Of a DNA stretch of 64,000 bases, positions 1 to 64,000 are shown piece by piece. Source of the stretch: Massalongia carnosa (taxonomy: Eukaryota). Under the pieces are notes generated by a model. The model was not told where the DNA came from. It saw only the letters and a list, made by a program, of their open reading frames with translations, and ran no database searches. Where the stretch lies: positions 2,418,001 to 2,482,000 of the forward strand of contig OZ287070.1 of NCBI GenBank assembly GCA_965645245.1. The letters are read 5' to 3'. Each line of letters begins with the position of its first letter. The first letter of the stretch is position 1. The translations under genes were made by a program, and so were the position numbers.

Positions 1-5218
<5,218 letters not shown>

Positions 5219-7102
5219 GTTAGGCTGGTTGGCTCCCTAATTGATTCCACCCGACCCCCCGGTGTGGAAACCTCCAATCCGGAAAGGGGGTACGGCTGAC
5301 CTAATGATGGTGGGTTATTTTGATGACGGAGGTGGCTGATTTCGGCGATGGGATCTACCTCAACTGGGACGTGGGATGATTACGGCGAATAATGGTTTCT
5401 GGGCTGACTGTAGGTCGGGATATTTCTCCCCGTGGCTCTGCTTGGCGCATCAAAAGCGGAGCAATTTTCACTGGCTGTCATTTGTACACTGGATACTATT
5501 CAATTCTCTGGATCTATCTACACTAGGGAGGGATATTAAAGGTTAACTGGCTGGGTTTCTGCTATCGAGCTCAAATTGCTTTCATCACCATCTCTCAGCA
5601 TTCTCGTCCTAGTTAGTTTTGCTTTATATTTCTAAAGGAGCACGAGCTAGCGCTCCATGTACCCAATTCTGCAATTCCACACGGTCTCCCCAACCTAACC
5701 ACCAGTTTCCGCTCCACGTCTTTCCTCGGAATGCTTTGCGATAACCCCAAAGAACTATCCCTCCTCTACGTGACGACGACCTCATAAGGTGACGCACCTC
5801 ATAAGCCATCAGGTTAAGCAAGCCCCCTTTTCCACCCAACGAACCTCAGCAGAAGCGAGGCGAGGGGACGCTGACTAGCTTTGCGGGGATACATAGACAC
5901 CTTCCCTTCTCCTGTTCGAGATACCGAGGTACTTTTACTCTGTGATTAGGGTTATGTTGCTCGCGTATGGATTATAGAGTTCCAGTATTGGATCTTGAGG
6001 GTTGGGTGGCATTTGGTTCATGCTTCCCTTGCCTCATTCCATTCTTGAATTCTTAATAAAGAACTTAATAAGCGCGAATTTCTATGAACCTCAGCCGCGT
6101 CGAGGCTATTCGAAGCTGACTTGAATCGAGAACACATAGGATGTGCAGATGGAATTTGTCCGTAAACGAGACGATTTTCATGATCTAGAATGAACGCGTA
6201 CGATCGTTTAAATACGGGGTATCGAATCCATGTTGTTACAGAACTGGTTACTCCGTATTCCGTATAAGTTACTGTAAGGATATTCTCCGCAAAATAAAAC
6301 AAAAAGATCTTTGGCGTTCGATGATAGGAGTGTCATTTCGTATGAAACAACGTAAAGATTGAATAATCAAATGATAAATTCATTGATACAGCGATCCGTA
6401 CTCGGTATAATTAGGAGCAGGTAACATATTCGGAGCATGGTTGCTCCGCTTGCCACATGGAAAGCAACCTTCACGGGAAGTTAGATGGGCCGTGGCACAC
6501 ATTTGCAGTCGGTCACGGCATCGATTATTTTACGCGTCGTGCTGTTGATGGCACCTTGGTGGTAGTTATTCGTTGATTCACATTATTTACTATGGAATCG
6601 CTGCTGCCTGCGAAGGCATTCCGCTTTCGAAAGGAAGATCCCCAATCCCGCTGGCTGCACGTCGCTCAAGCTATTTAGCGTATAACTTATCGGGTTCGGG
6701 GCAATTCCACGAGTCAATCAAGACTCGATCGATGTGGCGCCATGGAAGTGACCTAGGGATAACTGCCTATTCGCAGCTTTGTTTATCGAGAACTTGTACG
6801 TATCTCCGAAATCAGTGGCATGGAACAATGCATTAAGCTGTTCATGACACTTACACAATGTTAATCAGGCCGACCCTAGGCCATTGGTTGCACGGTGTGA
6901 AGGTGATTACTGAACTATGCGATGATTGATGAAGGATAACTCCATGTATGAGCAACCATATTTGCTTCGGACTTGGTTTTACTATACGCTATCCTTTGCT
7001 CGAGTATATATCATTTGGTTTTTTGCCAATATTCCTTGTTGCTATTCGTGTGGATATTGCTGTTGTTTTTCTTCAACTGGTTCAGGCGCACAACATACAA
7101 CA

Positions 7103-8982
7103 ATGTCTTCGAAGCTCACCAGCCTAAAAGATGCAGACGTCTCCCCTTCATCACCCACAGAAAGTAGAATGCACAATGGCGTCGATACCCCGTCAACCAT
7201 CCTAGAGGAAAAAGAACCTGTGGTGCTGCCGGAATGGAAGCCTTCTGCAAGGCTCTATGTGGCTTTCCTTACTCTGGCCGTCATCACCTTGATGGTCGCT
7301 CTCGACGGCACGTCATTATCAGTGGCATTACCCGTAGGTTCTTGAAAGCCATGCGTGGGTGAGTTCATGCTCTGATCTAGCTCCATGCAGATTGTCGCCC
7401 GAAAACTCAAGGGGACTGCCATCGAGGCTTTTTGGTCGGGCACATCCTTCCTACTTTGCTCAACCATCTTCCAACCAAGTTTTGCGTCTTTCTCCCACAT
7501 CTTCGGCCGTAAACCGATGATCTACACCGGCCTGGTTTTCTTTCTGGTCGGAGTGATCATCGCCGCCGTAGCCAAGGATTTTGCGACTCTACTGGTTGGC
7601 CGCTCGATCCAGGGCATTGGTGGTGGCGGGCTCATTGCTTTGACGGAGATTGTGGTAACGGACCTTGTTCCATTACGACTTAGGGGGCAATGGTTCGGAA
7701 TTATTAGCGGGATGTGGGCGATAGGATCAGTTTCTGGGCCCGTGATTGGTGGAGCCTTTGCGGAAAAGGTTTCTTGGGTGAGGATGATCCAGAAAGGCGG
7801 AGTTTTTGAGCGTCATGCTAATCTCAAATGGTGGCCTGCAGAGATGGATTTTTTGGATTAACTTGCCATTCGTTGGAATTGCTTTTGTGTTTGTCCCACT
7901 TTTCTTGAAGTTGAATTTCAAGCCCACGCGATTGAGAGAGCAGCTCAAACGAGTCGATTGGATCGGCTCCGTCATCTTTATTGGCTCGACAACAAGCTTT
8001 CTGATTCCCATCACTTGGGTAAGTTGATGAGTCCCTTAAATTGTTTAAACGTTAAATAATAGTCTAGGGTGGGGTTTCATACGCATGGGATTCGTGGCGA
8101 ACCCTGGTACCTCTTATAATCGGCCTCGTCGGCCTTGTAGGATTTGTTCTCTTTGAAGAGTACGTGGCGGTGGAGCCCTTGATCAGACTATCCGTCTTCA
8201 AGAACAGGTCCGCAGTGGTCAATTACACAGGGACCGTATTGCATGGCATGATTCTATGGGGGTTGCTGTACTATGAACCCCTATACTATGAAGGCGTCAA
8301 AGGCTATTCTCCGATTATAGCTGGGATCAGCATTTTCCCTGAAACCTTTACAGTGGCTCCGGTATCCGTGGTAACTGGGATTGTCGTGACCATTACAGGT
8401 AGGTATCGATGGGCACTATGGGCAGGCTGGGTCCTGAGTACCCTTGGAACTGGGGTCCTCTATTTGCTCGACGTCGACACCTCTGTGGTTTCTTGGATAT
8501 TTCTCAACCTCGCGGTGGGCGTTGGAATGGGGCTGTTATTTCCATCCATGGCGTTTGCCATCCAAGCCGCATCAACCAACGAAGACCTCGCTTTTGCCGT
8601 GGCCATGTTCTCGTTCTTCCGCGCGTTCGGCCAAGCGATTGGGGTCGCCATTGGCGGAACAGTCTTCCAAAACCAGCTGAAGAAGAAACTTCTGGAGTTT
8701 CCTGCGCTCGCCGCGAAGGCCGAGGAATATTCCCGAGACTCGTCCGGTCTGGTTCAAATCATCAAGGGCCTCCCCGCAGGTCTCGAAAAGACACAGCTGA
8801 TCCAGAGCTATGCCAATGCGCTGAAGGCCGTCTGGCTGGTGCTGTGTGGCTTGAGCGCTTTGGCGCTGATCCTGAGTTTATGGACCGAAGGGTTGGATTT
8901 AAATCGGCCTTTAGAGACAGAGCAGGGAGTTCGAGAGCACAAGGCTGCGGATGAAGAAAAGAGAGCTACGGACGGGAGATAA
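7103..8982 (+). CDS. MFS drug:H+ antiporter, 14-TMS DHA2-like family (multi-exon)
   Basis: ATG at 7103 (MSSKLTSL). Motifs LMVALDGTSLSVALP, SHIFGRKP, GRSIQGIGGGG, DLVPLRLRG, GPVIGGAF and WRWIFWINLPF, plus many hydrophobic helices. GT..AG introns near 7334, 7778 and 8019. Confidence 0.92.
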
Positions 8983-9590
8983 AAATCGCATATAATCATT
9001 CAGGGTGTTGATAGGTAGAGGTATGCTTCCATGGTGCACGGCGCTGGAGGCATGGTTTCCCGGAATCAAACGGCGCGCAGGCTTGGGATTGATTCACGCC
9101 ACTCCCAATGGTATTATATTGGCGCATTGTATGGTTTCGTAATGCATTCATTCTTCCATATAACACCCGAATACTCAAAAGCCTAAAACCATATATTTAA
9201 GATAAAAGATAGCTTTTGACACGCTGACCTGTATGCGCGTAACACTTGAATAAGCCACTTGGTTGAGAAGTAAAATAATTACGCGGATTGTACGCAGGCG
9301 ATCACTAATAGGTTGTGGCGCAGTTAAATATTCGCATGGCTAATTACGCCTCCCGATTATCTGAAGGCTGGTCTTATATCTTGCTTGCTCGGTCCACAAT
9401 GTCGGTGGCACGTTCAAAGATAATGAACGAGAAAAGACCTACTGAGGAGCGACGTTCGACAATTATTTCAAGAAATTCACTGTTGAGTTACGATCACAGA
9501 CCGTAGAACGCACTCTCAGTCATTACCGTTATTCGTTCCGCACTCCACCCAAAAGGCATAGTAATTCTTGAGCATCTAAAGTGAGCGAAG

Positions 9591-12500
9591 ATGGTGCGCA
9601 GTGGCTGAAATTTCCAAGGCAGAAGATATATAAACTGACATATAAACTGGACAGGCGGTCACCAAGCGCGCCGGCCGCAGAAAGGAGGATGGAAATGCCA
9701 AAGGACCCAGTGCAGGGGGGCGCCAGGCCCAAGTCAAAAAGGCGGTCTTCGAAACCTCTAAGAAGAAGGAAGTGGGTGTGTCTGATCTTACTTTAATCAG
9801 TAAAATTTCGAACGAGGCCATCAACGATAACTTGAAGAAGCGTTTCGAGAATGCGGAAATTTATGTATGTTGGGAATGCGTGGAGAAAACTAGAAAGGGC
9901 ATTGATATTTTATTGATTCAGACATACATCGGCCATGTTCTAGTCTCCGTCAACCCTTTCCGTGACTGTAAGTGGTTCTACAGCTCGTAGGACTCATCAG
10001 GTGGCTGATCAATATAGTGGGAATTTACACGGATCAGATACTAGATTCATACCGGGGAAAGAATCGGCTCGAGACACCTCCTCATGTCTTCGCGGTCGCA
10101 GAATCAGCGTATTATAATATGAACGCCTACAAAGAGAATCAGTGCGTCATTATTTCCGGAGAATCGGGTGCAGGGAAGACGGAAGCTGCGAAACGGATCA
10201 TGCAATATATCGCCAGCGTATCCGGGGGGAGTGATTCTTCCATTCAAGAAATCAAAGAAATGGTCTTAGCTACGAATCCTTTACTGGAGTCTTTTGGGAA
10301 CGCCAAAACCCTGAGGAACAATAACTCGTCGAGGTTCGGCAAATACCTTGAACTGCAATTCAATGGTCAAGGGGAACCGGTAGGAGCGAATATTACCAAC
10401 TACTTGCTTGAAAAGTCAAGAGTGGTGGGACAAATCGTTAACGAGCGGAATTTTCACATATTTTATCAGTTCACGAAGGCGGCATCGTCGCTCCATCGAG
10501 GTAGGCAGGTGGAATGTTTGATGGATTTTTCTGACATAAAACAGAAGTATTGGGTGTTCAACCGCCTCAGTCATACACCTACACTAGCCGATCAAAGTGC
10601 CTTGACGTTCCAGGCATGGATGATAGTGCGGATTTTCAGGATACCCTTAATGCCATGAAGGTTATCGGGTTGTCGCAGGCGGAACAAAATGACATTTTCC
10701 GGATGCTGTCGACTATCTTGTGGCTCGGAAATGTCTCTTTTAAGGAAGATGATACTGGCAATGCAGCGATTACCGACCAGTCTGTCGTCGACTTCGTGGC
10801 CTACCTGCTGGAGGTCGAGTCGGCTCAGGTGGACAAAGCGCTTACTCTGCGGCTAGTTGAAACAAGTCGTGGTGGACGAAGAGGATCCATTTACGAGGTA
10901 CCTCTGAACCCAGCCCAAGCGATGGCCGTGCGTGATGCCCTCTCCAAAGCAATATACTTTAATCTCTTCGACTGGATTGTTGGAAGAGTTAACGCGTCCC
11001 TCAAGGCTCGTGGAGCAATCGCGAACTCGGTGGGGATTTTAGATATTTATGGGTTTGAAATCTTCGACAAGAACAGCTTCGAACAGCTATGTATTAACTA
11101 CGTCAACGAGAAGTTGCAGCAAATTTTCATCCAGCTGACGTTGAAAACCGAACAAGAAGAATATGCCAGAGAGCAAATCCAATGGACGCCAATCAACTAC
11201 TTCGACAACAAGATCGTGTGCGAGCTGATTGAAGAGAAACGACCGCCTGGCGTATTTGCGGCCTTGAACGATGCCTGTGCCACTGCTCACGCCGACCCAA
11301 GCGCTGCAGATCAGACCTTTGTGCAGCGGTTGAACGCGTTATCATCAAACCCTCACTTTCAGCCGCGGCAGGGCCAGTTCATTATCAAACACTATGCCGG
11401 GGACGTCAGTTATGCGGTTGAGGGCATGACGGATAAGAATAAAGATCAACTGCTGAAAGACATTCTTAATCTCGTTGGCGAGAGCTCCAATTCTTTTGTA
11501 CATGCTTTATTTCCACACCAGGTCAACCAGGACGATAAGCGACGCCCACCAACGGCAGGGGATAAGATCAAGGCTTCAGCGAACGACCTGGTTGCCACCT
11601 TGATGAAGGCATCTCCATCATACATTAGAACCATTAAGCCCAACGACAACAAGTCACCTACCGAATACAACACCGGTAATGTCATGCATCAAATCAAGTA
11701 CCTCGGACTTCAGGAAAACGTGCGAATTCGACGAGCTGGCTTTGCTTACCGACAAACTTTCGACAAGTTCGTGGAGCGGTTCTACCTCCTCTCCCCCAAG
11801 ACCTCGTACGCGGGCACGTACACATGGTCAGGGGATCATCTCTCTGCAACAAAGCAGATTTTTAAAGATACCAGTATTCCCGTTGAGGAGTATCAGATGG
11901 GCGTCACAAAAGCATTCATCAAGACCCCAGAAACTCTGTTCGCGCTGGAGCACATGCGAGATCGGTATTGGCACAATATGGCCACAAGAATCCAGCGAGC
12001 ATGGAGAAACTATCTGCGGTATCGCATCGAATGTGCTATTCGAATCCAGAGATTCTGGCGTAAGATTCACGGAGGTGGAGAGTTTATTCAGTTGAGAGAC
12101 GAAGGCCATCGAGTCCTTCAAGGGCGAAAGGAGCGACGGAGGTATAGTTTGGTTGGATCGAGAAGATTCCTGGGCGATTACCTTGGGGTTGAGAACAAAG
12201 GAGGATTCGGAGAGGCGGTTAAAGATGCGATCAATCTTGCCAGTAAGTTTTCCATGGGCTCTGGATATCAAATTCTCATAGGTTAGGTCATGAGCGCGTC
12301 TTGTTTTCTTGCCGATGTGAGCTGCTTGTTACAAAGTTTGGGAGATCCAGCAAACCAAGTCCCCGTATCTTGGTTCTTGTAAGTAAGAAGATTTCCGGCG
12401 TTGGTGCGATGCTAACCTATAAAAGACCACGAAGAACGTATACATTGTTGTCCAGGCCATGGTCAACCGGCAGATAGCCATATCATCAGAACGAACAATA

Positions 12501-13969
12501 CCTACCGGTGCCATTAAGTTTGTTGGGACGTCGATGCTCAAGGATGACTGGTTCTCTCTGGGCGTGAGCTCACCGCAAGAGCCTGATCCGTTGATAAATT
12601 GCATTTTCAAAACGGAGTTTTTCACCCACCTCAAATCTGCCACACCTGGTGGGCTGAATCTTAAGATCGCAGATTCGTACGTTGCTCTGTTATATTTTTA
12701 TAAGTGTTATCTAATTGGTGATAGGATCGAATACAACAAGAAACCAGGAAAGCCGGCAACGATCAAAGTGATCAAAGACCCGAATGTCCCCAGGGATGAT
12801 ATCTACAAAAGCGGCACAATCCATACTGATCCAGGAGAGCCTCCAAACTCGCAATCGCGACCAACGCCCAAAGGAAAACGAGTCGCTGGAAAGCCCATTA
12901 CTCAAGGCAAGCTATTGCGCCCTGGCGGTCCTGGTGGTGGTCCCTCGAAATTGGCGTCACGTCCTGCAAGTTCTCGACCAGCGCCACAGCCGATGCGAGA
13001 GTCGGTTTCTCACTCTACACCGCAGGCATATTCTCAGCAGCCACAATTGCAATCACGGCCAACTTCATCCCAGGCTCGCCCAATTCCTTCTCCCCAACCT
13101 TTGCAGCAACGACAAACACCACAATCCAGACCCATTCCCCAACCTGTCTCCCTTCTGAATGGGACAGCTCACAGCCGAAACCCATCCTCTTCATCCGTCA
13201 CTCGAGGGCCCCCTCCACCACCACCTTCCACGCCACCTGCCGTGAAGAAAGACACCTACAAAGCCCTTTATGCGTTTGCAGGTCAGAGCGAAAACGAGTT
13301 ATCGTTGGAAAAAGACGAGATTATCGAAATCTTGCAGAAAGATGGCAATGGTATGTTTTTTTTTACATCTCTCAAACTTTACAAGCTTCTCGTGTATCGT
13401 TGTCTTCAAATTAAACTTCTCATGCTCTCTATCCTTTAAATGAAAATTCTCACCCGAACGTCCACCCTGCACTGACTAACCTACCTTCCTCAGGCTGGTG
13501 GCTCGGCAAAAAACTCGATGGATCCTCCCAAGCCTGGACCCCCTCGGCCTACTTGACCGAATGCTCCTCTCTTCCCCCTCCTCCGCCACATCCACCCGTT
13601 GCCGCCCGCCCGATCCCCCACCCACCATTCGCTTCCACAACATCCACCTCCACCGTCAACGACACCCACCACCCCTCCCAACTCAACGGCACAACAGCAG
13701 CACCGCCACCCGCTAAACACGCCAAACCCAACCCCCCGGCTCCTCCCGCCAAGCGCCCCGCCGCGAAGAAACTCCCTCTCCCCGCCCCCGCGCCGCGCGA
13801 CAGCGCCGTCAGCATGAGCAGCGAGGGCGGCGGAAGCAGTGGGCGGGCCACGCCGAGTGGGGACGCGGGCGGCGGGAAGAGTCTCGCGGGTGGGCTGGCG
13901 GAGGCGCTGAGGGCGCGGCAGGCCAGCATGCAGGGGAGGGGGAAGGGAGGGGGGGATGATGACTGGTAG
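9591..13969 (+). CDS. MYO1: Class I myosin (motor, IQ, TH1, Pro-rich TH2, SH3, acidic DDDW tail)
   Basis: P-loop [17 protein letters not shown]...[10 protein letters not shown], switch II DIYGFE and IQ motifs ([15 protein letters not shown]). The SH3 domain (YKALYAFAG...GNG|WWLGKK) is split by an intron, and the protein ends GGDDDW as fungal type I myosins do. Start inferred as ATG 9591-9593 followed by intron 9594-9654. Confidence 0.96.
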
Positions 13970-15110
13970 GGGTTTCTTTTTTTCCTTTTTTTTTGGCGGC
14001 AGGGAGCGGGATAGGTTTTTTTGAAAGGTGTTGTATGGATGGATGAGGAGGGAGTAGTAGCTAACTAGCAGGCCGGCTAGCAGGGAAGGAAGCAAACCAA
14101 ATACTTGAGCAATCAAACCAAATCGAATGATAGAAACCTTGCTTACTGCTGTTTATATACTATTTTCTTCTTCTTCTTCTTCTTCTCCTTTTCCTTAATC
14201 CTCCATCTTTCGGATCTTTTCTCATATAATCCAATCCCCCCATACCAAACCAACCCATTTTCTTCATCAGTCATCAACTCATCCTTTTAATACATCCTTC
14301 TTGCTCATATCTAATTATTCCTCCTTCTCGCTTAATTCAATTCAATCCACTTCAGTTCACCTCACCTCACTTCATCTTATCTCATCTCAAATTCAGCCAA
14401 ATCTAACACTGAATTCCTCCTCCTTTTTTCTCGTTTTCTTTCTTTCTCTCTCATAATCAAAAAAATGTAAGATCTAGAAGAAGAAGATATTTAAATAAAA
14501 ATATAAAATATAAAATAAACTACGGAGGAAGTCGACCATGACGACGACGACGACGACGACGACGATTTGTGTTATTTTACTTACTTGTCTACTTACTTGC
14601 TGGCTAGCTGACTAGCTGACTGGCTGACTGACTGATTAATTGACTGATTGACTGGCTATCTAGTTGACAGGAAAGGATAAACTACGTGACGCTAACAGAG
14701 AGAGAGAGAGATCTACCAAATCTATCAAGCTACCTACCAAAATCTAGATAAATAACTAAATAATCAATCAACCCAACCCAACCCAACCAACCAACCAGCC
14801 AACCAGACAATAGAACAAAAACAACAAAAAACCGAAGAAGGTAAACAAACAACGCCAGATCGAATCAACCAATCGGGACGTATACTTAAAATCTATCGGG
14901 AACGGGCGTATTAGATATCTAGACTAGATCATTAGGTAGATACATAGATAGCGGATCTACACACGTGTGTCTAGATAAAGTATGTAAGTAACTTCACTCA
15001 GATCGGTAAGACTTCAAAGTAGCGATGATAAATTATAGGCATGTAGATTATGTAGATTATTATGTAGATAAAGTAAGATGCAGATTAGAGTAAAAAAACC
15101 ACTCCCTTGT
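13970..15110. repeat. Simple-sequence/low-complexity island between convergent genes
   Basis: (TTC)n at ~14165, (GAC)n at ~14540, (CTGA/CTGG)n at ~14600-14655, (AG)n at ~14696, (CCAA)n at ~14770 and AT-rich stretches. Confidence 0.85.
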
Positions 15111-15695
15111 TCCATCCATATTGAAGAACGCATTCCTCTACGACGCGGTGCATGCACCCAGATCCTCAAGCGCCAGGAATCCTGTACGTAGACTCCACAC
15201 GTTCGAGCCGACGTTCTCTCTCTTTAACCGTTTGGCCTCGATGAAGGAAAGACTGGCCGTGATCGAGGGCAGATCGTGGTGTCGTGTAAATGAAGGTGTG
15301 GAAGTGTGGCCATCCATTCCGAATGAAATGGGCTTTGTATGTCTTCGAAGTGGTGAATGGTCGGTAGAGACGTTGATCATTCAAAACGGCCATCAAAGTG
15401 GGCTTCCGCGTTGGCGATGATCGGATATTGGCCAACCTCCGAGGAGGTGTTGGTTGGTTGATAGCCTGCACCACGGAGAGGTTTCTGACCTAGCAGGCCA
15501 CTCACTCAATCAATCACTTAATCCAAAATAAAAATTCCCGTCATCATAGTCATAATCATAATCATAATTCATTCCTATCATTCCCATTATTTGCATTCTC
15601 GTGGTTTTCGTTTCCACAACCCATAATCGATAAACCACCCTCCCCCTCTCACACACCAGTGTCATCGACGTGATCTAGGTAGCATACATGAAACA

Positions 15696-17973
15696 TCATG
15701 CCGCGTTCCTCCCCACTCCACTGCCACCGCCGCCGCCGCCGCCGCCGCCGCCACCGCCACCGCCACCTTCCGGTCCGCGCCGGCTGACGCCCTTGCCCTT
15801 CCCTTCGGTCTCGACCTCGGCCTGCACGCCCCCAAGACTCGCCATGTATGCGTCGTACGTCGTGCTGCCGCTCGAGGTCGACGTTGACGGCGACGGCGCG
15901 CCGCCCTCCGCGGGGGCAGTCGTCGAGTCGAGCCGGGGGAGCGGGGGCAAGCGCACGTGCAGTTCGGACGTGGTGGGTTTGGCCGGAAGGGAGCGGAGTA
16001 GGAAGGACGAGGAGTCGAGCGAGTCGACGGCAAAGGACAGGAAGTCGGCGGACTTGGCGCTGACGCACAGCGTCCAGCGGTACTCGGCCAGGCGGGTACG
16101 GTAAAAGTCCGCTTCCTCCTGGCCCGGGGCCGTGGCGAGCAGGAGGCTGCCGAAGGTGGCGATCAGGGCGAAGTTGACTTTGGACGGAAAGTACCAGAAG
16201 GAGGCGAGGTGTTCGGGCCGGAGCCGGTTGACAAAGTCCATGGCGGAGATGAGGCGCGTTTTGGCGGCCGAACGGCAGACGTGCGAGAGGTAGGTGTCGG
16301 AATCGGTGGCGTTGAGCGAGCGGATTATGCAGCGATGGAGCGTGATTTCCGTGGCGAAGTAGGCGAGGTGGAGGTGGCCTGGGGTGTGCCATCAGCGCTG
16401 AGCGGTTTTTTCAGTGGATTGGGGGAGGGGGAGGGGGGAGAGGGAGAGGGAGAGGGGGAGGAGGAATTTACCGGTGGAGGATGGCTTGCCGGTGGGATGG
16501 TTGTCCATTTTCAGGCCGGTCGGTAGCTGTGTGAACCACTCCTTCAGCCGGATTTGCACCGGCTTGGCCTTTTCGAGAATCAGCCGCGTCCCGTTGGGGC
16601 CGGCGTTGTCGACTTGTTGCATGGATTCCAACGTGTAGAACGTGTCCAGAACCGTCGACAATATCTCCGTCAACGCGACCAACTGCACAAACGAATCCTG
16701 TCCGCGCTTCATCTCGTCGATCGTCAGGTCATCGGGGTTCCCGGCCGAGTCCGGAAAACGCTCGTTCGAGGCGAACCCCGGGACGGCCCAATGAGCCCGG
16801 GAGATCAACGAAGGCCGTCCGTGGATCAAGCAGCACCATTTGTCTTGCACGTAGAGGGCCCACGCCAAGCGTTTCCGCAGACCGCGTTCGTCGTCGGATA
16901 GCTTCCACGCCGAGCAGTCCAGGTGAAGGCCCAAATCGTAGGCGATCCCGACGAGCTGGGTGTTCAGCACGCTCGAATCCACGTGGGGGCTTTGAATGAG
17001 CAGCACGCCCGCCTGCACGGTGGCCAGCGTCGGCTTGACGCTGGAAATCCCATGCAGCCGGAACGCGATGTCTTCCAACTGGTCCGTATCCAGCGATGGC
17101 GACGACGACGACGACGACGACGACGCCGACCCCGACGCCGATTCGTGCCCCTCACCCACCAATGCAGCGACGAGATAGACGGCCGCCAGGAGGCCCGGAT
17201 CCAGGCTAGCTCTCTGCCGGCTTTCGTAGATCTGGAAAAATCCTTCCTCGACGACGGGAAAGTAGCGGTTGATGGTGTTTCGATACGACCGGATCAGGGC
17301 CGGGCCCACGGCGCCGACCATGCTTTCAACTTCGCCGAGCGCGCCCGTCACGAAATCGTCTCCCGGGTCTGGGTCCGCGTCTCGAAGCAAAAACGCATTC
17401 CGCTCGTCGGGCTTTCGGTAGCGATTCTCGAGCGAAAGACCTCCCGTCACCTGGGACATATCGAACAACATCGGTTCCAACTCTGTAGTATACCCAATGT
17501 GAGTCCCGTAATGCGGTGGATTGGACCAAGCCATTTCGGCGGGGGATTTGGCGGTTCGGTTACCTTCAACCCCCAGTTTGGATGACTCATGTTCCCGCTT
17601 GATGCTCGGCGTTCGGTCTCCTGTCCCTTCGGATTGCGACTCCGACACCACCGACCTGACAACGGTGAGCCCGTGACGGAACCCCCCCCCCCCGGAGTGC
17701 TCACCTGCGCTTGGACAGATCCACTTCCTTTCCATCGCCTTCCAACCGTCTCTTCCTCGGCTGCGGGTCTTCGATGTAGGTACATTCTTGCCCATGCACG
17801 TTGCAGGCGGCGCACACGTTTTTCTGGCCCTCCAGGGTGACGCACTTGCTCTTCCGTTTTCGACAGGCATCGCACGGGCGTTCCCTGCGTCCTCGGATCA
17901 CTTTCGGGTCCTTCCCGGACTGGGCCGGCTTCGCTTTCAAGGGCAAGACCATGGGCGAGTTTGATGAAGCCAT
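15696..17973 (-). CDS. Zn(II)2Cys6 transcription factor, Dal81/TamA-like
   Basis: Binuclear cluster RPCDACRKRKSKC...CAAC...C and a fungal TF middle region (ERGLRKRLAWALYVQDKW...HGRP). C-terminal HLAYFATEITLHRCIIR and FWYFPSKVNFALIATFGSLL...RLAEYRWTL resemble Dal81/TamA proteins as I recall them. Introns ~17657-17704 and ~16380-16471. Poly-S and poly-G tracts come from trinucleotide repeats. Start ATG 17973 is inferred; upstream in-frame ATGs exist. Confidence 0.9.
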
Positions 17974-18782
17974 GGAGAGGGACACTCCAGCGGGCAGAAG
18001 CACCTGATGATATGCCACAACGGCGGCCATCCTGGCTGATGATATAGCAAATCGGACCTGGGATGTTCTGAAGCTTTGGAAACAAGCGAAATGGCCGGCG
18101 CGACAGTGATGCCGCGTACGATCGCTGAAATGTTCCGAATCCGGTGCTGTTGACCGATCAGCCACCGTTCGGGGAAGCCCACATCAACGATGCGCGAGGA
18201 CAGCATACCTTTGCGCTACGTTGGGTTGGATTGATGATGCGATGTTTCCACGCTGTAGGCGGGAAAACGCCTCGTCTACGGTTCGGCGAAGTTCGAGCAC
18301 GATGATGGAAATTTGTGGCCCGAGTGGCCCAACAGTCCTTTCACCACTTGGACGAGGCTGCCCAACACGGACACGGTCACAACTGGGTGGTCGGCGCGGT
18401 TGCCAAACCTCGACGTTTGCAGGGCTTCACCGGCGCCAAGACGATCTGCTTTGGGGCTTCACGGTTCTGCACCGTACGCGAGGCCGGAGCGAACTGCGAT
18501 CAACCGAGACGATTTGAGTTTTGCGGTTGGGGGGACGAGGTGGTAAAGAATCATCTCGCGAGCCAGGACCGACATATTAATGGCCCTGGCGGCGCGTTGA
18601 AGCGGTGACATGTCGGTGAGATGGCGAGAGTTTGTAAACGTAAGGAAAACGATTAACTAGCTAGATTTGAGTCGTGGGGCATCAGGGCCAGCGCCAGGGG
18701 TCCCAAAAAAAAAGGGGGGGGGGGGTATGGTTGTGCCTGAAGGAGACGAACTCGACGAGTGGGATGCCATTTCCAACGATGG

Positions 18783-18826
18783 GGTCTGGATGGTCTGGAT
18801 GGTCTGAATGGTCTGGATGGTCTGAT
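18783..18826. repeat. 9-bp tandem repeat (GGTCTGGAT) x ~5
   Basis: ggtctggat ggtctggat ggtctgaat ggtctggat ggtctgat read directly. Confidence 0.9.
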
Positions 18827-20037
18827 AGGTGGATGCTTTTTGGGATTTTTTCTTTTCCCTTTTCGTTCACACGTTAGATAAGGTCGATAGATGATATGAC
18901 GATAAGCTTCGTCCACGTTAATGGGCAGATGCGTGCGGATCGTCCAGATCTTACATAACACCACCAGCTTGGGTCTCTCACGCGTGGTTTACTTGACATC
19001 ACTCGTATCCGATTACATGATCAGATTCGCACACTCACACACTCATACACTCACACACTCACATATTCACACATTCACACATTCAAGATGGGAGATGGGA
19101 ATCACTCGTTGCGGTCGGTTGTTTGCCCCTCGACACCGTCAGTCATTCAATGATTATCGCAGAGCAGTCCAGTGGTAATGACGTATTCCTTCCGTTGCTT
19201 CGGAGAAACCCCCTATCTACAGAATACTCTGTACCCAGTACATAGTATATTCTAGCCCTGCATCCTCCCACTAGTTGACTCTAGCCTCACGCCGTGCAGA
19301 CTCGACTTACCTAATCGAACCAGTCGAACCAATCGGAACTGGCCACTGACACCATTTAACTACTCCCGTACCCTGTGTACCGCTGTACGGAGTACCGAGT
19401 ACACTGTACCGAGTACGCTGTACCGAGTAACTCTACTCTCCGCTGTACCTTGTACCCAATGGGCTGCGTCTCCCCCCCACCCCGTCCAGTCGAGTACCGA
19501 AATACCTTCCATCACGTGCGTACACCTGACAGTGACCAACGCCTTCGATGGCAATTATCCGAAGCGAAATCAGTGTATCCATCACCCCCCGTTCGAGTTA
19601 GATCCGCACGCGGAAGGAGACGAAATGGAAAAACAGTCCAATAGAACTCGAGAACGCGCCAGGGGGCTGTGACGACGAGTTTTCTCGACTCGTCGACGCA
19701 GTCACGGAGCACAAGGACGAAAGTACCGTAGGACGAAAAGTGCGAAATGACAGCAGTTCCGGTGCAGAGTGCGTTCCCCAAGCCCGTGAGCCGGACGACC
19801 ACGGTTGCCCTATCTCAACTTCTGATCGTCTGTACCGAGGACGCTGTATCTAAGGAAGTCAGATTCAATCAAATCCTCCGAACTCCGTCGAGACTCAAAC
19901 GAGTTGGCGGTGGGTGATTGGTCGGAATGCTCTCTCCATCGTCATGTGATCGGGTCGGGTCAGGGAATATCTCGTCAAACGCATCATGCCCCGATCGCCT
20001 TCGTGGGTCGAAACGAGTCTGCGAAAAAGACGGAGTA

Positions 20038-21751
20038 CGAAGGATGACGCTGAAAGTCCTTGCTAACGCTAAATATGCAGCTAAAAAAGCCACTTTACAT
20101 GGGTATATTTGCATGGATAGATATTTATTACGGAGGTACATATCAATCAATCGAATAATCGCATGAAACTATTTAGAGTTACCACCTCCATCATCTTTAT
20201 CACTCACATTCATCGCTGTCAGTGCTTTTTCGTTTGAGATGAGCGCGATGATATCGAAAACGGCGATCTTCTTTATTATACGGTCGTACGACTCCGATCT
20301 CTCTACCTTCTCTATACTCGTTACCTCCGTCCAACAATATCACCTCGTCAACATGTCGCTTTATACGTTCAATCCAGGACTGAATTCTTTTCTGCCTCAA
20401 CTCCTCCGTCCAGCACTTTGTCCAGGCCTTTTCAGCCTCAATACGAGTCCGCGGAGCACCTAATCGAGTGGTTCTTCGCTTCATCCAGAACCAACAAGGC
20501 TCGATCATGTTCAGATCAGGAGAATTTCCAGGCCATAACAGACGCATGACGTTGAAATCCATAAAGATCAGATTTTCATGTTTGGATGCGTGACTGGGGG
20601 CCTTGTCTTCCTGTACGATAGTGTTTGGTCGATCTATCATACATTCTTTTGCAAACGGAAGAAGCTTAGGAATTAAGACGAGTTTTGATAACGATACCAG
20701 TCCACACCTCCCTTGCCATCTCGAACGACTTTACCGTGTGTTTTATCCCATTTCCAGATAGGTTTTCGACCTCCTGGATTACGTAGCTTCATTCGTCTCA
20801 TGCTGGTTTCTAACTCCCAATTCTCTTTAGCTTCTGATTCTAAAGTCTCATTGAGTTTATCTAACTCAATTTGAGCCTCTCTTTTCTCTTTTGCAGTCTC
20901 TGTTTTCCAGATATGAAAAGGTCCTTTCTTTTCGTACGAAAAACAGCCCCAAAACAAAAACTCGGAGCATCCTTTCCATCTACGTCGAATACACGTTTTA
21001 GCATACATTTCTTTCGAGGTACGCCACTAAGTCTTCTTCCACGTCTAGAACCCAATATAATGCTTGTTTCGTCAGTCCATATAACGTTCTTCCAATCATC
21101 AATAGTCCAGTGCTGATATCGCAAACAAAAATTACAGACGAGCCTCTATCATGATCGAATCTAGACCTGGCTTTTTCGTGCTTTTACAGGGGCGAAACCC
21201 ATTCTGTTTAAAGCGTACGAAGTATAGTAGTGGAGGAGAGTTTATGATTAAAGCCAATCATAGCTGATGATTTTTCTCTGCTATTTCGATCTTGCACTAC
21301 ATTATTCAACATAGCTTGCTCTACCTCCGGTGTAACCTTTTTGGGTCGTCCTGAACGAGGTGCATCTTCTATGTATTCTACTTTTAAAACACGAGATACA
21401 GTTGGATCATATCCACGCTGTCGTGCTTTGATTTTGAGAGCTGAAATCGATCTTGTGGAGACTCCAGTCACTTCTTGCACGATTTTCGCCGCAATTCCGT
21501 GTTCTACAAGCGCTAAAGCCTGTATTCTTTGTGCAATCGTGAGACTATTGCTCTGTGCATTGGGCATGATAATGATGATGAATAAAACCTTCTACTGAAT
21601 ATCAGATGTAGTAGTACTGTCTTTTGGACGAAGAGAACAGAAGCAATTCGAGATTTTCTAGACTATTTTAGTACTGTATTCCCCTTGTAAGCTAATAAAC
21701 ACTAATGCACGTCTCATGTACGCTAGCAAGGACTTTCAGCGTCATCCTTCG
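20038..21751 (-). mobile_element. Tc1/mariner-superfamily DNA transposon (DD34E), 1,714 bp
   Basis: Perfect 28-bp TIRs CGAAGGATGACGCTGAAAGTCCTTGCTA (20038-20065 and reverse complement 21724-21751). TA on both flanks (20036-37, 21752-53). Internal transposase. Confidence 0.95.
20200..21567 (-). pseudogene. Tc1-like DD34E transposase, ~455 aa when four 1-nt frameshifts are corrected
   Basis: HTH region with APRSGRPKK and catalytic WTDET / QEDKAPSH / WPGNSPDLNMIE (34 residues between D2 and E). Frameshifts at ~21210, ~21130, ~21030 and ~20685. Confidence 0.88.
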
Positions 21752-22141
21752 TACTCGGGTACGATGACGGAATCCCGAAGAATGACGTACCGCAACCACG
21801 CACACACGGACACGGAAATCACATCGCCAGAAATCTACCTCGGTGGCGGGAACGAGTCGCATCGATGTGCAACTGACTGCGCCCTCCCCCCCACCTCCCC
21901 CGCTCGGTGCGGAAAACGCAGTGGACGAACGAGCACTGCCAACCGATCCGCAAGGGTGGGCGGGGATCACGGAGCAATCATGAAAGAGGGATCGAGTACG
22001 CAGGTGCCGCAAAAAGACATGGATGCAATATGTACATGGCGCATGATGTGAAATGCAACAACAGTCCACCACCTCGTGACATCAAACATGAAAACGTGAC
22101 TCCAGTCCGCGCCCGTTCACGCCGCCTCGCCCACATTGGGC

Positions 22142-23817
22142 TCAATATTTCTCTTTCGCGGCATAAGCATCCGTCCCCAGACCATGCTCCACATGCGTCA
22201 CCGACTTCTTGCGCAGCGCGCCGGCTTCGATATCGGCTAGCGACTGCGACCGCGCGCTGACCCCCAAGTCCTGTACCTCCGCAAACGACACCGTCGGCAC
22301 GAAGCCTTTGGACTTCCACGCCTTGTTGGTCTTGGCGTATAGCTCGTCAACCTGCTCGAGCGACAGCCCCTTGGTCTCGTAGATCATGGTGTAGACGAAG
22401 ATAATGCAGATCAAGCAAAAGGTGCCCCAAATGAAGAACACTTTGGACTTAAGATTGGCGTCGCCAGGTCCATCGTCCACCAAGTAGGGCGTGGCGTAGG
22501 CGATGCCGAAATTGAGAAGCCAGTTGGTGGCCGTGGTCATGGACAGGCACTTGGCACGGCTCTTGAGCGGGAAGATTTCACCCGTCACCACCCACGCTAC
22601 GGGTCCCCATGAGCAAGCGAAGAAGAAGATGTAGAAGCAGACAAAAGCAATGAGCACCTTATTGGCAATATGGCTCCCGGTGGTCGTGCCGACGATAGCA
22701 ATGATGTATTGGCAAACGAACATGCCGATGGCTCCGAAGAGCAGCAAAGGTCGGCGACCCCATTTCTCGACCAGATAGAGACCGGGGAAGGTGGAGCAAA
22801 CGTTGACGATGTTAGTGATGAGAGAAATCACAAACGAGTTTCCGATGCCGGAGTACTTGAAGAACGAAGTTCCGTAGTAGAAGATGAAGTTGACTCCAGT
22901 CAATTGCTGTAGACCTTGCAGCAGGCATCCCGTAGCAAGTCGCTTTCCAATCGACCCTTTAAAGCATTCGATGTACGACGAAGCGCCTAGACTCAACTCG
23001 TATTCGTGGTTGGCTTGAATTTCGGCCAACTCTTCCACCAAGGCAGGATGGTCCGCGTCTAGTCTGCGGAGTCGGGAGAGCGCCTGGGCAGCCTGTTGGT
23101 TGCGACCGCGCTTGATATGATAGCGGGGGGTTTCCGGCAGAATGAGCATGCCCACGATCAGGATGATGGCCCACGCAAATTGCACCGCGATAGGAATTCG
23201 GTATGATCCGGTATCGTTCCGACCCTTGGTCGCATTGTCTACTATGGAAGCAATCAAAAGCCCCACGGTAATAGCCAGCTGATAGCTTCCGACAATGGTT
23301 CCACGAATCCATTTTGGGGCTGTTTCGGATTGATAGAGGGGAATCAAAGCCGAGATCAAGCCAACCCCAAACCCTGCAAAAAACCGTCCGGCAGTGAAAA
23401 GGGGAATTGCGGTAGCTATGGTCTGCAAAATGACACCAAAGATGAATACCACCGTCGAAGCTATCATGCCTAACCGACGACCGAGGATATCTCCCATGGG
23501 CGCGGCAGACAAGGAACCGAAGAATGTGCCGGCAGATAGAATCGAGACTATTAGAGATCGTTGACCCGCATTGAGAGCTGGGTTTCCATCTTTGTCCTTG
23601 GTTCCAGTTGAGAATAAATTCAGCCAGTATTTCATGGCCAAGATGCCACCAATTGTTCCAGTGTCATAACTATGGCTTGTCAGTCACCATCACACGTACC
23701 CGAATGCTCAGGTACTGACCCAAAAAGCACACCCCCAAAAGCCACGAAGAGCCCAATTATGATGGCAGGGGCGGTCGAACCGGCCACCCCTTGGGGCTTC
23801 ATCAGCATAATGCCCAT
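22142..23817 (-). CDS. Sugar porter family hexose transporter (RCO-3/MstA-like high-affinity glucose transporter)
   Basis: MGIMLMKP...FGGVLFG|YDTGTIGG with intron 23670-23719. Motifs DILGRR, YQSETAPKWIRG, PETPRY, QQLTGVNFIFYYG, EKWGRRPLL, GPVAWVVTGEIFPL and ETKGLSLEQVDELY. Confidence 0.95.
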
Positions 23818-26648
23818 GGTGACTGAGCGATCTTTATCAAGATCCGAGAATGATGGAGACGATGAATTGTGAGTGGTGTCGGAGGGCCTCAAACGGATAC
23901 ACCTCTCCAATTGCTGCGGGGGGGGGTGGGGGGTGGGGGTTGGATGGATGCAGAAGAATAGGCGGATATGGAGGTCGATATATACCATCACCATGAGGGG
24001 CAGACCATCTAAAATCCCAAGTCCGGTTGAGACAAACTAGGATGCGGAGTATGCATCCCTAGGCTAGGTGGCACACTAGCCTAAAGGCTTCGTTGGAGAG
24101 GTTGTAGAGGTGTGACACGCCAGGGATGGGAGCAAGCAGAACATGGCTGACCGCGCTACGGTGACGGACTAGCGTTCTTTAGGTCGTCGAACGAGATACA
24201 TGAAGCACCAGTAGATAGACAGGCACAGGTAGGTAGGTAGATACAGGTGTAGACGGGGCCAAGCGCTCTTCCTGTAAGGTCACACGAGTAGACTAAGTAC
24301 TGCAGTCCCCAGTAGGGCCCAGTAGGGGAAATTGATGAGGCAAGGTTTGCCTTCAAGAGGGATTCCTTGAAATGATACTCTGTACAGCGCACATGATCAA
24401 TGTGACGAAAGAGGTACAAACATGTCATTCCAGTACTATGATACCCATTGCTTGGTAGGCTCCTCGACGTCAATGTCGGAAGGGAGAGCTCGGCAAGCCA
24501 TTGGTTGCGAGGGCAAACCCTGTAAGCATGCAGGAAGCATGACATTTCCCCATTATTTCCCGTGTTTGAGGAAATCCTTTGCCGCTTAAGGGCTCACCGA
24601 GCTCATCGAGCGCATCGAGCGTTGTGATTGGCGGTCGTGGCTAGAAATTCCACCTGGGGGGTTTGCAAATCTGGGGATTTGGGCGGAAGAAGGCAAAGGC
24701 AAAGGCAAAGGCAAAGGCAGTTCTCATGGAGATCTCGGAGGTCTTGACTTAAACAGGTCAAGGGGTCAGCCAACGAAGTGGCCACTGGATAGTCGAGAAC
24801 CAGAGTATCACAAATCCCGTGAGATTCTGATCTCGTTGCGGCATTAATACCGCATCGACTCATCTACCTGCTCGATCGTTTGCATCAAGACGGATGTTTC
24901 TGGCGGGCGATTCTGCGTGGTTTATGAACGTACGGACTTGAACCTGCGAGGAGGTCGTTGGGGGCGACGAACAGGACAACAATCTGTCACTCCCCCGGTG
25001 GAGTCCGTCCGTGCGGGACAGCGTGGATCAGAAGTTGAAACATCCAAGCCATCTCGTGACCGCAGGAAAAGAAAAAGAAACCCCACAAAGGTTCGTCATC
25101 GGCGCTTCCTTTTGCATCGAGGCTAGCTGGGTACTCGGGTCCAATATCCACCAATCGTCAGTTCAACGGTAAACTCACAGGAAGCTAACTCAGACCGGTA
25201 GGCGGATCTTTGTTACGGAAGCCTCGGAGGTACTCCGGAGAAAGACCATGACTCGGCCTTCCCTTGAGGCTTTCTATATAACTATCGAAACTACTCGGAA
25301 GTGCGACACGATTCTCTCTCGTTGGCTTGGAATCCTCGTGCACCAATGTTTTGCTGATGCTTTCTCGATTCCTTACAAAGTGACCTCTGACGTCCGGTCA
25401 CGTTCCAGATCCACAACCATAGGGATTGAGCCTGACTCGCACACTATGGTCAGTAGTCACCACGGGATCTGGCCGAGATTTCGCCGGATGAGGTCTGATC
25501 TGCATTTGATTCGTCAAGTCAATGACGTCGCCGGAGGAGAAAACGCCCCCCGACGTGTTAGCGTATGAATTTCACGAAGGTACCTTGTACACAGTACGTT
25601 CAACAATGGAGGCAACGGTAGATGATTCGGCCTCGAGAGCCCACACAATTGTTCTCTGAAGGACTGACACAGTCACGTTGGTTTAAACCACTTGTCCGCC
25701 GTTAGATCTCTTGCAATGTGGCTACTGGTGCATCAGACGTTTTATGCAACGTCTACTGAACGCCCCGGATCGCCGCAATTCTAGACAATCGCTTTATGGG
25801 CTGTGTGAGGAGGAAACATATATGTACAACCATCCAACCTACGTGGGATACAAGTCCAGCAGGCTCATAACGAGGTGCCTCTCTACGCACTAACGTGATA
25901 CCCGTGTTTGGCTATTTCTATGTCCGAGGGATGCTGTATACGGAGAGTGTAGGATGAAACATGGTTGCCTGAGTATTGCCTGCAGCTTGTTGCACTCCAT
26001 CATTTCTCTGTCAAGAATTTCTGTGTTCATCTATGTTTGATACACGTTTCCACAGTGTTTTCTTCTTCAAGAGAACTTTCCCTTGATGGTTCCTCTACGT
26101 ACATTGTCTGCTCGAATCTGTGAGACAAGGAAAGGTTTCACAATGTCAAAGCAAAGGCAGTTTCCTTAAAGGATGACCTTGCGATCATTCCCGCTCTCAG
26201 GGCATGGCTCCTTGCATTTTTAATCTTGATGTTAGGTCTTGAACGACTTGATCTAGTTATCAAGAAATCACGGCATTTGCTTGCTTGCTTGCTAGGCGCA
26301 ACAATGAGATGATTTCCGCTGGATCATCCGAAAGCCTCATTTTTTGCGCATACTCGAGCAAAATTTTATTTAGTTTTGTGGGTTAGCCTTTTTCATTGGC
26401 ATTTCTCATCCAAACGCCAAAGGCACGCTATCGAAGAGTGACGCCAAAAAGCCCTATATATCTCACGTGACACCATTCCTGCCTGTTCCGGCTAGCTCAC
26501 CTCCCTTATTTTGAGAGCCGACATCGGATCCAATATCTTGTCATACACTGTATTTATTGCGATTCAATGAAGCTGATGGCAAAGAAGCTCTCTCATCTCG
26601 AACAGGTTGTTGAAGCACATCTGATAGCGACATTGGTACAATCCAGCG

Positions 26649-27593
26649 ATGGCAGAGCAAGCACCCAAAGACCACTGGACTTACCAGGCCTATTCGGCCT
26701 CCGCATCATTCGTGCCCAAGCTCACGGCCAAGGTAATCGAATGGCTAGCCCCCGGCCCAGCAGACACCATCCTTGATTTAGGCTGTGGCGACGGCGTCCT
26801 CACAGCCGCGATCAAAGCCCGCTGCACATCCGTCACCGGCCACGACGCCTCCCAGAACCTTATCGACGCCGCGCGCAACTCCTACGGTTCCATCCCTAAC
26901 CTTTTCTGGCACGTGCAGGATTGCCGTTACCTGGAAAACTCCCCCACCCTCAACGTCGCGGCCTACACCAAGGTCTTCTCCAACGCGGCGCTGCATTGGA
27001 TCCTCCGAGACCCGACCACGCGCCTCTCAGTCCTTCGCGCTGCCTGCAAAGCCCTCAAACCGGGCGGCATCTTCGTCTTCGAAATGGGCGGCGCGGGCAA
27101 CGTGGCCGAGGTGCACGCCGCGCTCCTGGCGGCCGTCGTGCATCAGGGCCTCAGCATCGAGGCCGCCCGCGAAGCGAGTCCGTGGTTCTTTCCCTCGGAA
27201 ACCGGCATGACCGCATTACTGACGGAAGCGGGCTTCGCGGTCGAGAAATCCGAAGTCGAGTATCGACCCACCAGGCTCACGGCAGCGGATCAGCAGGGGG
27301 CCGGCGGGCTGGAGGGGTGGGTGAGGTTGATGGGCGCACCGTTTTTAGCGGCGCTGGACGGGGAGGGACGAGGTCACGGAAAGGGCAAGCAGTCGGAGGA
27401 GGGAAACGGAGAAGATCCGGTGGGGAAGGAAAGGACCGAGGCTGCGGTGAGGGAAGTTTGCGATGTGCTGAAAACCGTGGTTGCGCGCGACGAGGGGGAA
27501 GGGCGGCGGCGCGTGGAAGGGGGCATGTGGTTGGGGTACGTGAGGCTCAGGGTGCGGGCTAGGAAGAGGGGGAGGGAAGAAATGAATGAATGA
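26649..27593 (+). CDS. Class I SAM-dependent methyltransferase (trans-aconitate methyltransferase-like), intronless
   Basis: Motif I ILDLGCGDG, VFSNAALHW, LKPGGIFVFEMGG, PWFFPS and YVRLRVRARK; 314-aa open frame. Confidence 0.9.
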   Translation: MAEQAPKDHWTYQAYSASASFVPKLTAKVIEWLAPGPADTILDLGCGDGVLTAAIKARCTSVTGHDASQNLIDAARNSYGSIPNLFWHVQDCRYLENSPTLNVAAYTKVFSNAALHWILRDPTTRLSVLRAACKALKPGGIFVFEMGGAGNVAEVHAALLAAVVHQGLSIEAAREASPWFFPSETGMTALLTEAGFAVEKSEVEYRPTRLTAADQQGAGGLEGWVRLMGAPFLAALDGEGRGHGKGKQSEEGNGEDPVGKERTEAAVREVCDVLKTVVARDEGEGRRRVEGGMWLGYVRLRVRARKRGREEMNE

Positions 27594-28330
27594 ATGAATG
27601 ATTATGTAGGTATGTACGTACGTGTCCGTTTACTTGATTGGGTGGTTTCCTCGGGTAGGTAGGTAGGGAGGGAGGTAGGAAGTAGTTTAGTCAAGCAAGC
27701 AGAGTAAGCAGAGCAATACAGAACAAACATAGAGGAAAAGCCAACCAATCTTCCATCCCTTCCCATCCCATCTACTCCTCCCCTCCAATCCAACCAATCC
27801 AAGGAACAAACCTAGGCACATACGTAGTCTTCATTCCCTAGTCCAGCCCAGCCCAGCTTAGCCCTCCGGTCCAAGCCCCCTGCGGTTCTCTCTAGGTAGG
27901 TAGGTAGGTAGATATGTACGTCGTCCCCCCCCACCGGATGTCCGAAAATTTAGCTCCTTAACCCCCTGGTCCTCCCTACCAGGCATTCATTGTCGGGATT
28001 GAATGGGTGACCTTTTTGAGAGGAGCTGGTTTTTGGGGGACGGTTGGTGAGAAAGGGTGAGGGAGAAGGGGACTTGGGGGTTGTGGATTTGGGAGGGGGG
28101 TTTTTTTAGTTGTGTGGTTCGCAGAGGCCGGGATTTGGAACTTCGGTTGTGGGTTGCGGGGTTGAGAGATGGTGGATTTGTGGATTTTTTTATTTACGAG
28201 CGTAAGGAGAGAGGGTGGACTAGCTTTTCCGGGGGGGGGTTTCCTGGAAATTTATCGATGGAGGATCTAGAACGGGCCGATCGGAAAGTCAGGCGATTCG
28301 GCGGCTCATGCTCTGGTGGGGTGGTGTGAG
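27594..28330. repeat. Simple-sequence/low-complexity island between convergent genes
   Basis: (ATGA)n overlapping the methyltransferase stop, (TAGG)n at ~27656 and ~27893, (CCCAG)n, and G/T-rich runs at 28030-28330. Confidence 0.75.
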
Positions 28331-28647
28331 GACACGCTATTTTTCTCCGAGAGAAAGGGAAAGTGGGCTCTGGAGGTGGGGTTGGCGGCTGCAAAGAATA
28401 AGGATTGCTCGCGATGGTCAAGGTAACTCATACTCGGGCTTCCGACCCCCTAGGTGAGATCTTGTTAGGTCCGGCGTTGTCCAAAGTTGCCAAGACGGCG
28501 TATCTGATGGATGATATGTGGGATGGCAACCCCAAAGGTTGATCCGAGAGGATAAATAATTTCGTTCTGGGACCCTGAATGGAGATTCCTTGGACAGAAG
28601 TTTGTGTGCAGCACGGATCTAAGACATGTCGAGAGGTCATCGTGTTT

Positions 28648-30293
28648 TCACATCCTGCGCTGTCCTGTTTCCTTATGTTTCGGGGTACTCATTACCATTG
28701 AGATTGGCAAAGGAGCCCCAGGCACTAGATCCGGCTTCTCGCTCACCTTCAGCAACGCCATCAGTTTGTTAAATTCAGCCGCCGGTAAGGCGGCATCCAC
28801 CGCTCCCTGGTGCCCTCTTGCCAAAGTATCGCTCAGATGCAGCCTTAGATCCCCTGCGTCCAGAGTAGCCATCTCTTGTAAGAAGTCGATGATATGGACA
28901 GGCGGGTCTCGTCTGCGGGCATGAAGCGCAACTCTGCAGGAAAAATAGACGAAACCGGGGCGATATCCAGTATTTGCAGCCATTAATATCTCGAGCCTGG
29001 TAGAACGGAGATGGTTGGCCTGGTCGAGATTAGTGTGAATGTAGAACGCCGACTAAAAGATTGCACAGCTTACCCACCTTTCACTAATTATTGGTTGAAT
29101 CGACGAGTCCGAGCAAAACCCCAAAATAGCCACTTTCCCATCCTTGCTGAAATTAGGCAGCGTGGGCATATGCTTCCTCACTTGTGCCTTAAATGCCTCT
29201 CCGGCAGCAAGCAGTTTCGCGTTAGTGGTAAGCTCGAGAGGGCCCTCAGCTTGAAGTAGAGCCTCCCAGGCTGTCTGCGGATCGAACATAGGACTTCCCT
29301 CATCTAAGCTTCTCTTAGCACTTGCAGCTCCTAGCTAAGGCGGACTAACTCACGTGCATGCATCAGCGAGCCGGCCTGGTCGATTATGGACTTTCCGTAA
29401 TCTTTGCAAAGTGCTTTTAAGTCCGGAAAGGGTGGGTTCCATTTCAAAGCGCTTCCTAGCTCGCTGTTTGTCCCAATCACGCACAGATATCCACACGAAG
29501 TTCCCACCTCATGATGCAGATGCTTGCAAATCTCATACGCCAGCAAGGACGAGGTTGCTACCGGATGAAAACCGGCTGCGGAGGCCACCTGATATGAGAT
29601 TAGCCAAGCTAAGCCGAATTGATCTGGTATTAGCTCCTACGATGGCTTTCTCGGGGAACCCATCTCCAAGATGATGGTCGATAATTAACGTTTTCGTAGA
29701 CGACGAGTTTGTTATCGGAGGCCCCGGACGACTGCCCTGATCCAGCACTATGATGTATTTGGGTTCTTTTTTCTTCATGGCCGACCTTTCTTCCTCCTGG
29801 TAGAGATTGGAGTCTTTTTGTAGGAGATGAACATCGATCAAGGATTGGGGGAGCCCCAAAAGCATAAGGGTGCGGTGAATGATCACTCCGGCGCTGAGCC
29901 CGTCCACGCCCTTGTCCGGTACCAGGAGCGTCTTTTCTCGAGCGGTCGCACTTTTAGACAGCCGAGTCAGCTGCGGCATCCAGTTCCCACCATGTGCGCT
30001 TGCAAGGCATCAGCTTACCAGTCCATCAGAAAAGCCCTGGCTTTTGCAATATCTTCTGCGGGCGCCGGCCAAAGTTTGGAGCCATGAAGACGGCGGGGCT
30101 TTGCATCGCAATATTTAGGTACCGAAGTCCGAGGACGAAATCTCTTTTCCAATCTCACTTTCCGAGCTTGCTCTTCTTTGTAGGATCTAATCTTTGGCTC
30201 TGGCTGCAACCGGTCGAGTTTCTTATAAGCACATGAGCTGATTCGATAAGGCTGAATATGAGGACGGAACTCCGCCACTCGAAAAGGAAACAT
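28648..30293 (-). CDS. Divergent DHH/DHHA1 (RecJ-like) phosphoesterase-family protein (multi-exon)
   Basis: Ordered motifs VPDKGVDGLSAG, IIVLDQGSR, LIIDHH, ATSSLLAY, LCVIGTNSELG, MAANTGYRPGFVYFSCR and ARGHQGA. GT..AG introns near 29960-30015, 29590-29640, 29305-29353 and 29000-29072. Exact start and last exon are uncertain. Confidence 0.75.
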
Positions 30294-31049
30294 TCGAGAT
30301 GAAAGAAGAGGGCATTGAAGCGTAAAGACGAAATTCCACTTCCGTGGTATGGCGATAGAGAGTAGGTGTTGACAATTAGTTAATCCTCAGGTACGAGTAC
30401 CCCACAGCTGCAGATTATTATTGCAACAGCAAGCTAACTAGTTAGCTAGTTATTAAAACAATCGCACATCTGATCTCCCCACAGCCGCTTACCATATACA
30501 CCTTAAGCGAAATTCAGAATCGACATTATTTTGAATTGCTTCTTGGACCAGCTACGTATTTATATGGGCCAACCATCATTCTATGCCCATATATGTTTGT
30601 TTCTCACACTTTAGTTACTACTCTAGTATCTCTTTAGTTTTTGTTTCTGTGTAGGGTCTTTCAGTTTGTCAAAGTAACCCTGCTCACCCTCTTCAACAAT
30701 TATTCTCTTACCCCAACAACGGCTCATCGATGCCGGTCTGATTTACTTTTTTTTTAGGGTTGAACACAAGCTCAACAAGATCACATCTCTGCAAATTGAT
30801 TATAGAGACCATTATATTTAGGGATGATATAAATGGGGGGATGAACGTGATTCCTGTGTCGGATTTTCTTGCCTTCTCTAGATATTCTCGTTCAAAGTCC
30901 GCATCCTCTCCGATCTCTCCGAGCTCTACGTTACTCGGAGTCTCTTAGCTGAACGCAATGTCCACATCACATCTATCATATGAGGATCTCAGATTCCTAG
31001 ACCCTCTTTAAGAATGACAATTAGTGATTTGATGCCGGTATAGCTATGT

Positions 31050-31330
31050 GCTAATGGTGAAGCTCGGTATTGAGAAATAGTCTTATTAGCACGGCTCTTT
31101 ATATCTCGGCGGTTACTATGAATGCCTTTAGGGTACGTGAGAATCCTGCCCGCGATAGGTTCTATAACCCTGAACAAAACGCCGATGTCTTCGGGTTTTT
31201 GGTCCATTGGATGCACTCCAAACCCGTCTTCCTTACGCTTTATGATTGTAGCGAGAACTTAGAGAAGGTCCATGAAGCTGTTCTTCAGATTAGTATATCG
31301 GTTTTGAGTTTCTATCAATCGAAAAATCGA
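31050..31330 (+). pseudogene. Possible decayed BTB/POZ-domain gene fragment
   Basis: Across frames and stops it reads MVKLGIEK*SY*HGSL..GYYECL*G and NPEQNADVFGFLVHWMH. This is reminiscent of the fungal BTB pattern V.VG....F.VH..LL...S.YF...L.G...E.DP..F..LV.WLY. Weak and judged by eye. Confidence 0.25.
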
Positions 31331-32099
31331 AAACTCGAAAAATCATACTCCTCCTTGCCGGAATTTCCCCACAGGGGCAACTCACCGTAGTGAAGCCCGT
31401 TTGTTACTCCCAGGAGCCTGCTCTGGAAGGGTTCCAACGCTAACGAATCTATATGCAAGTGAACGCTGTGGTAGAGAATGTTGTCGATTGTAGCAGATAT
31501 GCTGGTGGGAGCTTTGAAAGAGGGGTGTTTGGACTAGACCGAGATGCTGGTTGGAAAGTCACCTGAGCTGAACGAGTGACAATTGATGTTGGCTCGTGAA
31601 GACACTGACTTGAACCCATTTATGTAACATATTATCTTCCCCCTTGTAATTCAATATTATAGACCAACAGTCTTCTCACCAGCATGACCGATCTTCGCTT
31701 CTAGGCAATACTCCCCAGACCCATCTCTCAAAGAGAGAATATTAGCTTGCATGTGCAGCAAACCTCCACTCCCTAGATCAAACCAAACGCCAAGTTTCCG
31801 CACCCGTCGAACATGGACCAAGGCATCATCCGCCACAACAAAACCGGATCCTGTTATCGCTTTCGTCACAAAAACCGCCGGGTTTACTCGGGGCTTTGTT
31901 CGCGTTCCTGGGAATTTTCGGATTATCTTAGTTATACATAGGTGCTACTATATGCTGTTCCTGGTGGAGGTGAGGTCGGGCAATCCAATCCGCTCTCCTC
32001 TTCATGCCTACGTCCAAACATGAGTAGATAATTCCCCATAAACCTCCATCTGAGCTCTTGACTGGAATAGGAAAACGAAGTACGTAGAGCAGAAAAGCA

Positions 32100-32950
32100 G
32101 TCCTGTTCCCTTCCCCTCCCATAACCCTCCTCCATGTACCCCTTCATCCATCCATCCACCAACCCCCCCAAATCCACGAATCCCTCATCCAAGAAAAGAA
32201 CCACCCAAACCCACCCAAACCCACCCACACACTCAACCCCTCCACTCAAAAATAGACAAACGAAATAGCCGTATAGAAAGCCAACTAGTCAACCAAGCAA
32301 GTAACCCTAGTAAATAGCCCGCGCGTGCAACTCATCCCACCACACACACACACACACACACACATCCCCCCATAACCCGTTCACGAGAAGGGATGTAGTG
32401 CGAAAAATAGCGTCGGTACGAGAAAGCGGTGCGGAGAAGAGGTAAAACAAAACAATGATCGGTATTTCCGGCTCGGGGACAGCTGGAAGATATGTACAAA
32501 GGTAGGTAGGTATTTCGAAGAAAAAGGAAAAAGAGAAAAAAAAAACGGGAGATCGAACATACGATTACGCGGTTAAGAATGTATCATCATCCACCCCGCT
32601 GGGCAATCACCACCCACTTTACCCCTTATCCGTTTATCCATTTCTCCTCACAGCTCCCTCCATTCCCTGCAACTCGGTAGGGGAGGAAGAAAACAAAAAG
32701 AAGAGAAGATGGCAGAGACTTCCTCGTGGCAGATAGAAAAACGATCCAGCATTGGGTTTGATTTCCGTTGATTGAGAGTGAGAGTAAGAGTGAGAAGAAA
32801 GGAAGACAAACAAACCGTTTCATGGATAAAAAGGTCATGACTATCAGGGAGATTGCATCCGTCGTCAAGGATCAAACCAAACCAAAATCTATACCGTCCT
32901 CTTCCCTCCTCGCCGTGAACGCGTCGTCTCTCCATTCCCCCCACCAAACA
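32100..32950. repeat. Simple-sequence/low-complexity island downstream of tyrosinase
   Basis: C/A-rich runs (CCACCCAAA)n at ~32200, (CA)n at 32341-32363, and A-runs at ~32520. Confidence 0.7.
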
Positions 32951-32990
32951 TAGCCACCCTTAGAGAACCGGTTCTAATCCTGCCCTCGAC

Positions 32991-35143
32991 TCACAACGGA
33001 TCGTAATCCCCCAACCCCCCGGCCTTCCCTTTCGTAACCTCCCGATAAGCCACCAGCGGGCCGTACGTCGGGAACCGATTGCCCTCGCCCGTGTTCTGCC
33101 GCACCTCCTGCCCTACCACGTATAGCTTCAAGCTCTCCACTAGGCTCACGTCGACGGTGCTGTCGTCAAACGCCTGAAGGCGCCACTGTAGCCGCTCGGT
33201 TAGCAGCGGGATCACGTCTGCGGGGTCCAAGGAGGGAAGGTCGGGGCTTGCGAGCAGGGCGTGCGTGAGGGGGATTTGCCCATATGACGTGCTGGCGAAG
33301 AGCTGAGACGAAGGGTCAGGAGCGAGCACGCAATGGGAGGCTACTAGCGTCGGTGCGAATGACCAGGTCGTCGGCGATGCGGGAAGGTCGCCGAGGAAGA
33401 AGTGAGCAAAGAAGGAAGAAGGGAGAGCGGATCTAGTGATATAGACTTAGCTACGGAGCCAACGGCGAGTTTGGTTATTAATAGGCGACGTTGAACTTAC
33501 CTGTTAATGCGGACATTGACGAACCATTGATGATCTGCGGCATTTGGGAACTGTGCTGCCGCTTTGCCGCGTTTTTTTAGTGCTGGAGGCTGGTTGTTAC
33601 CGGTGGGATTGTAGAGCGCATTGAGTTGGCCTCTGACATTGGAAGAGAGCTGGGTGGCGTCTATATCCCAATCGGCGATTTCTGGATAGGTGTATCCGAA
33701 GGTACGAGTAGTTCTCGCCGTTCCGGATGTGTACAGCGCACCAAAGTTGTTGGAGTGAAATGGCGTTAGTGCTAAAAGGGTCAATCAGAGCTAACAAGAA
33801 CAGGGAAGACTTCGCATACGTGTATCGATATCTTCGGTTGAACCTGGAGCGTCTGTATAGGTGCCGACTTCATTGACTTGAGCTGTCGTGTATGAGTCGG
33901 GGTATATTGCTTGCCAGATGGCGAAGAGCCGATCCACATTTCTGTATCTGTATAAGCGTGGATGTCTGAGGCCTTACAACGTCGTCACCTACGCATGATG
34001 CAGCCAGAAGATTGGGTCGAAGGCCGAATATGGAATGACGCTCATGTGACCCCCATTCCCGACCAAACTGTGGATGGCATTATGCAAGTTCTCTAAACTG
34101 TTATATCGGTTGCCACGTTCATCGGTGTATCCTGTATTCGAGAATGGCGCATACTCCGATTGCTCAGTGATAAGCTGATATGTCATAATATGAAGGCTAC
34201 TATAACTTAGTAGGACCTTCGAAGCTGTGAGACATCACCTACGCTGCGCCGTTCGCAATCAACTGTTTGTTAGAGAGATCAGGCTGACTGTTCCCGGCAG
34301 TATCAGGATATCGCACCGTATGGTGGAATGATGCCAGCTGTATTTGTTAGCACCAGTTTTGATTATAGGTAAAAGTAGCTGGGAAACCGTAGGAAGAGGC
34401 GATTGGAACATGCACGAAATACCTACTGCATCAGTCGTAGGGAATTCTGTTACAGAAGGCTGAGGGTGAAACGTATAGTCATATAAGGGGTTAGATACAT
34501 TGCAGGGTCCACGTGGCGAGTTGATCGTGATTGAAGGCGTATTGGTGAGGTCAGGCATTGCTGGACTGATAGCCCAATCCCAGTATGGAATTCGAAGGGT
34601 CTCAGCCGCCACTTGATACTTTGCTCGCTCTGGGTTAGGATACATTCTGGCAATATGGCGGGCGTTCGTCCATATGAGTTCCTACAGCTCTAAGTATGAA
34701 ACCTGGTAAAGACAAAAGATTAAAAAATACCTCAAATAGTGCCAGGTATGGGCGGTGCCAGGAAGGAAACAAAATAGATTCATGTGGACAATAGCCGGTT
34801 TCGTACCCCCCTTCTACTCCATCCCATGAGACAAAAGGACGTCCGTGGATACCTAAGGTCAAGCTTAAAACAAAATGATTGCGAAAGTCAGGTAATGAAA
34901 CTAGTTACCTGAAACTTGATAGTAGGATATGAGGCTGGATTGATTCTGTCGCTTGAATTCGCTTAGTGACTGGATATACAGATCAAAGGCTGGCCCCGAA
35001 TCCTTGAAGACCGAGAACTCTTGACGACTAGGTCTCTCGCCAGTAATGGGATTGATGCCACCATGAGGCCCTTTGATTGCAATTGTGCTTCCCAACGTCA
35101 CCAAAGCAAGTAAGAGTAGAGCCCATAAGGTAAAGTTGGACAT
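32991..35143 (-). CDS. Secreted tyrosinase (type-3 copper protein) with C-terminal domain (multi-exon)
   Basis: Signal-peptide-like MSNFTLWALLLLALVTLGST. CuA region IHG...GYCPHESILFPSWHRPYLALFE, then LRIPYWDWA. CuB region LENLHNAIHSLVG...AFDPIFWLHHA|NVDRLFAIWQ, then FGYTYPE and C-terminal YGQIPLTHALL. Confidence 0.93.
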
Positions 35144-37751
35144 GGTTGTAGTGAGGTCAGGCTGAAGAGTAGCTGCTGACCGTTGATGAGGATCAGTATT
35201 TGAGTTGAAAATGATAAGAGGCCAATATATCTTAGATAAATTGAAGGGTAATATACAATAGATTTTGACGCGTCCTATTCTGGCCGGACAACTTCTATGT
35301 TCATTTTCTGCAGGAGCCACCTGTCGAGACTACAGGCTTCGACTCGTAGGAAGTCACTTGCATCCGGGAGACCAGCTTAAAAAAGTCACACGAAGCCCAA
35401 GTAATGCTAGATACAAGCATCTTTGCTTGCAATGATGAATAATTTAGTAGGTCGGCTACACAACGGCCAGGATTGGGTGCATCGAACGATTAACGTGTGT
35501 TTTGCCCAGTGAATTTTTCACTCTGCATGCAATGCAAGTCAGATATATTCCGAAGTACTGCAGCCATCCGCAGATATGCCTATCATATCGATCCTGTGAA
35601 GAAGTACTTTATGCAAGGGACCATGGACTGAATGAACACAACCCAGCACAAGGTAAAATTCTCTGGACAGTAATGTGAGGTAGAAATCTGCGCTTCCAAG
35701 CTTTGCTTTTGTTACTTTGCAAGGCTTGCAGCAGAAAAGCCACAAATTTCGAAATAGGAAATATCAATCGCCGAGGAACGTACCGCATCAATGGTGGCTC
35801 TCTGAATCCTCACTACTGCATATAGCAATACTCTGTTGCGATTTGCTAACAGTAATCAACGTTTGAGGCATTTGTTGTGGCCTCCAAGATGAGATTAAGG
35901 CTTATACATAACAGCTGAGGGTTGGGCAGACTAAGGCGCAAGCCTCAACCTAAGCAGGAGAGCTGCATACTCTCCTTGGTGCATCCAAGCACTTCATCAG
36001 TTCCAATCTTCCTTTATGGCTAGAACGACGAGCTTTGGTAAGTATTCGTACGAGAGGCGGTTATAATCAGCACTGCTCATAGAGTCCAGAAAACCATGAG
36101 ATGCTTAGGGAGCCGAAAACAGCTCGTGTCATTTTCGGGGATTGAAAATTGTATGATCATTCGAGTATCTAGCCACTTTTCCTTTGAACTCGGCAGCTAG
36201 GCATCGAATAGCCCTGGTATTGCTGATTTGCGTTTCAATGTATAAGCAGCAAAAACCCGTTCCTGGACTATCAACAACAACAAGAACCCAAGTTTTGTCA
36301 AACGCCATGATTGGGTTATGCCGGCGTTGTGGAGGCGTTCGTATTACTAGTTGAACACAGCATGGGAGAAGATGCTGCTCTGCTTAGAGTACCTTGTTTG
36401 ACGCTGGTTCACCACTTCGACGTTATTTCCCTACGCTGTTTCACGATCCCACATAATCGTTCCGAGCGCAGTCAGTCTAAGCGCGGAATGAATTATACAG
36501 TTAGCGTTGCATGAACAATCACCTTGCATTTTGATGCTATCGATATGGCACCAAGCTAATGCACATGATATAATGTGTCGATTGCGATGGTGCTTATATA
36601 TATTTTTGTCGTGTCAGATCGCGAGGTTAAAGCTTCGCAGTGGTTGAAGAAGAACATTGATGAAGTACTTTGTCCCGAGAAACTCCTGGTCTTTGACCTA
36701 TAGCATTGTATTAATTCTAAAGTCAGCAGAACTTTGAGGATTGACATACTTGCTCACTCAAAGAAACATCGATGTATTTCATTTCACCCGTGAGATGTAG
36801 GAAAGTCTGTTGAATACGAGATAGATAGGTGTTGTGTCTTGGTCACTTCGAGCTTGGTCCCTGACCTATCTTTTCCATGAGCTCGGTTAATTGGCACGGA
36901 GGATACTCGTGTCGTAGTTCATCTTGGTAACTGCATGGTATAATAATTTCAATCTAGCCATAAGTCATTGTGCCATCATGAGCTGCTTTCCGACAGCTTT
37001 CATCCGGATACTTTCCTAGTATCTATTCTGGCCTGGCACCAAGGAGAAGCAGCGAAGGTTTAAATACGACTATGAAAAGTTGAGGGACCATATCAGGGCG
37101 AGAATCCATGCATCTTGTAGTACTTTCCTAGCTATGATATCAAATAGAAATTGCAGGGAGGATACTGATAAAGCAGTATCTTGAAGACTGGCGAAATCGC
37201 AACATAGGATATAGTAAAAAGTTGAGGATGCTTGGGCTGATCAATTCATCCTGTTTTGTACTGGTTTCAATCTTCCTAGAGAAAGTATCATGATCATACA
37301 TATTGTAGAGTTTTTGTCCCAGTTGATCGACATGAGAAGAACAAACGATGTCGAGAGGCTAGACAAGGCATCTGAGACTGAAGACAAAACCGTCGAAAGA
37401 GTCTTCAACACACCCGACAGCCTTAGAATCAAGACAAACTTCCTAGCAATTTTGGCGAAATGTGTCGTGCTCGGAAACGACACAAGTACTCTACTACATA
37501 ACTCCCGCGACTCCCTTTTGCCCCAGCGCTAAGAGTGGCCGCTAAATTAGTTTCATTGGTTACTAATCATAAAATCAGCGATAATGATTATGATAACGAA
37601 AGGTGTTGAAATAGGTATAATAAAGGTATGTATCTAGGCAGCAATCTTTTCCTATTACTGGTCACCCCTTCTAAGCGAGGTGATCTTATCTTATCTTGGA
37701 CTAAGCCTAATGCGGCATCTACGGTTTCCGTAGATGATCTGTCCATCTAGG

Positions 37752-39079
37752 CACGCGGGGGACAAAAAAAAAACTACACCAAAATTTAACCGGGTTCAAC
37801 CCCCCACCAAAACACAAGCAATTTCCATACAATTTTGATGGGATAATCACCATTTCAACAACCAGTCATCCAATTCATTCAATCTATTCAATAACCAGTC
37901 ATTTTACCCTCACCATCCAAAACAGCTCTCAATCTATCTGGCATAGTAGACACCCGTTCATTGATAAATGCCTGGGAAACGTTCGCCCACCCCTCATAAA
38001 TTAGCCCCTTGGTCGTATCATCATCCCAATGAGGATATTTTTTTAAATATTGCTTCGGGGCCTGCCAGCAATTTTCTATGGGGGCCAAATCAGGTGAACA
38101 TGGACAGTTGAAATAGTGCTTCAGATCGTTGTTCTGCTTCCAAGTGCGTACAATGTTTGATTTGCCTGGTCCATGTCCAGAATCACCGTCTTCTTCTAAG
38201 ACGAAATCGTGTTTTGCTTCAATCCAGGGCTTCACAATAGGCTCCAATATAGAGTCGATATAGACTCGTTGACTCATCTTTCCATTGGAGTTTCCAGGAA
38301 CTCTGTAAAAGTAGATATCTGACTTGAAGTCATGACCTGCAGCAGCCCAACAGTGATGTCTCTTCTTGACGGCCTCGTCTGGTTCATCTGCTTCTTGAAT
38401 ACAATCATGACAATAACGTTCACCTAATCTTCGTATGATGCGTAATTTGCCCTGAGGTCCCCATCCAAAGTGCACTTCGTCACTAAATCGAACTTGTTTC
38501 CAGTCTTCTGCATTTGGATATCTAGAAAGCATAGCATCTGACCACTTCATACGAAGCTTTCTTGTCTTCTCGTTCACCCATCCCTTTCTGCACGCAATGC
38601 ATTTGTGATAATCCATGGTGCCCATGATTCGTTGAATGGTTTTGCCACTGCAGTCTAGGCCTACTTCGAAGCCCAATTGCTCCCATGTAAGAGCGCGCGC
38701 CTCCATACCTTCTTCTTCCAATAGCCGTTCCATTTCTCTAATCAATTTAGGCGTAACAATTTTGTGACGCCCACGAGCTTCAGAAACATCGGAATTATTA
38801 TGATGACGGCGTGATGAGGCTCCTTCACGCAGGTATGCATAGCCCCTCGTACGTTCCACATCAAATGTGCGAAAAACATCCTCTTTGTGATAAGAAATGC
38901 CTTGCTTTTCGCAAAATTCAACGGCTCCCTGAGTTTTAGCTTTGGTAGGAGTCTCGATATGTTTAGAATTCATAATAATGATAATTATCCCATCAAAATC
39001 GTATGTAAATTGCTTGTGTTTTGGTGGGGAGTTGAGCCCGGTTAAATTTTGGTGTAGTTTTTTTTTTGTCCCCCGCGTG
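37752..39079 (-). mobile_element. IS630/Tc1/mariner-superfamily DNA transposon (DD37E), 1,328 bp, with long TIRs
   Basis: TIRs 37752-37847 and 38984-39079 (96 bp, 4 mismatches, beginning CACGCGGGGGACAAAAAAAAAACTACACC). Flanked by CTAGG at 37747-37751 and 39080-39084. Intact transposase inside. Confidence 0.95.
37888..38973 (-). CDS. Intact Tc1-like transposase, 361 aa, D96D37E catalytic triad
   Basis: First ATG inside the element is at 38973 (MNSKHIETPTK). RGRHKIVT linker and HTH LTWEQLGFEVGLDCSGKTIQRIM. Catalytic VRFSDE, LEEDGDSGH and PCSPDLAPIENCW. Tc1-like C-terminus MPDRLRAVLDGEGKMTGY*. Confidence 0.93.
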   Translation of the reverse strand: MNSKHIETPTKAKTQGAVEFCEKQGISYHKEDVFRTFDVERTRGYAYLREGASSRRHHNNSDVSEARGRHKIVTPKLIREMERLLEEEGMEARALTWEQLGFEVGLDCSGKTIQRIMGTMDYHKCIACRKGWVNEKTRKLRMKWSDAMLSRYPNAEDWKQVRFSDEVHFGWGPQGKLRIIRRLGERYCHDCIQEADEPDEAVKKRHHCWAAAGHDFKSDIYFYRVPGNSNGKMSQRVYIDSILEPIVKPWIEAKHDFVLEEDGDSGHGPGKSNIVRTWKQNNDLKHYFNCPCSPDLAPIENCWQAPKQYLKKYPHWDDDTTKGLIYEGWANVSQAFINERVSTMPDRLRAVLDGEGKMTGY

Positions 39080-39566
39080 CTAGGGCAGCCGTAGGTGCTA
39101 TGTTCATCGTACTGATAGGTGTTCATTGTGCTGGTAGGAATTGGATATTCAACAAAAGGGATGTTAAAATTTCAAGAGCATATGTAGTTGAATCTGTAAC
39201 CACATGCTTTGATGATACTGAATGTTTACGAAGATTAAATGAAGATTTTTATCTTTTGATCTTTTAGTTTTAACGCTGGTGCAAAAGGGGGTGTGGCGCA
39301 AAAGGGGTTTGTAATCGCAATACGCTAAAGCGAACGACTATTATTTTCAAAGCTTCCGTGAAGCAACCACTCTTAACAGCATATATTTTCATGAATTGAT
39401 TCCTTACATCCTTTACTATTCAAAACAACCGCGATGCCTTTGTAGCCTATTGAATTTATTAACCCCTTTCCTGCATACTGTAAATAGAATTTATTCTAGT
39501 TACAGGCTTTTTTCACCTTCCATCCTTTTGGCAAGCTGTCGGCATCGCACGCCTGTTCAGTACAGG

Positions 39567-41528
39567 ATGGCGTGGTCTAAATCTACGAGGATTATGATAC
39601 TGCTGGGTATAGACTCTGCATTCTTTTTATTAGAGCTTTTTGTTGGTATGTGAAAATTTCTCCTGCCTCTTTCCACATACGGCTTTAATAACTAGTGTGT
39701 AGGGTATGCCGTTCATTCATTAGCGCTCGTTGCGGATTCCTTTCACATGGTATTTGATGTCGCTATTCTCATGGCTTCACAAATGGATTCTAATCGCCTT
39801 TATCATAGCTAAATGATGTGCTCTCGCTCTGCGTTGGTTTATGGGCCGTCAAGGTTGCGAATCAAAAGACAAACTCGATGTACACATATGGAGTAAGATG
39901 GCTCATTTTGCGGTACAATAATTCACTAAAATGGCTAATAACCCATACAGTGGCAACGAGCAGAAACACTTGGAGCACTCGTGAACGGGGTGTTTCTTGT
40001 GGCATTATGCTTGTCCATCTTCCTCGAGGCCATCTCGCGATTTGTTGAACCTCAATCGGTCTCCAACCCTCAACTAGTCCTAATTGTTGGCTGTTTTGGG
40101 CTCGTTTCCAATATTCTAGGTCTAGTTCTTTTCCATGAACACGGCCACCAGCATGGCAGCCACCAGGAGCAGTCTCATACAGCAATCGACAATGTCTCAA
40201 CTGCCGAGGAAGGTCGTAGCCAAGATACGACGACAAGGATGGATTTGCATACACAGATTGTGGCTGATGAAGGGGGGAACGTGGCAGATATACTACCGCA
40301 AACCACTATTGGAGGATGGTCAAAATCCGCCAGACTAAGTCGATATGCCAGTGAAAGCACATCGGAACAAGGGAAAGACCGACCAAGAGCATTCAACAAA
40401 CGCGACGAGGATGAGTCAACAGCAACAAACTCTACATCCCCTACCTCTGTGAGAAATTCCACCACTGCAATGGCCTGGCGCCATCATCGGCGTACTAGTG
40501 GGTCAAGATCTAGATTTGGAAGTGCAGATGGAATTCACATCCATCCTGCTAGTTTCAGGAATGAAATTATTGCAGCTAGCAGGCTAGAGGACATCAATTC
40601 CGCAACGGGCTCCGAGTCAGAAGCCGAACAGGCCGAACAGGAAGAAGAACCCATGGAGACTTCCCCATTGCTTTCCAAAGCCAAAAGCCATAGCTCCAAA
40701 AAATCTATAGATCAATCTACCAATGATAATGACAAGCTTAAGACACGCAACCGCCACAATTCATGGCACAAGGGCCACAATCATTCAAAGCCTAAAAAGG
40801 ACGGTTCGGGGGCTCACGGTCATGGTGACCTCAACATGCAAGGGATCTTTCTACACGTTCTGGGTGATGCCCTTGGGAATATTGGTGTGATAGGTTCTGC
40901 TCTGATTATATGGCTCACCGATTACTCCTGGCGGTTCTACGCTGATCCAGCCATCTCGTTGGTGATCACTGTTATCATTCTTGGTTCAGCACTGCCGCTC
41001 TGCAAAGCAGCTTCCCGAATCTTGCTTCAGGCGGTACCGCCAGGTATTAGCGTAGATGACATTAAAGAGGACATCGAAAAGCTCCCGGGCATTCTCAGCT
41101 GCCATCATTTGCACGTATGGCAGCTCAGTGATACCAAGCTTGTCGCCTCTCTACACATACAAGTCGAGTACGACTTCAAAGGGGAAGGTTCAGCACGGTA
41201 CATGCAACTTGCCCTGGCGGTTCGAAAGTGTTTACACGAATATGGCATTCACTCTTCCACCATTCAACCTGAGTTCTGCCTTGACAATACGCGCCGGCAG
41301 GTATCTAGACCAATGACTGACGACGAAGGTTCGGACACCAACCGACCTGAGGGTAGTAGACCGGGAACGAAACCGCCCAGCAAAACCGCAAGTCAGGCGG
41401 CGAGCGTGCGTAGCGAACCTGCAGCGTGCCTTCTGGAATGCGGTGATGAGTGCGATGGACGTGGACAATGCTGCACTCCGGGCGCGCCAGAAAGCGAGTC
41501 CCTCGACGAAGCTGGTCACTCTCATTAA
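39567..41528 (+). CDS. ZRC1: CDF-family vacuolar zinc transporter (Zrc1/Cot1-like)
   Basis: MAWSKSTRI...LELFVG|YAVHSLALVADSFHM|LNDVLSL...YTYG|WQRAETLGALVNGVFL. His-rich loop, LNMQGIFLHVLGDALGNIGV, CHHLHVWQL, HEYGIHSSTIQPEF and a Cys-rich tail. Confidence 0.94.
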
Positions 41529-41969
41529 CGAAACATACAAGTTTTCGTAGTACCCTTTTAATATAATGGACCGATATACATGACGTGTAATTTTCTTTAC
41601 CCCTTCGATTAAATGTATTATTTTGTGCCATATAGCATGTTAGCTCCGCCTGCTGCGGCATCTAAAAACCACCTTAGTCTGCAATCCCGAGCACTTTTGA
41701 TGGAGTTACATCAGCACATGAAGGGTGCGCAAGTATCGTGCAAGTATCCATTCTCTCAAGTTTCTTTCTTAGTGTAGTTCTCCTAACATTACGTAATCAA
41801 GATAATCAGCTCCTTGTGATTAGCGCTTTCCCTCCACTCCTTGGATCAGACGCTTTGTCTGGAAATTGTTATTCTAAGGAAAGCTTGGGGATGATTAGGT
41901 TGATCTTCAATCATTGTCCATTTGCACTATGTTCGACACATGCTTCTCCAATAGACTTGCGCAGGTATA

Positions 41970-44136
41970 ATGACATCCTACTACCACCATGCGCAACCAT
42001 CGCTCCGTCATAACACTCAGGAACAACCATCTAAACTCGAAAGGTTGATTGATCAATCTTGCATCAACGTTGGAAGCTATGCCCCCTCTCTGTCAAAGCC
42101 TAAGGACTTGAAGAATGGAATCATCCCTCGATCACTATTACTGGAAAATTGGTGGAAGTTAAGGGTAGTCTTCGATCTTCGCCTCGGCTTGACTTTCCTA
42201 TGGATTTTGACACTCATTTGGGGCGAGGAACTAACGTTTAAACGCAACGTAAAAGCATGCGCGTGGAATCGCTGGGAAAGCTGGGTAGGCGCTGATTGTC
42301 TTGCGCCTCATTTGCAAAAGACTTGTCCGCTGAGAACCTCATTAGTCTCCGAACGCAACTCCACATCACGTCATTCTGCTCGCGGACCCTCAAATAGTCG
42401 ATCCTCACACTTATCCAGGTCGGCCCTGGCCGCTCTCTACCCTTACAGTCCAACACACCGATCTGTACCTCCGGAAATCTTTTCAGCGGCTTCAAAGCTA
42501 TTTAACGCCAGATACGGTGATCTTTCTGGGAGACCTGTTTGATGGAGGAAGGGAATGGTCGACGGCGCCAAGCAGGCGTCCGGAGACTCAGAGTCCCGAT
42601 AAGCGGTGGAACAAATACGGCGAAGAGTTTTGGTTCAGGGAATACTGCCGGTTTGGCCGCATCTTCTTCGATCCTTGGCTACAAGGTGGGCAGGTAACGA
42701 GAAGGGGCCAACGTGGCCGAAAGATGCTTGCTGGGCTTCCAGGCAATCACGATCTCGGGTTTGGTAACGGCATAAGACTGCCCGTCCGGGAAAGATTCAA
42801 CGCGTATTTTGGGGATGGAAATCGAGTTGATGTAATTGGAAATCATACATTCGTGTCATTAGATACGGTCTCTCTAAGTGCCAATGGGCAAACGGAAGCC
42901 ACCACTAGAAGTCAAGAAGATGGAGCAGCGGAAGAACGGACCCATAAAATCTGGGAGCCTGCCGAGAAATTTCTTTTGGAGGTAAAGGCCGAGAAAGCCA
43001 GGAAGGTCAAGCAAGAGCTTAGATTGCAAGCGGGATTGCCCGAGAACGAGCTTTTAGATCATAGGGTCTTAGATCTTAATGATCACCACTCCTCAGACTC
43101 GCCGAACATATCAAATTCCGACGCGAATATTCCATCAGTACTCTTGACGCATGTACCGCTATATCGGGCCCCCGGCATTCCCTGTGGGCCACTTCGAGAG
43201 AGATATCCGCCTTCCAGGCTGAATGCAGACCCTGGTGAGGAGCCTCTCAAGGATGCAAGGAATGCCCTCCCAGTGGCTGCTGGAGATCAGTATCAGACTG
43301 TCCTCTCCGCGGCCATATCAAACGAGATTATCGAGAAGGTGGGTGGCGTGGAGGATGTATTTTCCGGCGATGATCACGACTATTGCGAGATCATTCATCG
43401 AGGATATACTTCCAAAAATGGCGGGGTCCGAGAGATCACCGTCAAGGCCATGTCTTACTCGAGCGGAATCCGAAAACCGGGTTTCTTGATGTTAAGTTTA
43501 TGGAATCCCATTGATGCACAGGGGAATCCAATCGGAGCTCGTGGCGACGCGAGCCAAAGTAGGACCATAGAGACTCATCTTTGCTTGCTTCCTGATCAAT
43601 TGTCCATCCTGATGCGCTATGGACTTCTCTTTGGGGTCACGCTGGTCAGCCTACTGGTACGTGCTATCTTCAGAGTCTATGGCGATGGGGCATCACACGT
43701 CGAGCATGATCACGATCCATTACCGCTGTATAAGGTAGAAGCGCCGTCTAGTAGACAGGAGACAATTTCCGCTTCTGCCCGATCATGGGCTGCCTTTCAA
43801 CCAAATGCCCTCCACACGCCTTCATTCATGCATCCATTCTCCAATGGCCTTGCAGCTAGATCTTCCACGACACGAACTCGAAGCGCAAGCCCCTTTGACG
43901 AGTACGGCTTGCCAGTAAACGAAAAAGCTCCATCATTCCTGGAGGAGAACTACCACCTTTCGAGGGACGAACGGCTGCAGGGGAAGCAGGAATGGAAGGA
44001 AGTGATGCTGGACGACACCGCTAGGCGGAGGCGTGGTGGGAAGCTCGCGGCGATTTACCGAGAATGGATGGGTAGCTTAAAGCTGGTTGGGTCGATAGCG
44101 CTTGGGTGGTATATATGGCTGTTGTGGACTGCATAA
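41970..44136 (+). CDS. CDC1: Cdc1-family Mn-dependent metallophosphoesterase (GPI-anchor remodelling)
   Basis: N-terminal TM followed by CAWNRWESW|, then ADPQIVDPHTYPGR, FLGDLFDGGREW, PGNHDLG, LLTHVPL, FSGDDHDYC, EITVK and CLLPDQ, with C-terminal TM segments. Intron ~42286-42347. Confidence 0.9.
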
Positions 44137-44743
44137 ACTCAGCTGTATGGGAGCCTAGGAAGTAAAATTCACACCATGACTTTTTGCACCGAGTTTTCAG
44201 GGTTTTTTCTCCAAATGGCTTTTTTGGTAGAAGAATATAGCAGTTCTTGTAAATAGAATCTGCAACTGTATATTTAGAGAATCCTATTCGATCAAGCGAC
44301 AAGATATTATGCATCAGTTCATTATCTCTCTCTCTTGAAATATAGACCTTAAAGCTCCCACCCTTGTCCCCCTTTGTGTCCGTATCCGTACTTTGTACAG
44401 GGATATTCTCGGCCTACCGCTCAGCCCTATAAGCCTATCCATCGACGCTAACATGAGGACTTATCCCCCACCTCTGTACAAAGTGTTTGATGGATGCCCT
44501 CCCGTATCTACCCTCACTATTGTGTACTCTTCGCGCACTTCGATGTAAAACTTGGATCTCAGCTATCACTTCAGCATTAAGACTATCATGTGGTTCCTTT
44601 ACATGCACCGTATGCTGAATCTTCGTGCATGAGTTCTCCACCTCTTCTCCCAACTGTAGCTGGACGAACCAGCTGCGCTCGTAGCTCTCTGTGGCGGAAG
44701 CTTGTGTGGTATTAAGAGCAACGCCACACACTGCTGGCTGAAC

Positions 44744-47700
44744 ATGACGAATCTGCCCTCGACCAAGCCAATTAGTCTTGAAGAGCCATCGCCTAATGGT
44801 CAACGCCTTGCAGAGTACTCGACACTGAAGAAGTCCCTTTCGGCGTCATGCACCCATCCACCGGAGTCCTTTTCAAAATATCTTCGTGAAGGGTCGGAGA
44901 AACGGCAGGATGTGGGTTCGCGGTCGTCAGTTTCGATACTGAGCAACCCGCCCCTGACGCTCGACATCCCCAACATGCCTAGTGCCGCCGAAGCTGCGTT
45001 TGCCGCATTGCTCTATCTCCCGACACCATTGTTGGTGCTCTCGAGCTTGAAGACCGTAATATTGGCTAATGAGGCCGTGGGACGGCTACTTGGCTTGGAC
45101 GCGACTCACCTTACCGCCGCAGATGGAGATCGAGAAGAAATATCCGTGGTGGACAAGCTTCGAGGGCAATCTTTATCGCAACTAGGAATCGATATGATTC
45201 AGGATGGACAGCAGATATGGGTGAGCTGGGAGGTATGATGTTTGGGAGTGGCTTATCCAAAGATGCACTGACCAAGAGACAGAGATTTCTGGACGGATTG
45301 GCTGACGAAATGGATCGAAATGCGAGCCAAGCTGGGGACGTGAATGCATTCGAATACCCCAAGACTTGCAATAATTTAGAAGGCCCCTCCATAGCCCCTT
45401 CAGAGAAACTGGAAACGTCGGTAAAAGGCCATATTGCATGCAAGAATCAGCCATCAAGCAATGTTAGGCATCGGGCACTAGTCCATGATGCGGTAGTCAA
45501 CGTGGTTATTTCGTCTCGGTATATGGGAGTAGAGAGCATGTTTCTAGGCATAAGCTGCACACCTCCTGGGGCTGAATGTCAGATCAAGGCAAAGATGATA
45601 ATTTCGATATGGACGTTGGAAAACCAACGATTCTTCACCCTAACGTTCACGACTGATTATATCCCTTCGTCTACGCGGAGAGTCTCACGTCCAACCTCGA
45701 ATTCTCATCCGACATCCCCTACTAGCCCCAGCTTTATTACCAGCTATAGTTCTTCTCCATCCTCGGTTGTTCATTCGGCCACAGGAGTTCCTCTATCCGT
45801 CTCTCCATTTCCCCCTCTCGGAGCCCCAAGCAAGTCAGATATCGCTTCCTACCCCTCTGTGTTGCAGAAGATCGCACGAATGAAGGATGGTATGATAAAT
45901 GCAATGGAGATACCAGTCTTCGTGATGTGGAAGGACGAAAGTTTGGTAATCCCTAATACAGCAGCTACTCGATTGATGCATCATGAGGCCAAAATAGACT
46001 CTACCGATGCCTTAGATTTAATCTCGAGGTTTAAGGTATATACAGAAGATTTCGAACGGGAATTACTTCCAGAGGAACTTCCCTTGGTTAAGCTTTGCAG
46101 AACTCAGAAGCCGTTTTCAAGGATAAAGATTGGAATAATAAACTCACGCTCTGAACGGAAGCATTTCGATGCTAGCGGGGAGGGTATAATTGATGAAAAG
46201 ACTGGAGAATTCTTGGCCGGAATTGTTACCCTCAACGATGTAACAGAGTACACCGATATAATCAAGTCTCAAAGTGAAGAGAATGATCAACAGTTTCAGT
46301 TAATCTGTGACACCATGCCCCAACTTCTTTGGACTACAACTGATCAAGGTATATCAACTTTTTGAAGAGTACCCGCATCTGATAATCTTACATATATAGG
46401 GATGCATGACTGGTTTTCCCGACGTTGGTATGACTATACAGGTTTGAGCGTTGAGCAATCCATCGGTTTGGGCTGGCAGAACCCCTTTCATCCCGACGAC
46501 ATGCCCGAGACTCTTAAAAGGTGGAGCCATTCTCTGGAAACGGGTGACGAGTATTCCGTCGAGTATCGCTGCAGAAGGTTTGACGGCGCCTGGCGCTGGA
46601 TGCTTGGACGTGCTTTGCCGCTGCGAGACATCAAGACCGGCAAAATTGTGAAATGGTTTGGAACTTGCACGGATATTCACGACTTGGTGGAAGCTCGCCA
46701 GGCTGCGAGGTGTGCAAGAGAACGATTATTAAACGTCATCTACCACGCAAAAGTTTCGGTTTGGCAGGTCGATAGGAATCGTATACTAACATTTCTAGAA
46801 GGAAAACTTTTGTGGGAGGATGAAGACGTCGCGGATGATTCAATAGGAAAGAATGTGTACGAGGTGTTTGGAAGGCACAGAGGCGCCGTTGATCTTCAAC
46901 TATATAAGGAACCGATTGAAAAGATACTTGATGGAAGAGCGGAAGAGCGAACATCGGAGCATCATATTAATGGCAACGGCAGGTGGTTTCGTACAAGGTT
47001 CTTTCCAGTGCTCGGCAAAAAGGGGCATGGGGGGGCGGTGGACGAGAGCTACGTCGACGGCGTCATTGGAGTCAGCATAGACGTTACAGAGCTCAAAGAT
47101 CGCGAGGCAGACCTTCAGTCACAAGCAAAGGAAAATATCCGATTGTTATCCGCTGAAACCGCTGCGAAAGAAGCGAGTCGGCTCAAAAGCCAATTCCTTG
47201 CAAACATGTCACATGAGATTCGAACCCCTATAGCTGGAGTGATTGGAATGTCGGAGCTCCTCGCGGATACCAAGCTGGATGCTGATCAACGAGAATGTGC
47301 CGAGAACATCCAACGATCTGCGAATGGTCTGTTGACAGTCATCAACGATATCCTTGATCTCTCCAAAGTCGAGTCGGGACGGTTGGATATCGAGGAGGTT
47401 CAATTCAGCCTGTCTGTCGTGATTCAGGATGTAAGCAAAATGCTGTCCTACGCTGCGGAAAGGAAGAACTTGGCATTTGAGAGCGACGTTCAAATTGGCA
47501 CAAATCATGATCTAATCGTGATGGGAGACCCCGGTAGAGTTCGACAGATCCTGACCAACTTGCTCACTAACAGCATCAAATTCACTTCAGAAGGGTTTGT
47601 CAAGCTGGCCGTAGTAGCAAAGAAAGAAACTCAGGACACCATAGAAGTCCTCTTTGCTGTCGAGGATACAGGCATTGGTATCGAAGAGGAAGTACGGAAA

Positions 47701-49246
47701 CGCTTGTTCAAGCCATTCAGTCAGGCGGACTCTAGCACCGCTCGGCGATTCGGTGGCACCGGGTTAGGATTGACAATTTGCAAGAACCTTGTCGACCTGA
47801 TGAATGGAACAATCACCCTCGAGTCCTCACTTGGGAGTGGGACTAAAGCTACATTTTCCATTCCATTCAATAAACCACAATTTAGGAACGGGCTGTCACC
47901 TTTGATTGGGCTTGTTCCTGACCGACTTCTCGAGTTATCAGTGTCAGGCTGTGCATCGAGCGAGGGCCGTGGAAGCACGAGCGCCACGCCTCCACCAAGC
48001 CCTCAAGAGGCGCTTAGGGCTGGAAAAGCTCTCCATCATAACCAGAATGGCAATCATAGGGTGCTGCCTTCAGGCGTGATTCCGAATTCAGAGCCAAGCT
48101 TGTTGGAAGCTGACCGGAAGAACACCCATGTACTGGTGGTGGAAGACAAGTACGTTCTTTCCTGTTAGCCGATGATGTTGACTAACCATATTCAGTGCTA
48201 TTAACCAGCAAATTGCGTTGCGAACCATAAAAAAGCTAGGATTTGGCGTGACTGCTGTTTGGAATGGCAAAGAAGCCCTCAACTACCTGCTTGAACAGCC
48301 ATCATCGGATCACCCCAGACCAGATATTATCCTTATGGACGTCCAGATGCCGGTGCTTGATGGCTACTCCTGTCCGTATCTTCATGCCAATATCAATGGT
48401 TACTAATTCGATATCATAGGTACACATAAAATCCGCCACCACCACCCATACGCAGCCATCGATGATATCCGTACGATCCCAATAATAGCAATGACCGCAT
48501 CGGCCATTCAAGGAGATATGGAAAAGTGCAAACGAGCGGGGATGGATGACTATCTTGCGAAACCGGTAAAAGGCAAGACTCTCGAAAACATGCTGTCAAA
48601 ATGGGCGCTGGCAGGGCGAAACGCTCAACTTCACGATCTTCGCCCTGATAACATAGATCACGACAGTAACTGCACTGATCCCGAGGCCGCCTCTTCCATT
48701 CGAGCTTTGCCAGCCGGAAACACGAAGCAAGCCCGAGCCATTGTGGACCCCAACGCCCTCTCCGGTATTGACTCCGAAGGTGACAGGGGCATGCAGCGTG
48801 TTGAAGCCGAAGAAAAAGCTACCTTCCTACGTGATTATAAGCTCCTCGCCGCCAGCGAAGCTCACCTACTACAGCCGGCTTCCGTCAGCCCGCCGCAAGC
48901 CTCTATAGTGCTCCAGCCCAGGCAGCCCGCCACCGCGCTAACAGAAGAAAACATGGGTATCTTTGACCGGGAGCACCACGATGAGACGCTCATGACGGAG
49001 AGTGATGATTACGATGATGATGTTCTGCACCGGTCAACGCTTGCGCGCGAGAAAAGCGACCCTCGTTCTGATTTGGTCTTTGGAAGTGAAAAAAGCTCGC
49101 CAGCCAGCAGCACGATGGGGGAGCTGAGAATTATAAGAAAGCAGGGGGCATGGTCTTGGGGGGCGCAGGGAGAGAGAAGTCGCTTAGCGCGGAATGATAG
49201 TGAGCTAAGCCAGGAAACTGTCCGGCATTCGACATCGAATAGATGA
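44744..49246 (+). CDS. Hybrid sensor histidine kinase (PAS/PAC - HisKA - HATPase - receiver)
   Basis: PAS/PAC (WYDYTGLS...HPDD...EYRCRRFDGAWRWMLGRA...WFGTCTDIHD). H-box FLANMSHEIRTP, N-box QILTNLLTNSIKFT, G boxes DTGIG and GGTGLGL. Receiver VLVVED|...DIILMDVQMP...AMTA...GMDDYLAKP. Start ATG inferred. Confidence 0.95.
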
Positions 49247-49599
49247 TGGCTTTGTATCTGGAGTAAGATTTTCTATCCATTGTCTCCAGGAGGGGGGGTT
49301 CGACTGAAACAGGAGTAAAGGATGGTGTAGGCCGGCTGGATTTGGTCATGAAAGCGCGGGATGCCATAAGACGTTGTCGCATTTGGAACGGATTCTGGAT
49401 GGTTCCTTAGGCGATCTCGGGTTCCAAGCATGATGGATCTTTCACGCCAGAATATTTGATTTACGCGACCTTTATCATCCAGCACATGGAAATAATCCGG
49501 TGGTGCTGGGGAATCTTGGATGCATATCCGGATCTTAAACCGTGAACCTGGTCCATCTCCCTCCCCTTTCTCTAAGACGCATTCTGGGTCATACTTTAA

Positions 49600-49978
49600 G
49601 GAGTAAGGAGGCGGAGGCGGAGGATATACATTGCTACAAAAGTTATAGTTGGCTGGCTGCTTAATTGGATGGATGAATGGGTGTTTGAGTAGAAGGGTAG
49701 CTTGGGAAGGGTGCGGAGGGTGTTGGAAGTGGGAAAAGGGAGGTGTAGGGGAGCTGGAAGTGAAGTGGATTGGTAAAATGGCAAGAGAAGGGGGGTTTGG
49801 AGCCTTGCAGGTATGCGTATATACGTGTATGTGTGTGTGTGTGCATAATTAGAAAGATGCGGAGCAGAAACGAACGCAGAAATTCGACCTTCCACCTCGA
49901 GATCCCGTTGACATTTCCTTTATCTTTTCCGTCCCTTTCCTTTCTTTTGATTTAGTAGCTTTCGTTCTAGAACAGAAA

Positions 49979-50011
<33 letters not shown>

Positions 50012-50400
50012 TTCATTCTTATTCTCATTCCATCCCTCTTCATTCCTCTTCACTCTTTCACGCATGCCCTCCACTCCCTCCCTCCTCTTCTTTCGCTCCC
50101 TCTCCTTCTTTACCTACCTACCTAACTATCTATATGTACGAGTCACCATCGGACAAACGAACGAGAGAAGACGACAGGACCACAATAGGCGCGGCGAAAC
50201 GTGTTTACTTTGTTCGATCGACGGATTTATCCCAAGCGCTGGTTATGTTTTCCCTGATGAGAGAGAGATAGGTGAGATAGCTAAAGGGTAAGGTAGAGCC
50301 GGGAGGCGGGAATTCGATGAGGGAATGGAATTCGAGAGAAGGGCGAGAAGGGGAGGGAGAATTGAGACTTTTTTAGATTGGACGATCTTCTTTTCTTCCT
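49600..50400. repeat. Simple-sequence/low-complexity island
   Basis: G-rich 49670-49800, (TG)n at ~49830, (TC)n(AC)n at ~49980-50010 and (CCTA)n at ~50112. Confidence 0.75.
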
Positions 50401-53400
50401 TTACTTACTTTGGTGAGCGATTCTATTTTATTTCATGATATTGTTATCCCCCTATCGACCAACATCCATCCGTTTATTCACGCCTCAAACCCAGCTCTAT
50501 TCAGCCCGCCCCTCCCTGGGGCCCCGCTACGTAAAGCATCTGCTATGTACGTACTGGTATGTATGTATATATCCCCACTTGTCCCACTTAACAGGTTACT
50601 GGCAAGAAATTCCGAAAAGACAGAAAAAAGGGCTGGAGGAGCCTGCTGCTAAACGGCGAAAGACACGAAAATAACCAGGCTTTTCGAAACTGTATGGTGA
50701 AGAATTTGATTTTCTAGAGGGTCCTCTCCAAGATATATTGGGAATGGGGGGGAGGGAGTACTTAAACGGAAGGTGTTTGTTGACTATCTCCGAAGAAAAT
50801 GCAACTTTTCCATCTTTCAGCCGAGGGGATAGGGAGGGTTTCCCGCTTGCTGCGGGAGTCGTTAGGCTTGGGGATTTATTTATTTTTGATGCGGATGGAG
50901 TTTTTTTTGTCTTCTTGCTGGTTTAGCAATCTTTATCTTTCTTGTGTTTCTTTCCGTTGTGGTTCTAGTTCTGGTCCTTTTCATTCAATTAGTAATATGG
51001 TCTCTCGCAGGTGGAAGGGAAAGATTCTTTCCATTCTTGTATCTCTTCTCATATTACTTAGCTACTTTGCGAAATCCGAAAAGATGGATCTACTGAACCG
51101 AGTACTCCTAAGAGTGAGTTCGCCATTGTTTTTATTTTTTATTTTTTTTTAAAAAAATTGAATTCTCATCTCCGCCTAAATGCCCTATCTTACCTTACTG
51201 CGTCTTCCCGATTTCTTCTCCCCATCATCGTACTCCATCCTAATCTCTCTTCCTTCAATTTCACTCGATCCGGTCTCCATGCTAGCTCACACAAACGACA
51301 TGGCGCTGTTTTGAATTTTAGATTTTATCGAATAATCTCGTTGCCCACACAAGACGCCTCGGGTTGCCTATCTATTTTCTACTTCAGCCCCAAAAATAGA
51401 GAGACAGAGCCGTACAGTTCGATGGCCGAGCTTCTCATATCATGAAGGTATCACGGTGCGCTTGACTCAGGCGCTTTTTAGAAGAGAAGAGAAGGGGTCC
51501 TTGTAGAGACGCAAAAGAGCTGAGAAGCGATTGGTCTTGCGGCGTTTTTTATCAAGTAACTGCCTGATGTATACCGTTAAATAGATACAAAGATATATTG
51601 GGATATGCTCCTGTTGGAAGAATCATCGTTAATGATAGCGGGTGTGTATTAAATCAGTTCAACAATCTGGTACTCAATACGCGCAAATTCTTCTGATTTT
51701 AGAATCTTCGGTGCTGTCTTCTATGTGTCTCGTGTCTATAAAACTATCTAGTTAGACCTCTAAAGAGTGGCCGTCACCTGACCCTCGCCGAAAACAACTA
51801 ACTAGCCCCCAAACCCACTAGCCATCCAGATGTTTAGTGTCGCTGCTCCACCCCTCTACACCGGCATCAGAAATTATGTAGGGACATCAACAGGACAGAC
51901 GCACCGCCAGAGTCCTTGGGCATCGCCGGCACAATCCCGCGTTGATTGTTCGCCGCGCCTACTTCGAAACCGTGGAAGAGATTGCAGAACCGGCGTAATG
52001 TGCACCATATACCCTTCGTTTATTTAGTATTTCTCGAAGTCGAGAGCATTCGCTACTGCCGCCGAGCTGGAAATCAGCTCATCTCATTTTTTATCCGTTA
52101 GATTTGGTTGCCAAACATTGTTGGCATATAAACAGTCAGCCTATTTTCAACTAAGGCTTTACTTTTTTGAGATCGTGAGGTTACTCGTTAGGTAAAGCTC
52201 TTCGATGTTTCTTTGATTTCATGAAAATCCACAAAGGGAAATAGTTTCCTAAAATATTTTTCTTTCCACTCTCTCATTTGTGATTATAATGACCGGCAAA
52301 CTCGTTGTATTGGCTAGCTATGACGTTCCAGTTCATTTTGTATTATTTCCATGTGATAAATGCTTCAGAAATTGGAAAAGTGATATTACCTCCCTCAACT
52401 GTAAGGGTCTTAGAGAATCTTAGAGATAAGTAAACTTTTGTAATATGAAAAGCGTAATATTTCACGAATCCATTCGCGACAGAATTTTTGCTTACAGCAT
52501 CGCTGTCGATTCGTTGATTTTCCATAAAACAGGAAATCGTCAAGGTAAGACCATCGTCAGAATCATACCCTGCTGAAAAGCTCTCCAAGTGATGACAGTG
52601 TTAGATGTGGGACCGATAGAAACCAAAAACGGGCATGTCGCCCCCGTTAAAGCTTTCAAGTTGGTGTATCTGGTTCTAGAATCATGCTGCCGCAGGGCAC
52701 GTATACAAAGCTATGCCAGGCCGTGAACTCCTAGTTCCAAATATCGTGTTTTTAGCCATAAACTGCGAATAGGCTCTAAACTCCATGGTGCTTTTTCGAG
52801 GTGATTTAGGTATTTCTGTGGCAGTTTTGATTTCTGCCGGTGGGTCCTCTACTATGCGTCATAGTAATATTCCTACTTGAAGCCTTCCCCTAGTTTCGTG
52901 CGACGCGGGGGATCCTCTGGGTGATTTCTCTTTTCGACGCGGTACCTTGCTTTCTATGGTTCCCACTCTAAAGCATGATCCTGCATGAGGGTTGAAGTTT
53001 GTTGTGCCACTATTGAGACCCAAAGTTTGATTATCTTTTCTCTAAGAAGCGAACCCTTGATACGAGTAGTTTATAGGATCTGTAAGCTTTTAGAAATTTG
53101 AAAAATAAGTAACCGGACGAATCGATGATAATATAGAACGAGACTGCTATAACATGTCATTCATGCTTTAGTAATTAGATGTTGACAAAAGATGCTCTTC
53201 TTCTCCACAATTCGTTGTTCTTCCTTGTTTGCGCGCTTTATTTTCCCACCGCTCAGTTCAAAACAAGTAAATTCTTGAAGACTTGATATCGAGGCATTCT
53301 GCGGGAAGCGAGGGAAGCGCAGAAGGGTTGAGAAGATGAAGCCTCGCCTGATAGCTAACTGATGTGGTGGGAAGCCCAGAAGAAACACGCTATAAAATGA

Positions 53401-55878
53401 GATGATGAGAAAAGGTCGAGCAAGTACTCCAATTTTAAAAATATGGTTCACGTAAAACGTTTATGATTGGAAGTCTATATGATGAACGCACGATAGGCCA
53501 CAAGAAGGTCTCGAAGGAAAATGTAAGGTCTTCCTTCTATTACTTTTTCACAAGGAAGTCCCCTAACAAAAAGGGCGGTTAGTCTATATTCTATCAGTAC
53601 CAACAATGCAAAGGAATCAAACATCACTCCAGTAACCTATTTTCATCGAATAAGCCAATACATAAGCTTTGTTTCTTCATGTTAATATGTCGAAAGAATT
53701 CTTGATTCCAATTTCAACATTTTTCCTTTCGGAAAAATAATCAATGCCCTGAAAACTCGCCGTAGACTCTTCTCCTTTACCGTTGACGTGGCCAGACTTA
53801 TCAAAATAGGCGTACGAGTTATGGCTCGAAAAATGGAATAGATGTGCTCCCTATCGGTTTCTTTTTAGAGTAAACAATTCTTCATGAAATAAATGCTTCT
53901 TCAGATCCCATAACCTCCATCTCATCCAGAATTGCGTCATACTTCTTCATTGTTGACGAGTAGAATTTCTCTCTTCAAGCGATTATGCTCGAGCTGACTC
54001 AATTTAAAATGATGTGGTTTGATACCATTATATACTGCGTTTTGCGAGAAATTGTCGTGAAGTTCCAGCCAAGATGTATGATCGAAGATTTCTTCTCAAG
54101 GTGCATCAAGATATAGCTTGGTTTTGACTGCAATGATGAGAATAAAGCCTATATCATACCAATATGTGAATTCAGTTGAAAAGTAAACAAGCTGTATTGG
54201 AAAAGAAAATAACCAGCAAGAAATAGGATGGCTTGAAAGGTTGTGTGGATGCTACCCCTCGCATGGGTAGGTACTCTGATATGAAACATATTAAGGTGTC
54301 CATATACTCGCGGGAATGTGCGCGATAATGTTAGTATTTACCCACTCGTTAACCCACCCTTGGAGTTGCTAACTCGTCTTCTTGCTTCTCAGATCTTTGC
54401 TTTTCGACGGTTTAAGCCATCACAAGCTCCGCTTCGCCGAATAAGCGCTTTGTGGAAGTGTGTGTGCTGGCTTTAGGCAGACTGAGCATTGTAAGAAATC
54501 CCAATTTAGCCGAGATAACCGCCGGAGAATATACATAAGTAATGGGGTGACGAGAAAATAAATATGCAGCGTGGTATAAAAATGTCATACTGTGAAGATA
54601 AGAGCAGTCTCATGAACGGGTACAAATGGGAGTATCCTTATCGGAATCAGTATAAAAAGTCTGTGAATGAACACCCAGTCATATTTGAGGGGGGTGGGGT
54701 CGTCTCAGGGGGAGAACTCCATCCCTTTAAGCCTGATAGATGTGCCAGCGTCGATATGAAGCTCTACTATGATGAGGCTGAAACTAAAAGTTAGCACAAG
54801 TATCGAAGAACCGGGTAAGCAAAATCTCGAAGACTAGATATTGGTTAAGTCAGCCAACAAAAAATCGGATTGATAGAATAGATTAGTCAAGAACCTGACG
54901 ATAAGATGGGCGAAATAAACGCGGACTTACAGGACGCCAGTTTCATTTGCGAATTACAAGCTTCGCGATATTGACAATGTTTATAGCTTGGAGAGCTAGA
55001 GTTAGATTTTATACAACGCAACCTCTCCCTTAAAACCTCGTTACATCTCATAAATCTAATCACTTCGTCTAGTCTTCCCTTATTCTTATAACCACCAACT
55101 AGATAGACGGAAATCCGTCCTGATTAATCGCGCTTCACGATCTATCATCGCTTCGATTTCTGCTCCAGTAGCTTCCTATGTACGACTGTCGGGAAAGTAT
55201 CAGCTCCATAAACGAGCACCTCAATTTTTCATTCTTCTGTGGGAATTGAGCCCCTTTACATAGTACTTTTCCGATAGGATATAACTACGTATGCGTTCAT
55301 GTCTTCTACATACTTCATTTCGAAAGAACATAGAACTTCGTGAAGCTTACGAAAAGGAATTCCATAAATGGCTGATCGCTGAATCATTAACTGGAATAGT
55401 TCTGCGTTGCGGAAAGACTTTGAGAGTTAAAGGAACTGCTATCCTGTTTTGCTTAATTGTTCTCCCCTGAACTCAAATCCGAAGACTTGATATCAGCGAA
55501 TCCACTAACATTTTCAAATAGTAGGCAAGCATCTAGAGTAAGGCACATAATCTTTCGGTGGTTGGATTCAAAATTTTCGTGAAGTGGGAGTACCATAATA
55601 TGAAGAAGAAAAATGGAGATAAAGTGTTGTATATTCAAGACGTTCTTGATAACTTATGACGGATTATTTAGCAAAGTTTCAACTAGCGGAGCCAACAGCG
55701 GACAACGTCAGTATACATTAAAGGCTCTCTTCTAATATTAAATTAAAGTAAAAAAAATTGAACTCTAGACGTTGGTTTTGTTTTTTAAGAGGATACTATA
55801 AATATCTAGGGAAATAAACAAGAAAGTTCATGGCGATTTGTCCAAAGGCCCTAGGAAATTTTCTTGAGGAAGATACAT

Positions 55879-56394
55879 TTATCTTTGGCGCCGAGACCTG
55901 GATTTAGAGCGTGTGATGCAGACACTGTTTTTGATGTGGTTTCGAGGAGTATTTTCAAGACAGTTCTGTCAAGAAGTTTTATCAGCGAACCTTTGTTAGA
56001 ATTTGGCATGGTATCATTCGAACCGAAAGACGAACATCGTTCGATGAACTGGATGCCTCACGAAAATTTGGCTGCGGCTGCTGTTTGCTGTCACTTCCCC
56101 GTCTTCAGACCCTCTCTTTTTCCTCTCTAATTTATCCTCGTGTTCTATGACCAACCGGTAGAAATCCAGGTTCCAGATCTCCACCGCTAACTCGATAAGT
56201 CTTGCGAGAGTATCTTCTTAGCTAGCTTCTGTGACTCAGATTTCTTCTTCAAATCCTCCGAGAGATCTAACGGGTTCTCGCGTTAATAGTGCATGGTTCT
56301 CCAGTGAAATATCTTCTCGTTCCCTGCCATGGCTTTGCAATACTCGCATGAGCCTCTTGCCAAGACCCGTTGTAGAGAGTTGCCTATATATTTG
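55879..56394 (-). pseudogene. Possible decayed coding fragment
   Basis: 172-codon minus frame with 5 internal stops (...TLARLIELAVEIWNLDFYRLVIEHEDKLERKKR...). Weak evidence. Confidence 0.2.
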
Positions 56395-59300
56395 ATCGAA
56401 ATCAAGAATTAAAAACTCATATAAGCAAAAGACGAATCCGCTGCTGTGGGAGACATCATAAAAGATTCATCATACGATTAGAGTTTCTGTTAACTTTTCA
56501 TCATGAACAAGCTTTCCCTCAGGTCGAAGCACTCGGATAGGCGCCAATTATTCCATTCGGGACAAATATTCAGGACGCTTTGCCTGGCTAAGGACTTATC
56601 TAGTAGAGATATCATATAATTGCATTTCCCACTTGAACAGCATTTGAGACTTTTTTCTGCGAGAAGTTCCAATGCAGTATCTAGCTAAAAGGAAGCTGAG
56701 ATATTCTTGATTTCTGGAGAAGATACGGACATCTTACTAGAGAGGACAGATCAAGCTGTTCGGTGAATTCTGAAGTTTAAGGATAGTATTTTTTTTTAAT
56801 CGTTTTGTAGGTCACAAGGTGCACGATGATGTAACTGTCTTTCCTAAACCCATTTCGTCTGCTCTCTCCAAGCACGAACCCCCTCCGCATATTGAGTGGA
56901 ACTGTAAGACTCTTTAACTATAAATAGCCTCAGAGAATTCTTTGTGCGCCGAGAGCTTAAAGCCATAAATTTATAAAATCGGCCGTAACTTCCGCAATAT
57001 GAAATCCGGAGGCATTACCCAATTTCAACGAAGCTGATTGCCCATTCCCATCTATATAAATATAATACGTATCAAGCCGATTCTCCTTATAGAAATAATT
57101 AACTGTAGCTTATAGGAATCGCTTTGCGATTCACAAGATGAGCATTATCTATCAGTATGCTCAGGCTGCTGGGGGAACTACTTCCCATTTGGGAACTGAC
57201 TGTTTAGTGGAAGAAAGTAGAAGGTCCTCCGACGATAGAACTGCTAATTTTTTGGATGGAATTCAATAACGGGGTTAATTTGTGGTATGTAAGGAAGATT
57301 TTTTATTCTGTAGGTAAAATAGACCATTTTAACCTAGCAGTCAATGCCGGATAGGTATTAATAATAACAAGATGGTAGGTGCGAACCCTCTAGGGCGATC
57401 TTTTTTATTTTTGCAGTTCATCCATCTTAGAAATCGAATCATCTAAAGTTCTCTTGTACGGGCTTTTTGAAAATGACATGAGATCGTAATTGGAAACGGG
57501 CAAAAGGTAGCTCCGGTTTATAGGTTTAGGTTATATAGAAGAGCGAACTTGAAACAACGTAAGTTTAGGAGTAGAATGATGTTGCAAATAGAAACATGAG
57601 AGCTTTCAAGAAATCACGAATGAGGGGTTCAGCGGAAAGGAAATGGGTACGAAAAGGAGGGGTTTTTTTGGTTCTCCTCATTACGTATATATTGAGCTAT
57701 TCCTTGCAACCGTAATTCGATATGGTGGAATTTATATTAACCTATTACTTGGGCTTTAGGTAATGAGTGGAGGAGAAAGTAATGAAAGCCAGGGTAGATT
57801 GAGTTTAAGCAAGAATTACTAGTTCTAATAGTAAATTAGTCTGCTTTTGTCAATAGTAATTTTAGTTTTGAGAGTGAGAAAGTAACAACAGTGACAAGAT
57901 AGAAAATTCATAAGTGCTCCGGATAGGAAAGACTGAGTAATAGAAACAAAAATTTCCTGTTGGATACGTTCTTGCGTGTTTGGCATCGAAGCATGCTTGA
58001 ATCTCGCGGTCTTGCTGGACTTGGCACATTTCTGTCGGGCTGCAGAAATGACAAAATTCCGACTACACGTGGGTCGACTGTGGATGGGATGTTTACTGAA
58101 ATAATTTGATTTTGTGACGAGTTTCACCAGAGGGACAAGTCTTTTTGTATATGGGATATCTTTTTTCGTGACACTGAATGAAAGCGAAGCATAGAGAATG
58201 GGAGCTTCCCTAGACGCTCCATCTTTCTCCTGAAACTAGGCGAGAACAAGGCTTCATCCATTCATGAAAGTATCGATATAAAAGTTCCTTTGGGCTGGGG
58301 TTTGTGAAATTGCGGATTTAGGGCCAGCAACTATCAGCGATAGGAGGGTGAGATGAGATGCACGGTATCGAGAAGTAGACTCGGGAAGCCAGTTTGTCAC
58401 ACCGAGATAACAGGATGATTTTTCGTCGTGGAAAGGAAAACTCTGCACTGAATATAAAGACAGGAGAAAAGAACAAAAAAGGGATCACATGACCTACGTC
58501 TATGCCTGGAATAACTGCTATAAGCAGTCACCTCCGTACATTATGCAGTCAAAGTGCTACTTCGCATTAACAAAGTCCTGTGCGGTTGATGTTACTGCCG
58601 AATTTTCTCTTAGCCTGAGGGTGTTAATCGTCTCGTTATCGCCTGGTTTATTTTCAACGATGTTTTCTGATAAATCAAGATTCGCGCAGGCTTTCGGATT
58701 TCAATAAAAGTAGGGTATGACATCGCCATTGTTAGTTGATAGTAAACGATCAGCACTATGACCTCACTTTTATGGAGAGCTGCTAAGACAAGCGAGAGAG
58801 ACTTCCCTCGTGCATATCTCGAGGCTCCGAAAATATACTGGAGCCTAACAGGAACTCAGAAGAACACAGCCCAGTTATATTTAAACAGAGCAAATAAAGG
58901 AGTATTCATATTTGAAGCCGTGAAGCTGAAACATGGAATTTTGTCCGAGTAATCTCGCGAAAGATAGATAGTATGATGAGAAACCTCCAAAAGCAAAAAG
59001 GATAAATAACACCACCACTTCACTTACTCCCGTCACTTGAGACGACACTGTCCCTTAAATAATATCTACCGGCCTGTATGCTCAATGTTTGAGCCCATCT
59101 TGGAGAGTTTTGGTAAGGTATGCAAGAGGCTGTAATCCACAGACCGAAGAAGAGAACTAAGGTCCATCATAACATATACTATAGCCCATAACTCTATTAC
59201 GGGTCCCGGGCTCTTTTCTCGGCATATATTATTAATATACGCTCATCTGCTTTCCTTCTAGAACGCTGACAGAGACGTAGTCCTTTGCATAAAACTTGGA

Positions 59301-61449
59301 CGTTATTTGCTCAGCTTCTTATTAGGTTTGTCCGAAACGTCATTATCCTTCAGATTAAGTAAAGCTCGGTGTATGATAGGCTAAGGGAGAAGATCGAGGA
59401 ACCGGGAGATGGGCGGGTGAGATTTATGACGTCGTTTCCTGGATCATTAGGTGTCATTGGTTCGCCGTAACTGGATTTGGCTGCTTCAGTTGATCTGCCT
59501 AGACACGAAACTTTTGGGTAGACTCTTCTCTGATGAGATGGTGATCGATGGCTCCACCATTGCTGCAGGGCTATAACGAGTACCAAAATTTGCTTCAGAA
59601 GACCAGAGAAATTGGCAGTTCTTCCAAATCTGATTTCTTTGGCTTCTTTTTGAGTTTATCCCGCTTGACTCCATCTTACTTACATGCCATAAGCTAGGAC
59701 TGTCCCATCACTTCGGAGCAGATAAGCTTGCTGTAAGTCTCGTTCAAGTCTCTCTTTCCCATGTTTTCATAGTGGATGATGACGCCACTCCGCGTGTTGA
59801 AACTTCTAGTGCAAACCTCGTACATTCGCTCAACGCAAGTTACTTGTAACGTTTCAGCATGCAAGCTTTCTCTTCATTTGCTCACCTGGCGCTTCGGCAT
59901 CTTTCTGATATATTTGATAGATAGAAAAACCGAAGTCGTTTCACATCTTCATGATATTGTCGAAAGACTTCAGCTTGGCGTGCATATTTTTTCTCTTGGT
60001 AAAACATCATTCGGACTCCGCATTCAGTACGATGTTACCTAGCGTTCCATCGGTTACAATGCGATAATATAAAAATCATTATGAAAAGACGCCATTTGGT
60101 AGACGTGCCAAGAAGAAGACAAGATCATATTTGAAGCGGTCATTGTCTTCGAAATGGAAGGTACGGGCTAGTCGCAAAAGACTAGCAACTTCTTCATTAC
60201 GCCCTCATTCCAAAGTTCAATAGTTAGGAGAAAAGGCTAAGTTAGCTTTACTGAGTAGGTAGACGGGTGAAATATACTTGTTTCATCAAAAAGCAATAAA
60301 ACGAAGTCCTTATGCAAAGAAATGAACAGTCAATTCAACCTGATTCAGAGAGCTCTTCCTTCAGCCACGTTTATATACTAGATGATCGTAAGATTGCCGA
60401 CGGATTTAAAAAGAGAAATCATGAACAAAGCATGAACAAAGCATGAAGAAGTGAGCGGTATCTGTCCTGAACTTGCGAAGAGCCATCCAGTGATCTTGTT
60501 ATAGGAGTAGAATATTGATGATGATGATAGGAAATCCATGCTTAAGAAGCTTTCTTGAGCTTTATTAAATTGGATTTTTCAGCAGAACGATTGTTCCAGC
60601 CCTTTGGCCCAGTCGAGCCTTCAAAAGCAAATGTCGAGAAGTACTGTGCCCATAAATACTTACCTGGGTCTCTAGAATAATACTTGTTGAAAAACTGAGT
60701 GCTGAGAAGCTGCTCTGAAGAACAGTTAAACCGAGAATGAAAACAGCAGTGAGAAATGGATCTGAGGAATTGAGGTTGAGTTTGGAGAATCTAAATCACA
60801 GCGGAAAGTGAAACTCCAACACAGAGGGCATTTAGAGGCTTCGAGTGCTGCGAGGCAGAAATAAGAGTTCTAAATTGATAGTGTCCAGAAGCAGCAGGAG
60901 TCTATAGATGATAAAGCTCTAAAAAAAATCTCCATCAGTTGAAACCAATGTCTGGCCTTTCTGAGCCAACCACGTACTTAGGTTTCTCAATACCAGCATG
61001 ACATAAGTTTCGATACGCAAGGATGTTGAATCTTGTTGCCCTGATTCCATATCTATGCTATTCTTCAAAGTGGCGGCCAATCTCTCATGGATTCGTTTGT
61101 ACAGCTACGTCCGCAAGCCTTTCATCTGGAGCTTAACTTTGCTGCCCCAATATGGAGGAATTTCTGGTCCTATCGTGCTTAATTCATCACCGACTTTCCC
61201 AGTACGTGACACTACTCTCCAAAGGTAAAAGATCCTGAGGATAAAAGTGGGTATTGTATTATTGGCGATAGAACTCTGTCTTTTCAAACTTCTGGTACAT
61301 TGTCAACAATAGAGTCTTAAGATTTCATTTGCTAAACCCAAATTAGTAGAATCCCTAGGCAACAAGGGCACGTAGTAGGCCACAATATTTGCCCTCGCCA
61401 CAGGCAGGTCAGTTGCAAATTTCTTGGCTAGTAAATGCCTTTTGCTTTT

Positions 61450-63120
61450 GTAACACACGGATTGCGTAGTACGTTGTTGGTATGTAATTACGTATTTTCT
61501 TCCCGAATTTGGAGTGTTCTCGCCTGTTGAAATTGTGCAGGTATGCTTGTACGAAAATCCTGTAATCGCCTTCCCCACTCCACAATTATATGGGAAAGCT
61601 CCATTCCCGCAAGTTGGTCGTGGACAGTGTAGTTTATCCACCCTCATCCACTCCCCGCATGAGCTTCACCGTAACCACGCACAACCCCCCTTATGGCCGG
61701 AGGTTGTTTGTTACTCTTGCTTCCGGCTTCTTAACTATCCGTGGTTATATATCTGATAGCCGGTCATCGGGCCACCATCAAAACGAGATCTCAAGAGATG
61801 AGTGGAAGCCATCCCGATCTATTAATATATGTAGCCCAGAACGAGTCATTTGAATCTGTCCGCTTGTTGGTGACGCACGAGAGAACCAGTGGATGAGATT
61901 CCAATGACAAATCGTTAAAAAGATCATCATCATCAACGTCGAGTGTGAGGTTGACGCGCTCATAGAGATATCGATAGATTCGGATCGAATGATGATCGAA
62001 TGTAAGTTTTAAAATCATTCGCGAACTGTGCGCACAACTCTTCAACGATCCACGCTTGTTCAAAGCTCCAATGGCAGCTCAAACCGGTATGAATCAGAGT
62101 CACCAGTTCTTCCGTATCTCTTCCTCTATGCTTCTTGCTGTAGCTATCATGACGCGAACCCCACCGTCATTATATACCGCAAATACTATCTATTTTTCCA
62201 GCGCATTTTGCTTCTCTTAAAGCGCTTGAACCAATTCAACGTCTGCCCTTTTCGGGTTCGCAGTATTAGGAACAGCAAAACCGGCATCTATAAATAGTTA
62301 TTCATCTTCTTCATCATAGGTTATTAGTTCCTCCGCAACGAGAATATTATTCTGCCTTGTATCTCGAAGATAGTTCCACATGAAGCTCATAACATGGAAT
62401 GATTGAAAAATTCTCGTTAACTGGGATTTTTTGGTCATAGGTCTTGGTTCTGGGAAAATTGTTGCTAAGAGGTTAAGAGTAGAAAAAAAGAGTTCCGGCC
62501 CGTTATATGGCAAAGAAAAACAAGGGAAAAGTATGATAATGATGCCCATAAGCAGCCTCTCTTGTGATGATACTGATATGTCACCAAGCTCAAGCTCCAC
62601 TCATACATACCGATCCTTGCAAAAATCTTGAGCAAGACCATCCAGCAGAAGACCTTCTTCAGCTGGGTCGATCCCAGCCTGACGAGCTCTTACGCTTCTC
62701 CGGAATGTAGGGTCTACGAGAATCCTCATTTTCAGAGCAACACCAACGACCAAATAACTTGGCGCCTTCATACGCAGCCTATAGAGTACGTGTATATAGA
62801 TATGAAACGAGTATGCTCCTGTAGCGATGCCTTGAATTTGTCGTGATGATTTTTCATCTATTCTTTGATTGTATCGAATCCAATGAGAGACTCCCGAGAA
62901 GTTTCTAATAGGTCTTTTCGTTCCATCTTGGTTAAGCCCTCGACCTCCAATGGAACTGGCTCGTAATCCGGTTTACGATACCATTGGATTTTAGTTTCCT
63001 CCGTTTCGAGTTTCTTCTGAGCTATGAATTTCTCTTTCCTCTTAGTTTGAAAGGCAACGCATTCAGAAATGTGCTCTCCCGGGTTCAAGTAAAAAAATGA
63101 AGGAAGCAAAGAAAGCACAA
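61450..63120 (-). pseudogene. Probable decayed protein-coding gene of unknown family
   Basis: One minus frame links ORFs 62298-62600 and 61791-62063. It runs ~62780-61430 with ~13 stops in ~450 codons and protein-like composition. No family recognised. Confidence 0.35.
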
Positions 63121-64000
63121 TAAAGCGGGCTTACCACATGAGCTGGGCTAGGCGCCTCTTCTCCGATGAGCTTCAGATTCCCTCAGCGCCCAATCGAAGC
63201 TCTCGTTTTCCCCAATTTCTCCAAAACACGCAGGCAGGTCTAACCTATACCGGGCTCGGGCACGCACCATCGCAACCAAACCACCAAATCAGACGGACTG
63301 ATTGTATCTCGCAAGTCCATTTTAAAGTAATCTCGGTTTCATCGAATAATTTGTATACTACGTCCATATTCGGGTTTAGATTCACTAGGATTAATCGGGC
63401 TGACTTGTCCATATGGTAGGCTTTGGCGCGTCTGCACGAATGGAAAGATCAGAGATTTGACGTGGAAGAATCATATCGACTAGCTTTCTGGATTAACGGT
63501 ACGGATCTAGTAGAGGAGGACCAGGGGTTTGATGAAAGTCGGTTTGTGCCGAACGAGCTGTTTTTTTATTGGTCAGGGAATATATCTCGCAACCTTCTTT
63601 TCCCTGAAGAATGGAACAGAATTGGGGTCTCCCGGTGGCTGGGCCTGCAATGCTCTGCTAGAATAGTACGAGTAATATCAATAGCGCTTGCCTTTTTCTC
63701 CTTCACTCCAATCGTTCATTGCTGGTTCTCAATTTGAAGAACCCAGGATCGTTGCTTGCCTTGTGATCTACCTGGTCAGCTGACCGGAGATCTCTTGTGC
63801 AGTTCAGTTGGATTCGATGACCATGGATAAATTGAGCACTTAGACCAGAGGGAGAAGAGAAATATAAAGCAAACTCATCTTGAGGTTGTCCGTTCATTCT
63901 CACTTAGACCATGATTCTCAATCCATATTTAGAAATCTGGCCTTTCTTGAGAATGACCTTCTGCATACATATCATCGCCAAAACCTTGCAGCAGCGTACA

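Follow-up and report, generated by a model that had tools for sequence, protein, structure and literature searches.

Introduction

Transib/RAG elements have CAC...GTG termini and a 5-bp, G+C-rich target-site duplication (TSD), and their transposases have a RAG1-like core in which the second catalytic D and the E are separated by a large insertion domain. Tc4 and Tc5 use a TNA target, and Zator leaves a 3-bp TSD. For Tc1/mariner elements, duplication of TA is treated as defining or diagnostic in the accessible parts of PMC8533490 and PMC10379824, the former of which gives a TATA target for Sailor. In Mos1, the target is bent by 147 degrees at the TA and the adenines are flipped (PMC5481204, accessible text). 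A precedent for a lineage-wide TSD change comes from another superfamily, in hAT5, hAT6 and hAT7 (PMC12730594, accessible text).

Here we analyzed a transposon in a 64,000-nucleotide stretch of the Massalongia carnosa genome (the window). From its sequence and that of its relatives, it is very probably a cut-and-paste transposon on the Tc1 branch of IS630-Tc1-mariner that was active recently and probably still is, and a member of a lineage spread across Pezizomycotina that uses a 5-bp rather than a 2-bp stagger.

Results

Structure of the element and its insertion site

The Tc1-type autonomous DNA transposon occupies positions 37752..39079 on the minus strand (1328 bp; ends CACGCG...CGCGTG). 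Its left end CACGCGGGGGAC begins at 37752 and its right end GTCCCCCGCGTG stops at 39079. An intact transposase ORF of 361 aa (37888..38973, minus strand) lies between terminal inverted repeats (TIRs) of ~103 bp, one downstream of the gene (37752..37854, plus strand) and one upstream of it (38977..39079, minus strand); the computed inverted arms are 104 nt long and 94% complementary, each arm counting one flanking base. This TIR-ORF-TIR layout of ~1.3 kb is the one found in IS630-Tc1-mariner elements.

The insertion splits a solo LTR (37604..39154, no strand assigned; TGTTG...CAACA, ~218 bp without the insert), which is bordered by its own duplication AAAGG (37599-37603 and 39155-39159). CTAGG had been reported at both junctions in the preliminary description, and we confirmed it at 37747..37751 on the left and 39080..39084 on the right (both unstranded). 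Paralogues of the host LTR without the insert contain a single CTAGG in 9/9 cases. Contigs from three of four runs contain joints from 37746 to 39080 at which 5 letters can be assigned to either side; these joints stem from empty paralogous LTRs. In run X5, one contig skips 37599-39154, also with 5 letters that fit both sides.

The source genome contains ~40 near-identical copies, which differ from this one by 1-27 substitutions (median 3, 29 compared), and 26 of the 27 full-length protein matches at >=97% are without stops. Judged from these copies, the transposon has been recently active and is probably still active. A search of the source genome for excision footprints at the hot LTR site returned 0 matches.

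A Tc1/mariner-like transposase

The transposase contains the motifs FSDE (D165), EEDGDSGH (D262) and SPDLAPIE (E300), with 37 residues between D262 and E300. It matches Pfam DDE_3 at 32.6 bits (cut-off 28.6) and HTH_Tnp_Tc3_2 at E 1.1e-5, the latter below the family cut-off, and profile comparison aligns it to SB100X (E 1.3e-17). With the predicted structure, the best Foldseek matches were Mos1, Sleeping Beauty and SETMAR (E 1e-11 to 4e-6). Structure comparison placed Sleeping Beauty closest (Z 20.9, rmsd 3.0 over 204 residues); the top 11 rows were all Sleeping Beauty, SETMAR or Mos1 (Z 18.1-20.9), and the next, unrelated row scored Z 9.8. RAG1 and Transib structures were absent among the fold matches listed, which does not exclude such a match, and no RAG1/Transib Pfam domain was detected in the transposase at E values up to 0.1. 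The predicted fold is thus a Tc1/mariner fold resembling Sleeping Beauty and Mos1, in agreement with the initial assignment of the enclosed enzyme as Tc1-like.

The transposase has two CxxC motifs (C125/C128 and C188/C191) and lacks the K/R-aromatic pair matched by Morris et al. to R186/F187 of Mos1. Both features were considered as stagger determinants and set aside as non-diagnostic, since the TA-type L238 family has the CxxC motifs too and the TA-type controls L246 and L252 also lack the pair.

A variable 5-bp duplication across copies and relatives

At this single site, three readings had been put forward: CAC..GTG ends with a 5-bp TSD, GCAC..GTGC ends with a 3-bp TSD, and a TA TSD with one extra G at the left end. 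The TSD logo that had been proposed as a check gave variable 5-bp direct repeats at CAC..GTG ends. Own-family copies with both ends examined had an exact, variable 5-bp TSD in 40/41 cases (32/33 plus 8/8 interrupted copies) and a TA duplication in none, so that the first reading holds. The second reading fails because a G to the left of CAC was paired with a C to the right of GTG in just 5/31 copies. Exact 5-bp TSDs were also found in 30/50 loci of sister families (51-70% aa identity), in 9/12 additional sister-family pairs, and in 16 of 33 distinct loci of metagenome relatives (38-68% aa identity), where TA was found at none of the 33. Taking all elements with both ends called, 61/82 had an exact 5-bp direct repeat, while repeats of 3, 4 and 6 bp occurred in 2, 3 and 1. 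None of the 82 was flanked by TA on both sides; the third reading therefore fails, and the prospect raised at the outset that other copies would read as TA duplications was not borne out here or in the metagenome loci.

When left and right flanks were randomly re-paired (2000 rounds), exact 5-bp repeats averaged 0.31 and never exceeded 3, which places the observed number beyond chance. Among 59 sites there were 53 different pentamers with 64% G+C, and 10 of these sites included TA somewhere inside the TSD. When the same end-calling was applied to control DDE_3 elements of the source genome (26 loci examined), TA was recovered in 17/17 callable elements. One element of the source genome, L237, is CAC-ended yet has a TA TSD.

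An exact repeat was lacking at 20/50 sister-family and 17/33 metagenome loci; of these, 5 and 2, respectively, were one base off a 5-bp repeat. Several of the inexact loci were miscalled ends, swapped TSDs or duplicates, a cause being found for part of them only. Among deviant sites, L091 and L300 read as 4 bp and L167 as 7 bp, and L307 had an additional CA. The counts given are script output, and automated end-calling was wrong at L145, L146, L162, L167, L183 and L305; inspection by eye showed that L145, L146, L183, L199 and L219 also have exact 5-bp TSDs.

Target preference

From 72 site clusters we obtained the target logo (TA)N-CCWGG-N(TA), with a pentamer of the form [C/G C W G G/C]. A single base separates the TA from the duplicated pentamer, and where present the TA is mostly confined to one flank; the logo frequencies are 0.62 for T at +4, 0.60 for A at +5, and 0.49 for C at both -2 and -1. 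TA was present on at least one side in 48/72 site clusters against a background of 11.5%, and none of the 72 had a G at +4 or a C at -4, against a background of 40%. The 16 metagenome sites show the same pattern. Both the 5-bp TSD and the logo persist down to 38% identity, across samples and with CAC, CAA or CTC ends, and TIR sequence and transposase diverge in parallel between families.

A separate lineage in ascomycetes

In quick, midpoint-rooted IQ-TREE trees of homologues and source-genome families, built without impala, TRT, Tc1 or IS630 references, a single branch (SH-aLRT 100) separated 54 lineage rows from 17 other Tc1-like rows, with one long IS630-like row, 2 duplicates and 12 representative rows left out. 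The lineage forms one supported sequence group and, as judged by protein sequence, has members from named species of four classes of ascomycetes, among them Pyrenophora tritici-repentis (EDU42948.1), Botrytis deweyae (KAF7915856.1), Colletotrichum sublineola (KDN61748.1) and Drechslerella dactyloides (KAJ6260011.1). Its D-E spacing ranges from DD36E to DD41E. The label DD37E given in the preliminary description is thus correct for this copy and not diagnostic for the lineage. The clade-specific feature is EEDGDSGH followed by a Gly-rich insertion of at least 3 residues directly after the second catalytic Asp, where TA-type controls read QDNAPIH or MDDGASYH with no insertion; P0238, a basal member, is without the Gly-rich insertion. 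The hairpin after the clamp loop is ~3 residues longer in the lineage. Public fungal annotations hold many such proteins (Pyrenophora, as 'HMG box protein', Botrytis, Colletotrichum).

Because TA duplications were found in none of the elements or metagenome loci, the lineage is not a canonical Tc1 member. On the sequences compared, it is ITm-derived and Tc1-like except in target stagger.

Discussion

Proposed mechanism

By established Tc1/mariner chemistry, a transposase dimer would excise the element and carry out strand transfer. The GTG-3' ends would be joined to the target strands at positions spaced by 5 bp, where the usual distance is 2 bp, and host gap repair would afterwards duplicate the 5 bases. 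Remodelled target-binding loops may be the structural cause of the wider stagger. The chief candidate would be EEDGDSGH with its Gly-rich insertion, and the longer hairpin after the clamp loop may be a second; parts of both loops are predicted with low or middling confidence, residues 174-197 having mostly a pLDDT <50. A looser reading of an 11-bp site would then replace the bending and adenine flipping that Mos1 imposes on a central TA.

Alternative explanations

We put at about an even chance the broader proposal that this is an undescribed, mis-annotated, family-level Pezizomycotina ITm lineage with a new target-capture geometry (5-bp stagger, G+C-rich core, outside TA on one half-site), achieved via the Gly-rich loop, which is possibly Zn-braced between linker and clamp loop. 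A competing account, which we hold to be quite possible if somewhat short of even, is that the 5-bp TSD is real and the lineage is already catalogued, as Mariner/DTT in Repbase or Dfam or as a fungal TRT; its status would change and the mechanism would stay. The frequency of these proteins in public annotations fits such a history, TRT is stated to occur in fungi (PMC10379824, accessible text), and hAT TSD-length variants were published only in Repbase Reports, according to the visible references of PMC12730594. Against it, our literature search, which covered sources other than Repbase, Dfam and the text of the TRT paper, found no description, in line with the earlier remark that no altered-stagger Tc1 lineage was recognised as described in fungi. 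EDGDSGH and MDYHKC gave 0 matches in 6 supplements of PMC7325037, FASTA files aside, and three accessions and one accession prefix are absent from the tree of that paper in its accessible form; DGDSGH gave 0 matches in the searchable part of the PMC10379824 and PMC8533490 supplements. Vertebrate TRT has a different motif, with its extra residues placed elsewhere. The fungal literature consulted, including 7 of the 18 supplements of PMC4210507, gave only TA, AT, TWY or 8-/9-bp TSDs, or no TSD data.

That the Tc1 ORF is mere cargo, mobilised in trans by a Transib/RAG-like or hAT5-like transposase with a 5-bp stagger, is suggested by the Transib-like ends and TSD length, and we consider it highly improbable: the element is taken up by the ORF, which is intact in nearly all full-length matches, TIRs and transposase diverge together while TSD and logo persist, and fungi are reported to lack Transib (PMC5751038, accessible text). 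We attach practically no weight to misread ends of a TA or 3-bp duplication, or to an assembly artefact. The TAG at this site, which let three readings fit, and the TSDs that include TA speak for misreading; the diversity and G+C content of the pentamers, the single copy in empty sites, and the recovery of TA in every callable control speak against it.

Since this lineage breaks the TA rule, fungal TE annotation pipelines would mis-trim or misclassify its elements and their MITEs. It also offers a natural experiment on what determines how far apart the two strand transfers fall in a DDE transpososome, as one genome holds intact 5-bp and TA enzymes of the same fold and the candidate loops are small enough to be exchanged. 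Under the broader proposal above, the transposase would be a naturally occurring Tc1-type enzyme whose insertions do not go into TA. Being compact (361 aa), recently active and different in its choice of targets, such an enzyme could add to the range of transposon tools.

Comparison with known systems

The element resembles Tc1 DD34E transposons (Sleeping Beauty, impala-like, and the CAGT-ended L241-L259) in its length of ~1.3 kb, single ~360-aa ORF, HTH_Tnp_Tc3_2 and DDE_3 domains, SPDLxPIE motif and CA-starting ends, and its C-terminal helices align with those of Sleeping Beauty, the closest solved fold. It differs from them in its variable, G+C-rich 5-bp TSD, and from TA-type families in having EEDGDSGH with the Gly-rich insertion in place of QDNAPIH; the TA-type families of the source genome share 20-27% identity with the lineage and form a separate tree branch. 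The spacing of 37 residues in this copy recalls the DD37E families TRT, L18 and Mosquito (MS). However, vertebrate TRT (TRT-Dr/Mz/Hb), to which the comparison within TRT was confined, has QDNAPSH and 3 extra residues further on, and L18 has DNCAIH and SPEF/SPEL motifs (both from the accessible PMC10379824 supplement), while Mosquito duplicates TA and is confined to invertebrates (PMC10379824, accessible text).

Mos1 (5HOO) has the same catalytic fold (Z ~18) and presumably the same paired-end cut-and-paste chemistry. There, TA is central, whereas here strand transfers would occur 5 bp apart with the preferred TA outside them. The likeness to Transib/RAG, raised in the preliminary description, is limited, among the features compared, to CAC termini and a 5-bp TSD: the domains and fold are Tc1/mariner, there is no large insertion domain, the second D being separated from the E by 37 residues, and L237 pairs CAC with TA. 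This resemblance is probably convergence. Like other ITm target variants, the lineage deviates as a whole from the TSD typical of the superfamily, but those targets are short and A/T-centred, whereas the duplication described here is 5 bp long, variable and G+C-rich.

Results

The window copy and its insertion site

The Tc1-type element occupies 37752-39079, starting CACGCGGGGGAC and finishing GTCCCCCGCGTG, and lies between CTAGG at 37747-37751 and CTAGG at 39080-39084, junctions at which we agree with the preliminary description. Its TIRs are ~103 bp long and 94% complementary. An intact transposase ORF of 361 aa runs on the minus strand from 38973 to 37888 with catalytic residues D165, D262 and E300, the last two separated by 37 residues. 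Pfam placed DDE_3 above cut-off and HTH_Tnp_Tc3_2 under it (E 1.1e-5), and no further domain appeared at E up to 0.1. About 40 near-identical copies were present in G000, the genome to which the window belongs. No more than five substitutions from the window copy were found in 25/29 copies, and among 27 full-length matches at >=97%, 26 were free of stops, a sequence record of recent activity.

The element splits a host solo LTR (37604-39154) that has its own AAAGG duplication. Flank searches matched paralogues of this LTR with a 5-base overlap, and all nine paralogues inspected carried one CTAGG only, with a neighbouring substitution in one. The first 30 bases of the host LTR differ from its paralogues. 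A contig of sequencing run X5 lacks both LTR and element, so their insertion postdates the divergence of the strains. The LTR lies ~0.8 kb upstream of an ORF (39942-41528) that resembles an exon of a cation-diffusion (zinc) transporter. A search of one site in G000 revealed no excision footprint. Elsewhere in the window, a long CAGCAA/CAA repeat tract (25-307) codes for a polyglutamine-rich stretch.

A 5-bp duplication across families

The window site alone had allowed three readings: CAC..GTG ends with a 5-bp TSD, GCAC..GTGC ends with a 3-bp TSD, or a TA TSD with an extra G. Both ends were visible at 33 of the 40 own-family loci retrieved initially; 32 of these showed an exact, variable 5-bp direct repeat (L031 being the exception), as did all eight copies interrupted by nested insertions and fetched end to end. 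The total of 40/41, which leaves aside L035 and L038 with a single end in view, bears out the first reading. Independent events are somewhat fewer than copies, since L026/L027/L294, L004/L018, L013/L296 and L025/L298 share sites. We also called ends without TSD information in 100 own- and sister-family loci, obtaining both ends in 82. Exact 5-bp repeats flanked 61 of these and one-mismatch repeats five; exact repeats of 3, 4 and 6 bp numbered two, three and one. When flanks were re-paired at random, exact 5-bp repeats averaged 0.31 and never exceeded 3. The TA reading falls away because TA stood on both sides in 0/82 elements, and the 3-bp reading because the G and C it requires next to the ends were present in only 5/31.

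Sister families of G000 (51-70% identity, all with CACGC ends) showed exact 5-bp repeats in 30/50 elements, and a further set in 9/12, including a 262-bp MITE; a search pattern describing their ends had 300 matches. Part of the misses, here and among the metagenome relatives below, were explained by swapped TSDs (L082/L083), tandem or nested copies, miscalled ends, and duplicates with a damaged end (L092/L093/L096); others remain. L082 and L083 (G000:C12:908712-921591) are inverted sister-family copies ~10 kb apart, and their swapped TSDs are a hallmark of inversion of the intervening segment. The flanks of sister-family copy L121 (G000:C9:1003181-1005263) are mutual inverted repeats with 185-bp arms including the TIR, which suggests rearrangement via aberrant transposition or recombination. 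Deviant sites, read as 4 bp at L300 (inserted at the LTR position that the window copy also occupies) and L091 (in a C run), 7 bp at L167, and 5 bp plus an extra CA at L307, represent rare alternative staggers or sequence errors. The 262-bp MITE counted above is L299 (G000:C3:1886680-1887020), a derivative with CACGCG termini whose 5-bp TSD is exact.

Of 80 metagenome loci, 40 yielded an end pair and 33 were distinct; 16 of the latter had exact and two one-mismatch 5-bp repeats, and 0/33 had a TA duplication. These relatives reach down to 38% identity, with CAC, CAA or CTC ends. The proposed Tc1-type lineage with altered target stagger is supported, and the 5-bp TSD is very probably real and lineage-wide. 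As a control, 40 other DDE_3 loci of G000 were fetched and 26 examined for ends; all 17 with a callable pair had TA, 16 being CAGT-ended DD34E elements.

In the TA-type L238 family, 29/30 intact ends directly follow GTA, so that TA is duplicated within G-TA-C. These DD34E Tc1-like elements (L238/L261-L286, e.g. G000:C11:2260900-2265100) have CGAGG/CTAGG ends, CxxC motifs like those of the 5-bp lineage, and a near-strict G-TA-C target at which a 4-bp GTAC duplication is distinguishable only by one exception. At L271 and L277 the ends of the 5-bp element adjoin their termini. A second, broken Tc1-like element in the window (20038-21751, minus strand; QEDKAPSH and SPDLNMIE in fragments) is bounded by TIRs of ~31 bp that start CGAAGG, and its target duplication is TA in G-TA-C context. 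L221-L225 (e.g. G000:C8:2267700-2271900) form an IS630-like DD34E family (MDNAAIH, SPDFNPIE) in which our script found no inverted repeat.

Target preference

Reconstructed empty sites, grouped into 72 clusters, gave a symmetrised target profile with T/A at -5/-4, C-rich -2/-1, an A/T centre, G-rich +1/+2 and T/A at +4/+5; 16 metagenome sites gave the same pattern. TA occurred on at least one side in 48/72 clusters, against a background of 11.5%; 45 of these had it on one side alone and 3 on both, a negative association (Fisher p 0.002) that could mean that a single good half-site is enough. G at +4 or C at -4 occurred in 0/72 (background 40%). Different families struck the same repeat site at L021/L089 and at L300 and the window copy.

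Fold, mechanism and phylogeny

An AlphaFold2 model of the transposase (mean pLDDT 79.7) best matched Mos1, Sleeping Beauty (Z 20.9, rmsd 3.0 over 204 residues) and SETMAR, while retroviral integrases fell to Z 9.8. In established Tc1/mariner chemistry the TSD is as long as the spacing of the two points of strand transfer; by analogy, the window transposase, like others of the lineage, would attack 5 bp apart. Compared with TA-type controls, the lineage has EEDGDSGH and, following D262, a Gly-rich insertion that brings its spacing to DD36E to DD41E, as well as a hairpin ~3 residues longer behind the clamp loop. Both altered loops may reshape the target channel. In Mos1, 2-bp spacing accompanies a target bent by 147 degrees and adenines that W159, R186, F187, K190 and the V214 backbone hold in flipped positions (PMC5481204). 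A simple reading of the cause of the stagger is countered by the K/R-aromatic pair, also missing from TA-type L246/L252, and by CxxC motifs common to the lineage and the L238 family; basal protein P0238 has no Gly-rich insertion.

In quick maximum-likelihood trees, midpoint-rooted and built from homologues and G000 families rather than published reference families, a long branch set the lineage apart from the other sequences (SH-aLRT 99 and 100). Named homologues, known as protein sequences, belong to Dothideomycetes, Leotiomycetes, Sordariomycetes and Orbiliomycetes. The Pyrenophora tritici-repentis and Rutstroemia members P0062 and P0047 bear the label 'HMG box protein', which is likely a propagated mis-annotation.

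Discussion

We found no description of a Tc1-type lineage with 5-bp TSDs in the literature, Repbase, Dfam and subscription journals lying outside the search. None appears in the accessible parts of PMC2836289, PMC11544213, PMC11887251, PMC5481204, PMC12730594, PMC3227409, PMC3441728, PMC5751038, PMC3105345, PMC3538342 and PMC10652580 (for the last, a term search with 0 matches), of PMC8533490 and PMC10379824 (text and supplements), of PMC7325037 (text and supplements, FASTA ones excepted) and of the PMC4210507 supplements (11 excepted). A database such as Repbase or Dfam may nevertheless already list it, to which we give somewhat less than an even chance: hAT5 and hAT6 were published in Repbase Reports (PMC12730594), which makes a similar entry plausible.

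By motif or TSD the lineage is not TRT, L18 or Mosquito, TRT being represented in this comparison by non-fungal sequences. Its likeness to Transib, reported absent from fungi (PMC5751038), is convergent. With Tc1 it shares working mode and fold; it does not duplicate TA, and is therefore not a canonical Tc1 member.
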